From: Hypanus sabinus
Taxonomy: Eukaryota
Direction of reading: 5' to 3'
Length of the DNA stretch: 64,000 nucleotides
Assembly: GCF_030144855.1 (NCBI RefSeq)
Contig: NC_082714.1
Span: 94,736,001 to 94,800,000, forward strand
The notes below the pieces were generated by a model. It was not told the DNA's origin. It saw only the letters and a program-made list of their open reading frames with translations, and ran no database searches. Positions 1-64,000 of the stretch are shown piece after piece. Within the stretch, counting starts at the first letter, position 1. The number at the start of each line of letters is the position of its first letter. A program made the position numbers and the translations under genes.

Positions 1-104
1 AACACCTTCCCACTTGTAATGTGCACTTGTCACTTCTTTTGCCTCACACCATTTAAGATGTGACACAAAGCTAGTATCAGACACAGCGAACACATGTGCA
101 AAAT

Positions 105-1450
105 CGTTATTTAGCTAATCTGCCATCTCTTTCTTCTCGATGATTCATTCTCCCGCCTTGTTTTCTAGCGGTCCGATATCCACTCTTATCTTTTTTGTTT
201 AAATATTTGAAAAAAAACTTTTACTATCCTCCTCGATATTGTTTTCTAGCTTGCTTTTATTTTTAGTCTTCTCCCTCCTATCGATTTGGCTGCTCTATTT
301 ATACTTTAGTAGCTTCCCATCCTCTACCATCCCGGAACTACTCGCTTTGTTTTATGCCCTCTCTTTTGCTTTTACATTAGTTTTGACCTCCCTTGACAGG
401 CACGGTTGTACCATTGTGCCATTTGAATACTTTCTTGTCTTTGGAAGGCATCTATCCTGTACCGTTCTCACTTATCCAGTAAGTCACTCCATTGCTGCTC
501 TGCTGTCATCCCTGTCAGCATCTCCTTCTAACTTACTCTGGCCAACTCTCAGACTACTGTAATTTAATTTACTCCACCGAAATAGAGTTGCATAGGGTTT
601 AGTTCCTCCCAGTCAAATTTGAAGCTGAACTCAGCCATGTTTTGATCACTGTCTTCTAACGGTTCTTTTAGCTTGAGCTCCGTAGTCGCCTGCGCTCTAT
701 TACATAACACCCAATCCAGTGTAGCAGTTCAACGACAAACTGCTCTAAAGAGCCATCTAGTAGGCATTGAACAAACCTATTCCCTTTAGATCCATTACCA
801 ACCTGATTTTCCCAGTCGATCTGCATGTTGAAAACCCCATGGCTATCATAACATTGCCCATTTGACGTGCCTTTCTTCCTTCCAGTTGTAATCCGTGCTC
901 CACATCCCAGTTACTGTTGGGAGGCCAATGCAGCTGCCATCAGGGTCAATTCACCCTCACCCAATTTCTCAATTCAATCTGCAAGGGCTCAAGAACTCCC
1001 GATCCTATGTGTCATTGTCCTACTGATTTGAATGTATTATTTATTAGCAGAGCCACGCCACTCCCTTTGCCTATCTCTGTATCAACGTGTAACCTTGGAT
1101 ATTCAGATCCTAACTACAACTATTCTTCACCCATGTTTCAGTGATGATCACGACCTTTTCTGACAATTTGTAATAGTGTCACAAGATCATAAATTCAAAT
1201 TCTTATCCTTCGTGCATTGATATATAACAGTTTGACTACTGCATTTGCTACCCTTTTTGATTCTGCATTCCTAATGCAATGATACTTAGCCAGTTGGCCA
1301 CTATTTTTTCTATCTGCTGTCTGCCCTTCGTGATAGTCAGACTGCACGCTATCGTTGCATTTTGACTCTCCATGTTATGCCCCTTCCATTTACAGCAGTT
1401 CACACCTGTTGTCGAATTAATTTAATCCTTACTAAACAGCACTACCAAAC
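105..1450 (-). mobile_element. Degraded CR1-clade LINE fragment (endonuclease-region ORF2)
   Basis: Reverse complement resembles the endonuclease regions of the plus-strand CR1 copies at 26.5-27.4 kb and 39.3-40.3 kb; many stops; boundaries approximate. Confidence 0.7.
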
Positions 1451-1539
1451 CTGCCTGCAAGAATATTGGTCCCCTTCGGGGTACCCCAAATAAAAAAAAT
1501 ACATTACATTTCACCCGCTATATATTGTCCTTCAAACAA

Positions 1540-1850
1540 AGTTTATACTAAAGCCAATTTTATCAAGCACTTTGTGGCCCTGTTGTTCAACATGTCTGTG
1601 AGGTTTACGAGTCCTTGCTTTTATCAAGGCCAATACAGTACATTTGTTTGTTCTGTCTGTCATTAATGCAGAAGTGAGGATCAAATGTTAAAAATGAAGT
1701 TTGTTGAGAGAACATTTGGAGTATTATTTGTCGCCATTCTTCAAGAAAAAAATGTCAATAAGCTTCAAGGACTACAGACAAAATTTACAAGGACGTTTCC
1801 AGACTTGAGGATCTGAGTCATTGTAAAGGATTATATTCTCTCGAGCGTAG
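1540..1850 (+). mobile_element. CR1 RT 3' fragment
   Basis: GAACATTTGGAGTATTATTTGTCGCCATTC...AAATTTACAAGGACGTTTCCAGACTTGAG is a decayed version of the HLEYCVQFWSP...KFTRMLPGL segment of the other CR1 copies here. Confidence 0.65.
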
Positions 1851-2049
1851 GTGAATAAAGTGGTATTTGATATGGTACTGAAAGGTATGAGCAGTTATAC
1901 ATATGGTAAATGCAAGCGGACTTTTTCCACTGAGTTTGGGTGGGACTTGAACCAGAGGTCCTGGATTATGAGTCATAATGTTGCACAAGGAGACAATGAG
2001 TCCAAGGTCTTCAAGCAGGTGTGTTTTACTTATATTATAAATTTTGCTT

Positions 2050-3380
2050 ACTGAATTCATGCAATCTTTATGCCGGCCATCGTTTTCTCAGTATTACAAA
2101 ATCATTAATGTTTGCATAATTTAAGCCTTCCATCTTCTAAATTGATGCAAATAAACTATGCAGTTGTCACTGCGTATAGAAATAATATTGTATTAATCCG
2201 TGGGAACTCGATAACAACATCGTTCCACAAATATATATCTGTATTAGTTCGTTGTATTACAAGAGTCTCCTTCGCCACCTTCTTCTCTGTTCTTTGAGGC
2301 AAAGTTCGTCCTACAATAGTGAAATCTAAAGCCACATTCACAATTACAAAATTATGACTTTCTAAAGGACACTCTTTCAATCCCTTGGCAAAACTCGTGG
2401 GTGTTGTTGCTACGTTCATCCCACCAATGCATAATCCAGAATGAATTCATTATCCACAGGCAAAGTAGACACGAACAATTCTCATAAATACTGAAACCAC
2501 AATCCAGACGTTCCTGTCTCGTCACGTCCTCTGGACAAGCCCAGGGGTTTCCCCCTTGATGACGTCTGGATAAATCTCACCCTTTCCCGGTACCAGTCAT
2601 AGCAGTAGCATAAGGATATCTAAGTATTCTCATAATATCAACCCACTTTGGGAACCCTTTCCAAAGAGTAACTTAAATAATTTCCATGTTGGGAATGTGA
2701 AATATTACACCAATATATGAATTTCCTTTACTATCATCACATGTACCTAGGGTAACGCAAAACATCTTGCATGATTCAAGGGCAGTTCTTTCTCATCCAT
2801 TCTACTAATTGCTCATCTGATACCCAATTAGGTGATGTGCATCACATTGCAATAAATCAATCATAGCGAGCAATTGGTATATGTAGCACAGATTTCAGGT
2901 TTATATGTTCCCTTATGTAAGAGGTCTCTGCGGTCAATTTTCAAATTTGCTGAATCTTGAAGGGGCTTCAGAAATTTAATTAATTCCAGCAATACCTGTG
3001 ATGCACACCCACCAATTTGATTAGTCTGTATCTAATACCGATGATTTTTCTTCAGTAATATCTCGCATTTTCTGCGAAAGAAATTATATCTGGATTTCTA
3101 AGTCTGCTATATCTGAGGTATTGGCATTGACTGCCCCGATACGTAACCTGCTCCCGCAAATTCCAATAGTCCTCTTTAGCTTTTATTTGTGACTGTCTTA
3201 AACACACTTCTGCTTTGTTGTCTCCCAAGTATGTTATCTATCTGTAGATAAGCGTTCAGGTCTTATTATTTCAGTTAAATTAAAAATTATTTGCGAATGC
3301 TAATACCCTGGTACAGAAGTGACAGATTCGTCTGTATCTACTAATACAAATCCTTCCTCGTTTGCGATACTCTTTGCTAC
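2050..3380 (-). pseudogene. env-like ORF remnant (class I fusion-protein-like)
   Basis: Directly downstream of integrase. Manual translation across frameshifts gives NKS*RGLLEFAGAG..IGAVNANTSDIADLEIQI*FLSQKMRDITEE (basic site, Gly/Ala-rich peptide, heptad-like helix), then PNWVSDEQLVEW and Cys-containing segments (ORF 2156-2419). No CX6CC motif seen. Confidence 0.6.
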
Positions 3381-3429
3381 AGACATACTTATTTCGGACT
3401 GACTTCTGTGTCTAAGTAGACTTTAAATT

Positions 3430-4010
3430 TGTTTTTTCTTTAGTATTGATAGGCTGCAGTATGATTGGTCTCAGTGATGCCACTGCATTCGTTATTATCA
3501 TCAAAATATATGGCAAATCTACATGGCACGTTGTTCTTTGTTGTTTCACCATTTAACCATCATAATATTTAATGTGACTTTCATCCTTCCCATGATTCTA
3601 CTAGACTATGGTCTACAGGGTAAATGAAATATTGGCTTGATCCCTCAGTGTGCATCATCTGGATTGTAAAATGTGTTCCGATTCTATACTCCATGGAAAT
3701 TCACAGCGAGTACAAACCCTTAGGATATTTGCAGTGTATTTGGCCGTATTAGACTTGGTCGGGAAAGCTTCCACGCATTTGGTGGAAGTGTCTACCGCTA
3801 CACTGATATATTTGTACCCTCCTGAGGTTGTTTGAAAGGGCCCAACATAATCCAGTTGTAAATTAGTCCGAGGCCCTCCCACTGGTTAAGTATTTCGGAG
3901 GGCTCCTTTCTTTATATTTCCATCCAGATTGTATTCTGCACAACTCTTGTCTTCGCAATTGTTTACTTAGCGTTCACGTCGCCCGTCATCCAAAACTACC
4001 AACACACCTC
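3430..4010 (-). pseudogene. Retroviral integrase, C-terminal half of the Zn finger plus catalytic core (decayed)
   Basis: NCEDKSCAEYN..GPRTNLQLDYVGP..YKYISVAVDTSTKCVEAFPT..WSIES, then GIKPIFHLPCRP*SSRIMGRMKVTL; ORF 3655-3882. Confidence 0.9.
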
Positions 4011-4499
4011 TTTGTTTTTTTTCTTTCTTTCTTTTCTTTTCTTTCTTTCTAATTCTTTTTATTATTAGTAGTAATATGGACAGAATACAAATGAAATATT
4101 AATAAAGAAATTACAAACATACAAATTCCATTACAGATGAAAAAAAAACATAAACAACAGTTACAATACAAATGAGTTTACCAAGACATAAACCATACAA
4201 TATATGTATGAACATGATAAGTCTAAATATTTCATAATATAAGATATAAAAAAACAGAAAAAAGAAAGAAAAAAAATAGAATGCAAAATTAGCTAATCTA
4301 CTAATCTAATAACTAATAACTAATAAAGAAGAAAAAAGAAGCAAAAAAAGAAAAAAAAGAGAAAAAAAAGGGGGGCTGTTTATAATATCTCACAAGAATA
4401 AATATTCATTAATGCCGTCACTTCCGGTCCTCTCAACATACATAAGCTAAAACCTGGGAAATCAAATGAACTTGGAACGGGGTCATATTACATCATATG

Positions 4500-7400
4500 A
4501 AAATGTTGAATAAATGGTCTCCATAACTTTTCAAATTTAATAGAAGTCTCAAAAACACCACTTCTAATTTTTTCTAAATTTAAACATTACATAGTTTGAG
4601 AGAACCAATTAAATACAGTGGGAGGATTAATTTCCTTCCAATTCAACAATATACATCTTCTAGCCATTAGAGTTAGAAATGCAATCATTCGACGGGCAGA
4701 AGGAGATAAATGCAGTGAGTCTAACATTGGTAAACCAAAAATTGCGGTAATAGGATGAGGTTGTAAATCGATATTCAAAACCGCAGAAATAATATCAAAA
4801 ATATCTTTCCAATATTTTTCCAAAAATGTACAAGACCAAAACATATGAGTTAAAGACGCAATTTCAGATTGGCATCTATCACAGATAGGACTAATATAAG
4901 AGTAAAAATGAGCTAATTTATCATTGGACATATGGGCCCTATGTACGACCTTAAATTGTATTAATGAATGTTTGGCACATATCGATGATGTATTAACTAA
5001 TTGAAGAATTCTATCCCAATTCTCACTAGAAATAATAAGGTTATGCTCTATTTTCCAAACCTTTTTGGTCTTATAAAGGGGCTCTGAACGTATATTCATA
5101 ATTATATTATAAAGTTTTGAAATAAGCCCTTTTTGAAAAGGGTCTAATTCAAATCAACACTCCAAAATATCTGAAGGCACAAAATTTGGAAACGTAGGGA
5201 GTACAGAACTTAAAAAAATGTCTAATCTGTAAATATCTAAAAAAATGAAATCTAGGCAAGTTATATTTGTTGGATAATTGCTCAAAAGACTTAAAACAAT
5301 TGTCCAAAAATAAATCAGAAAATCTTAGTAATCCCTTAGTTTTCCAAGCCGAATAAGCTTGATCTATAATGGAAGGGTGGAAAAAACAATTAGATACAAT
5401 AGGACTATTTAAAACGAATTGAGTCAACCCAAAAAATCTCCGAAATTGAAACCATATACGTAAAGTATGTTTAACTATCGGGTTGTCAATTCGTTTCGGC
5501 AATTTAGAAAGAGCAAAAGGGAGATAAGTCCCTAAAATAGAACCCAGAGCATAAGCTGATACAGATTTAATTTCTAAACTCACCCTGCGAGGGCCGAAAG
5601 GTCCACCCCAATCTTTCAACCAGCATAACAAGTATCTAATATTAACTGCCCAATAATAAAATCTGAAATTAGGTAATGCTAACCAGCCTTCCTTTTTTGT
5701 CTTCTATAAATATATTTTACCTAACCTGGGATTTTTATTCTGCCATATATATGAGGAAATTTTTGAATCAACATTAGTAAAAAAAGATTTTGGAATAAAA
5801 ATTGGTATCGTTTGAAAAATATATAAAAACTTAGGTAAAATAACCATCTTAATAGCATTAATCCTACCTATTAGGGAAAAAGATAATGGTGACCACTTAG
5901 TAAACAAACCTTTAATCTGATCAATTAAGGGTAAAAAAATAAATCTAAATAAATCTTTATGGTTTTTTGTGATTTTGATCCCTAAATAAATAAAAGAATC
6001 ATTAACTAATTTAAAAGGTAAATTTCCATAAATTGGGACCTGTCTATTCAAAGGAAACAATTCACTTTTATTAAGATTTAACTTATACCCAGAAAACTCA
6101 CTAAATTGAGCCAATAATGATAAAAGTGCTGGGATAGATTTCTCCGGGTTAGAAATGAATAGTAATAAATCATCTGCATACAAAGATAACTTATGAATGT
6201 CTGTCCCACGATTAATACCCAAAATATCCTGTGATTGTCTGATGGCAATTGCCAAAGGTTCTAAGGCAATGTTAAATAGTAATGGACTAAGAGGACATCC
6301 TTGTCTAGTGCCCCGAAATAGACGAAAAAAGGGAGATCTTTGATTATTGGTAAACACTAAGGCTACTGGAGCATGATAAATCAATGTAATCCACGATATG
6401 AATATCGGACTAAAATTAAACTTCTCCAACACATTAAATAAGTAAGGCCATTCAACTCTATCAAATGCTTTCTCCGCATCTAATGAAATCACGCATTCTG
6501 AAGTGTCATATGAGGGAGTATAAACAATATTCAATAATCTCCTAATGTTAAAAAAAGAATAGCGATTTTTAATAAAACCGGTTTGATCTTTTGAAATAAT
6601 TTTGGGTAATACCTTCTCCAGTCTAGATGCCAGTAACCTGGAAAAAATCTTGGAGTCTACATTCAATAAAGATATTGGTCTACAGGATGCACAGTTAGTA
6701 GGGTCTTTATCTTTCTTCAATATTAGAGAAATGGAAGCTCTATAAAAAGATTTTGGCAAATTCCCCAATCTAATGGCTTCCTCAAAAACCTTACATAACC
6801 AAGGGGAAAGAGTAGCGGAAAAAAATTTTAAAAATTCAACTGTATAACCATCTGGACCCGGTGCTTTCCCAGAATTCATTGAGGAAATAGCCCCTTTAAT
6901 TTCTACATCCGTAATAGGAGTATCCAATATTGAAAGATCATCAGATGATAATCTTGGAAAATTTAATTTCCCAAGAAAATCACACATGGTATTACGATCC
7001 TGAGGAAATTCAGATTGATACAGGGAGGTATAGAAGTCTTGAAATGCCTTATTTATCTCATCATGATTAACTGTCAAATTCCCATTCTGCTGACAAATCT
7101 TAGTGATTTGACGTTTAAACAAAGCATTCTTCAATTGACTAGCTAACAGTTTACCAGATTTATCACTATGTATATAAAAATCAGATCTAGTTTTCATTAA
7201 TTGATTTTCAATCGAGGATGTAAGTAATAAATTATGTTCCATTTGAAGTTCAACCCTTTGTTTGTAAAGCTCCTTACTAGGAGCAATCGAATATTTCTTA
7301 TCAATCTCTTTAATTTTATCAACCAATAAAAGAGTTTCCGTCTTAGTACGTTTTCTCAAACCAACAGAATAGAAATAATCTGTCCACGTATATATGCTTT

Positions 7401-8270
7401 AAAAGTGTCCCAAAGTGTTCCGCAGGAGATATCATCTGTAGAATTAGTTGAAAAGAAGAAGTCGATCTGCTCCTTCATAAATTTTATAAAGTTCCGAGTC
7501 TTGCAATAAGGTAGAGTCAAATCGCCATTGTCTGGCATTAGAAGCTGTATCCGTAAATTTCATAGAAAGTAATAATGGAGCATGATCTCAGATAGCTATA
7601 ATATCATAGTTACAACCGATTACCAATGGAATAAAACAAGAGTCTACATAAAATAATCAATTCTCGAATAAGAGTGATAAACATGTGAGAAAAAAGAAAA
7701 CTCTTTGTCATTATGATGCCGAAATCTCCAAACATCAAAATCTCAATTATCAGTCAAAAAAGAGTTAATACAAGTGGCCGACCTATTAGGTAAAGTCTGA
7801 ATAGATAAAGATTTATCCATCAAAGGATTTAAGCAACAATTAAAATCACCACCCATTATTAACTTATATTCATTTAGATTGGGTAAAGAAGTAAATAAGG
7901 ACTTAAGAAAGTCAGGACAATCCACATTTGGAGCATAAACATTAACCAAAGCAAACTTTTTATTACAAAGTAAACCCATAATTAACAAAAATCTACCATT
8001 CGGATCCGAAAAAATATCATGTTGAACAAATGGAATAGAGGAGTCAATAAAAATTGAAACTCCTTTTACTTTAGCGTTCGAATTTGCGTGATACTGTTGA
8101 CCCCACCAAAATCTAAAATAACGAAATTTGTCCTCCTTCCTCACATGAGTTTCTTGTACAAAAATGATATGAGCATTAAGTCTTTGGAATACTTTGAAAA
8201 TCTTCTTTCGTTTAATTGGATGATTTAAACCATTAGTATTCCAAGACACAAAATTAATGGTCTGAGCCAT
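4500..8270 (-). CDS. L1 ORF2p (APE endonuclease, RT, Cys-rich C-terminus), broken by a few frameshifts/stops
   Basis: SWNTNGLN, QETH, GGDFN (endonuclease); KAPGPDG, SLDAEKAFD, GTRQGCPLSP, YADD (RT); CDRC..HMFWSC. Confidence 0.95.
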
Positions 8271-9244
8271 AATTCTAAAATCAACCCTCTGGTATAGAAG
8301 GGGTTAACTAACTTGTAAACTCATGCACCCGGAAGAGGAACCAAAGTAAAGAGAGGACCCGGAAGTGACGACAACACAGATATATTTGAAGTTCAAAAAC
8401 AGCCCAAATGAAAAAACTAACACAAACTGATGCAAAAAAAAATAGAATTAGGAAACAGACCATCTCCCCACCCCCCAAGTAAAAGAGAAAAAGCCAAAAT
8501 ATGACTTAAAAAAGGAAAGAATGAGACTAATTCTACTCCTATGTCAGCGAAAGAACAGTCCATATATAAAGGATATATATAAAAAAATCACCCCAACTTT
8601 AAAAATTAAAATCGCTTTAATAAAAACCATATTTCTAAGCATAGTTAGTTGTAAAAAAATAAGAATATAGTCACTAAAAAAACTTATAAATCGGGCTCTA
8701 GCCCAGACAAAACAAAAAATATTTAAGCTATGATAAGCGATGCATTGTAGGAAGAAGACGAAAGAAAGAAAAAAATAACGCCATCTTAAGCAAAACCAAA
8801 AATCTTTTTCAAAAAACCACCATCTTAATCAAAAAAAATTCACCTTCAAAGAGTTAAAAATATACCTTCGAAGGAACAAAGTTAATAGACAAGAAAGTAG
8901 TATAATGGTTAAAGTGTATAAGGCAAAACAATTGATATAACGAAAACACACTTTAACTTAAGTATAAAGTATAGGATAAACCTGCACCAATAACCAGAGG
9001 TTAATTCTGGTTTAAGAAATCGAGAACCATCTTACACGATCAGAATCGTTCATTTATTAGAGAGTGGTGTCTATAGCAGTAGGGAAGTTCTTCTCCAAAT
9101 AATTTCTCGCTTCTGAAGTTGAAAAAAAACCTGGCGTGCAGCATTCGACGGAGAGATTCGAAGCTTCGCAGGGTATAGGAGCGCAGGTTTCAGATTTTTC
9201 TCATAACATTCAGCCATTAACGGTTTAAAAAGAAGCCTTTTTTT

Positions 9245-9901
9245 TTAAAGGTCAGGACTAAACTCTTCAACCAGACGGAAGCAGTAATCTTGGAATTTAA
9301 CCATTCCTGCCCGACGAGCTGCACGTATAAGTTGTTCTTTGTCGTGTACATAATGGAACCGCACAATTACAACCGAAGATTTGTCTGTAGCACTCGGTGA
9401 TCGACGCCGAATTCTATGTGCCCGATCCAATAAAGGAGGGTTATTCGGGAAAATCGTCGGAAACGCTTCTTTTAAAAGTTGAGCAAAATATTTCGAAGGG
9501 TCATCTTTTTCTATGCCGTCTGGAAGACCAAGTATACGTAAGTTCTGTCTTCTGGACCGATTCTCAAAATCGTCACTCTTGGCTTTAAGGGCTTCCATCA
9601 GCTTTATGGTCGAAATTAAATCCTGTTGCAGTTTTTCAATAGTCAAATCTCGCTTCCGAGCATCTTCTTGCAGAGACGCGATAAGAGCTTGTTGCTGGTT
9701 AATTACTGAATCCGTCTTAACCATGTACTCTTGAAAAGCCTTTATATCTTCTTTAAAAAATTGTTGTAGTTGATCAAATTTTTTGTCCAAAACCTCCACA
9801 AACAACTCATAAGTTAATTCAGTTTGTTGTGGCGGAGCCTGCTTCTTTCCGTTACCGTTCGGATTGCGTCCGGGATCTCATCCCTTAGACCTGAAAGACA
9901 T
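9245..9901 (-). CDS. L1 ORF1p (coiled coil plus RRM; Transposase_22-like), disrupted
   Basis: ENRSRRQNLRILGLPDG..LDRAHR..VIVRFH is typical L1 ORF1. Likely ATG at 9901, one in-frame stop near the start, frameshift near 9245. Confidence 0.85.
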
Positions 9902-10195
9902 TTCTGTTTGCATATCTTCAAAAGTTCACAACAAACTCTTGGCAGTAAGTTCAAAAAAAAATTAACAAAGAAACTTTCGGTATAGGTAAAAATAAGCTGA
10001 ATAAGGGTGATCAAAGGTTAAAAAAAAAGTAAAGGTTATGGAGCGAATCCAACACAGTACTCACTCCATGAGCGTCTCCCGCTGACTTTTTGTTTTTTTT
10101 TTCAAGATACTATCGGTTCCCTGGTGTCCCCATAGCTCATGACACCATTGGGTCATCTGATTTCCTTCTCCTCTGAGACAACAAATTTCCCTTTA

Positions 10196-10355
10196 TAGAA
10201 ACACAGAAAACCTGGAGCACAATACAGACACTTCGGCCGTCAATGCTTGCCGAACATGTACTTAATTTAGAAATTACCTAGGGTTACCTATGCCCATCTA
10301 TTTTTCTATGCTCCATGTATCTGTCCTGGGGTATCTTAATACACCCTATCGTGTA
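10196..10355 (-). mobile_element. 5'-truncated CR1 3' end inserted in the ERV pol
   Basis: GCCGAACATGTACTTAATTTAGAAATTACCTAGGG matches CR1 3' ends at 24230, 45570 and 48790; TTTATA on both sides (about 10192 and 10356) is a probable TSD. Confidence 0.75.
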
Positions 10356-10449
10356 TTTATACAGGACTACTCCAAAATTAACTTGTGCATCCTTGTTCTC
10401 TTTGTACGTTGCTGTTCGAGCTCATTCTATTAATATTTTTTAATTCTTT

Positions 10450-10970
10450 GTTTTTCTTCTGCTCCTCAGTTGAATCCATAACTTGACTCTGTTGTTCCTT
10501 CTGTCTTAGCATCTACACTATCTGCGGCTGCCATTCCTGCCTGTTTGAAGTTGCTTGTTTCCGTAAATATTAGCCTTCCTTCTCCCCGCAGGGGGTAATT
10601 TTTTACGGGCTTTCACCTTTATGACTCTGTATTCTTTCCCTTTGCTTCTTCAAATATATACTCAAAATAACTGCAGATGGAAGAGGCTTTCCGTTTGCTG
10701 AAACAAACCCTCTTTCTTCCCACAGAGGCAAATATTCTGTATGACTATACTTTCATACATGCATGCATAAGTATTTTCAGTGTGTATGACGAACCTGGAT
10801 GGGAAACGTATACCACTGCTGTCAGTTATGCTGTCTGCGCACTCATGCTAACTCTAATGCTCTACAATATATTTTCTGGCCATGTTCATCCTCCACATAT
10901 ATGCCGGGTCCAGTTCCCCTCTCACCTATATGCAATGGCAAGGAGCCATCTACAGAGAGAAAGAAAAAAT
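10450..10970 (-). pseudogene. Retroviral RNase H domain (decayed)
   Basis: SVDGS..GERGTGPGIY..SAQTA*LTAVVYV..KVKARKK..G follows the retroviral RNase H pattern. Confidence 0.8.
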
Positions 10971-11009
10971 TAAATAATAGAGTTTTTCCTTCTCCTTTGA
11001 GTCTTCGTT

Positions 11010-11315
11010 AGAACCATAGAACTATAGCAAATTACAGCACAGAAACAGGCCCTTTGGCGCTTCTTGGCTGTGCCGATCCATTTTTCTGCCTAGTCTCACT
11101 GACCTTCACCTGGACCATATCCCTCCATACCTCGCTCATCCATGTACCTGTCCAAGTTTTTCTTAAATGTTAAAAGTGAGTCCGCATTTACCACTTCATC
11201 TGGCAGCTCATTTCACATTCCCACTACTCTCTGTGTGAAGAAAAACCCCCTAATGTTCCCTTTAAACTTTTCCCTTTCACCTTTAACCCGTGACCTCTGT
11301 TTTGTTCTCTCCTAG
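11010..11315 (-). mobile_element. CR1 3' end fragment inserted in the ERV pol
   Basis: Short-repeat tail (AGAACCATAGAACTATAG) plus ACAGCACAGAAACAGGCC..., same family as other CR1 3' ends in the window. Confidence 0.85.
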
Positions 11316-11899
11316 TTGTTAGACATTATTTTATCTGATCTGCTTTTACACAATTTTGATTTGAAACTAATGGTCACTGGGTATCATTTGCTGCGAATGC
11401 TTGACGATCACCTTCACCACCTTGGTACACCAGATTGTCAGCTAACAGAGTGGTGGTATTAACTCACTTTACACTAATGCTTACCCCTTGCACGGCAATG
11501 TTAATTTAGCAATTATGTTTTGTCTTACTGAAACATCATTAAGCCTTACAACGAGTGTACTAAGTGTGTGGAGATATGGTCTGCCAGTATTATATGTAGA
11601 TCAAGTCCCACTATGTATGCAGAATGTAGCAACCCCAGAAAACAGCTAACGAGTGTTCTTTTTCTCACATACGATTTACCCATTTTCTACTGTTGGTAGC
11701 CTGCGTGCAGTATGTGCGACTGGTCTTACCTCTCCATGTGTTTCTGCTGAGAGGGTCGCATCAGTTCCGGCCATCTCCAATGAAAATGGCTCATTTGCTT
11801 TTGGGTTCAGAGCAATCGCAATTGCTAACGCTTGCTTCAGGGCTGTACTGGACTGGGTATGCTGTGCTTTCCATTCTCACAACATATTCTTTTCAGTAA

Positions 11900-13190
11900 A
11901 TCCATTAAAGGATCTGCCTTGGTGGGAAGTACCTAAATCCCTAAAGTATGATCCCTAAAGTACCCTACTCAGCAGTAGGAACTTAGTTCTTTCACAGCTC
12001 GGGGTACAAACAGTTCCATAGCCACCTCTACTTTTCGCTTATCATTTTTTTCCCGGTTTCAAGACAACTAGCTACCTGTTTCCTCACTTGTGTTGTTAAG
12101 GGTTTACCTTTAGTCTGGGTGCATGTAATTATTGCAGCACTGCTGTTAATCGCTGATAATGTTCCAGCTTGATTTCTGCCTGCAGAAGTGGATACTCTAC
12201 GTTTTATACTAAGAATTTAGGCTTTGCAAACCATTTTAACTTTTCCCTTAAATACTTGCAAAATATAGATGGGGAATTATGGAACCACTGCCGGGCAGTG
12301 CCCGTATACTGCTATCCTTGAATTTAATATTACATTAACACTCTCTTTCGAGCGAAATAGGCCAGGAGCCATCAGTTCTATCTCAAACAGTGAACCATTC
12401 AGCTCTTTCGTACTGTTTAACCGCAGCTTCTGAGTTAGTTGTTACAGTTCAGGCTGTTAGCAGATTTACTTTATTCAGTTCTTGATAGTCTATCGTCAAT
12501 CTTCAACTACCATTTGGTTTCCTTACTAGCCATTTAGGTGAGTTGTTAATAGCGGTTACCGGCCTCAGTACCCTTTGTTGTGCCAAACTTTATATTACCT
12601 TACATACATTTTCATCTATTTCTTGGGAAACCCACATTGCTTCTGTGGTTTGGGCTCCAAACGTGGTATGTACACACTGCGAGCGAACGTCCTGCAGTCA
12701 TGCTTGTAAGGAGAAAATGCCCCAATGTTCTTATCAATGATTTGAAGAAACCGTGATCACTGTTCATCTCTGGTTTTATCCAGATTCCGTATAGTGTCCA
12801 GATATTCGCCTACTGCAATCTTTCTGTGATATATGTTATTCATATTATTTAGCATCTGCAAAACCATACCATTAACTGGATCAAAACAAATCCCTCCTTT
12901 GACCATTTAATCACATCCCAGTGTGTGCTCTTGTTCCCGTGGTAAATCAACTACCAGTATTGAATGCTCTAATGCTATATATCCTTGCTAACTTCAAAGG
13001 GTGAACTCACGTGTCCCACTTGCGAATGTCCTGTGAACCCACGTCGGCTGATATTACCTTGTATTTCCCAAACTGCTTTATTTACATTAGTGGTCTTGAC
13101 GGAGTTTCGGGATTCTCCAGTGTCCCAAAAACTGGTCCTAAGAGGTCTCGATCTAATGCTGTTCCATATACTTCTTGGAACACCAGCCAT
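11900..13190 (-). pseudogene. Retroviral protease plus reverse transcriptase (decayed)
   Basis: FWDTGESRNSV..GFTG..ILVVDLP..HTLGCD (protease); DGSWPISLERE..LPGSGFHNSPSIF..LV*NVEYPLLQ (RT, decayed LVQYVDDLLLQ-like)..LKVNP. Confidence 0.8.
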
Positions 13191-13740
13191 AAACGGGATG
13201 AAGATGCAGTGGGATGTTTATCTCTCCTCCAGTAACATTTGTCTAGCACGTCCACCGGGTCCCCTCTGTTAAAACACTGAACAGCCAATATTGCATTATT
13301 TAATTCCTCATTTGTTCCCCCAAATTGTTGTTGCATATCTGGCAAAGGTGAGTGCGTATTTGGATGCAAAAACATTATAATTAATTTTCTTTCCTCAGCG
13401 TCATCTAGGCCGTGTATTATTCTCTGATGACTTGAAACAGTTCCCGAGGGTTTCTTCCGAACCCATGTGTCCTGATGGCTTTAGCAATCTATCTCAGTCG
13501 CTGTACTCCAAACGGAGTGCAGTATGAATGTATTCTGTTTGATTCTCTGTCCAGATTCTAACCCCCGTGACAGTAACCAGGGCAGCCGGTCTGCCGTTGG
13601 AACCGACGATTAGTTAGTATTGTATACCAGCGGAGGATCCTCAAAAGAAAGCGCTTCATCGTTATCATAACACCCCTGATGGTATCATCTGCCAAATGTG
13701 TCCAATACATATCTGCATAAACATTTTTCACTCTTCTTTC
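13150..13740 (-). pseudogene. Gag/capsid-like remnant
   Basis: ORF 13082-13375 TNEELNNAILAVQCFNRGDPVDVLDKC..HPTASSSRLWLVFQEVYG lies directly upstream of the protease; position-based call, C-terminal Gag seems deleted. Confidence 0.55.
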
Positions 13741-14039
13741 AGATCCAAAAGTACATTCTATTCCTCTCTGTGTAGCAAGTTGATCCTGTAGCTTTTGTAT
13801 ATGAGTGAAGCACTTCGTATAATCACTAGTCTTCGTTTACTTTTCAGAAACTGATTTCTGTATCACAATTCAGCTGTTTTGAAATGATTACAATGATTGC
13901 TCAGTGTTGGAGTGAATGAAGTTGAGTGAAGTTGTTCTCTCCGATTCAAGAGTCTGATATTTGAAGAATGATAACGGTTCCTGAATCCAGTGTTCCGGGA
14001 CTCATTACTTCCTTCTTATCGCAGCAACGAGAAGACAGC

Positions 14040-14520
14040 ATGGTCTGGATGGTCATTGATAAAGGATGCTGCTTTCATGTGATAGATTCCCCTTACAGAT
14101 GCTTATCAGTGGGGAGGGTTTTATTCGTGATGTAGTGGGCTGTAACCACAGCTTTTTGCGGGTTCCTACGTTCGAAGGCATTGGTGCTCCCATACCAGGC
14201 CGGGATACAAACAGTGAATGTGCTCTCTATCGTGTATACTTTGACGTCCCTGAAAGCTTTAGATGGCATGCCGAATCTTCGCAAACTTCTGAGAAATCCG
14301 AGGCGCTACCGTGACTGCTTGGCAATGTCTGTGAACAGCTGGACCCAGCAAAGAGCTGAAAACGCCGAGGAATTTAAATCTGCTGGCCTTCTTCACCTCT
14401 GAGCTTATGGGGTCTGGTTCAGGTACCTCCGGCTTCCTCTTCTCGTAGTCAATAAGCAGCACTTCGTCTTCACTGACTTCAGTGTGAGATTGTCGTTGTC
14501 GCTGCATTAAACCAGTTAAG
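14040..14520 (-). mobile_element. Rex1/Babar-type LINE fragment
   Basis: ORFs 14093-14284 (IESTFTVCIPAWYGS) and 14259-14546 (EVLLIDYEKRK..FKFLGV) resemble the Rex1 RT C-terminus. Confidence 0.7.
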
Positions 14521-15179
14521 CTCCCTGTCTTTCGCAGTCTCTCCACTTCTCCAGGGAAGCGAAAGCCACACGACTAACAGGAGTTCGATCCGAAGACCGG
14601 TGGTAGATCTATTTAGTGAGCTGCGCAGCTGGGGCAATGATCCGCGATTGGCTTGGGTAACAATGGAGCAGTTGCTTGAGTCCTATTAATGATCGCAGTT
14701 ATTTCCTTCCGTGTTCAGTAATGGAAATATTTATCGCGTTCCTCAGACTGCCATCATTATCATGTGAAAGTTTGGATGTGCTGCGGGATGGTTTAGAGAT
14801 GGAAATACACCGATACCATAATATCCCTCCTGGCTGTTCTCAAACCCTTTTGTCCATTAAGCGATTTTTAAGTTCCCTGCTCTTACTGTTACATATTTAT
14901 CGGACACAGAGCTGTGAAAGTCAACATTCCCTCCCTCTGTTGCTTCCGCTGTCTCTCTACTCTTCCCCTTAACTCATTTCACCTGTCTTTCCATTGCTCC
15001 CCTCTCCCCCTCTCTCCTTTACATTTTCTCTCTCCGTTTTCCTTCAGAATTGTAATTTTACAATCTCTACCATCAATCAATTTCATCGCTTATAGCAGCA
15101 GTTTGTGAAAACGTTTACATTCAAACATCAAATTTCAGACTTTTTGTATTCCTGTTATGGCAGTTTCTGATTTAGAAAG

Positions 15180-15560
15180 TTGTTTAGAATTTCAACTGCA
15201 TATTTCCACCAACCTTCATACCCAGCCCCTCCCCGTAATCCAGTGACCGTGCCACCTGCACCGCTTCACAGACAAAGGCAGGAAAACGGTAATTTGTATA
15301 ACTACTGTTAAATAAAGGCTGTACCAACTCTGCGTGATCCCCATGGGCTGACGACGCGGTTAGCAGCTGCATTGCATCAGTGCCGCTCACAACACAAGCA
15401 ATTCGACACTTTGTATCATCTTGAGGGAGGGGTTGACTGGACTGACCTGTGTCTGGAAGGCAGGATGGGTTTGAGAGCAAATAAGCACATCCCAACTTAT
15501 TATCAACTCGTTTTCTAGATTCCAGTCACAATATACAGTAATCCAATGTGAGATAAGCGT
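15180..15560 (+). promoter_or_regulatory. Conserved upstream non-coding block of IgL cluster 1 (candidate enhancer)
   Basis: Collinear with 44670-45090; shares GCCACCTGCAC (15251-15261), TAAATAAAGGCTGT.CCAAC (15309-15328), CAGCTGCAT and ACTGGACTGACC.GTGTCTG. Confidence 0.55.
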
Positions 15561-16741
15561 CAGAAGAACATGCCTTATACAACTCAAACTGCAGAATATT
15601 AATCGATAAAATTTCGCAAATCAGCATAAGCCAATGTTTCACAGTGGCTCTATGAGATAACCGTGAATTTAAGCCGAACATTTATTTGGGGGAAAAAAAG
15701 CTTCTTTTAACCAATTACACAAAATTCAACTATCAGTGTATAGCTGCAGGAGTGAAGGGTGGATGAGGCTGAACTAAAACATGGACAACTGAATCCGCAG
15801 TAAGGTCTCACACAGGATCCGTTTTCGGTCACATCCTTCAACAGAGTGAGGATTTGAATTAGATTCAGGTTTGACGTTACGGGTTTATGTCGTGAACTTG
15901 AGGGCCATATTTAATGTATCCATCTATATATCTCCCCATCTATCCTTCTATTTACCCTTATACACCGCACGGGAAAGGTTAGAGGGCTAGGAAACTATTT
16001 TTAGGAGTAACTGAGGAAAGATTTAACCAAGATTATAGAGTGCTAAAGACCTCATTAAAATGAGCAGAGTCTGAAGGTCATCAAGCCTGTACCGAACTAT
16101 TAGTATGGTTAGTCCAATCATTCAGCACTCCCCATACCCTCCATTCCATGAACTTATCGAAAATTTTCTTAAATGCTGAAATCGACCTGCATCCACCACA
16201 TGCTCTGGTTACTCTTCATACACTCTCAACATCCTTTGCGTAAAGAAGTTTCCCCTCGTGTTTCCCTTCAATATATCATTCACTCTGATGTTATGACATC
16301 TAGTTGTAGATGCACCTAACATCATTTAGAAAAAAAAGGCAATCTATATTTAACCTACCTATATCCCACCAGGGTGGCGTGGTAGGAACCATGAAGGCAG
16401 ACTAGAAAAGCTGCTATAAATTTGAAAACATACGTTTAAAACTCGAAAGGTTGACGTGGATGAACTTCAAGCTGAGAAAGGAAGCACTAGAATGTAAATA
16501 AATAAGGCGCCCGTGAAATTATAGAAGTGTATGAAAAAGCAAAGGAAGCTTTCTGGAAATATTCTGGAACTATAGGCCGTGGTAACCCTCTTGGCAGGCG
16601 GCATCTCTGAAATGCCGCCTGCCTTTGGAAAATAAAAAGGCACCGAAACCAAATACTTCTTCACCGTGCACGGATTTGATCGCGGATACATTTGTTCTCA
16701 TATTCCACGGTGGAACACGTTGTAGAGTCAGTGACAGAGAC

Positions 16742-16743
<2 letters not shown>

Positions 16744-16797
<54 letters not shown>
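16744..16797 (+). repeat. (GA)27 microsatellite
   Basis: Perfect dinucleotide run. Confidence 0.98.
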
Positions 16798-16800
<3 letters not shown>

Positions 16801-17409
16801 AATTTATAATTCGGAGTTTAGTAATTTAGTACAGGAAAGTAGGGAATAAGCCCCATTCCCTTTGGACAAGGAAGAAGGTGTTACGATTCTAATAACCGAA
16901 TAGCAAACATTATCTTATTTGTCACGGCGCATACTTCATGGCTATTACTACGGCGGATAAGGGTGTACTTTCTTAGGGTGGTGATGCGGGACCTGTCCAT
17001 TAGGTTATGGTTATATTGACATTTACTAGAGCAGCGGGAGCTAGTACTGACAAGTGGAGTCTCTGAAAGTAATCGAAGTATCAGATATGAGTCAGTGGTC
17101 TTAGCAGATACGTACGTCGGGTCCTGAATCAGCGTGGAGACCCTCACCCATCTCTTCCACTGAACTAATTCCACAGCCAATGGACTCTCACGTTCGCAAT
17201 GACACTTATTTATCTATCTATCTAGCTATCCATTTATTTATATATTAAACTATCAATTTAAAGATCGATTTATCTATCCACTTAATATTTACATTTCTGC
17301 ATTTATCTATTTATGCATCTATTTATGTATGCATTTATATGTTTGTCCGTTAGCTTGTATTTTCACAGTTTGTTTCACGAGTGTGCTCCCATCTGGCTGA
17401 TTTATTTCA

Positions 17410-18600
17410 CCTCTCAGTCCTGCTTTCTCCCTGTATCTCGATGCTCACACCAAGAAAGAACCTATTAATCTCTGCCTTAAGTATACCTGAAAACGGCGTC
17501 CACAGCCGTCTGTGACAACGAATCCCACAGATGAACCTCTCTCTGGCGAACTAAATTCCCTCTCATTTCCCTTTGTTCTGAGGCTATGACCTCTGGATTT
17601 AGATTCTCCTTCCATTGGAAACATCCTCTCCTTGTCCATCCTATCGATGCCTTTCAACATTCAGTTCGTTTCACTTACGTCATCACTGATTATTCTGACT
17701 TCCACAGCCATCAAAGGTTTTATCTAACAAGCCGTTTAATCCTGGAAACTACTCCCACTGCTCGAACTGAGACCACGCCAGTGTTTTCTAAAGCCGCGCT
17801 AATGCATCGCTGATTTGGTATTATGCTCCTCGTGAAATCAGTGCTAGAATTGCACTTGCATTCATCACCACCGCCTCAAGCTAAATATAAACCTTTATGG
17901 ATTCCTGCACAAGGAATCTCAAATCCCTTGGTATCTCAGATTTTTGAATTTTCTCTCCATATAGAAAATATTCCTTCTATCAATCTGCATGGCCACACAT
18001 TTCTGGACACTGTCCAAGTCCTTTTGTAGCCTCTCTACTTCCTGAACAATATCTGCCCCTCCACCAATCTTCGTATTGTCCGCAAACTCTGCAACAACGT
18101 TACCAATTCCATCATCCTGGTCATGGGCCTATAACGTTAAAAAAAAGCCGGCCACAGAACAAATCTCTGTGGAACATCACAGATCACCGGCAATCAAACA
18201 GACAAGGTTCCCTTTATTTTCATTATTTCCATCTTGTCTAATCCTTTATCTGTTTTGGTATCCTTCCTGTAGTATCATAGGCTCGTGGCTTGTTAAACAG
18301 CGTCATGTGCATTACCTTGTAAAAGGCCCTCTGAAAATATAAGTATGCACTATTTGCCAATTTTTCTCACTTACCCTGCTTGTTATGTCTTCGAAGACTT
18401 CCAACATACTTGTCAGACAAGAATCTCCCTTGAGGAAGCCATGATGACAACGGCCAATGTTGTTATGTGCCTCCAAGTACTCCAAGTACTCAGAAACCAC
18501 ATCCTTAACAATCTACTCCTACATCGTCTCTCCCACTAAAATCAGACTAAATGCTCTATAATGTCCTTTCTTTTACCTCTCCCTTTTTCAAGATATAGAG
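17410..18600 (-). mobile_element. Degraded CR1 fragments (3' end and RT)
   Basis: ORFs 17445-17660 (GIDRMDKERMFP) and 18312-18500 (HHGFLKGDSCLTSMLEVFED). Confidence 0.8.
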
Positions 18601-19329
18601 CGTGAGGCCATTAACTGTCAGAGGCTGGAAATCATATCCCTTCCTGTTAAAAGTGGCCATTGCCAGCAGTCAGATAAAGAGGCTGATCGTTACTCCTACT
18701 AGGCTTGCCTGACTATTTTCGTAGCTTGTTCCATGCCTCAGAATCTCATTGATAAAGATATTGCGAATATGGTACAACTTTTCATATGAACGGTCTCGGG
18801 CCCCGACCGGGCCCTGCATCGATGCTGCCCGTTGAGTTTCTCCAGCTCTTTCTGCATTACTCGGGATTCCAGAGTCTGCAGTCCACTGCGCCAGAAATGC
18901 AATGATTGCTTAATATCCGTAATTCTCATCTAATGATACGCAGATGTTTCTCTGCCTGGAGGAGCACCTGTTATGCATTATACTGCGTTTACTAACCTCC
19001 AGCCTGTAACGATATTGCGCACTGACCCCAACGTCTGACATGACATAAAATTCTACCCAGGCCTTTCTGAGGCTTTAGGGGGAAAGAAACAGCAGTCGAC
19101 TGTGAGTTGCGCAGTTCAGCGGCAAAATTATTTTCTAGCAAGCAAAGCAGATCATTTTTCTGCAGGAATTTCGAAACCTCAAATATGAAACAGTGCATTG
19201 ACAAGGTAATTTTCGGATGGCATAGCGACTATATGGGAATTTGATGTGACGTTGAGCAGTGTTGTTCTCAGGAAGTACTCTGAGCAGAGAAGATGGGCAA
19301 AATGTCACCATATGACCCACCCTGTTGTT

Positions 19330-19691
19330 CAATACATAAGCTGTCGATACAATGTCTATAATCAGGTCATCCTGAGTATTGTCTAAAGTTCTACAGGATG
19401 GGATCATGTGACACAACTGAAGATGACACCATTTTGAAATTAGGAGTTAAAATTTTATCTGCAACGTGGCCATTCAAAGATTCCAAAGAACGGCAATCGT
19501 CACACTCTCCCCACAACTGCTCCACCATGCTTTCCTTGGCGCCTCCCACTCATTAACATCCCACATATATAAACGGACCCGAAGACTCCTATTTGCAGAC
19601 GCTGGAACGAGAGCAGCTCCTGCATTCTGCAGATCAGCGCAAGAGTCGGTCGGAATACTTGGGCGCTCACTTTCCACACCTATCAGCAGGA
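19330..19691 (+). promoter_or_regulatory. IgL cluster 1 promoter region
   Basis: Homologous to 50130-50456. Contains CATGTGAC (19405-19412), a 23-bp block identical to cluster 2 (19537-19559), TATATAAA (19566-19573) and octamer-like ATTTGCAG (19591-19598). Confidence 0.7.
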
Positions 19692-19740
19692 ATTTCTCCA
19701 GTGCTGCATCTCCTGTGTGCTCTGCTGGTCCATTTGCCAG
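19692..19740 (+). CDS. Leader exon of cluster 1 (ISPVLHLLCALLVHLP-G), ATT in place of ATG
   Basis: Aligns codon for codon with the cluster 2 leader MSRVLPLLWALLVHLS-G; GTGAGA donor at 19741. Confidence 0.9.
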
Positions 19741-19877
19741 GTGAGAGTGGGGTTGGTTCACGCACGAACTATCCATTACAATTATAATTGTTGATGATTG
19801 TTTTTCTCGAGTTGAGCGATTGACTGGCTTCCCGTTTACTAAAAGTCACCCAGTGGTTTTATTGCGCTCTGTTACAG

Positions 19878-20231
19878 GTATCCAGGCAGTCCCTGTCCTC
19901 AGTCAAACCCCAATGGCCGCACCTGCGTCCGCGGGACAAACCGTCCGCATAGAATGCCGAATGCAGAACGGTGATGTTAGAGGTCACTGCATAAGATGGT
20001 ATCGACAGCGTTTCGGAGAGAGACCGGAGTTGGTGTTAGTACACGCTACAAGCGATGATATTTACCGAGGAACAGGGATCACAAACCGTTTTCAACCATC
20101 CAGAGGTACCTCCAGCAACAGTCTCATCCTGACCATCAGCGGTTTGGGGTCCCAGGACTCCGCTGTTTATTACTGTGCAGTGTGGGATAATGGATTTATC
20201 TTCGGTCCAGGCACTATCCTCGGTTTAAAGA
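19878..20231 (+). CDS. Germline-joined VJ exon, IgL sigma-2
   Basis: TTACAG acceptor; VPVLSQTP..IEC..WYRQ..DSAVYYCAVWDNGFIFGPGT; V and J contiguous with no RSS. Confidence 0.97.
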
Positions 20232-20408
20232 GCAAGTGACTCTCTCATTCTGTTACAAACAATTCATATTATATTCCCCAGCTTGATAAATCACCGTCCA
20301 GGAAAGTTTAACCATATCTCTGTGTAACACTTACCCAAAAGGCTGGTATATGTCTGGGGAAACGGAGTTCCAGCAACTCACCAACCCACCTCCCGTATGT
20401 GCAGGTGC

Positions 20409-20885
20409 TGTGAAATCGAGTTTATGCCTCGCGCCCGCCAACAGTATCAAACCCACAACAAATACCGTTATGAAATACACTTTAAAGAGTTTACTAAAAT
20501 TAAAAGAGTATTAGGCAATACTATATATATATATGGAAAAAAACAAAAGGAGCCAACTTATCAAAGTTAAGTCTGTTTAGTGCACTCGTTGGAGCTCAAT
20601 CAACGAACCAGTCGACCCATTCGACCGCCACGCCGTCGCACCTTGGACCACCCCGGTGGTCTTACGAGCAGTCCAGCACACGTCCACCTTCCTCGGCGTC
20701 TTCCTCGGCGTCTCCCTCACACCAAAAACCCGCGAAAACCCCTCCCCCAAGTTCCCAGCATCACAAGACACAATAACATTCCCCATTGATTAATAAATGA
20801 ATACAATTACCATATCAGCCATTCTAAAGCGAAACAACGGCGAGAGAAACACTTATCCGACAAAGAAGCATTCCTGCTCGTAACA
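20409..20885 (-). mobile_element. Probable solo LTR in the J-C intron of cluster 1
   Basis: Minus strand starts TGTTACGAG and ends CTCGATTTCACA (TG..CA termini, short terminal inverted repeat, internal AGTAAA); no counterpart in the shorter cluster 2 intron; no TSD visible. Confidence 0.5.
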
Positions 20886-22278
20886 AACCAAAGAAGCCAT
20901 TTTGAGTCACATACACAGGACATTGTACATCTGCAATGTGCGAGGCTTGATCAGTCTCAATTTTAGCAAACAATTGCGCACAGCTCATCGAGTGAGCCTC
21001 TGCAATCAAATTAATGATCGCTTTACTTGGGAATATATACTTGTTGGAAACTTCTGATTTACCTCAGTCGTTGAATCTGAACTCAATATCTTCCAACGTC
21101 CCTACTCTTTAACACTTCGAGACCCGTGCTAATTATAATTAGGCTTGGTTAATAATAATTATAATTATTATTAGTACTGCCACTTGTCACAGGCTTATCA
21201 CGCATACTGTCCATACATACCAAGTTATGACAGTGCGTCATCAGAATGCATAATAGACGTCCCGATCGTTGCTGCCGCTCCACCTCAGGCCCTCGGGCAG
21301 CCGTTTCATGCTCCTGCCACTCTGTATAAAAATGGAAGTGTACTAATCACCTCCTTTACATTCTTTCTTTCTCGGCTTAGAAAAAAAGAAAACAATCTTG
21401 ACTGTCTATCCTATCGCTGCCTCACATAATGCGTTGCAAAGTATTCATACACAATCTGTGGGTATTTTCGCCACCTTAAACAAGACAACCACCCTCCCCT
21501 TTCATTCATCACCTCTGAGAATGTGCTTGGCTTGAAAGTTCCAGAGTAGTTCTGGTGCGGGAAATCCTACATCACAGGGCAGGGTATTCACTGTTTCAAG
21601 TTAATATAATTCGCAGTTCGTGATTATTAGCCTCGTTGCTACGATCACAGCAAACAAGGGGTAAAAGCAGCAGCTTTAAAAAATAATTCAGATATGGGGA
21701 AGGTGCTGAGCAGAAGACCGGCTGGTCAGAGATTCGAGAGGGAACAAACGGGAAGGGAGTCTTGGATATCCACCGAGCTTTCCCGAACTCGGGACATCCC
21801 AAGTAGCCTTTGCTCAATCAGCAACCGAAGATGTAATGTTTTCAATGCTACTGTCGAAAGATTTTCAAGATATTGGGATTTATGAGAGAACAGCAAGGGA
21901 CTGGTCTCAACAAAGCGACCAATACATGTGGGCAGTGTGGGAGAATTAGACAATAGATTGAGCTGAGCTGTATTTATCTTTACACAATGCTGGTAGAGTC
22001 CACAATTCAGTGCTGGGGAGGGGGAGGGGAATGGACTCTAAAGCTTTGTTAAAATAAATTATGTCCCACTGTGGCTTTTGAAGTTTACGGGCACAGAATT
22101 GGGCGGTTGTAATAATCCTGGTAACCTTTAATTTAAAGGTTCTTCCCCAAGGAATTGTGCCCCGCAATTGATCCAGTGTTTCGATTAAATTGTATTAATT
22201 CCTTTAGTATTGATTCTTTCTGCAGTCAGTGCATATATTAATATCTCTATTCCGCTCTGTCTCATCTTTCAAGCACAG

Positions 22279-22610
22279 GTAGCGAATCCCGGATACCGTC
22301 GGTTGTCCTGCTCCCTCCATCTCCAGAGGAGACCAGCTCGGGTACGGCCACTCTGTCGTGCCTGGTGAGTGGCTTTAGGCCGGGCTTGGTAGCGCAGCGC
22401 TGGAGCGAAGATGGAGTCGAGACGGAGAGCGGGGTGACGACTAGCGCCATGTCCACGGACACCGACCAGACCTACAGACTGAGCAGTTACCTGCGGGTTC
22501 CCGTCGCCTGGAACAAGGGCTCGAGCTATTCCTGCAGCGTGAGTCACAGCTCGCTGAGCTCGCCGCTGCGCAACACCATCTCTTCGTCCGCCTGTGCGCA
22601 GCGAGACTAA
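22279..22610 (+). CDS. IgL sigma-2 constant exon (C1-set), cluster 1
   Basis: CACAG acceptor, phase 1; SESRIPSVVLLPPS..ATLSCLV..W..YRLSSYL..W..YSCSVSH..SSACAQRD*. Confidence 0.97.
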
Positions 22611-24189
22611 TTCATTTGGCAGCACACGCGTGTTGTTTGTGCATGTTTAATGCATTGAAGCAATCATTGGGATTGCGTAGACGCCCTTTCCAATGTAGTT
22701 GTGCAGTGATGTCAGCCTATGAGAATGTTTAATAATTTCGGAAATGAGCGCGATAATCATCTGTCTTTCGTGAAGAGTAAATCTGTATACAATTTTCCCA
22801 ACTGCGCTGTTTGAACTTCTATTTTGTGTAGAATCGAAAGGGATCTCCCTGTTGAAAGTGACTGTGTTGTGATTGCATCTTCTGTAACACTCCTTTTAAT
22901 AAGAGAAAAAAAAACTGCATGTTTACCGTGGTCTGTCGTTACTCGGCTGCTCGCAGCAGGTTTGGGGGTTTGATCGCGGATAACGTGCCGTCTAGGAGCC
23001 TCAATCGCAACTGCAGTCAAATGCACTCAAATAGCTTATTTCGCTTTTCCAATCTGTGGATTCTACCTGGACCTACATTGTCGTTGTTCTGCTGCCACCA
23101 AACTGTGAACTTCGTTCTTCGTCGTCATACACCTCTGCTCTTAATTCTTAACTGTCCTGTAAGTGGAAGATTGTCATTCCCACTGCCCTTCGGCCAAATT
23201 CCTACCACCATTGAGAGTGTCACACTGAAAGCATTTTTGTCAATGACTTGGCCATTCTCTCAATCTGAGGTTATCGATTCCCTCAATTCGTCCATAAAGA
23301 TCAACGGTTGTCTTTCCTGCACCAGTATTACCCCATGAATAACAGCACCTGCCCCACACCCCAACATACACCTACATACAGAAACATAAACCTTTCGCTG
23401 AAAAACATCTGTAGCATGGGTATATTCAATGTTTGCTATCAAAGTACATAAACACTATCATATCAGAGTAGGTGAAAAGCTACACCCAGAAACTGGCACA
23501 TGCAAAAAGACGAAAAACGGCAAAAAAAAAGTAAATAGATAGAGAGAAAGAGAAACAGATAAATAAATACATAAATAAACAATCAGATAAAACAATTAAA
23601 TCCTATCAATCAAAATAAACAAATAAATAATCGGATAAAGGGTGCAATGGATTAAGGCCGAAGTTTTACTGAGGTCATGATTTGTAGTTTCTTCGAAAAA
23701 TTATCTATATATCGTGGAATGAGGTCAGAGATGTGATGAATAAAGTCATCCACATTTATTTAGGAGGCTGATGGCTGAAGGGCAATAACTCTTCAACAAT
23801 ATTGTTCTGTGGGATCTAAAACTCCTGTATTTGTTCGGGAGACAGTTTCTGAACCGTGTAACAAGTGTGAGTTGAATACAGAGCCCCGTAAATATATGTT
23901 AAAGTCAAATATTACCTTATCAATAGGGTGGCCTTTATAGAGGCTGTATCTAACAAGATGAACTGCGGGTTTTAGCTCCATGCACTCACAAAGAACTCAG
24001 TAACATTGCACAAAAATATTTATGGATTCGTTTGAAACGTGGGAACTCATTCGAGTTATTTGCCGAAGACCAGGAAAGAAGAAACAGTAGGATGGGTAAA
24101 GTGGTATTCCTCAAAGATCTTCAAATTTCCCAAAGCACGTCGAAGAAAGAGCTACTCCCTCGGAGAGAGAAACATGGCAATCTAGAAAG

Positions 24190-25850
24190 CCTAGAGCACA
24201 ATACAGGATCTTCGGCTAACAAAGATGTGCCGAACATGTCCTTATATTAGAAATGATCAAGGATTACTCATAGCCTTCAATTTTTCTAAGCTCCACATAC
24301 CTGTCCAGGAGTCTCTTAAAAGGCCCTACCGTATTCGCATCCACCATAGTTGGCAGCCCATTCAAAGAACTCGCCAATCTCTTCGTAAAAAAACAACTTA
24401 CTCTTGACATCTCTTCAGTGCCTTCCTCCAAGCATCTTAAAACTGTGCCCTTTCGTGCTAGCCATTTCAGCCCTGGAGAGAAGCCTCTGACTATCCACAC
24501 GGTAAATGCCTCTCATCAACTTAGACACCTCTATCAGGTCACTTTTCATCCTCCTTCGCTCCAGGGAAAAAAGGCAGAGTTCATTCAACCTATTCTCATA
24601 AGGCATGCTTCCCAAGTTCAGCAACATCCTCGTAAATACCCACTGTACCCTTACTATGGTTTCCATATCCTTTCTACAGTGAGTGGACCAGAACTCAGCA
24701 CAGTGCTGCGTCGGGTCTCAGCAGGGCCCTATATAGCTCCAAAATTACTTCTCGCCTCTTAAACTCAGTTTCACGATTGATAAAGACCAAAGCGCCACAT
24801 GCTTTCTTAACCACATAGACAACATGCGCAGTAGCTTCGGGTGTCCTGTCGACTCGGACCCCAAGATCCCTCTGATCCACCACATTGCCAAGAGTCTTAT
24901 CATTAATACTATATTCTGCTGTCATATTTGACCTACCAAAATTAACCACCTCACACTTACCTGAGTTGAACTCCATCTGCCACTACTCAGCCCAGTTTTG
25001 CATCCTATCAATGTCCCGCTGTAACCTCTGACAGTCCTCCACGCTATCCACAACACCCCTAACCTCTGTGTTTTCAGCAGATTTACTAACCCAAACCTGC
25101 ATTTCTTCATTCGGGTCATTTATAAAAATCACGAAGAGCAGGGGTCCCAGAACAGATCCCTGAGGCAGGCCACTGGTGACCGATCCCTATGCAGAATATG
25201 TCCCATCTGAAATCACTCTTTGTCTCCTGTTGACAAGCTTCTTCTACATTCACAAAAAAATGTTCCATTGGATCCCATGCCTCCTTACTTTCTGAATAAG
25301 CCTTCATCAATGAAGACTGTGCCTTCATCAATGTGTTCAGTCACATCCTCAAAAAATTTAATCAGTCCCGTAAGGCATGACCTGTCGTTAACAAAGCCAT
25401 GCTGACCATTCCTAATTATGTTATGCTTCTCCAAATGTTCATTAATCATTGAATAAGGAAGCAACAACCGCAATCCTCCTCTGGAACCTGTCCCGTCCTC
25501 ATTGATGATGCAAGGATCATCGCCAGAGGCTCAGCAATCTCCTCGCTCGCTTCCTACAGTAGCCTTGGGAACATCCCATCCGGTCCCAGTGAACTATCCA
25601 ACTTGATGCTTTCCAAAAGATCCAGCATATCCTGTTCCTTAATATCTACATGCTCAAGTTTTTCCGTCCACTACAAGCCATCCTTATCATCACCAAATTC
25701 CTTTTCCGTAGTGAATACTGAAGCAAAGTACTCTTTAAATACCTCTACCATCTCCTCCTGTTCCATATGCAGTTTTCCATTGTCACACTTGATTGGTCCT
25801 ATTCCCTCACAGCTTATCCTTTTGCTCTTCATATACTTAAAGAATACCTT
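24190..25850 (-). mobile_element. CR1 LINE, 5'-truncated and internally deleted
   Basis: ORFs 24415-24666, 24695-24976, 25285-25473 and 25671-25973 with CR1 RT motifs (GQHGFVNDRSCLT, MEFNSGKCEV). Confidence 0.9.
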
Positions 25851-25854
25851 AGGG

Positions 25855-26020
25855 TTTTGCAGATGCTGGAAATCCAGAGCAACAAATATGCAATGCTGGG
25901 GGAACTCAGCAACAAGGCAGCATCTATAGAAAAGAATTAAGAGTTGACACATCTGGCCGATTCTGTCCATCAAGATTGGTGAAGGCTCTTTGCCAGAAAC
26001 GTCGATTCTTTATTTTGTGC
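25855..26020. repeat. Short interspersed elasmobranch-type repeat with decayed hammerhead-like core
   Basis: GCAGATGCTGGAAATCCAGAGCAAC..GGAACTCAGC..; GCCAGAAACGTCGA at about 25992; related copies at about 18790-18880, 29690-29760 and 47590-47800. Confidence 0.6.
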
Positions 26021-26439
26021 CATCGATACTGTCTGGTTGCTGGTTTCTTGCAATATTACGGAATCTCACTTTGTCATTGATGAGATTTCTATGTTGCATT
26101 GATGGAGTTAACTCGTCTCTGGAATTTCATGAGCAATTTGTGAGAATACTAAGCACTCAATTTCTGGACTATATTGTACAACTTTCGTGGTATTAGATGA
26201 AAGAAATCCTGTCCATAAGATGGAAATCACATGGACAACCTAACATAAGACGCCTCACTTGCTTTATTGAAACGAGTAACATTTTTAACGGTTTAAAACA
26301 TCTTAGGAAATACTGGGACTGTCCTGCAGTTTTTAAAACCTAAATAAACACAATTATCCATGTACATAAATAAAATACATTGAACATTAATAGGTTAGCT
26401 TTATTTGTTATACATACAACGAAACATACATTGAAGTGC

Positions 26440-29290
26440 GTTGTTTGTGTTAAATCAAATAAGCGAGATTGTGCTAGCGAGGAGTACTGTGGGAAAGGCT
26501 GACCAGCTGAGGGCGTGGATTGACACGTGGAATTATGACATTCTTGCCATTAGTGTAACTTGGTTATAGGAGGGGCAGGACTGGCGGCTTAATGTTCCAG
26601 GGTTCTGATGTTTCAGACGTCACAGGGGCAGAGGGATGAAGGGTGGGGGGTGGCATTGCTAGTCAGGGAAAATGTTACAGCAGTGCTCAGGCTGGACAGA
26701 ATAGAGGCCTTGTCTACCGAGGCCAAACGGGTGGAGCTGAGAAATAGGGAAGGCATGGCCACATTAATGAGGTTGTATTCTAGACCACCCGATAGTCAGT
26801 GAGAATTGGAGGAACAAATCTGCAGAGAGACAACAGACAACTGCAGGAAACATAAAATTGTGATAGTAGGGGATTTTAATTTTCCACGTATTGATTGGGA
26901 CTCCAGTACTGTTAAAGGTCTAGACGGGTTAGAGTTTCTAAAATGTGTTCAGAAAAGTTTGCTCAATCAATATACAGATGTACCGACTAGAGAGGATGCA
27001 ATACTAGATCTCCTATTAGGAAACGAGTTAGGACAGGTGACGGAAGTGAATGTAGGGGAAAACGTTAGTTCCAGTGATAATAACGTCATTAGTTTCCACT
27101 TGATCATGGACAAAGATAGATCTGCTCCTCGGGTTTAGGTTCTAAACTGGGAAAAACGTCAAATTTGACAAAGTGAGAAAGGATCTAAAAAGCGTGGATT
27201 GGGATAGGTTGTCCATTGTTAAGTGGGAGGCCTTCAGATGAGAAATTTTGAGAGTGCAGAGTTAGTATGATCCTGTCAGGGTTAAAGGCAAAGTGAATAA
27301 GAATAAGAAACCTTGTTCTATAGGGATATAGGAACTCTGATAAAGGAAAAGAGAGGTGAGAAATGTATAGGAATTTGAAGGAGGAAAAGTGCAAAAATAA
27401 CTTAAGAAAGAAATCAGGAGGGCTAAAAGGAGACATGAGGTAGTTTTGGCCGTCAAGGTGAAGCATAATCAAAAGAGCTTCTACAGGTGTATGAAGTGTA
27501 AAAGGATAATAAGGGATAAAATTGGTCCTCTTGAAGATCAGAGTTGTCGGCTATGTATAGAACCAAAAGAAATGGGGGAGATCTTAAATGTTTTTTTGCG
27601 TCTGTAGTTAGTAAGGAAACTGGCATGGAGTCAATGGAAATAAAGCAAACAAGTAGTGAGGTCATGCTACCTATACGGATTGAAAAGGAGGAGGTGCTTG
27701 CTCTCTTGAGGCAAATCAGAGTAGATAAATCTTCAGGACCTGACAGGGTATTCCCTCGGACCTTGAAGGAAACTAGTGTTGAAATTGCAGGGGCCCTGGC
27801 ATATATATTTAAAATGGCGGTGTCTACGGGTCAGGTGACGGAGCTTTGGAGGATAGCTCATGTTGTTCCGTTGTTTAAAAAAGGCTCTAAAAGTAATCTG
27901 GGAAAATATAGGCCGGTAAGTTTAACGTCAATAGTAGGTAAATCATTGGAAGGAAAACTAAGAGATAGGATCTGCAAGTGTTTAGATAGGCAGGCACTTA
28001 TTAGGGAGAGTCAACACGGCTTTGTGTGTGGTTGGTCATGTTTAACAAATCTATTAGAGTTTTTCGAGAAGGTTACAAGGAAAGTGGATGAAGGAAAGGC
28101 AGTAGATGTTGTCTACATGGACTTCAGTAAGGCCTTTGACAAGGTCCCGCATGGGAGATTATTTAGGAAGATTCAGTCCCTCGGTATACATGGTGAGGTA
28201 GTAAATTGGATTATACATTGGCTCAATGGGAGAAGTCAGTGGTAGTGGAGGATTGCTTCTCTGACTGGAGGCCTGTGACTGGTGGTGTGCCACAGTGATC
28301 AGTGCTGGGTCAATTGTTGTTTGTCATCTATATCAATGATCTGGATGATAATGTGGTAAATTGGATCAGCAAATTTGCTGATGATACAAAGACTGGAGGT
28401 GTAGTGGACAGTGAGGAAGGTTTTCAAAGCTTGCAGAGCGATCTGGACCAGCTGGAAAAATGGGCTGAAAAACGGAAGATGGAGTTTAATGCAGACAGGT
28501 TTGAGGTATTGCACTTTGGAAGGAAAAACCAAGGTACAACATACAAGGTAAATAGTAGAGAACTGAGGGGTGCAGTGGAACACAGGCATCTAAGAATACA
28601 GATACAAAATTCCCTAATAGTTGCGTAACAAGTAGAATGGGTAGTAAAGATAACTTTTTGTACATTGACCTTTATAAATCAAATGTATTGAGTATAAGAG
28701 TGTGAATGCTATGGTGAGGTTATATTGGTGAGGCCGAATTTGGAGTATTGTGTGCGGTTTTGGTCACCGAATTACGGGAAGGATATTAATAATGATGATA
28801 GAGTGCAAACAAGTTTTACAATGAAGTTGCCAGGACTTGAGAAACTGAGTTACAGAGACAGGTTGAATAGGTTAAGACTTTATTCCCTGGAGCGTAGAAG
28901 AATGAGGGGAGACTTAATAGAGGTACATAAAATTATGATGGGTATAAATAGAGTGAATGCAAGCAGGCTCTTACCACTGAGGCTAGGGGAGAAAAGAAAG
29001 CAGAGGATATGGGTTAAGGGTGAAGGGGGAAAAGTTTAAAGGGAATATTGTGGGTGGCTTCTTCACAAAGAGAGTGGTGGGAGTGTGGAATGTGCTACCA
29101 GATGAAGTGGTAAATGCGGGCTCAATTTTAACATTTAAGTAAAACTTGGACAGGTACATTGATGAAAGGTGTATGGAGGGATATGGGCCAGGTGCAGGTC
29201 AGTGAGACCAGGCAGAAAAATGGTTCAGCACAGCCAAGAAGGGACAAAAGGCTTGTTTCTGTGTTGTAATGTGCTATGGTTCTATGGTTC
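26440..29290 (+). mobile_element. CR1 LINE, most of ORF2 plus 3' UTR
   Basis: Endonuclease (IVGDFNFP, ILDLLLGN), RT (YMDFSKAFDKVPH, FADD), tail TTCTATGGTTCTA. Confidence 0.95.
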
Positions 29291-29769
29291 TACTTAATAA
29301 ATCCAGAATGGTCAATGGTCATCATTGAATGTTGATCAGAGAGAATTCAGCAGTTCTGCGGAAGCAGAGGTAGGGTGGAGTGGGGAGATTATTGATTTCA
29401 CAGGCCAGTGACCAGATCCTTCTCGTTGAAAGAGGCCATTCAGTGTCTTCTGAATGGCGTGAATGATATTGTCTTCTAATAGCCTTCCATGAGTATCAGA
29501 ACATGGTACATATAACATAGTAGTGCATTTAATATAGTACAGTATGCAGCATCGAACACAGATCATAACATACAACATAGAACTCTACAGAACTGTGCCT
29601 TGGATCATTGCCTTACAGATAGGAAATATGTTAAACACAATGCAGATATTCTGATGCAGTATTTTGACTTTATACGTGAACTGTTCATTTTCCCCCATAG
29701 ATGCTGCCTGACTCATTGTGCTCCTCCAGCACTAATTGAGTTCTTCCAGATAACAGTATTTTCAATGAA

Positions 29770-31312
29770 ATTTTTAATTAGCATCTGTAATTCTGAGCCT
29801 GTGATGGGAACGGTGATTGGTAACTCAGCCAGAAAATGGCTGGCCCCATTTCGTTGTCCCGAGGAAAGCCCTGAGGCTGTATTGACTGATCGCCAACAAT
29901 AATCGTCCTTTGTTCAAGGAATGACCACATCGTCTGAGCTGAATAGAGGGTCTGCTGCTTTAGAGAAACATCCAGCTGTTGAATGGGAATTATGTACTTC
30001 AAAGATAATCGTATTGTAAAATTTAAGTAAAATGGCGGGGGCACGTTTCTGAAGATTTTCCAAATCCCCGTTCTTAACTGAGGCAACTTTGGTCTGATAA
30101 AGTGAGATAGTGGGGACCTGATGAACTTGATGCAGAGCATTTTTCATCTCAATGACCGGTGAGACACGGTTAAGGGGCTGAATGGTCTCGAGCTGCTCCT
30201 GAAAGCACCTATAAATCCGGATTTCTAAACTCAGTTTATAAATTCTAAACAAGCTTGGACCTATGAAACCATTGAAGAAGAAACAATTTGAAATTGGGCT
30301 TTAGGATTTTAACGAACATTTCATTCGCCATCAATAGATTCCAAGTGACAATGTTTCCTCTTAGAAGATTCCGTATATTTCCGGCCTCGGTAAATTCTGT
30401 TCCATTCTGTAAAAGAGCACCACGTCCTTTTGGCTGTACATACTACAGGGGAACGGATAACTTTAAAAAAACTATACACTGGGCTTATGTGCTGGGCAGC
30501 AGATCGGCCGGTCAGGGAGTGGAACGAGAACAGACTTGTGAAAGCTGTTTCGGATGTAATCTGAGTGGGTCTGAACTGCTTGGCTGGCGACCTCACGCCT
30601 CTCAGTACCTCACAGGCCCGCTCTGCATTTCCGCCATTTCCTCTCCCATTACTGGGTAAGGAATCCTGGGTACCAACGAGCTTTTTCCGAGCTCGGGGCA
30701 TCATAACCTACTCTCACCCAATCAACAATGAAAGTATACTATTCGTAAAGGCACACAGGCGAATTCCAGATTTGGGAAGTAATTGGAGAACGTCTATAAG
30801 TTGATCGCAATGGGGCCAATAAATATGGGCACGGTGCGCGGAGTTAGCGCGGAGATTGGGTAATGTTGAGGTAATCTTTATATAATTTTAGGACAAAGCT
30901 GGTAAAGTCTAGAATTCAGTTCCGAGGGTAGAGGGGATTAAAAAACCTTTTTAAATACCATTCGCCCTCGCCGCACAAGGTTGGAAGATGGGAATAATCT
31001 GGGCAGCTCTTCGTTCAAAGTTTCATGCCGCTTATCCGAATAACCATGTTTTCTACCTCACCTTTCACTCAATTCCGAAATCGTCTTAACTATTTCAGGT
31101 AATCGAGTCCCTGTCTGGCGTCCCTGATGAATACCATAACCTAATGAAATTTCTCTCTGCCGCATCCACACCCTCTTACATGCAGGTAGCGAGCGCTTTT
31201 GTGTTAATTTTCGGGCCCCGTATCCAAGAAACGTTTCTCGAAGGCTTATGAAATGATCTCAAAAATTATGTGGATGGTATGCTGTTTAAAGGTGCGTCGC
31301 CTCCAGTCCACA
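29770..31312 (-). pseudogene. Endogenous negative-strand RNA virus L (RdRp) gene, segment D (motif C remnant to start of region V)
   Basis: Manual translation: TGGDA (31293-31307, motif C position), ISLRETFLGYG..KRVWMR, RLFPSSN (30980-31000), SDPLRL, NIRNLL, LETIQPLNRVSPVI (30151-30193), QTMWSFLEQRTIIVG (about 29890-29935). Confidence 0.7.
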
Positions 31313-34300
31313 GCATTCTAAAGGAGGAGGATGGCCAGTTCGAATGGCTGCAGGAGATGGGAGGGTGAAAAGATGAAAAAGTAACAGCGCCTTTGTCACG
31401 GGGAACTTCAGCTCCCTAATATTGATCGGTGTCTCCTTAATGCAAAAGGTTTGGATGGGGTACAATTTGTTAGGCGTGTCCATGGTATGTAGACAGACCG
31501 ACTCCAGGCAATGATCGAGGTCAGGTGTCAGATCTCTCGATGGGTGAGCATTTTGGGAAAAATTAGCTGACTTTCAGCATAGCTTTGGACAAGGATAGGT
31601 GCAGACAGTATGATAAAGTATCTCATTGAGTGAGGGGGAATTATGTCGCTGTCAGGTAGGAATTGGGGACCATAAATTGGAAACGTACGTACTCAGGGGA
31701 ATTCACAACAGAAATGTGGCTGTTGTTTAGGGAGCACTGGCTGATGGATCTGGACAGGTTTGTCTCACTGAAGAGGGGAAAGGATGGTAGACAAGAAATG
31801 TGGGACATCTAATCAAGAGGAAGTAAAAAGCTTATTTTTAGAAAGCAAAGATCAGACAGAACCCGGGAAAGTTGCAAGGTAGCCAGGAAGTAGCTGAAGA
31901 AAAGACTTCGTATAGCTAGAAGAAGCAGGAGAAGGCCTTGGCGAATGGAGTTAAGGAAAACCCCAAGGCGTTCTACCCGTAGGTGAATACAAGGAGAATA
32001 ACAGGAGTGAGGGTAGGATCGATCAGAAATAGTAAAGGAAAGATGGGCCTGTAGTCGGAGAAGCAAGAGACATCCTTTATGAATACTTTGCTTCAGAAAG
32101 CTGTGGTTGCCAGCCTGGAGTCCACAGACCCCAAGGCTCCATGCCATAAAAATATTGGGAACCCCTAAATAGGAGGGGCGTTGTCGTTTGTGAATACACC
32201 ATAAAACGAGCAGATATGGTAAAGCATGTTCATTTTAAGAAAGAGGATGTGTAACAAATTTTGGAAAATATTAGCATAAGTAAGATCCTGGGTCAGACGG
32301 GATATAAACCAGGTTACCACGCCAAGAGATAGTTTCACCCTTGTCGACGATTTTTGCGTCCTCAGTGGCCACAGGAGTAGTACAAGATGACTGGAGGGTG
32401 TTGTTTGAAAAAAAGGACAATAGATAACCCTGGGTATTATACACCCGCGAGTCATAATTCAGTGGTGTGCGAATTCCTGGAAAGAATACTTCGAGATAGG
32501 GTTTGCGATCATTTGAAGATGCACTGTATGATCACAAATAACCAGCATGGCTTTGTGAAGATCGAAATGAGTTTTCAAATGACTTGGGTGACAAACTGTA
32601 AGGGGAGGTTAGTAACCTTGGCGATAACACGAAGATTGATGGAGTTGTGAATAGTGTGGAGGATTATTGTAGGTTGCAACGAGGCTTTGACATGATGTAG
32701 AGCTGATCTGGGAGTTCAACCCAGAAAACTACGTTGTCATTCATTTTTGGGTTTCAATTTGCGGGATACAAGGTTAATGGCAGAATTCTTGACTCTGTGA
32801 AGTAAAAGAAGAAACTTGGGTTCCACATCCATAAATATCTCAATGTCCCACACATTGTCGAGTTCCTAAGAAGTATGGCGCATTGGTCTTCATTAATTAA
32901 GGAGTTAATTTCAAGAACCGTGTAGTGAATTTACAGCTCTTTAAGACCCTGGTTAGACTACATTTAGAATATTGTGTTCCGTTCTGGTCACTTTCTTATA
33001 GAAAGGATGTAGAAACTGTGGAGACGGTACGGAGAAGATTTGCCGTGTCTTATAATGAGAGCTTGAGTGAACTGAAGATTTCTTGTCTTTGGAACGAAGA
33101 AGAATGATAGGTAACTTGACTGAGGTGTACACTTTACAAAAGGTGTAAGGGGCCTAGTTATAATAGATAGCCAGAAACTTTTTCCCTCAAGGCAAAAATT
33201 GTTAAAGTAATTAGAGGAAAATATGGGGCTGATACAGGCAGATACATTCGGGGCAGTTAATAAACTCTTAGATATATATATGTCTTATATGAATTGCAAG
33301 TATACAGTACTGTCATATTACGTTTTCTATGAAACGTTTAATTTATGAGGGGTGTATTTAATGGCCCTCGGCATGTACTCACTGGAGTTTAGAAAAATGA
33401 GGGAGGAATTTCATTGAAAACTACCGAATATTGAAAGGCCTAGAAAGAGTGGATGTGGTGAGGATATTTCCAATAGAAAGAAAGTCTAATGCAAGAGGCT
33501 CAGTCTCAGAATGCAAAAAAAAAAAATCCCTTTAGAACAGAGATGAGAAGGAATATCTATAACCAGAAGCAGGCGAACATGTGGGATTCATTGCCAGAGA
33601 TGGCTATGGAGCTCATGTCACTGGGTATTCTTAAAACAGAGCTTAATAGTGTCTTGATTAGGCAGGGTATCGAAGATTACGGGAGAAGGTACGGGAATAG
33701 GGTTAAAAAGGAAAATAAAGCAGCCATCAACAAATGCTGCAGCAGACTCGATGTACGAAATTGCCTAATTCTGCTCCTATATCTTATGATCTTTTCCGTC
33801 CTCCTGCCATTACTCGGTTCTACAATACAGATTGCATTCCGTTTATCCTGCTGCCATTTTGGAACATAATATATAGCAGCATATTCAGCCCGTCGTATGT
33901 ACTCCACCATTCCGTCATGGCTGGTTTACTATAACTCTTAACCTCCTTTTCCTGCCTTCTTCCTGTACCCTTTGACGCGCTGATGAATCAGGACCCTATT
34001 GACCTCCACAGCTGCCTGTGGCAAGGAATTCCACAGCCTTCCCACTCTGTCTAAAACAATTTCTCCTCATCTTTGCTCAAATGGACCAAACACAGCTGAA
34101 CATATAAACATTTTGGTTTTTGTGGATGTTGAGCTTGGAAACTATTTGCTGTGAGGTAAAGAGAGACTGTGGAGAATTATGCCCTAGTGTATAAGTCAGA
34201 AACTACACCCAGAACTTAAACACAGTTGGCCGTACAGAGTGATCTTAATGGTAAGGAAGGCTAATGTGATGTCAGCATTCATTTCAAGAAGACTGGAATA

Positions 34301-34796
34301 TAAAACCAAAGATGTAATGTTGAGGCATTAAGGCATGGGTCAGATCATACTTCGGAGTAATTCGGAACCCCTTATCTAAGAAAGGATGAGTTGGTATTGG
34401 GGAGGGTCCAGTGTGCTCATTGGACTTTAAAAGAAAGATATTATTGAAATCTATAAGTCACTGAAAGGGCTAGAGCAGACTTCGACAGCACATCTCCTAT
34501 AGTGGGAAGCCTAGGACCAGAGTGCACCACCTTAGAAGAAAGGGACATCCCTTTACAATGGAGAGGAGGGGGAATTTGTACCGCTAGTGAGTTGTTATTC
34601 TGTGTAATGCATTTCCATGGACGGATCTGGACGCCGTCATTGGGTATATTTAAAGTGGAGGTTGACAGGCTCTTCATTTGTTAGAGTGTCAAAGATGATA
34701 GGGTCAAAGTGGGTTAATGGGGTTGAGAGGGATATTAAATGGGCCATGATTGAATGGGGCGAATGGCTTAATTCTGCTCCTGTAACGTATGGTCTT
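31313..34796 (+). mobile_element. Composite of degraded CR1 copies (mostly plus strand, short minus piece about 33900-34080)
   Basis: CR1 endonuclease/RT/3' motifs (NNQHGFVK, HLEYCVPFWS, 3' UTR ending TATGGTCTT). Confidence 0.8.
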
Positions 34797-35632
34797 TTCA
34801 ATATAAATGACAAACCTCAAGTATAAATGAATGTCTACAGTAACGCAGGGAGGGGTTCAGAAATTCCAACAAAAATTTTATTACTGTCCATCTCTCTGGT
34901 TGCAATCAGCAATTTCAGAAAACTAAACCATGAAGGAAATAAAACCAACAATTCAACTGGGTTCTGATCCATACGTAGTCTTCTTCAGAAATTACCCACA
35001 TTTCTAGATTACATAGAAATTACCTAGTAAAGATTTTTACTCCTCGTCCATGTGAAAGATGTAAGCCATCAAGTCAATTCAATTATGGTGCAAAAATTTC
35101 TACAATGTACAAAAGGAAGTTTAGACGTTTCCGGCATTGAATTATACTGTCACTCAGATCCAATACTTGCAATAAAGGTAATTACTTCCAGAGTACTACG
35201 GGCATATTTCAAAATGGCATTTTGTTGCACGGCTCTCGGACAAAACGTGAGGCGGCACTCTGAACTTGGTGCTCCGGGTGTATGAGGTTCCATTCTCAAC
35301 CTGTGGTAGCGGTAGAGTGTCGTCTTAGATTGAACAGGAACCCAGCTTGCCAAAGGAGTTTCACCGACAGCGCATTTTGATCAAGATTGCAGGCAACCCA
35401 CTAAACGCAAATCACCAACGAACACATTGATAGGATGTGGAGGCTCCTATAATATACTCAATAGGGCATTTTATGGCAGACCGGATCATTTGCTTTACTA
35501 AAGGTTTGTTTTTCTGTCATCGCTCTCATCCCTGGTCACAAGGGAGAATGTTACATTTTGCTTTAGAGATTGAGATCTCTAAAGTGATCTGTCAATTATA
35601 TAGATCAACTTTACTGAAATAGATGAGCATTA
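34797..35632 (-). pseudogene. Endogenous viral L gene, segment C (pre-motif A, motifs A and B)
   Basis: LIHP-E..KFRV.P..RA..KMPFEI (35205-35280), QYNSM, IIE-(I)DL (about 35070-35095), LQPERWT (34885-34905), GLSFIL (34797-34820); several frameshifts. Confidence 0.7.
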
Positions 35633-36651
35633 TACCATATAACCATATAACAATTACAGCACGGAAACAGGCATCCTCGGCCCTTCTAGCTCATTCCACA
35701 CAGCTACCACTCTCTGAGTAAAGAAATTCCCTCTCATGTTATCCTTAAACTTTTCCCCCCTAAGTCTCAACTCATGTCCTCTTGTTTGAATTTTCCCTAC
35801 TCTCAATGGGAAAAGCCTATCCACGTCAACTCTATCTATCCCCCTCGTAATTTTAAATACCTCTATCAAGTCCCCCCTCAACCTTCTACGCTCCAAAGAA
35901 TAAAGACCTAACTTGTTCAACCTTTCTCTGTAACTTAGGTGCTGAAACCCAGGTAACATTCTAGTAAATCTTCTCTGTACTCTCTCTATTTTGCTGACAT
36001 CTTTCCTATAATTCGGTGACCAGAACTGTACACAATACTGTAAATTCGGCCTTACCAGTGCCTTGTACAATTTTAACATTACATCCCAACTCCTATACTC
36101 AATGCTCTGATTTATAATGGCCAACATACCAAAAGCTATCTTCACCACCCTATCCACATGAGATTCCACCTTCATGGAACTATGCACCATTATTCCTAGA
36201 TCGCACTGTTCAACTGCATTCTTCAATGCCCTACCATTTACCATGTATGTCCTATCTGGATTAGTCCTACCAAAATGTAGCACCTCACACTTATCAGCAT
36301 TAAACTCCATCTGCCATCGCTCAGCCCACTCTTCTAACTGGCCAAAATCTCTCTGCAAGCTTTGAAAGCCTAATTCATTATCCACAACGCCACTTACCTT
36401 AGTATCACACTGCATACTTACTAATCCAATTTACCACCCCATCATCCAGATCATTAATGTATATGACAAACAACATTGGACCCAGTACAGATCCCTGAGG
36501 CACACCACTAGACACCGGCCTCCAACCTGACAAACAGTTATCCACCACATCTCTCTGGCATCTCCCATCCAGCCACTGTTGAATCCATTTTACTACTTCA
36601 ATATTAATGCCTAACGATTGAACCTTCCTAACTAATCTTCCGTGTGGAACC
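35633..36651 (-). mobile_element. Young 5'-truncated CR1 insertion splitting the viral L gene
   Basis: 253-aa ORF 35654-36415; (CCATATA)n tail; CCAT at both junctions; removing it restores GDVREKSW|YNAHLF. Confidence 0.95.
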
Positions 36652-37490
36652 TCCATGACTTTTCCCTGACATCACCTTTTACTGCAACTATCCAATACCT
36701 CGCTGATTTGGTTAAACCCTGATACGCTGGCGCAGCTGATTCATGCCAGAATAGTTTTCCTGAAACACGTGAGAGATGGTATCCAGAGCAGATAGACAGA
36801 AGCAACAAAGCACTATGGGACCAGGTAGAAGCGATTCGGAAGCCCACGAGCTGAAAAAAAAAGTGAACCACAGAGGGAATGGAACTTCTCAATGAAAATA
36901 CAAACGTACATATTCAGGCTTATTTTTAAACGTGTGGACATTTTACATGTGGAATAACCAAGAGATTCGCCGACTACAGTCTGCAACGCAGGAACAGAAT
37001 GACCGGATCGGTTCGTCAAGCTTGGCGTACGGGAAGTATTGGAGCCCTTTCCATCACCAACTTATTGCTGGGGAATAGGAAGACGGAAGGTACGTTAACC
37101 CACTAGATCGGAAAGAAATAAACAGTCACTGAAATAATTCATCAAGGTGTAGTAGGGTACCCAGTCCAGCGTATAGATTTTCTTGGAAACCTTGAATTGA
37201 ACCGTCTGTTGACTACGTGGACCGTCGCAGTGTATTCTGCAAGATTTCACAAGCTAGGCTAGCCGGAAGCTTGGTAAAAGAGTCCAGAGTGAGAGAATCA
37301 GGTGGTGGGTAATATTAGCGATCTTGATGAGAAATGGTTGGCATGCTGCACCTGGCGAAGATACAATAAACAGATCAGTACGTAGCAAGTGGAGGGAACT
37401 TGCAGAGTGTTGCAGAACATTGAGGTCTAAGGACATCATTCGCACAAGGAGTGATGCTGAATCACGTTGTGCCCAAAGTTCTATCACAAC
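36652..37490 (-). pseudogene. Endogenous viral L gene, segment B (conserved region I)
   Basis: LFLSDLVG*R (37092-37112), CGSLFFSARGLP (GHP-motif position, 36837-36845, CTT for CAT), CFRKTIL (about 36747-36767). Confidence 0.65.
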
Positions 37491-38900
37491 GACATAGAGT
37501 CATAGAAAAGTACAGCACAGGACAGGCTCTTTAGCTATCTAGACCGTGCAGAACCATTTAAACTAGCTACTTCACGGCCCTACACCGGGATCATAGTCCC
37601 CTATATCTCTACTGCCCTTCTACATTATGAAAGTTCTCTTAAACTTTACAATCGAGCTTGCATGCACCATTCGCACTGGAAACTCGTTCCACACTCTCAG
37701 GACCCTCTGAGTAAAGAGACCTTCCCTCATTTTCTCTTAAACTCTTCACCTTTAATCCTTAATTCATGACCTCTATTTACAGTCCCACTTAACTTCAGTG
37801 AAAAAAGCATGTTTTCAGTTAGACTGTCTCTACCCCTCATCAATTTGTATATCTTTTATCAATCTTCTAAGTTCCAAAGAATTAAGTGTTAACCTATTCA
37901 ATCCTTTCTTAAACCTCAGATCATTCAGATAGGGAAGCATCCATAATTAGGCCTCTTCGATCTCCTTTACAACTCCGATATAGCGTCCCATCTCCAGAAG
38001 TCATTACTTGGATTCATGAAAGCCAATATGCCACAGACATCTTTACGACCCTATCTGCCTTTGACGCCGTTTTCAACGAATTATGGATCTGTATTCCCAG
38101 AACCCACTGTTTTACCACATTCCTCAGTGCCCTGCCGTTCAATGTGTAAGAACAAACCTGGTTGGTCCTACCGAAGTGCGACATCTCACACTAGACTGCA
38201 TTAAATTCCTTCTGCCATTATTCCGCTGATTTTTCCAGCTGGTCAAGAAACCGGTGCAAGCCATGATGTCCTTCCTCGCTATCCACTACGACCCCAATCC
38301 TCGGTGCCATCTGCACATTTTCTGATGCAGCTAACCACATTATCAGTCTGGTTCCTGATTGATATGACAAATAATAACGAACCCAGCACTGATCCCTGCC
38401 ACACTACGGTCGTCACAGGCCTTCTGTCAGAGATGTAACCGTCTACTAACACACTCGGACTTCTCCCTCAAAACCAATGTCTAATCCGATTTTCTATGTC
38501 CTCTTGAATACCAATTGACTTAACTCTCTTGACCGAACTCCCCTGCGGGACCATGTTAAATTTCATGTAGGCAACATGCGCTGCCTTCATCAACTTCCTG
38601 CTAATTTCATCTCTCGGAATACCTTTCTCAGTTCTGATGTCAGGCTCACCGGCCAATAGTTCCCCGGTTAATTTGGCAGGCACCTCCTCCTCCTCCATAA
38701 TCTGCATGTGATCCACGAATTTGATGCAGCTTTGCCTCACTTCTACGGACTCTATACCCGTCTACTGAGTAAATCTCCCCTATCACTTTTGGCTCCACAA
38801 TTGGATTGCCATTCTGATCTTCGAGACTTCTGTTCCTTGCAATCCTTTTACTCTTAACGTATCTATAGAAATCCTTAGGTTTCTCCTGCACCTTGTCTCA
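37491..38900 (-). mobile_element. CR1 LINE, 5'-truncated with internal deletions
   Basis: 3' tail CATAGAGTCATAGAAAAG; ORFs 38468-38740 and 38646-38891 with CR1 motifs. Confidence 0.85.
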
Positions 38901-39299
38901 GCCTGAAATCTTTCAGCAACTAAGGATACACAGAACTATCAGAGAGAGAACTTCACAAATGCACATAAATTGGCTGAATTAGATCACATCTGAATTGCTC
39001 ATCATCTTCCCCAATCGCTCAACACTTCAACCCCCCTCCAGCTCGCCCCCACGAACAGAAGAGACAGATATTGTGTCCACATTGTTTTCAAATCCGTATC
39101 TAGTCTTTCAAAGTGATTGCGTCTCCTTTCTCTAACTCCGTAGAGTTTGGGGACTTTCCGTGTCTCAAAGCCAAAGTCAAAATAAGTGCTTTATCAAGAT
39201 ACACATTTTCTCAATCTAATTTGATATTTTTACGGGCATTCATAGTAAGTACTAAGACGAAAAATGCTGCACTCAACACAATGGACAAACAATGTGCAA

Positions 39300-41735
39300 A
39301 AGACAAAAAAAACAACAATTTGGGGGCATGATCAGTACTTGGAGATATGATGTGGTGGCCATTATAGAGACTTGGATGGCTCAGGGACAGGAATGGTTAC
39401 TCCAAGTGCCTGGTTTAGGATGTTTCAGAAAGGACAGCGAGGGAGGCAAAAGAGGTGGGGGCGTGGCACTGTTCAACAGAGATAGAGTCACGGCTGCACA
39501 AAAGCTGGACGCCATGGAGTGCTTGTCTACGAAGTCTCTGTGGGTGGAGATTAGGAACAGGAAGGTGTCAATTACTTTTGTTTTTATAGGCCACCCAATA
39601 GTAACAGGGATATCGAGGAGCAGATAGGAAAACGGATCCTGGAAAGGTGTAATAATAACAGAGTTGTCGGGATGGAAGATTTTAATTCCCAAATATCAAT
39701 TGGCAAGAGGTTTAGATGGAGTAAAGTTTGTTAGCTGTGTTCAGGAAAGTTTCTTGACACAATGTGTAGATAAGCATACAAGTGGAGAGGCTTTACTTGA
39801 TTTGGTATTGGGAAATGAACCTAGTCAAGTGTCATATCTCTCAGTGGGAGAGCATTTTGGATATATTGATTATAATTCTATCTCCTTTACAATAGCATTG
39901 AAAGATAGGAACAGACAAGTTAGAAAAAGCGTTTTATTGATGTAAGGGGAATTATGAGGCTATCAGGCAGGAAATTGGAAGATTAAAATGGAAACAGATG
40001 TTTTCAGTGAAAAGTACGGAATAAATATGGCAAATGTTCAGAGGATACTTGTGTATAGTTCTGCATAGTTACGTTCCAGTGCGACAGGGAAGTTATGGTA
40101 GGGTACAGGAACCGTGGTGTAAAAAGGGTGTAATAAATCTATTCAAGAAGAAAAGTGTAGCTTACAAAAGGTTCAGTGAGCTAGGTAATGATAGAGACCT
40201 AAAAGATTATAAGGCTAAAAGGAAGGAGCTTAAGAAGGAAATTAGAAGAGCCAGAACGCGCTGTGAGAAGGCCTTGGCGGGCAGGATTAAGGAAAACCCC
40301 AAGGCATTGTACAAGCATGTAAAACCCAAGCGGCTACGACGTGAAAGAATAGGAACTGTCAAGTGTGACAGTGAAAAAGGGTGTATGGAAACGGAGGGGA
40401 TAGCAGAAGTACTTAATGAATACTTTGCTTCAGTATTCACTATGGAAAAGGATGGAAAAGTTATGATTTGCAATAGACTAAAAAGCTTGAGAATGTCGAT
40501 GTTAAGAAAAAGAATTGCTGCAGATTTGGAAAGCATCAAGTTGTATAAGTCGCGGCGACAGGATGAGATGCACCTCAGGCTACTGAGGGAGGCGAGAGAG
40601 GAGATTTTTGATCCACTGGAGACAGGTGAAGTTCCGGACGTTTGGAGGGTTGCGAATGTTGTTCTTTTAGTCACGAAAGGGAGTCGAGCTAGCCCAGTAA
40701 ATTATAGACCAGTGAGTCTTACCTCAGTGGTTGGTATATGGATGGAGAAGGTGGACTGCATCAGGAATCTGTTCTGGGATGCTTCTTCTTCATGATTTTT
40801 ATTAATGACTTGGATGAGGAAATAGAGGGATGGGTTAGTAAGTTTGCTGATGACACAAAGGTTGGAGGTGTTGTAGATAGTGTGGAGGGCCGTCAGAGGT
40901 AACAGCGGGACATTGATAGGATGCAAAACTGAGCTGAGAAGTGGCAGATGGAATTCAACCCAGATAAGTGAGAAGTGGGTCATTTAAGTAGGTCAAATAT
41001 GATGGCAGTATTAATGGTAAGACTCTTGGCAGTGTGAAGGATCAGAGGGATCATGGGGTCCGGGTCCATAGGACGCTCAAAACGCGGGTTGACTCTGTGG
41101 TTAATAAGGCGTATGGTGTATTGGCCTTCATCAATCGTGCAATTGAATTTAGGAGCCGAGAGTTAATGTGCCAGCTATATCGGATCCCGGTCAGACCCCA
41201 CCTGGAGTAGTGTGCTCAGTTCTGATAGTCTCACTACAGGAAGGATGTGGAAGCCATAGAAAGGGTGCCAAGGATATTTGCAAAGATGTTGCCTGGAATG
41301 GGGAGCATGGCTTAAGATAATACGTTAAGTGTAATCGGCCTTTTCTCCTTGGAGCGACGGAGGATGAGAGGTGACCTGATGGACGTGCATAAGATGCTGA
41401 GAGGCATTGAACTTGTGGATAGTCAGAGGTTTTTTCCCAGGACTGAAATGGTGGCCACAGGAGGACACAGGTTTAAGGTGCTCGGGAATAGGTACTGAGG
41501 AGAAGTCAGGGGTAAGTATTTTACTCAGAGAGTGGTGAGTGCCTGGAATCGGCTGCCGGCAACGATGGTGGAGGCGGATACGAAATAGACTTTTAAGAGA
41601 CTTTTGGATAGGTACATGGAGCTTTAAAAAATAGAGGACAATGGGTAAGCCTAGTAATTTCTAAGGTAGGGACATGATCGGCGCAACTTAGTGAGCCGAA
41701 GGGCATGTATTCCGCTGTAGATTGTCTATGTTCTG
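39300..41735 (+). mobile_element. CR1 LINE (endonuclease to 3' UTR, internally deleted)
   Basis: ORFs 39292-39627 (YDVVAIIETW), 39664-39945 and 40034-40795 (NYRPVSLTS); 3' UTR to about 41735. Confidence 0.93.
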
Positions 41736-41909
41736 ACTTCAAATACAACAAAGAAAAAGGAAACAGTGATTCATAATAATGAAGATATACGTATTAAATA
41801 TCAAGAAAATGCGTCCACAGTTTGTGGAGTCACTTCATTTTTGGGGTAAGGAAAACTGATTCAAGTCATCCCCTCTTCTTCAAGAGCTTGAGGTTTAAGG
41901 GTAATAATT

Positions 41910-43300
41910 AATAATTCTGCCTCTACCTCCACTACAAGCACTACATTCTAGGCATCAACAACTCTGTGTAAAGAAACATGCTCCTCATCTCTCCTTTTAA
42001 ACTACCCCTCTCAGATTAAAGACATGCCGTCTGTTGTTAGATATTTCAACTCTGGGAAAAGTTACTATGCTTCTACTCTATTAATGCCGCTCATAATCTT
42101 ACGCGCCATTATTAAATCTCCCATTAGCCTTAGGCGTTCCAGAGAAAATAAAGCAATCTGTATTTGCTCTCGTTATAATGCATGCCCTCTAATCAAGGTA
42201 ACATCCTGATAAACTCCGTGTGCACCTTGTCCAAAACATTGATTCCCTTCCTGTGACTAGAACTATATACAGTACTCCAAAAGAGGTTTAACTATATTTT
42301 TGCAAAGCTGCAACATAACTTCCTGACTTCTGAACTCATGGATTTATCGGCTGATAAAAGCGAACATTTCATATGCTTTCTGAACCAAACTTTCAGGGAG
42401 CAATTTTTAGGGAGCTATGAACTCAGATCCCAAGATCGCTCTAATCATCAACTGATAAAGATCTTGTCATCAAAACTTCCTCTTTGCTTTCGACCTACAA
42501 TCGTACGACACTTTGCATTACATTCCACCTGTCATTTCTCCGCCCATATCTGCAAGTGTTCTATATTCCGCTGAATTTTTTGCCAATCTTCTTTACTATT
42601 CACAACAGGATCAATCTTCTTATCGTGTAGAAACCCCTACACGTTTTTATTAACATCATATAAAGCCATCGCAAACACCAGAGAACCAAGGGTAAATCTT
42701 GTGGACCGCCGCTAATCGCAGGCTTCCAGCTAGAATGTGGCCCTCCGACTCCTATACTCCATCTGTTAAAGGCAAGCTGGTTTTGAATCCAGCTGGCCAA
42801 TTCACTGTGGATCCCATCATCCTTCCTCTTCCGGATGAGCATCCCATGAAGGACCCTTGTCAAATGCCTCACTAAAATTCATTCACATAACTTCTACAGT
42901 TCTCCTTCATCAAACACCCTCGTCGTTTCGGCAAAAAAAAACACCTAAATAAACTTACTAAGAAATTACATGCCCCATCCAAACCTCTGTCGGTTCTCCC
43001 TAATTAATCCATGATTTTCCAAATGTTCAGATATTCATAAATGAGACTCACCAGGCTATAGTTTGCAGGATTATCCCTTGTTCGATTCTTGGACAACGGA
43101 AAAACATTGCATAATCGCCAATCTTCCATGACCTCTGCTGTTGCTAGAGAACACAAATATATTGGTTAAGGCAACAGCAATCTCTTCTCATGCATCTCTC
43201 CATCACATGGACTGTATACGACAACCCCTAGAAACATCTTCACCTTAATGCGTTTTGAGAAACCCAACACAAACTCAAAATGTCCTAACATTGAGTACAA
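41910..43300 (-). mobile_element. Old, degraded CR1
   Basis: Decayed 3' end and RT sequence resembling the other CR1 copies. Confidence 0.7.
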
Positions 43301-43379
43301 CTGATCTCCCTATCCTCCACGTGTTTGTTCACAAACTTCTATCGTGTCTTTTTTTTTTTTTTTTTGCAATGTCAGTTAC

Positions 43380-44170
43380 GTGCTGAACCCAGGACAGATC
43401 CTCTGGAATGATAACGTCGAGCGATTTAAAGTTGCTTGGACTCTAGACCTCTGTAACTCGATGAGGCTATCTCTGGTTTCCACCTCCAGATGTCAATAAG
43501 CAGCTTCGTGTTATTGCTGCCATTGATCGATAGCATGTTGTTGTGGCACCATTCAGCCAGATAGGGATCCTGTCCATATGTGTCAGTCTTGTCCTCCAAG
43601 GAAGCAAAGACCACACGATCAGTATGGGGAATTGGATATGACGAGCAGAGGGCATGGTGTATGTTTACTAATCTGTCAGTGGTAGCGTTAAACGCAGGAG
43701 TAAAACTGCACAGTTTCGAAGAAAAATGGACATGTGCTTGGCAAATGGGTTTAGGAGAGGTAGGTAACCTGGTTGGCATTGATGATTCGGAACAAAGGAT
43801 CCGTTTCCAATCTGTATAACTATGTAGATCAACCGCGTTTGGTATTAAACAGGGACATGGTATTATTGTGTTAGCTCCTTATCCGAGGTGCAACAAGGCC
43901 CAATTAAAAATCTTATTTATTATAGACACTGATAGGTAAGGACGTTGAAAGACGATCGGTTACAAAGAGGACGCAAAGTCTCTATCCTCTAAATAAGCGA
44001 AGGAGAACAGGATGAACAACTGTGGTGTGGCCCAAATCACTCAGAGGCTGTACATCTATGGAACATTCTCCACAGAACTCCGTAAATGTTCTGTTGCTCC
44101 ACAGATTCCAGCGTCGGAAGGAAAGATATTTGTGAACAACGTGATTCGGTGTTGCAGGAATCAAGCAAGT
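43380..44170. mobile_element. Rex1/Babar-type fragments
   Basis: ORF 43426-43779 YLAEWCHNNMLSINGSNNTKLLIDIW (decayed WC..NNL.LN..KTKELIVD) and a second piece about 43980-44170. Confidence 0.65.
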
Positions 44171-44669
44171 TGAAACTCTGCGATTGATCAGCTATGAGCT
44201 TCAGTTACAGAGGAACAGGTACGCGAGGCCCAAAACGTGATCGCATTTATTCTCTTGTGTGTCCAGGATTGAAATGATTTTTACACATTACCGGACACGG
44301 AGCTGACGAAATCGGCGCCACATTACACCTCTCCCTCTCTCATATCCCTCTACTCTCTCCTCTCTTCCTCGTTCCTTCTATATCTCTATATCTCACACAC
44401 AAACCCTCTGCCCCTTCTCAGTCTCAGCTCAGTCATTCTGATTCTCTTCACACTTTTACACTTTAACATTCACCTACCACCTTCTCATCCTCCGCCTCTC
44501 CCCTCTTCCCTGACTTACTCTTCTTCTCTTTCCAATGTATCACTTTAAGAATTGCAATTTTACAGTCACTTCATCATTTTCATCGTTTGTAATAATAAAT
44601 GTCAATTTCAGCAAAGTTTTTTTTCAAAGATTTAACTTCACTATTTGTATCTTCCTGCTAGTACCGTTT

Positions 44670-45090
44670 CTCAGATTTAGAGTTCTTTTAAATGTTCATA
44701 AGACCTCATCCACACTAACACCCTCCACCCCCAGGACCTGTGACCAAGCCACCTGCACAGGATCACAAACAAGGCATAAACAGCACTAATTTGAGTAAAT
44801 GTCGCTAAATAAAGGCTGTGCCAACACCGCCCTGTTCCCCATGGGGATATGACGAAGTTCACAGCTGCATCAGTGTTATTTACAGATACTTACTGTTCGA
44901 CCCTGTGAACCACTATGTGGCAGGGGTTAACTGGACTGACCAGTGTCTGACAATCAGGACAGGACTGAATTAAAAGGACCATGCCCAGATCATTAATGAC
45001 ACGTTTTAGAGATCCCAATCCAGTCTCCCAAAATCCAATGAGAGGGGATCTTTAGAAAAAAAGTCTTGCACAACACAAAAATGCAGGATA
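44670..45090 (+). promoter_or_regulatory. Conserved upstream non-coding block of IgL cluster 2 (candidate enhancer)
   Basis: Collinear with 15180-15560; GCCACCTGCAC at 44748-44758, TAAATAAAGGCTGTGCCAAC at 44806-44825, CAGCTGCAT at 44862-44870. Confidence 0.55.
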
Positions 45091-45514
45091 TTATAAGATA
45101 ACATTTCACAAATAAAAATAAGACAAGATGCTTCCTAGTGTCGTCATTACACAAAAGTTGATTCAGAATCACACGACCCGAGCATTTATTTGGAAGAATT
45201 TTTTTACCATTCATTGCATAATACGCAACCGTCTGTGGACAAGTGGTGTCGGAATGCACGGTGGGTGGTGGTACACTAAACGCAAGATAAGAGAAGAGAG
45301 GGGGTGATGTCCCACACAGGGCCCACTGTCAGTGAGATCGATCATTAGAGTGAGGATAAAAATCAGAATAAGGTTTAATATCAATGTCTTATGTCGTAGA
45401 ATTTGATGTTTTGCGGCAAGGTTCAGTACAGTGAACGGCAAAGCATGGAAACAATTATAAATATTTAATACATACAATTCCAAATATATTAAAATTACAA
45501 TAAAATAAAAATAA

Positions 45515-47000
45515 TATAGAAACATAGAAAACATACAACACAATACAGGCCCTTCGGCCTGCAAAGTTCTGCCGAACATGTCCCTACCTCAGAAATTACT
45601 AGCCTTACCTGTAGCACATTATCTTATATAGGTATCTCCGTATACCTATCTAAAAGCCTCTTAAAAGACGCTATCGTATCTGCCTCCACCGCCGTTGACA
45701 GCAGCCCATTTCTCGCACACCACTCTCTGAGTAATAAAAACTTACTTCTGACATCTCCTCTGTACCAACTCCCCAGCCCTATAAACCTGTGCCCTCTTGT
45801 GGCAATCATTTCAGCCCTGAGTAAAAGCCTCTGACTATCCAAACGATCAATGCCTCTCATCATCTTGTATACCTCTATCAGGCCATCTCTCATCCTCCTT
45901 CAATCCAAGGAGAAAAGGCCGGGTTCCCTCAACCTATTCTCATAAGGCATGCTCCCCAATCCAGTCAACATCCTTGTTCATCTCTTCTGCACCCTTTCTA
46001 CGACTTCCACCTCCTTCCTGTAGTGAGGCGACTAGAATTGAGCACAGTACTCCAAGTGGGGTCTGACCAGGACCCTATATAGCTGCCACATTAGCTCTCA
46101 GCTCCTAAATTCATTTGCACGATTGAGGAATTCCAATACAACATACGCCTTCTTAACCACAGAGTCAAAATGCGTATCTGCTTTGAGTGCCCTATGGACT
46201 CGGATCCCAAGATCCCTCTTATCCTCCACACTGCCAAGTCTTACCATTAATACAATATTCTGCCATCATATTCGCCCTACCAAAATGAACCACTTCACAC
46301 TTATTTGGGTTGAACTCCATCTGCCACTTGTCAGCTCAGTTTTGCATCTTATCAAAGTCCCGCCATGATCTTTGACAGCCCTCCGCAGGAAGAGTAAGGG
46401 TCCCAGAACAAATCCCTGAGGCACTCCACTGGTTACCGACCTCCATGCAGAATATGACCCGTCTACGACCATTCTATGCCTTTCTGGATCCACAAAGCAA
46501 TTTCCCCTTGGATCCCATGCCTCCTTACATTCCCAATCAGCCTTGCATGGGGCTCCTTATCAAAAGTCTTGCTGAAATCCATATATTCTACATCTACTGT
46601 TCATCAATGTGTTTAGTCACATCCTTAAAAAATTCAGTCAGGCTCGTAAGGTACGACCTGTCCTTGACAAAGCCATGCTGACTACTCATAATCATATTAT
46701 ACTCCCTAAATGTTCATAAATCCTGCCTCTCAGGATCTACACCATCAACAAACCAACCACTGAGGTAAGACTCACTAGTCTATATTTTCATGGGGTACCT
46801 CTACTCCCTTTCTTGAATAAAGGAACAACATCCGCAACCATCCAATCCTCCGGAACCTCTCCCATCCCCATTGATGATACAAAGATCAATCTCCTCCCTT
46901 GCCTCCCACAATAGCTTGGGGTACATTTCGTCCGGTTCCGGCGACTTATCCAACTTCATGCTTTCCAAAAGTTCCAGCACATCCTCTCTCTTGTGTAGTA
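45515..47000 (-). mobile_element. CR1 LINE, 5'-truncated
   Basis: ORFs 45624-45893 and 46266-46493 (SVTSGVPQGFVLGPLLF). Confidence 0.9.
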
Positions 47001-48774
47001 TTTGATAATTTGGTAATAAAATTAATGTATTTTATATATAAGATATATTAACTTATTATATAAATAAATTCATAAAACATGCAAATTACCTATTTTATTT
47101 ATAATTCCATAAATAAGTGGTACAAAAGACGAAGATTTTTAAAAATTAGATAGTGTTCAGTGTTCGTTTTGAAATCTAATGGCAAGGTGGGGAAAACTGT
47201 TCACTAAATGCTAAGGGTTTATCTTCAGGCTCCTGGACATCCTCTCCTACAGTAGTAATGAGAAGAGAATATATCTTGGGTGATGGGGGTCCTTTATCAT
47301 TGATGCCACCTTTTTGAAGCAGCTTACACCTACTGCCTCGCCAGCCGGGTAAAGCACAGGCCCGGGGAGAGAGTGTGAGAGAAGTGGTTCATTTCCACTT
47401 CTGCTGCGATTCTGCAGAACAGCGGGTAATGCAGGCTCCGTGGACTCGTCAAAACCACTCTGAATCCAGAGTGGTCTGACCCAGCAAAACATTAGTCCCA
47501 GTAAGCCCAAGCTCAACACTACAAGTGGTGTTTCTCTTGGATAGGACAACTGTATCTCACAATAACATGCACTAAATGCGGGAGAAGATCAGCAGGTTAG
47601 ACATCATATTTTGAAAAGTGTAATGAATCGACGTGTCAGTCTGAGACCCTTCCTCAGAACTCCTGATGGAAGATCTCTGCCAGAAACGTCAACATTTTAT
47701 TCGCTTGGCTCGAAACGTCGGTTGTTCACTCATTTACATGAATGCAGCCTGACTTGCTGAGAAACACCAGCATTTTTCTTGTGTTACTCTCGATTTCCAG
47801 CATATTCAACCTCTCTTACGTGTACTTCACAGTGTTGGTTCCGCGAGCCATTGTCAGCGGACTCTTTACATGATACAAAGAGGCACAAAGATGTGTGCAC
47901 TGTTCACGGCGTCATAGCTTCCAAATTGAAAGTGCTTACAGTAGGGATTACACCACTAAGTACGTTCAACAGAGCCAAATGCCACTTTAGACCAGAAGTG
48001 CGATAAAAAGGTATCTTCAATATTAAATCATTCTTGGTGTGCAGGACTACCAATGCGGAGAGGATGCTGGCTGGATTCTGGAATGCTTAATGCGACAGCA
48101 TTTGGAAGAAGTTGGCTTTGAAGAAGCCTGAAAGCCAACATTCATTAAGCTTTTGATCGAGGATGCGATTGCTCATATGTTCCAGAGTTCAATGTATTGT
48201 AGCATTCACAGACTGAATGATACTAAATACAAATGCACCTCTCAAGTGAGAAAGGAGAATGATACAGAACAAGAATGAGAGTAAAGAATAAAAAGAGAAA
48301 GACTGAAAGATAGATCGAGGGAGGAGAGGTGGGACCCTTCCAACAGGCTGCAATCTGCACAGTTAGGCAGTCAAATTTAAAGGTAATAATTGTAAGAACA
48401 GCAACTACAGCGTGTCAGAGAGAGGAACAAAGAAAGAAACAGAGCGAGAAAGAAGTAGAGGCGATTGCGAGTGATAATTGTGTGTCACAGTGGTGAGGCT
48501 ATTACTCACTTTCCACTAGATGTGCTTGAGTATGGCGCAAAGTATTTCGCTTTATTTGGGCAGATTGAACGTGATTTAGAGGCAGTGTGACTATCAGTTT
48601 CAATCCCTAATCCCGATTTCCGAATTAGGGAATGTGATTTGTGATTCCGCAAAATAAAGTTGGCGAGTCCTGAGTCATTCCTGCACTGATTCACCTCGAA
48701 CAATAACCACACCTTGCACAAGAAATGATTTCAATCTCTAAAACGTCAAAGGTAATAAATGTCACAAGACCATG

Positions 48775-49290
48775 TAGAAAAATGCTGCGCCGAACATGTA
48801 CTTACTTTAGAAATTACCTAGGGTTATATATCCCTCTATTTTACTAAGCTCCATGTACCTATCCAAAAGCCTCTTAAAAGACTCTATTGTATCCGCCTTC
48901 ACCACTGTCGCCAGCAACCCATTCCAAGCACTCGCCGCTCCTAGTGTAAAAAAATTTACCCCTGACATCTCCTTTGTACCTGCTTCCAAGCTCCTTAAAT
49001 CTGTGCCCTCTCGTATTAGCCATTTCAGCCCTGGGAAAAAGCCACTGACTATCCACACGATCAATGCCTCTCATCATCTTATACACCTCTATCAGGTCAC
49101 CTCTCAGCCTCCGTCGCTCCAAGGAGAAAAGGTCAGTTCATTCAACCTATTCGCATGCTCCATAATCCAGGCAATATCCTTGTAACTCTCCTCTGCACCT
49201 TTTCCACATCCTTCCAATAGCGGGGTGACCAGAACTGAGCACAGTACTCCAAGTGGGGTCTGAACAGGTTTCTACATAGCTATAACATTA
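48775..49290 (-). mobile_element. CR1 3' fragment
   Basis: ORF 48874-49122 (ERRRLRGDLIEVYKMMRGIDRVD). Confidence 0.9.
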
Positions 49291-50129
49291 TAAATATGTA
49301 AGTCGGCAGGGAAAGGAAAGTGAGAGTGAGATAGCGAGAGAGACAGACAGACTGACAGACAGGGAGGGAAAGAGAGCCAGAACTACAAAACTTGGATAAG
49401 GGATAGAGCGTGAGAGTCCAATAATGAAAAGCACACCCTTGCCTTCTTTCTGAATGACCCACATAGCATACTCGTTAATCCTGTGGAAAAGGGAGTGTAT
49501 CTTAGGGTGCTAGTACAAGACCAGACGATTTGATTGAGATTTCCACATTTCAGGTTAGGTCCAGAGAACTGGAGAGTTTTTCTTTTAAAACTTCCAGCTG
49601 CCTTTTGTATCATCAGATACGTTTTCAGGTTCCTGTGCCAGGTTAAATAATTTCACACAATCCAACACTTCCAATGAATTTACAACTAATATTGATTATT
49701 AATATAATCATTCTTCCATCTGTCAATTTATTTATGTATTTGTTGTTTCTGCACAATTTGTCTTCTTCGGCACAATGGTTGCATGTCCGTCTTCGTTTTT
49801 GCGTGTTTTACTTGACTCCATTTTGTTTCTAAGTGTCTACTGCGAATGCCTGCAGGAAATTGAATCTCAGCCTTTTACAATTAACTTAATTTGAATTTTC
49901 AACTTTATGATCCCAAACTTAGGGTCGCATCTTATTTAAATAACGTAATTTAATCAATCCAATGGTAACTGTATAATAGTCATCACTGCGAGTTGATGGC
50001 GAAGGTATCGTCAAGATGGGGGAATGTTAGGTATTGTGCGGATTTGATAAATGTGACCTTGAACGGTTTAGACCTCAATAATTATTGGGGCAGAATCGAT
50101 GGTGCCGAATGCTTTATGTTTTTGCAGAC

Positions 50130-50456
50130 AACATCTGCCGATATAGACATCTAAAATCAGTTTTAACTGAGTCTTTACTAACTTCGACAGGACTGGATAC
50201 GTGACACAAATGAAGCTGAAACATTTCAGAAGTAAGAAGTTAAGGCTTTGAATATAAGTGAGATCGCCATTCTCAGATTCCAACTGTCGGGCGGTCTGTC
50301 TCCGCCCCATCCTTTCCCTGGCGCCTCCCACTCATTAACATACCCGTTAAAAAAAACAGACCAGGGGCCACCGGTTTGCAGAGGCTGCAACCGGAGCCGT
50401 TCCTTGTGTTTGTAGAACAGTGCGCGATTCGGTGGAACATTGCTCTGTCCGGAGGA
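50130..50456 (+). promoter_or_regulatory. IgL cluster 2 promoter region
   Basis: Homologous to 19330-19691; TACGTGAC (50198-50205), 23-bp shared block (50319-50341), GTTTGCAG at about 50373. Confidence 0.7.
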
Positions 50457-50505
50457 ATGTCCCGAGTGCTGCCTCTCCTCTGGGCTCTCCTGGTCCACTT
50501 ATCAG
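50457..50505 (+). CDS. IgL-sigma2: Leader exon of cluster 2 (MSRVLPLLWALLVHLS-G)
   Basis: GGAGGAATG start, hydrophobic signal peptide, GTGAGT donor at 50506, 95-nt intron. Confidence 0.95.
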
Positions 50506-50600
50506 GTGAGTGTCTCATTGCTGAAAAATTGCGACTGCCGCTGATTTTCTATCGCGTATTAAAAGATTGGTGAGACTTCACTTACTCTGCTTCATCGCAG

Positions 50601-50960
50601 GTGTCCTAGCTGTCCCAGTCCTCAATCAGACACTAATGTCCGGTCCTGTCTCCGCGGGGCAGACGGCCAGCTTAGAGTGTCGGATGCAGAACGGAGAGAT
50701 TGGAAGTTACTACATGCGCTGGTATCGACAGCGTCCCGGGGAGAGACCGGAGTGGGTGCTTACGCACGATAACGAGAGGGATAATGAAATACACCGAGGG
50801 AGTGGGATCACAACACGTTTCCAAGCATCCAGAGACACTTCCAGCAACATTCACATCCTGACCATCGGCAGCTTGGAGCCACAGGACTCCGCTGTTTATT
50901 ACTGTTCAGCATGGGATGATGGATTTATCTTCGGTCCAGGCACTATCCTGGATATAAAGA
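50601..50960 (+). CDS. IgL-sigma2: Germline-joined VJ exon, IgL sigma-2 (type I/NS5), intact
   Basis: VPVLNQT..SAGQTASLECRMQNG..WYRQRPGE..SRDTSSNIHILTIGSLEPQDSAVYYCSAWDDGFIFGPGT matches the known NS5/type I pattern; GTAAGT donor at 50961. Confidence 0.97.
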
Positions 50961-52205
50961 GTAAGTGACTCGCTCATTCCAAGGAATTCACATCATAGTC
51001 CCTCCTATTTCCCACAGCTGTGGAAAAAGCCATGCAGGGAATAATGATGCCATCTCTATGCCGTGGGGATGATTGCCCTGTCTCGAATAGGAATAGGAGC
51101 CCATTCGGTACCTCTAACGAGCCATTATTAAATTTCATGGTATTTATGCACAGGCTACATATCGGAATTCGAATGCAACAGTCTGGGGTGGTGGGTGACC
51201 AGATCGATCAAGTAATGTCCCCCATTTAACACTGAACCCGGGTCTATTACTGTCGGAATCGGAACCAGTCCCACTCAATCCCCAAAACTTTCCCCAATAT
51301 TCAGAACTGCTATAAATGGTAGTCAAGGGCTTCAGAATTGACTGCCTCAAGTTCAAAATTTCAACAACGGCACGACCAAGTAAGGAAAACTGCAGATATT
51401 TTAAGGTATAGTGCAGAAAAAATGCTGGAAAACTAGCGCTCTAGTCAGAGGGAGGAGCGAGACAGGTTGGGTTTGCAGATGCCCGGCAGGTAATCACAGT
51501 CTAACCTGAACTGTTCTTGTTTCCTCACTTCTGTTCAGCTCAGGGGCCCACTCTTCTTTTCCGCCATTTCCTCGGCCACCACTGGGCGAGGAAATTTGGA
51601 CATTCCGAAGTGCACCAAATCGGGGAGGGGGATGGGGCGAATTCAATGAGGAATTCGCTCGGCACAGGGACCAGCAGCACCGCATTTGCTCATAATAATG
51701 GGGTCCGGAGTTATGGTAATTGTTTATTGGGAATCGGGAAAGCTTTGCTACAGAGGATACTAGGTTCGAAATCTAAAGTTTGTAGAGCTCCCTCAAACAT
51801 AAAATGCGTCAATTCACGTTCCCAGTTAAGGATCTGAAGAATTATTAGTAAATTATTATTAAACACGAATCTACAGAAATACCAGTAAGCGGGGAGAACC
51901 GTGTGCAGGAACTGGTGAGTGGTATGAATGAGTCTCCTTACTCATCTCTGGTGGGGCCCGGACTTCCCCACCCGGGAAGACAGTGGATGTTAAAATTCAT
52001 TTAGGATTTGTGATTAATCTGGAAAACTCCTCACTGACGCTTTGTCCACTGATGGAATGATTACATCCTCCGCCACACTTTTCATCGTTTGCCTCAGTAC
52101 TCGGTAGCTTCTGATTATTCGCTGCGGAGTTTTCTATCCTCGAGTTACGATAGTCCACAAATTAATATTGTTTCACTTCCACTCCGTTTCCCCTCTCACA
52201 CACAG

Positions 52206-52534
52206 GTAGCGAGTCCCGCAGGCCCTCGGTTCTCCTGCTCCCTCCTTCCCCGGAGGAGACCGGCTCGGGTTCGGCTACTCTGTCCTGCCTGGTGAGCGGT
52301 TTTAAGCCGGGCTTTGTAGCGCTTCGCTGGAGCGTGGATAACGTGGAGACTGAGAACGGGGTGACAACGGGCACCGCGTCACTGGATACCGACCAGTCCT
52401 ACAGGCTGATCAGCTACCTGCGGGTTCCCCCCGCTGCCTGGGAAAAAGGTTCCAGTTATTCCTGCAGCGTGAGCCACAGCTCGCTGAGCTCGCCTCTGCG
52501 TCACACCATCTCTTCGTTGGTCTGTTCGCAGTGA
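52206..52534 (+). CDS. IgL-sigma2: IgL sigma-2 constant exon, cluster 2, intact
   Basis: CACAG acceptor; SESRRPSVLLLPPS..ATLSCLVSGFKPGFV..W..WEKGSSYSCSVSH..VCSQ*; both Ig Cys and the terminal Cys present. Confidence 0.97.
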
Positions 52535-55399
52535 GGCCGCGCCAGTTGACAGCACACGTGTATTGCTTCCACTGACTGGGACTGTGCAGCAGCGTTGTGT
52601 AATGCAATTCTTCATTAATATCCGCATCTGGGAAAAAACAAATGTTCAGCTAGCGCGAAGACTGCCCGTCTTTTGCAACACGTAATTATCTGGAAAATTA
52701 TATCCACTGTGCTGAGTCTGATTTCTGCTGTGTGTAGAATGTAGCGATCTCCCTGTGACTGTGTTATGATTGGATCTTGTGTATCACAACTCTTAGTAAA
52801 GATGTAACTACTGGTTGGTTTATCATGGTCTGTCTTTACTCGCGGGAGATTGCTGGCAGATAACGAGCCGTCTGCAAGCCGAGTCACACAGAATTACGCT
52901 CAAATCCACTCAGTAATCTTATTCCACCGTTCCTGGTCAAAGCAGATCTCTCTGTCCTGCGCTGGCCTCTTCCGTCTTCGTTAATCTCCCACCATCACAG
53001 GGAATTTCTCTTCCATGTCGTCCTGTTCATCTGCCCTTAATTTCGTACCATCATTGTGTCAGGGAGATCAAATTTCTCACTGTATTTTGGCTATATGCTG
53101 ATCTTGAATGAGATAGTTACGCTGCAAAGGTGCTTACTCGAGCTTTAGCCATTCTCTACACCTGATGTTATCTGTTCTCTTAGTTCCACCACAAAGACCA
53201 AATGATCTCTTTGTACACCTCTATTCCACGTCAAACGCATACTACCCCCCCCCCCCCATCCACCCAGCCGGTACACACACGAGCACACAAGCATATAACC
53301 TCCCAGGAGACTCAGAAAATTACCTTCAGTAACGTCTGACTATCTATGGTCGACGTTGTTCTAATCAGGGTGTAGGTATCTGCTCCATTTCATATCTGTC
53401 ACCCCTTAGACATGTTATCCGATCCCGTACACAAAACCTCCGCGAGGGAATGTTTTAAAGGACTGGGCAAGTGAACATTTTACATCAACACACAGAAACC
53501 AGAGTAGACCATTCAACACTTTCCTCCCACTCCATCAACCAATATGATCAATGTGGACCTGTCCTCTCAGTTCCGGTTTCCTTTACTGACCCACCAGTTC
53601 ACTGAGTATCCCGTCTCAGTCATTGGAAAATCCCCGCCAGTTAGCGTGACGTTATCGTCAAAATTCAAAGTAATTTTATTAACAAAGTACAGATATGTCT
53701 ACCACCCTGACATTCATTTTGTTGTGGACATTTTGAGTTTAACAGAAATACTATATACTATAGAATCAATGAAAATCCACAATTAAATATTTTACATAGG
53801 TAGCTGGATGGATAGCTAGATAGGTAGATGGGTAGATATATACATAGATAACACTCATGACATGAGTTGTAGAGTTTTTGAAAGTGAGACCATAAGTTTT
53901 GGAATCAGTTCAGAGTTCTGGGTTTTGAAGTCATTCATATTGTTCCTGTAGTCTGATGTTTGAAGGGCAATAGCTGTTACTGAACCTAGTGTTGTGGGGC
54001 TTAAGGTCTGTCTATTAATCACATGAAATAGAGTTGCTGAACCGGGAACAAGAGCGAGATGACAAAAGACCCCGTGTGCACAAGTTTAAGTTAAATCCTG
54101 CCTGATTAATAGACTGAGTATGACTGAGTTGACGGGTGTGTTTAACAGGCCCATGAACTCACAGAAAATTTAGATAAATTTCGCACAAATCATTCACTAC
54201 GTTAACTGCGGAAATCTGTTAGGGTTGCTTTGAAGGTGGGGGTGTAGATGGAACGGCAGCGATAAGCACATCTTACAATACCCGAGGGCAGGGACAGAGT
54301 GGTACAAATCCAAGCTTATAAACAGATAAATATTTAACGGGTTTCTTTAGAAGAAGAAGGGGATTCCAACCAAGGTACGCAGTGATTGTGAGCTGGCTGA
54401 TGCTCCGTAAGTGTGTTTCACTGAAAAGGACTGAGTGGTATTTCCAGCTGGATCTGATCCCATTTTACAGAGGCGATTATTGCACAGGTTTGTATCCCTG
54501 ACAACGTAGAAACCTGGAAACAAAAGAAATTTTGAAAATACCGGAAATCTAAAGAAACACTCACATAAAATCACAAATTGCTGGAGGAATGGAAAGGAAT
54601 AAAGAGTCGACTTTCCATGCCCAATATGCAGCGGAAACATTGTAAAACAGTCGGTTAAATTCACCATATCATGAGAACGCTCCATCCTGACCCCCTTCGT
54701 GGATGTCGAGATATAAATTTATTTTCCACATCGGCATTACCTCTACATGTCAACTACAACGGCAATATGCAAACTAAATATTATGGTATACTGAACTAAT
54801 AATGATACTGAATATAAACAGTTCAGATCTCATATTGGAAAGGTGAGCACGAATGATGTGGTGAAGGTAGAATTCACCCATTCGCCGGAATATAGTCAGT
54901 AGACAAGGTTCAACAGTTAAAACAAGCGGCGTTCGCATCTCTTCACCGCCTGTTACCCGTTCTTTTAATCCCCTACAATCGGGCATTTTCAGCACTGGGA
55001 CAAGAACTGTTCGGATGGGAAACAACTTGCTCTCCCGATCCGTGAGACGACTGAACTCCCTGTCACCACCCAGGTCTCTTCACTTAGGAAGCGCCTATAA
55101 CGTTACATTGTTTACGTTTTAATTTCTGTCGTAAATACACCTGATACTAAAACTCAGTCTTCTTGAATCTGTTTTATTATATGTTAATTAATTTCTAGTA
55201 ATATTATGTCATGTGTTTTGTGTCAATTCTATGCTCTATGTAATAGGCTGCTTACAAACCTTCTAAATATACGTCTTCTGAGTTACTCTCACTGACATCT
55301 ACAGCCTGAAATTCGCCTTTAAACAACGTCCTTTTGAACCTTCCTCAACTGCCGATCTCATGATCTTCTGAAGGACTGAGCAGACATAACTCTCAAGCA

Positions 55400-57700
55400 T
55401 GCAGGAATGGCGGTTTTAAGCGGACGAAGGTACATGGTCATGGCCGGAAGAGAAGGGGGAGGGGTGGACTCCAGACCAGACTGAACTGCCAAGCAATGAG
55501 CGGTCCTCCAGCCAGCTCCTTGTTAGCAAATGTACATTCGCTGCAGAACAAGACCGAGGACCTAAAGGCAAGATTGCTGTATCGGAAGGAAATCAGGTAT
55601 AAGACCCACCGGATTCTCGATACAGAGGGTGGAACGGACTGCAGATTCGGAGAGGCAAAATTTGAGAGTCTGTGTTGCAGGATAAACTCTCGGTGGCACA
55701 CGGAGCTGGCCGTTTTATTTTCTTCTAGTCCCTCCCAACGGGATCATCTAACGATTCAGTGCTGACCATTCTACTTATCAAGGGAGTATTTCTTCGTGCT
55801 CCTGAGCGCAGTTTCCATGCAGCCAAAAGTTGACATTAATCAAACGGTCGAGATATCGAATGTTGCTATCGCCAAACAAGACACGGTCCACCCCGACGTT
55901 TTTCAGATCATAGTCGATGACTTCAAACAGGCTAGGGCTATTGAAGAAATCTCAGCACATTTATCATTAACATCAAAGGTGCAGCAGCATTCCCAACATT
56001 CTATAATAAGGAATGAGTTAAAATAAGGAATTCCAACCGTTCCAACCCTAGACCGCATTTCGAGACATCAGATCACTTGGCCGACCGTCTGCGACCTCCA
56101 TGCAAGCACAGGCTGAAGACCAAGGTTCCAGATACATCAGTACAGCAGAAAATGTTCCCACACCAACGAAAAGGTAAAAAACCTCATTTGGAGAGATTTC
56201 TGGAGTTTTATCCATGTCATGATATTTTCCACATATTTGTATCAAATCAAACTAATTTTAAGCTTTTGTCATAGCATAGCGGTTTATTCGAACTAAATGT
56301 GAATCACTGGAGGATGCCGACAGCTATGTCGAGCTGTTTTGAGTGCTGTTACTCCTTAGAAGAAGAGAAACTAAGATATATAGGTGACAAAAGAATTCGC
56401 TCCCTGATAACCTCAATGCCTTCCATGCTCGATTTCATCGTCCAAATATGGGGACAGCTTCAGGAAATCCATCGCAGTGACCCTGTAATTTCATTTGCTG
56501 AGACGACGTGAAAGTGTAATTCACGAGTGTGAATTCACGGAAATTATCCGGCCCAGATGGTCTACCTACCCGAGTCCTAAAGAACTATCCATATCAGTTG
56601 GATGGCATATTCACCGATATAGTTAACCTTCAATCGGCTGTCTTCAATCACACTGGGAGCTAAGCAGAACGTGGTGACCCACTTAAATAACTACCGTATA
56701 TTAGAAATTACATTCCCTGTGATTAAGAGTTTTTGAGAATCTGATGATAAAATATATCAGGTTCTGCATAAGAATCGACTTTAATCACTTCCAGTTGACA
56801 CATCTGCACAACGGGTCCATAGTAGATGCCATTTCATCAGTAATTAACTCAATCCTAGACGATCTGGACAACAAAGGTGCACACATCTGGATGCTCTCTA
56901 TCGTCTATTGCTCGATATTCAATACTATCATCTCATCAAATATAATCAATTAGTTTAAATTTTAGGCCTCGATACCTTGTTGTGCAATTGGATCCTCGAT
57001 TTCCTCACTTGAAGACCCTTGTCTGTTCAAATTTGGCAACGGCAACTGCTGCACCATCTCCAAAAGCACAGGTGCACCACATGGTTGTGCGATTAACCTC
57101 CTGCTTGACTCGTTTTATACTTATGACTGTGAGGCAAAGCAGAGCTCCAATGCCATGTTTCAGTTTCTGATGACAGCACTGTCGTTGACCGAATCAAAGG
57201 TGGTAACGAATCAGTATTTAGGAGAGATATTTAAAATATGGCTGAGTGGTGCCACAGTTACAACATCTCACCACCATCATCAAGCACAAAGAACGGAATT
57301 CAGGAAGAGAGAGAAGTAGAGATCAATGAACCAACCTTCATCGAGGCATGAAGGGTAGAAACGTTCAACAACTTTAATTTTTTTCTCAGTTATTATTTCA
57401 GGGGTATCTGTCCTGGCCGGGCACGTAATTGCAATCACTGTAGTGTCTCTACCTCCTTAAAATTTTACGAAGATTTGGCATGACATCTAAAATTTTGACA
57501 AACTTCTGTACATGTATGGTGGAGAGTATGTTGACGAGTTACATCAAGGCCTGGTATGGAAGCACAGCTGCCTTTGAACGGAGAATCCCACAATGACTAA
57601 TAAATGCTGCCCAGAACATCCCTCCCCACCACTGAGCACATCGACACCGAGCGCTGTCGCAGGAAAGCAGCGTCCATCATGAAACCATAAAAAATATCTG
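55400..57700 (+). mobile_element. Degraded Rex1/Babar LINE
   Basis: SSLLANVHSLQNKTEDLKARL (55496-55765) and DAISSVINSILDDLDNKGAHIWML..FNTII (56744-56953). Confidence 0.85.
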
Positions 57701-57719
57701 GTCGTCGAACCTGATCTGC

Positions 57720-58620
57720 CATTTTATCCTGTCAGATCCATTACCGTCTCAGCCCCAGTCTCCTAACTTCGGCTCGTGTCGCTTCATGGTCGAAGAAATC
57801 AAGAACCCAGCAAACTAAGGATTAAATATACCTAATGACTTAGCTTCCAATACCGCTTGTGACAAGGAAATCCACAGAATCACCACACTCTGGCTAAAGA
57901 AATATCTCCTACCTGCCCCCCAACCTATCTTCCTCTTGTCCGTAAACATGGCCACAAAGCGTTCAATTCCGTCGTCAAAATTATTGTTACGTAACGTAAA
58001 AAAAGAAGCGGTTCCAACGCAGCACCCACCCCCCCCCCCCCGGTGGAATATGACTCGACACTGGCAGCCAGCTAAAAACGGCTCATTTTATTCCCACTCT
58101 TTCACTCCTCCCAATCAGCTAATGCTCTTTACAGTTTGGTATTTTTTTCTTTAATAACATGTGCTCTTAACTTGTTAAGCAGCCTCATCTGTGGCACCTT
58201 CTGAAAATCCGAATACACAAAATCATCCGATAATAAACTTTTGTCCATCCTGCTTTATTCAAAGAATTCCGACAGATTTGCCAGTCAAGAATTTCCCTGA
58301 AGGAAACCATGCTGACTTAGGGCTATTTTATCATGTGCCTCCAAGTGTCCCGAATTCACATCCTTAGCAATCGACTCCAACACCTTCCGAACCACTGAGG
58401 TCAGACTAACAGGCCTGTAATTTTCTTTCTCCTACCACTGACCCCGAAGTCTTCCTTTAACTTAAGCTCTCTAATTAATTCCATTTCATAGCACAACACC
58501 TACTGCAGAAGCTCTAATCCCCTCGCGAGCTCAATAAAGAAGCTGTTCTAAAAGCCATCTCGGAAACATTCTACAAATTCCCCTCTTGGGATCCAAATCA
58601 GGCTTCATAATGAAATCCTC
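57720..58620 (-). mobile_element. CR1 3' fragments
   Basis: Decayed CR1 3' UTR and RT sequence. Confidence 0.65.
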
Positions 58621-60985
58621 CATTAACTATCAATACTTAAGTATGAATTCGATTTCTAAGTAACTGCAATAGTCTTTTTGGCTAATGCCAAAGCAATTTT
58701 TATAAATTATTTCTGATATTTGTTCAATTTGAGATTCGGTTTTATCTCTTCAATATCACCTAATAAAAATAATACTGGGTTACGTGGAAGTTGTATTCCG
58801 ATAATTTGTTCCAATAAAACTCTTAAATTTATCCAAAAAGGTTGAATTTTAGCACAAGACCAAGTAGAGAGTAAAAAAGTACCAATATCTTGATTACAAC
58901 GAAAACATTGAACAGATAAATTTGGATTTAATCTATTTATTTTTGTAGTGTAATATATAATTGATGCAAAAATTATATTATACTAATCTAAGTCGGACAT
59001 TTATTGTATTTGTCATACAGTCAAGAGATAGTCTTCACCAATTTGTTTCATCAAGTATTCAAATCAGTTTCACATTTTTGTCTTGACTTGTGAATTTCTG
59101 GTTTAATTGTCTGTTTTTGAATCAAATTATACATACAAGATGTATTTTTAAATTTTTCCTTTTAGAATTAAAGTTTCTATTTCATTAGCTTTTGGCAGTA
59201 ACATTGTTTGAACCAGTTTATCTCTTAAATAGCCCTTTAATTGAAAATAACAGAAAAGAGTGTTACTTGATATTTTATATTTATTCTTTAATTGATCGAA
59301 TGACATCAATATACCTCCTTCAAAACAATCTCCTATATATCTATTCCCTTTTGAAACCGGTTATATAAAAGTTGGTTAACCATTGTAAAAGGAATGAGTC
59401 TATTTTGAATTAAAGGTCTCCTTGCTAATAAAGATTTCTTTACCTCATCATCAACATTTGTCTTGTTCTATAAATCAATCAAATGTTTTAATATAAGGGA
59501 TTCTTTCTTTTCCCGTATCCATTTAGATTCCCATTTATATATAAGATCTTCTAGTTTATTTTCTCCTATCTTATCTAACTCTATTCTAATCCATGCCGGT
59601 TTATCTTGATCAAAAAAGATGCAATAAATCTAAGTTGATTTGCTTTATAATAATTCTTAAAATTTGGGAATTGTAACCCTCCTAGGTCAAATTCACATGT
59701 CAATTTTTCCAACGATATTCTTGACATCTTACCTTTCCAAAGAAACTTCCTCACACCTTTATTCAACGCTTGAAAAACCTTCTTCGGCAGTTGTATTGAT
59801 AGTGTTTGGAATAAATACTGTAATCTAGGAAATAATTTCATTTTTACAACATTGACTCTACCTACTAATATTATTGGTAACATCATCCATTTATCAGGAT
59901 CTTCTTGAATTGTTTTCAATAATGGCAAATAATTTAATTTATATAAATTATTTATATCGTTATCAACTCTTATACAAAATATTTTATACCATTTATCGGC
60001 CATCTAAATTGAGTTACTAGTCGACATTGACTGTAATCTCCTTTAGTCAGGGGTAAAATTTCACTTTTATCCCAATTTATTTTCTACCCTGATATTTTCC
60101 CATATTCTTCCAACATAAAAGGTAATTTACGCAACGAATGCAATGGGTTTGTTAAATAAATCAGAACATCATCAGCAAATAGATTAATCTTATATTTCTC
60201 CCGATTCACTTTAAAACACATAATATCTGAATCAGTTCTAATTAATTCAGCTAAAGGTTCTATCGCCAATACAAATAGACTAGGTGATAATGGGCAGCCT
60301 TGTCTCGTTGACCTTGCTTATTGAAATGGTGTTGAACTTTGGCCATTTGTCACTACTTTAGCTTTAGGATTAGTATTTAAAGTTTTAATCCAGTTTGTGA
60401 AAGATTCTCCTAACCCATATTTTTCCAATACTTTAGATAAAAAATCCCATTCCAATCTATCAAATGCTTTTGCTGCATCTAAAGAAACGGCTACACTCAT
60501 TTCATCCCTCTTTTGTGCCAAATGAATTATGCTAAGTAACCGAGTTACATTATCTGCCGATTGTCTATTTTTAATAAATCCTGTTTGATCCATATGTATT
60601 AATTTTGGTAAATATTTAGATAATCTATTAGATAATTTTTTGCTGTTATTTTATAGGCCGTATTCAACAAAGAAATAGGCCTATATGATGTTGGTTTTAA
60701 AAGATTTCTACCTTTTTTGGCAATACTGTTAGAATTGCTGTCCAAAAAGATTCTGGAAGTTTATGTGTTCTTTCCACCTGATATATTAACTCCATAAAAT
60801 GAGGGATTAATAAATCTTTAAACTTTTTATAAAATTCAAGCGGAAAACCATCCTCTCCTGGAGATTTATTATTCTGAGGTGATCCTAGGGCTTCTTCAAC
60901 CTCTTTTAATGTAAAAGGCACAGCTGATCCCTTGCATTCTTCCGAATTCAATTCTGGAAGAGTTATTTGTGATAGAATAAGCCTT
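58620..60985 (-). mobile_element. Second L1-clade LINE, 5'-truncated RT region
   Basis: DQTGFIKNR..SLDAAKAFD (60318-60593), NLFADD (60084-60269), FPRLQYLFQ (59581-60003). Confidence 0.9.
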
Positions 60986-61310
60986 GCATGGGGCAACTGA
61001 TCAAATGCCTTGCTGAAATCCATATACACTACATATACTACAGTACCTACATCAATCTGTTTAGTCACATCCTCAAAAAATTCAATCAGGTTCGTAAGGC
61101 ACGACCTGCCTTTCATGAAGCCATGCTGACTATCCCTAATCATATAATGCCTCTCCAAATATTCATAAATCCTGCCTCTCAGGATCTTCTCCCTTAACGT
61201 ACCAAACACTGAGGTAAGATTCACTTGGTCTATAATTTACTAGGCGATCTGTACTCCCTTTCTTGAATAAAGGAACAAATCTGCAACCCTCTATGCTCCG
61301 GAACCTTTCA
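60986..61310 (-). mobile_element. CR1 RT fragment abutting the L1
   Basis: SQHGFMKGRSCLTNLIEFFEDVTK..YMDFSKAFD. Confidence 0.9.
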
Positions 61311-61744
61311 TCTATAAAAATATAATTTTCATTTTACCAAATGAACCACTTTTCTGCCAACCTGCCTGTCCTTTCGATACAATGTGTATCATACACAGCT
61401 GAACATGTAGCATTTTCGTCGGTGTGGACGTTGAGCTTGGGAAATATTTGCTGTGTGGTGACGAGAGACTTTGGAGAACTATGCCCTAGAGTACAAGGCA
61501 GAAACTACAAAAAGAACCTAAGCCCAGTTAGCGCTGCAGGGTTTTCTTACTGCTGTGTTTGTGTGGCCTCCGTCGGTCGTGGTCGACCATGGTGTACTGC
61601 GCCTGTGGTAGTCACTGGTTTGTCGAGCAGCGTCGACTGTGGCTATTGTGGCCGATCCTGGAACGGCAGGCTCTGCCACAGTTGCTGCATGTGTAGGGCG
61701 TCGTGGAATTATTGTCCACTGTCCGCTGTGCTCTCCGTTTAGCT

Positions 61745-64000
61745 CTCTGCTCCTCAAATTGACTCAGGATCACTCTTTCGCCTTGCTCTAGGTGTTGCTG
61801 AAGAGTACCTCGCTATTTGTTGCGGTCATCTTCTGTATCCTCCCAGCACTCTGTATTGATTTTCAAGGCTTTCACGTCGCGCTTGCAGAGGTCCTTGGAG
61901 GGAAGCTGGGTTCCTCTTACCTGTTGCGAGTTCTCCGTATAGGATTGGCAGTCTACGTCCTCTATACGACGGACGTGGCCCAACCACTGCAGTCTGCGTT
62001 GTCTTAAAAGCGTGAACATTATGAGAGGTTTAGCGCAGGAGAGGTCCTCCGAGTTTGGGACTTTGTCTATCCAGGTGATGCCGACGATGCGACGAAGGCT
62101 GTACAGGTAAAAACTATTGAATTCCTCTCTTGTTTGGAGTAGATAGTCCAACTCTCTACCATATGGGGGGTGTTGATAACGGATGCATTGTACACGGCAG
62201 TCTTGGTCTTTGTAGCGAGTTTCGGATTCTCCTAGACCCGCAAGGAAACTCGAGCAAGGATCGATGTTGCTTTACCGATACGTCTATTGATTTCAGCATC
62301 GAGGGAGAAAGTCGCTAATTGTCGACCACAAGTATGTGAACTCCTGGACCACTTCTAGATCATAATATTCAATAGTAATGACTGGTGTCTTCAGAACGTT
62401 CTGGGCAAAGACATTTGTTTTCTTTAGGCTGCTGGTAAGTCCGAAGTCCTTGCATGCCTTAGAGAAGCAGTCCATAAGAGTTTGTAGCTGTTGTTTGGTG
62501 GCATGGTTACATCAGCGTCATCGGCAAAGAGCATGTCACGTATTACGATCTTTCGCACCTTTCTTCTTGCTCCGATCCGCGCAGGGTTGAACAGCAGCCC
62601 ATTGGACTTGGTGAGCATGTAGATACCTTCTGTCGACGTCCCAAACATGTGCTTCAATAGCATAAGAAGAAGATGCCGAATAATGTTGAGACCAACACGC
62701 TCCTTGTTTGACTCCACTATGAATAGCGAAGGGTTCTGATAAGCTGCCATCCTACTGAACAGTAGACCTCATGTCGTCATGCAATGACTTGATGATACTT
62801 TGGAGTTTCGGGGGACAGCGATCTTGAGGAGAATCGGAAAGAGCCCATCCCTGCTGACAAGGTCGAATGCTTTGTTCAATTCAATGAAAACGACATTGAG
62901 GGGTTTCTGTTGTTCCATGCGCTTCTCCTGAAGTTGACGGAGTGAGAAAATCATGTCGACAGTTGACCTCCTTGCGCGAAGACCACATTGGGGCTCAGGA
63001 TAGAACCGTTCTGCCAGAGTTTGTAGACGTGCCACAGCTACACGAGCGAAGACTTTGCTGACAGTACTCGAGCGGGAGATAACCTTGTAGTTGTTGCAGT
63101 CGCTCCTATCACCCTTGTTCTTATATAAAGTGACGATTTTGGAGTCGCACGTGTCCAGTGGTACGGTTCCTTCCTTCCAGCACTGACGGAGGTGCTCGTG
63201 TAAAGGTTGGAGGAATGAGCTATTGCTGTGTTTCATCATGTCTGGAGGAATCCCATCATTGCCAGAGCTTTCCCTGGGACAAGACTGTCAAATGCCATGC
63301 TGAGATCCTCAGTGGTTGGTTCTGAGTCGAGTTCATCCATGACTGGTAGACGGGCAATCGCTGGCATCAGTGGGTGAGCTAACAACATTTCCCTCGAGTA
63401 GAGCGCACAGTAGTGTTCTACCCAGCGTTCCATCTGTTTGCTTTTATTGGTGATTATTTCACCGCTGGATGACTTCACGGGTGCTGTCTTGCTCCGCGAT
63501 GGGCCGAGGTCCTTCTTGATACCATCACACATCGATCTGATGTTGCCTGTCACAGCTGCAGTCTGAATGTCCTCACTGAGCTCGAGCCAGTATTCATTTG
63601 CCCACTGCCTTGCTGTCTGTTGCACTTTGCTTCTGGAAGATCGAACTGCCTGCAGTGTTTGTTTGAATGGTGGGCGCTTGTACTCTGTGAGAGCTGCACG
63701 CCTGGCTTCAATGTCAGGGGTCATGATGGTGGACTTTGCCTCAAACCAGATACTGCTTTTTCATGTCTTTCTTTCAAGGATAGAGAGTGCTGATTCGCGG
63801 ATGTTGTCGCGAAGGTATGACCATTCTGTTGCAGTATCTCCTTTTCAGGAGGTAGCTATAGCACCCTGAACTGACTTGGCAAACTGGTCAACCTTTTTCT
63901 GACTGTTTCATCTCTGTTTTGTTGATGCGAGTTTTGTCAGTTTGTTTTGAGTGGTGGATTTTCTTCGGACGTAGTTTGACCTTGCAGCATGCTAAAGCAT
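61745..64000 (-). mobile_element. RTE-clade LINE (RT region; runs off the window end)
   Basis: YKNKGDRSDCNNY..RSTVDMIF..KAFDLVSR (62769-63239), LFADD (62424-62750), LRQRRLQWLGHVRRIED (61813-62151). Confidence 0.9.

Follow-up and report, generated by a model that had tools for sequence, protein, structure and literature searches.

The genome of the stingray Hypanus sabinus carries what its sequence indicates to be a non-loki retrovirus with an unusual, loki-type envelope. The element lies at positions 2050..13740 of the window, the 64,000-nucleotide stretch of DNA analysed here. It is a decayed, non-functional fragment of a minus-strand provirus and belongs to an old multicopy endogenous retrovirus (ERV) family of this dasyatid stingray. 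The best explanation of the whole, to which a probability of about 0.75 is given, is that the parent virus was a retrovirus outside the lokiretroviruses, part of the basal "class III / clade Huo / SnRV-like" grade. Its lineage would include coelacanth and frog members, and its Env would have been F-like, that is, similar to the paramyxovirus F protein.

Layout and decay of the provirus

On the minus strand the order is gag-pro-RT-tether-RNase H-integrase-env, which is that of a retrovirus. The initial annotation had reported Gag, a DTG protease, reverse transcriptase (RT), RNase H, an HHCC integrase and an env-like region in this order, and all are present. The three insertions that it marked are an L1 element and two dispersed repeats. 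The features are as follows.

13133..13898, minus strand: gag remnant comprising the capsid and the last part of the coiled-coil region; both the 5' part of gag and the 5' LTR are missing
12850..13157, minus strand: aspartic protease remnant, with DTG near 13124
12000..12657, minus strand: reverse transcriptase, broken, catalytic motif decayed; groups with sister copies at 99/97
11484..11948, minus strand: tether (degenerate Ty3-type RNase H); sister frame matches RT_RNaseH_2, E 1e-22
11010..11315, strand unassigned: inserted dispersed repeat, 86% to window 28988-29291
10432..10968, minus strand: second, retroviral-type RNase H; sister frame matches RNase_H, E 2e-10
10196..10355, strand unassigned: inserted short dispersed repeat, with 4 further window copies at 72-80%
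10097..10162, minus strand: integrase HHCC finger, first half; continues beyond the L1 at 3475-4010
4011..10088, minus strand: L1 retrotransposon inside the integrase zinc finger (Transposase_22 and RVT_1 matches)
3475..4010, minus strand: integrase core with the C-terminal part deleted, from frames and comparison with sister copies
2195..3365, minus strand: env remnant, matching residues 231-624 of P0027, an intact relative of 745 aa
2014..2158, minus strand: env 3' end (partial membrane anchor and tail), 78% to the sister copy on contig C16

The L1 insertion is flanked by an A-rich duplication of about 15 bp, and we take the repeat at 11010..11315 to be a CR1-type 3' end. Compared with sister copies, the provirus has lost about 570 nt at 13131/13132 (the end of gag, including the zinc knuckle and the gag-pol junction), about 1.4 kb covering the integrase tail and the N-terminal module of env, and about 200 nt before the env end. 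No LTR for this copy was matched within the window or the adjoining 10 kb, and no 3' LTR follows the env end. These three deletions, the missing LTRs and the dual RNase H had escaped the initial annotation.

The window frames alone give weak Pfam matches (rve, E 0.046; RT_RNaseH_2, E 0.11); the protease frame of a sister copy matches gag-asp_proteas at E 1e-7. The env remnant contains an F2-like segment, a decayed basic cleavage site (about 3187-3175), a fusion-peptide-like stretch (from about 3172), a heptad helix and a cysteine-containing C-terminal half. Its peptide had been read with one stop and one frameshift; the frameshift stands, but there are two stops, at about 3178 and 3086. The env signal is above chance, because three minus-strand frames of 2101-3400 match a profile of shark and ray Env-like proteins (best E 2.4e-16 and 7.3e-9), as against none of the three plus-strand frames. 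Taken alone, the copy in the window is an unremarkable dead fragment and has no activity.

Placement of the polymerase

By RT identity the family is nearest to coelacanth and frog elements (51-56%), and the nearest named virus is snakehead retrovirus (SnRV, 47.8%). Identities to foamy viruses are 35-42%, to gamma- and epsilonretroviruses 36-39%, to lokiretroviruses 35% and to Gypsy elements 23-33%. In the tree of RT plus tether, the window pieces group with their family (99/97), the family groups with the coelacanth and frog ERVs (98/98), and the Retroviridae side is supported at 100/99. The lokiretroviruses form a 100/100 clade with the stingray family outside it, and the sampled exogenous retroviruses form a 96/94 clade that also leaves it out. 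These trees sample only three loki RTs, with alpha-, beta- and lentiviruses and Odin absent; three rows (two Gypsy elements of odd composition and one gappy row) were removed before the final tree. On this evidence the family falls with Retroviridae rather than with loki at the split between them, outside the lokiretroviruses. The RT sister to Retroviridae that had been expected is not borne out.

Could the element nevertheless be a true lokiretrovirus, the first in a cartilaginous fish? Its Env is closest to loki Env, and its tether and integrase score higher against loki proteins than against those of SnRV, foamy viruses and gammaretroviruses (tether, loki 104 versus SnRV 61 bits; integrase, 216 versus 125 bits). 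The integrases of the coelacanth and frog relatives group with loki at 95/92, and six chondrichthyan genomes are unstarred in the loki screen. The RT tests have already largely refuted this reading, which appears very improbable. Approximately unbiased (AU) tests reject a clade of the family with loki at p 0.0136, at p 0.0127 (RT alone) and at p 1.6e-4 (RT plus tether). The RT motif is of LPQGF type in the family versus CPFGY or a close variant in published lokiretroviruses, and the family Env has an N-terminal module of about 200 residues that loki Env lacks. The family also shares the dual RNase H of lokiretroviruses. Dual RNase H is common to all retroviruses and is therefore not diagnostic. 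The initial suggestion of a loki-like or other deep-branching ERV in a cartilaginous fish thus holds in its second half, the element being deep-branching and neither gamma/epsilon nor Gypsy, and fails on loki membership (AU p 0.013, 1.6e-4).

An env-bearing Ty3/Gypsy element of errantivirus-like kind, with an F-type Env, is hardly credible. Many invertebrate Ty3/Gypsy elements carry an F-type Env (PMC13524379), and on RT alone the AU test does not reject the grouping (p 0.081). Adding the tether rejects it at p 7.9e-5, which effectively refutes this reading; the family moreover has the second, retroviral RNase H, and among PDB structures its RT ranks foamy RT (139 bits) above MLV (106) and Ty3 (88). 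A gamma/epsilon (class I) ERV was also considered and rejected: both the CX6CC motif and the ISD are absent from the Envs P0027 and P0001, and the AU test rejects the grouping (p 0.021).

The other domains carry less resolution. The RNase H and integrase trees are mostly without it, with a long-branch warning for RNase H. The family integrase is 46% identical to loki in a poorly resolved tree with CGIN1 outside the sample; NCBI names the relatives "NYNRIN-like". A clade of the family with foamy viruses is not rejected on RT alone (p 0.24). A clade with SnRV, which has long branches in all domains, is absent from every tree, and AU tests do not reject it (p 0.415, 0.24, and 0.064 with ERV-L-like rows).

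Relationships of the envelope

Profile searches run both ways show homology between the family Env and loki Env; the Envs of foamy viruses and SnRV are related more weakly. In a search of 1.8 billion proteins, a family Env profile picks out a loki Env at E 1.9e-8. Run against 1126 viral ORFs, a profile built free of loki rows matches loki Env (1e-14) and foamy Env (6e-6). A loki-only profile matches P0027 at E 1.3e-9. The initial description of a non-gamma Env with a basic cleavage site, fusion peptide and heptad is borne out, including the missing CX6CC and ISD.

SnRV Env is more distant by some of these measures. With hmmsearch the loki-free profile reaches it only at E 0.22, below epsilon Env (0.086), and the loki-only profile matched neither of the two. 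In hhalign, across 17 Envs, loki scores 88, SnRV 55 (E 1.6e-5 against the family profile), foamy viruses 28-55, walleye-type epsilon 46, gamma/delta 19-30 and shuffles at most 28.

P0027 has hydrophobic peaks at 13 and 702 and a furin site at 291. In loki Env the furin site is at 112-119, from which the extra N-terminal module of the family follows. The N-terminal modules of seven proteins gave no matches to one another.

The tie to paramyxovirus F appears indirect and runs through loki Env. Loki Envs match PF00523, whereas neither P0027 nor P0001 has a direct Pfam F0 match. A PDB F0 match appears at E 0.0013 only with loki rows in the profile; a larger alignment gives E 0.14-0.42, and the profile without loki rows finds no match. 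The direct F-protein-like match that had been anticipated is thus weak or absent. Pfam and PDB scans of the window frames and P0001 returned nothing useful for Env, matches in the ESM Atlas all score under 0.9 and are leads only, and a single-sequence AlphaFold model of P0001 is unusable (pLDDT 32).

The loki-like parts of the family could also have come by recombination rather than descent. In such a history an SnRV-like or class III gag-pol backbone took its env, and perhaps its tether and integrase, from a lokiretrovirus. The three domains are indeed nearer to loki than to SnRV, and swaps of RNase H and integrase domains are documented in retroviruses (PMC7947760). Yet the family profile can also be aligned over 100-280 columns with the Envs of SnRV and foamy viruses, at scores above shuffles; descent explains this, so no swap is needed. 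Considering also the long branches of SnRV and an Env identity to loki of only about 18-24%, such a recombinant is improbable.

The homology of the family Env to loki Env, and its weaker one to the Envs of foamy viruses and SnRV, would be explained most simply if the ancestor shared by lokiretroviruses and other retroviruses already had an F-like Env. The occurrence of a loki-type Env together with a non-loki RT speaks for this history; the ancestral Env would later have been replaced in gamma/delta-type lineages. Wang and Han considered four ways to account for the resemblance of loki Env to paramyxovirus F, which other retroviral Envs did not share (PMC7947760). A loki-homologous Env on an RT from across the split, together with the weaker foamy and SnRV links, favours those in which this Env was already present in the common ancestor. 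It also questions the statement, in PMC11468914, that orthoretrovirus Envs are all class Ia. No link between an SnRV-like Env and loki Env or F is described in the open-access literature searched.

The family and its parent virus

The family has at least 56 env matches in the stingray genome (40 of 296 candidates scored) and at least 155 RT matches (150 of 8323 scored). Sister copies on contigs C16 and C17 have gag-pol-env between LTRs. In sister copies the LTRs are of TG..CA type and about 830 nt long, and there is a primer site for tRNA-Asn; Gag has a coiled coil and one CCHC knuckle, and Pol has dual RNase H and an HHCC integrase. The gag-pol junction has an in-frame TGA in all three copies where it was found (nine regions scanned), and one copy has a 4-bp target-site duplication. 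In 4 of 7 copies the frame that follows integrase encodes a long integrase tail; a suspected accessory ORF there was rejected, being in frame with integrase, and no separate ORF was seen.

A search of genome G000 with loki RT found the stingray family itself as best match, at 38-39% (150 of 30424 candidates scored), so no true lokiretrovirus was seen there. Viral contigs scanned for the family RT protein gave no match, nor did they contain the loki RT pattern.

In the parent virus, Pol would have been expressed by reading through this stop codon, as happens in SnRV. Env would have worked as a class Ib (paramyxovirus-F-like) fusogen, with a signal peptide, a variable N-terminal module presumably for receptor binding, an F2-like segment, a furin site, an N-terminal fusion peptide, heptads and a membrane anchor.

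An intact envelope gene outside the window

A related provirus on contig C28 has an intact, spliced env of 745 aa (P0027, XP_059838750.1) with 736 open codons. Its surroundings are decayed: the LTRs differ by a K2P distance of 0.279, and the RNase H-integrase remnant (34%) has three stops. The env paralogs are broken in six of six cases. In a second stingray genus (Hemitrygon akajei) 716 of 745 residues are identical (96%). A GT..AG intron separates exon 1 from the env exon, and the two are joined in one contig of one run that is only presumed to be RNA; pN/pS against broken paralogs, at 0.54-1.21, is uninformative. A candidate captured gene, this env has most likely been taken over by the host. 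It offers a natural full-length protein for testing the Env fold. It is also a possible case of Env capture in a live-bearing fish, one that syncytin-based screens would overlook. The open-access literature searched names the stingray gene nowhere; the supplements of a 2026 chondrichthyan preprint may list the locus.

A bolder history, tentative and rather unlikely, is that the family and its coelacanth, frog and turtle relatives split off right after the lokiretroviruses and before all sampled exogenous retroviruses, keeping the ancestral F-like Env, tether and integrase. Live-bearing stingrays would then have domesticated one such Env as a fusogen resembling syncytins in role, of a type unrelated to known syncytins. 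If true, the question of Env origin would be settled for a single class Ib Env in the ancestor, which most orthoretroviruses later replaced.

Comparison with known systems

Syncytins, percomORF and the shark candidates (bioRxiv 10.64898/2026.05.06.723177) resemble the C28 gene only, in having an intact, spliced env beside decayed pol that is conserved between species. Those captured Envs, which were recovered by searching with syncytins, have an ISD and a disulfide motif of CX6-7C type, whereas the C28 Env has neither ISD nor CX6CC.

ERV4 of crocodilians and turtles (Chong et al. 2014, PMC4299795) is likewise a basal, env-bearing ERV outside classes I and II. Its description sets it apart, with a 5-bp target-site duplication and no Gag zinc finger, as against 4 bp (one copy) and a CCHC knuckle in the family.

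Foamy viruses, unlike the family, are not known to have a CCHC knuckle or an in-frame gag-pol junction, and the two are separate in trees. They provide the best PDB match for the family RT, and their Env, structurally F-like (PMC11468914), is weakly homologous, with no Foamy_virus_ENV Pfam match for the family Env.

Lokiretroviruses (Wang and Han 2021, PMC7947760) share a homologous Env with an RX(K/R)R site, fusion peptide, coiled coil and anchor, together with the dual RNase H and a similar tether and integrase. They differ in RT and in the N-terminal Env module, and no chondrichthyan is among their reported hosts.

SnRV and the SnRV-like ERVs (clade Huo, Xu et al. 2018; CmiERV lineage I, Han 2015) are set apart by a TAG rather than a TGA stop at the junction, by the shorter family Env with its short tail, and by a family tether and integrase nearer to loki. 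Besides the RT, the family shares with SnRV a coiled-coil Gag with one CCHC, an in-frame stop before pol, and an hhalign-alignable Env with a large N-terminal extension and no CX6CC. SnRV-like ERVs are already known from a cartilaginous fish, the elephant shark (PMC4422223).

Anatomy of the window copy

The window carries a decayed minus-strand provirus (the window copy), with Gag, DTG protease, RT, RNase H, HHCC integrase and an env-like region all present in retroviral order, as the initial annotation had read them.

Features of the window copy, in retroviral order
13866-13133, minus strand: Gag
between Gag and RT, minus strand: DTG protease
12657-12099, minus strand: RT
11948-11484, minus strand: tether (degenerate RNase H-like domain)
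10968-10432, minus strand: second RNase H
interrupted by an L1 (4011-10088), minus strand: HHCC integrase
3365 to about 2070, minus strand: env remnant

Three deletions set the window copy apart from sister copies elsewhere in the stingray genome: about 570 nt at the end of gag, about 1.4 kb that took the integrase tail and the adjoining part of env, and about 200 nt ahead of the end of env. No LTR match was found for it in the window and the adjoining 10 kb. The env peptide first read here and its frameshift stand, with two stops instead of one. These env frames match an Env profile built without lokiretrovirus (loki) rows at 2.4e-16. The window copy cannot encode a virus.

The window also contains, at 19745-20239 (plus strand), an immunoglobulin V-set frame that closes with a J-like FGPGT motif, with a second similar copy near 50598-50979. 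The frame resembles the light-chain genes that cartilaginous fish carry already joined in the germline.

A multicopy family

The env stretch has at least 56 matches in the genome (best 40 of 296 candidates scored), and on the same scoring the further env copies are 68-85% identical to it. An RT query gave at least 155 matches (best 150 of 8323 candidates scored). Better-preserved copies encode a coiled-coil Gag with one CCHC knuckle, a YVDD RT, tether plus RNase H, and integrase. Gag and pol are separated by a TGA in all three copies whose junction was located, nine regions having been scanned. The copy on contig C16 is flanked by LTRs of about 830 nt with TG..CA ends and shows a 4-bp target duplication; its primer site matches tRNA-Asn at 16 of 18 bases, and that of a copy on C18 at 15 of 18. 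K2P between the LTRs of a pair is 0.047 and 0.055 in family copies.

The F2, fusion-peptide and heptad part of env is missing at six of 19 loci (L010-L014 and L017); for two of these, the LTRs of a pair differ by a K2P of about 0.05. This is consistent with later intragenomic spread, or with a helper. Two Heterodontus gene models (P0028, P0029) omit nearly the same part, through either a shared deletion or gene-model splicing.

A separate high-copy young LTR element, found on many contigs, whose open frames reach about 2000 codons and whose identity to loki RT is 32-34%, is probably Gypsy.

Placement by reverse transcriptase

Wang and Han (PMC7947760) define lokiretroviruses by three features: an RT that forms the sister clade of all retroviruses, a dual RNase H, and an Env resembling F0 (the paramyxovirus fusion protein). 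Six chondrichthyan genomes stand without an asterisk in the table there; the asterisk presumably marks positive genomes. References for the present trees were three loki-type contigs and retroviruses from IMG/VR, among them L143, which is snakehead retrovirus (SnRV; its RT was matched to a published alignment), and L141, a foamy virus (Pfam). The remaining reference groups are assigned by their RT motifs.

RT identity to the family is 51-56% for the closest named elements, from coelacanth and frog, and 47.8% for SnRV; foamy (35-42%), gamma/epsilon (36-39%), loki (35%) and Gypsy (23-33%) lie lower. Trees were built from RT (57 rows) and from RT plus tether (41 and 40 rows), with alpha, beta, lenti and Odin left out. 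In these, loki is sister to the rest and the family falls on the Retroviridae side (98/97 for RT; 100/99 and 100/99 for RT plus tether). RT and tether segments taken from the window itself cluster with the sister copies (99/97, RT plus tether), nested in a clade with the coelacanth and frog elements (98/98).

AU tests reject a grouping of the family with loki (p = 0.0136, 0.0127 and 1.6e-4). From the identities, trees and AU tests it therefore follows that the family is not a lokiretrovirus, and the loki-like lineage originally proposed is excluded by the very RT phylogeny suggested for checking it. Grouping with gamma plus epsilon is rejected (p = 0.021), as is grouping with Gypsy on RT plus tether (p = 7.9e-5). 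On RT alone, neither Gypsy (p = 0.081) nor foamy (p = 0.24) is rejected.

The envelope protein

On C78, a copy can be read across 509 Env residues with two stops. As a query it matched three named proteins, one of them P0027 (XP_059838750.1), a full 745-aa Env that has a signal-like peak at 13, a membrane peak at 702 and a furin site at 291. CX6CC and the immunosuppressive motif (ISD) were both sought in P0027 and are absent, in agreement with the first description of the window env.

Searched against 1.8 billion proteins, the Env profile gave 41 matches; of 20 looked up, 18 were shark or skate, one was frog, and one was P0098, which is 66-67% identical to Env of the loki contigs. Without loki rows, the profile matched loki Env at 1e-14 and foamy Env at 6e-6, and SnRV Env only at 0.22, among 1126 ORFs; a loki-only profile matches P0027 at 1.3e-9. 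Across 17 Envs, hhalign scores were 88 for loki, 55 for SnRV, 28-55 for foamy, 46 for epsilon and 19-30 for gamma/delta, against at most 28 for shuffles.

Loki Envs match the F family (PF00523), and cryo-EM has shown that foamy Env resembles F (PMC11468914). Direct matches of family Env to F0 were weak or absent in sequence and profile searches, and atlas matches are leads only. The F-protein link sought at the outset is indirect, through loki and foamy Env, and an F-like fold of family Env is suggested by sequence relationship.

CX6CC is also absent from walleye-type epsilon Env (L136:5962-9648) and SnRV Env (L143:6131-9532), and each can be aligned with the family profile across about 250-280 columns; these might tentatively be class Ib too. 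A shark, Chiloscyllium punctatum, has a full-length 739-aa Env of the same type with cleavage site and anchor (P0080, GCC29952.1), possibly a second capture or a young provirus. In the frog Discoglossus pictus, 32 near-identical proteins (the P0114 cluster) homologous to family Env are probably a young ERV with this Env type.

By its anatomy and by analogy with class Ib fusogens, the parent virus's Env would be cut at the furin site, the freed N-terminal peptide would enter the target membrane, and refolding of the heptads would drive fusion. An N-terminal module of about 200 residues, which loki Env does not have, probably binds a receptor. Pol would probably be made by stop readthrough, and tRNA-Asn probably primes reverse transcription.

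A candidate captured env

P0027, a protein that NCBI lists under the stingray Hypanus sabinus, is 46-49% identical to family Env. Contig C28 encodes its residues 8-745 without a mismatch, so the family's host is a dasyatid ray.

The P0027 gene (NCBI LOC132401028, locus L066)
C28:118004210-118006423, minus strand: intact 745-aa Env, no stop
C28:118011875: exon 1, within an old dispersed repeat on the upstream side of the 5' LTR

The first nine codons come from the upstream exon, across a GT..AG intron of about 5.4 kb. The surrounding provirus has an LTR pair at K2P 0.279 and a decayed RH-IN remnant; no gag-PR-RT was detectable in it. In a neutral null that ignores indels, none of 2000 runs was still free of stops at half the LTR divergence, and 133 of 2000 were at 3%. 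The locus is a seven-unit duplication cluster (C28:117.65-118.41 Mb) in which the other six units, at about 3% divergence, carry stops or indels; all six paralogues are thus broken. Hemitrygon akajei has an Env of the same length, identical at 716 of 745 residues (96%).

We put capture by the host at roughly three chances in four. Counterpoints are that the LTR pair could be recombinant and that pN/pS against the paralogues is 0.54-1.21. The gene is a candidate for expression: in run X1, tentatively taken to be RNA, a single contig joins the env acceptor to the upstream exon at 29 of 30 bases. A syncytin-like role would be much less probable than capture itself.

Relation to known viruses

Searches of the open-access literature, together with passages of PMC9040795, PMC13524379, PMC12583693, PMC11521997, PMC12193657, PMC13709493 and bioRxiv 2024.03.17.585361, turned up neither a loki-type Env paired with an RT outside loki and foamy viruses nor the stingray env gene on C28. 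In a 2026 chondrichthyan Env preprint (bioRxiv 10.64898/2026.05.06.723177), candidates needed a syncytin BLAST match and an ISD.

The family falls in a basal non-loki grade. A mixture model places SnRV, foamy, ERV-L-like, gamma, epsilon and delta in a 96/94 clade with the family outside. A family plus SnRV grouping was recovered in none of the RT or RT plus tether trees, and as a constraint it is not rejected (p = 0.415 and 0.24). Family tether and integrase score higher to loki than to SnRV. ERV4, as defined in PMC4299795, does not match the family in target duplication or zinc finger.

SnRV-like ERVs occur in elephant shark (PMC4422223) and belong to a wide clade, Huo (PMC6001957, PMC8922424). 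SnRV is the nearest named virus to the family, and the two are alike in Gag layout and in the in-frame stop.
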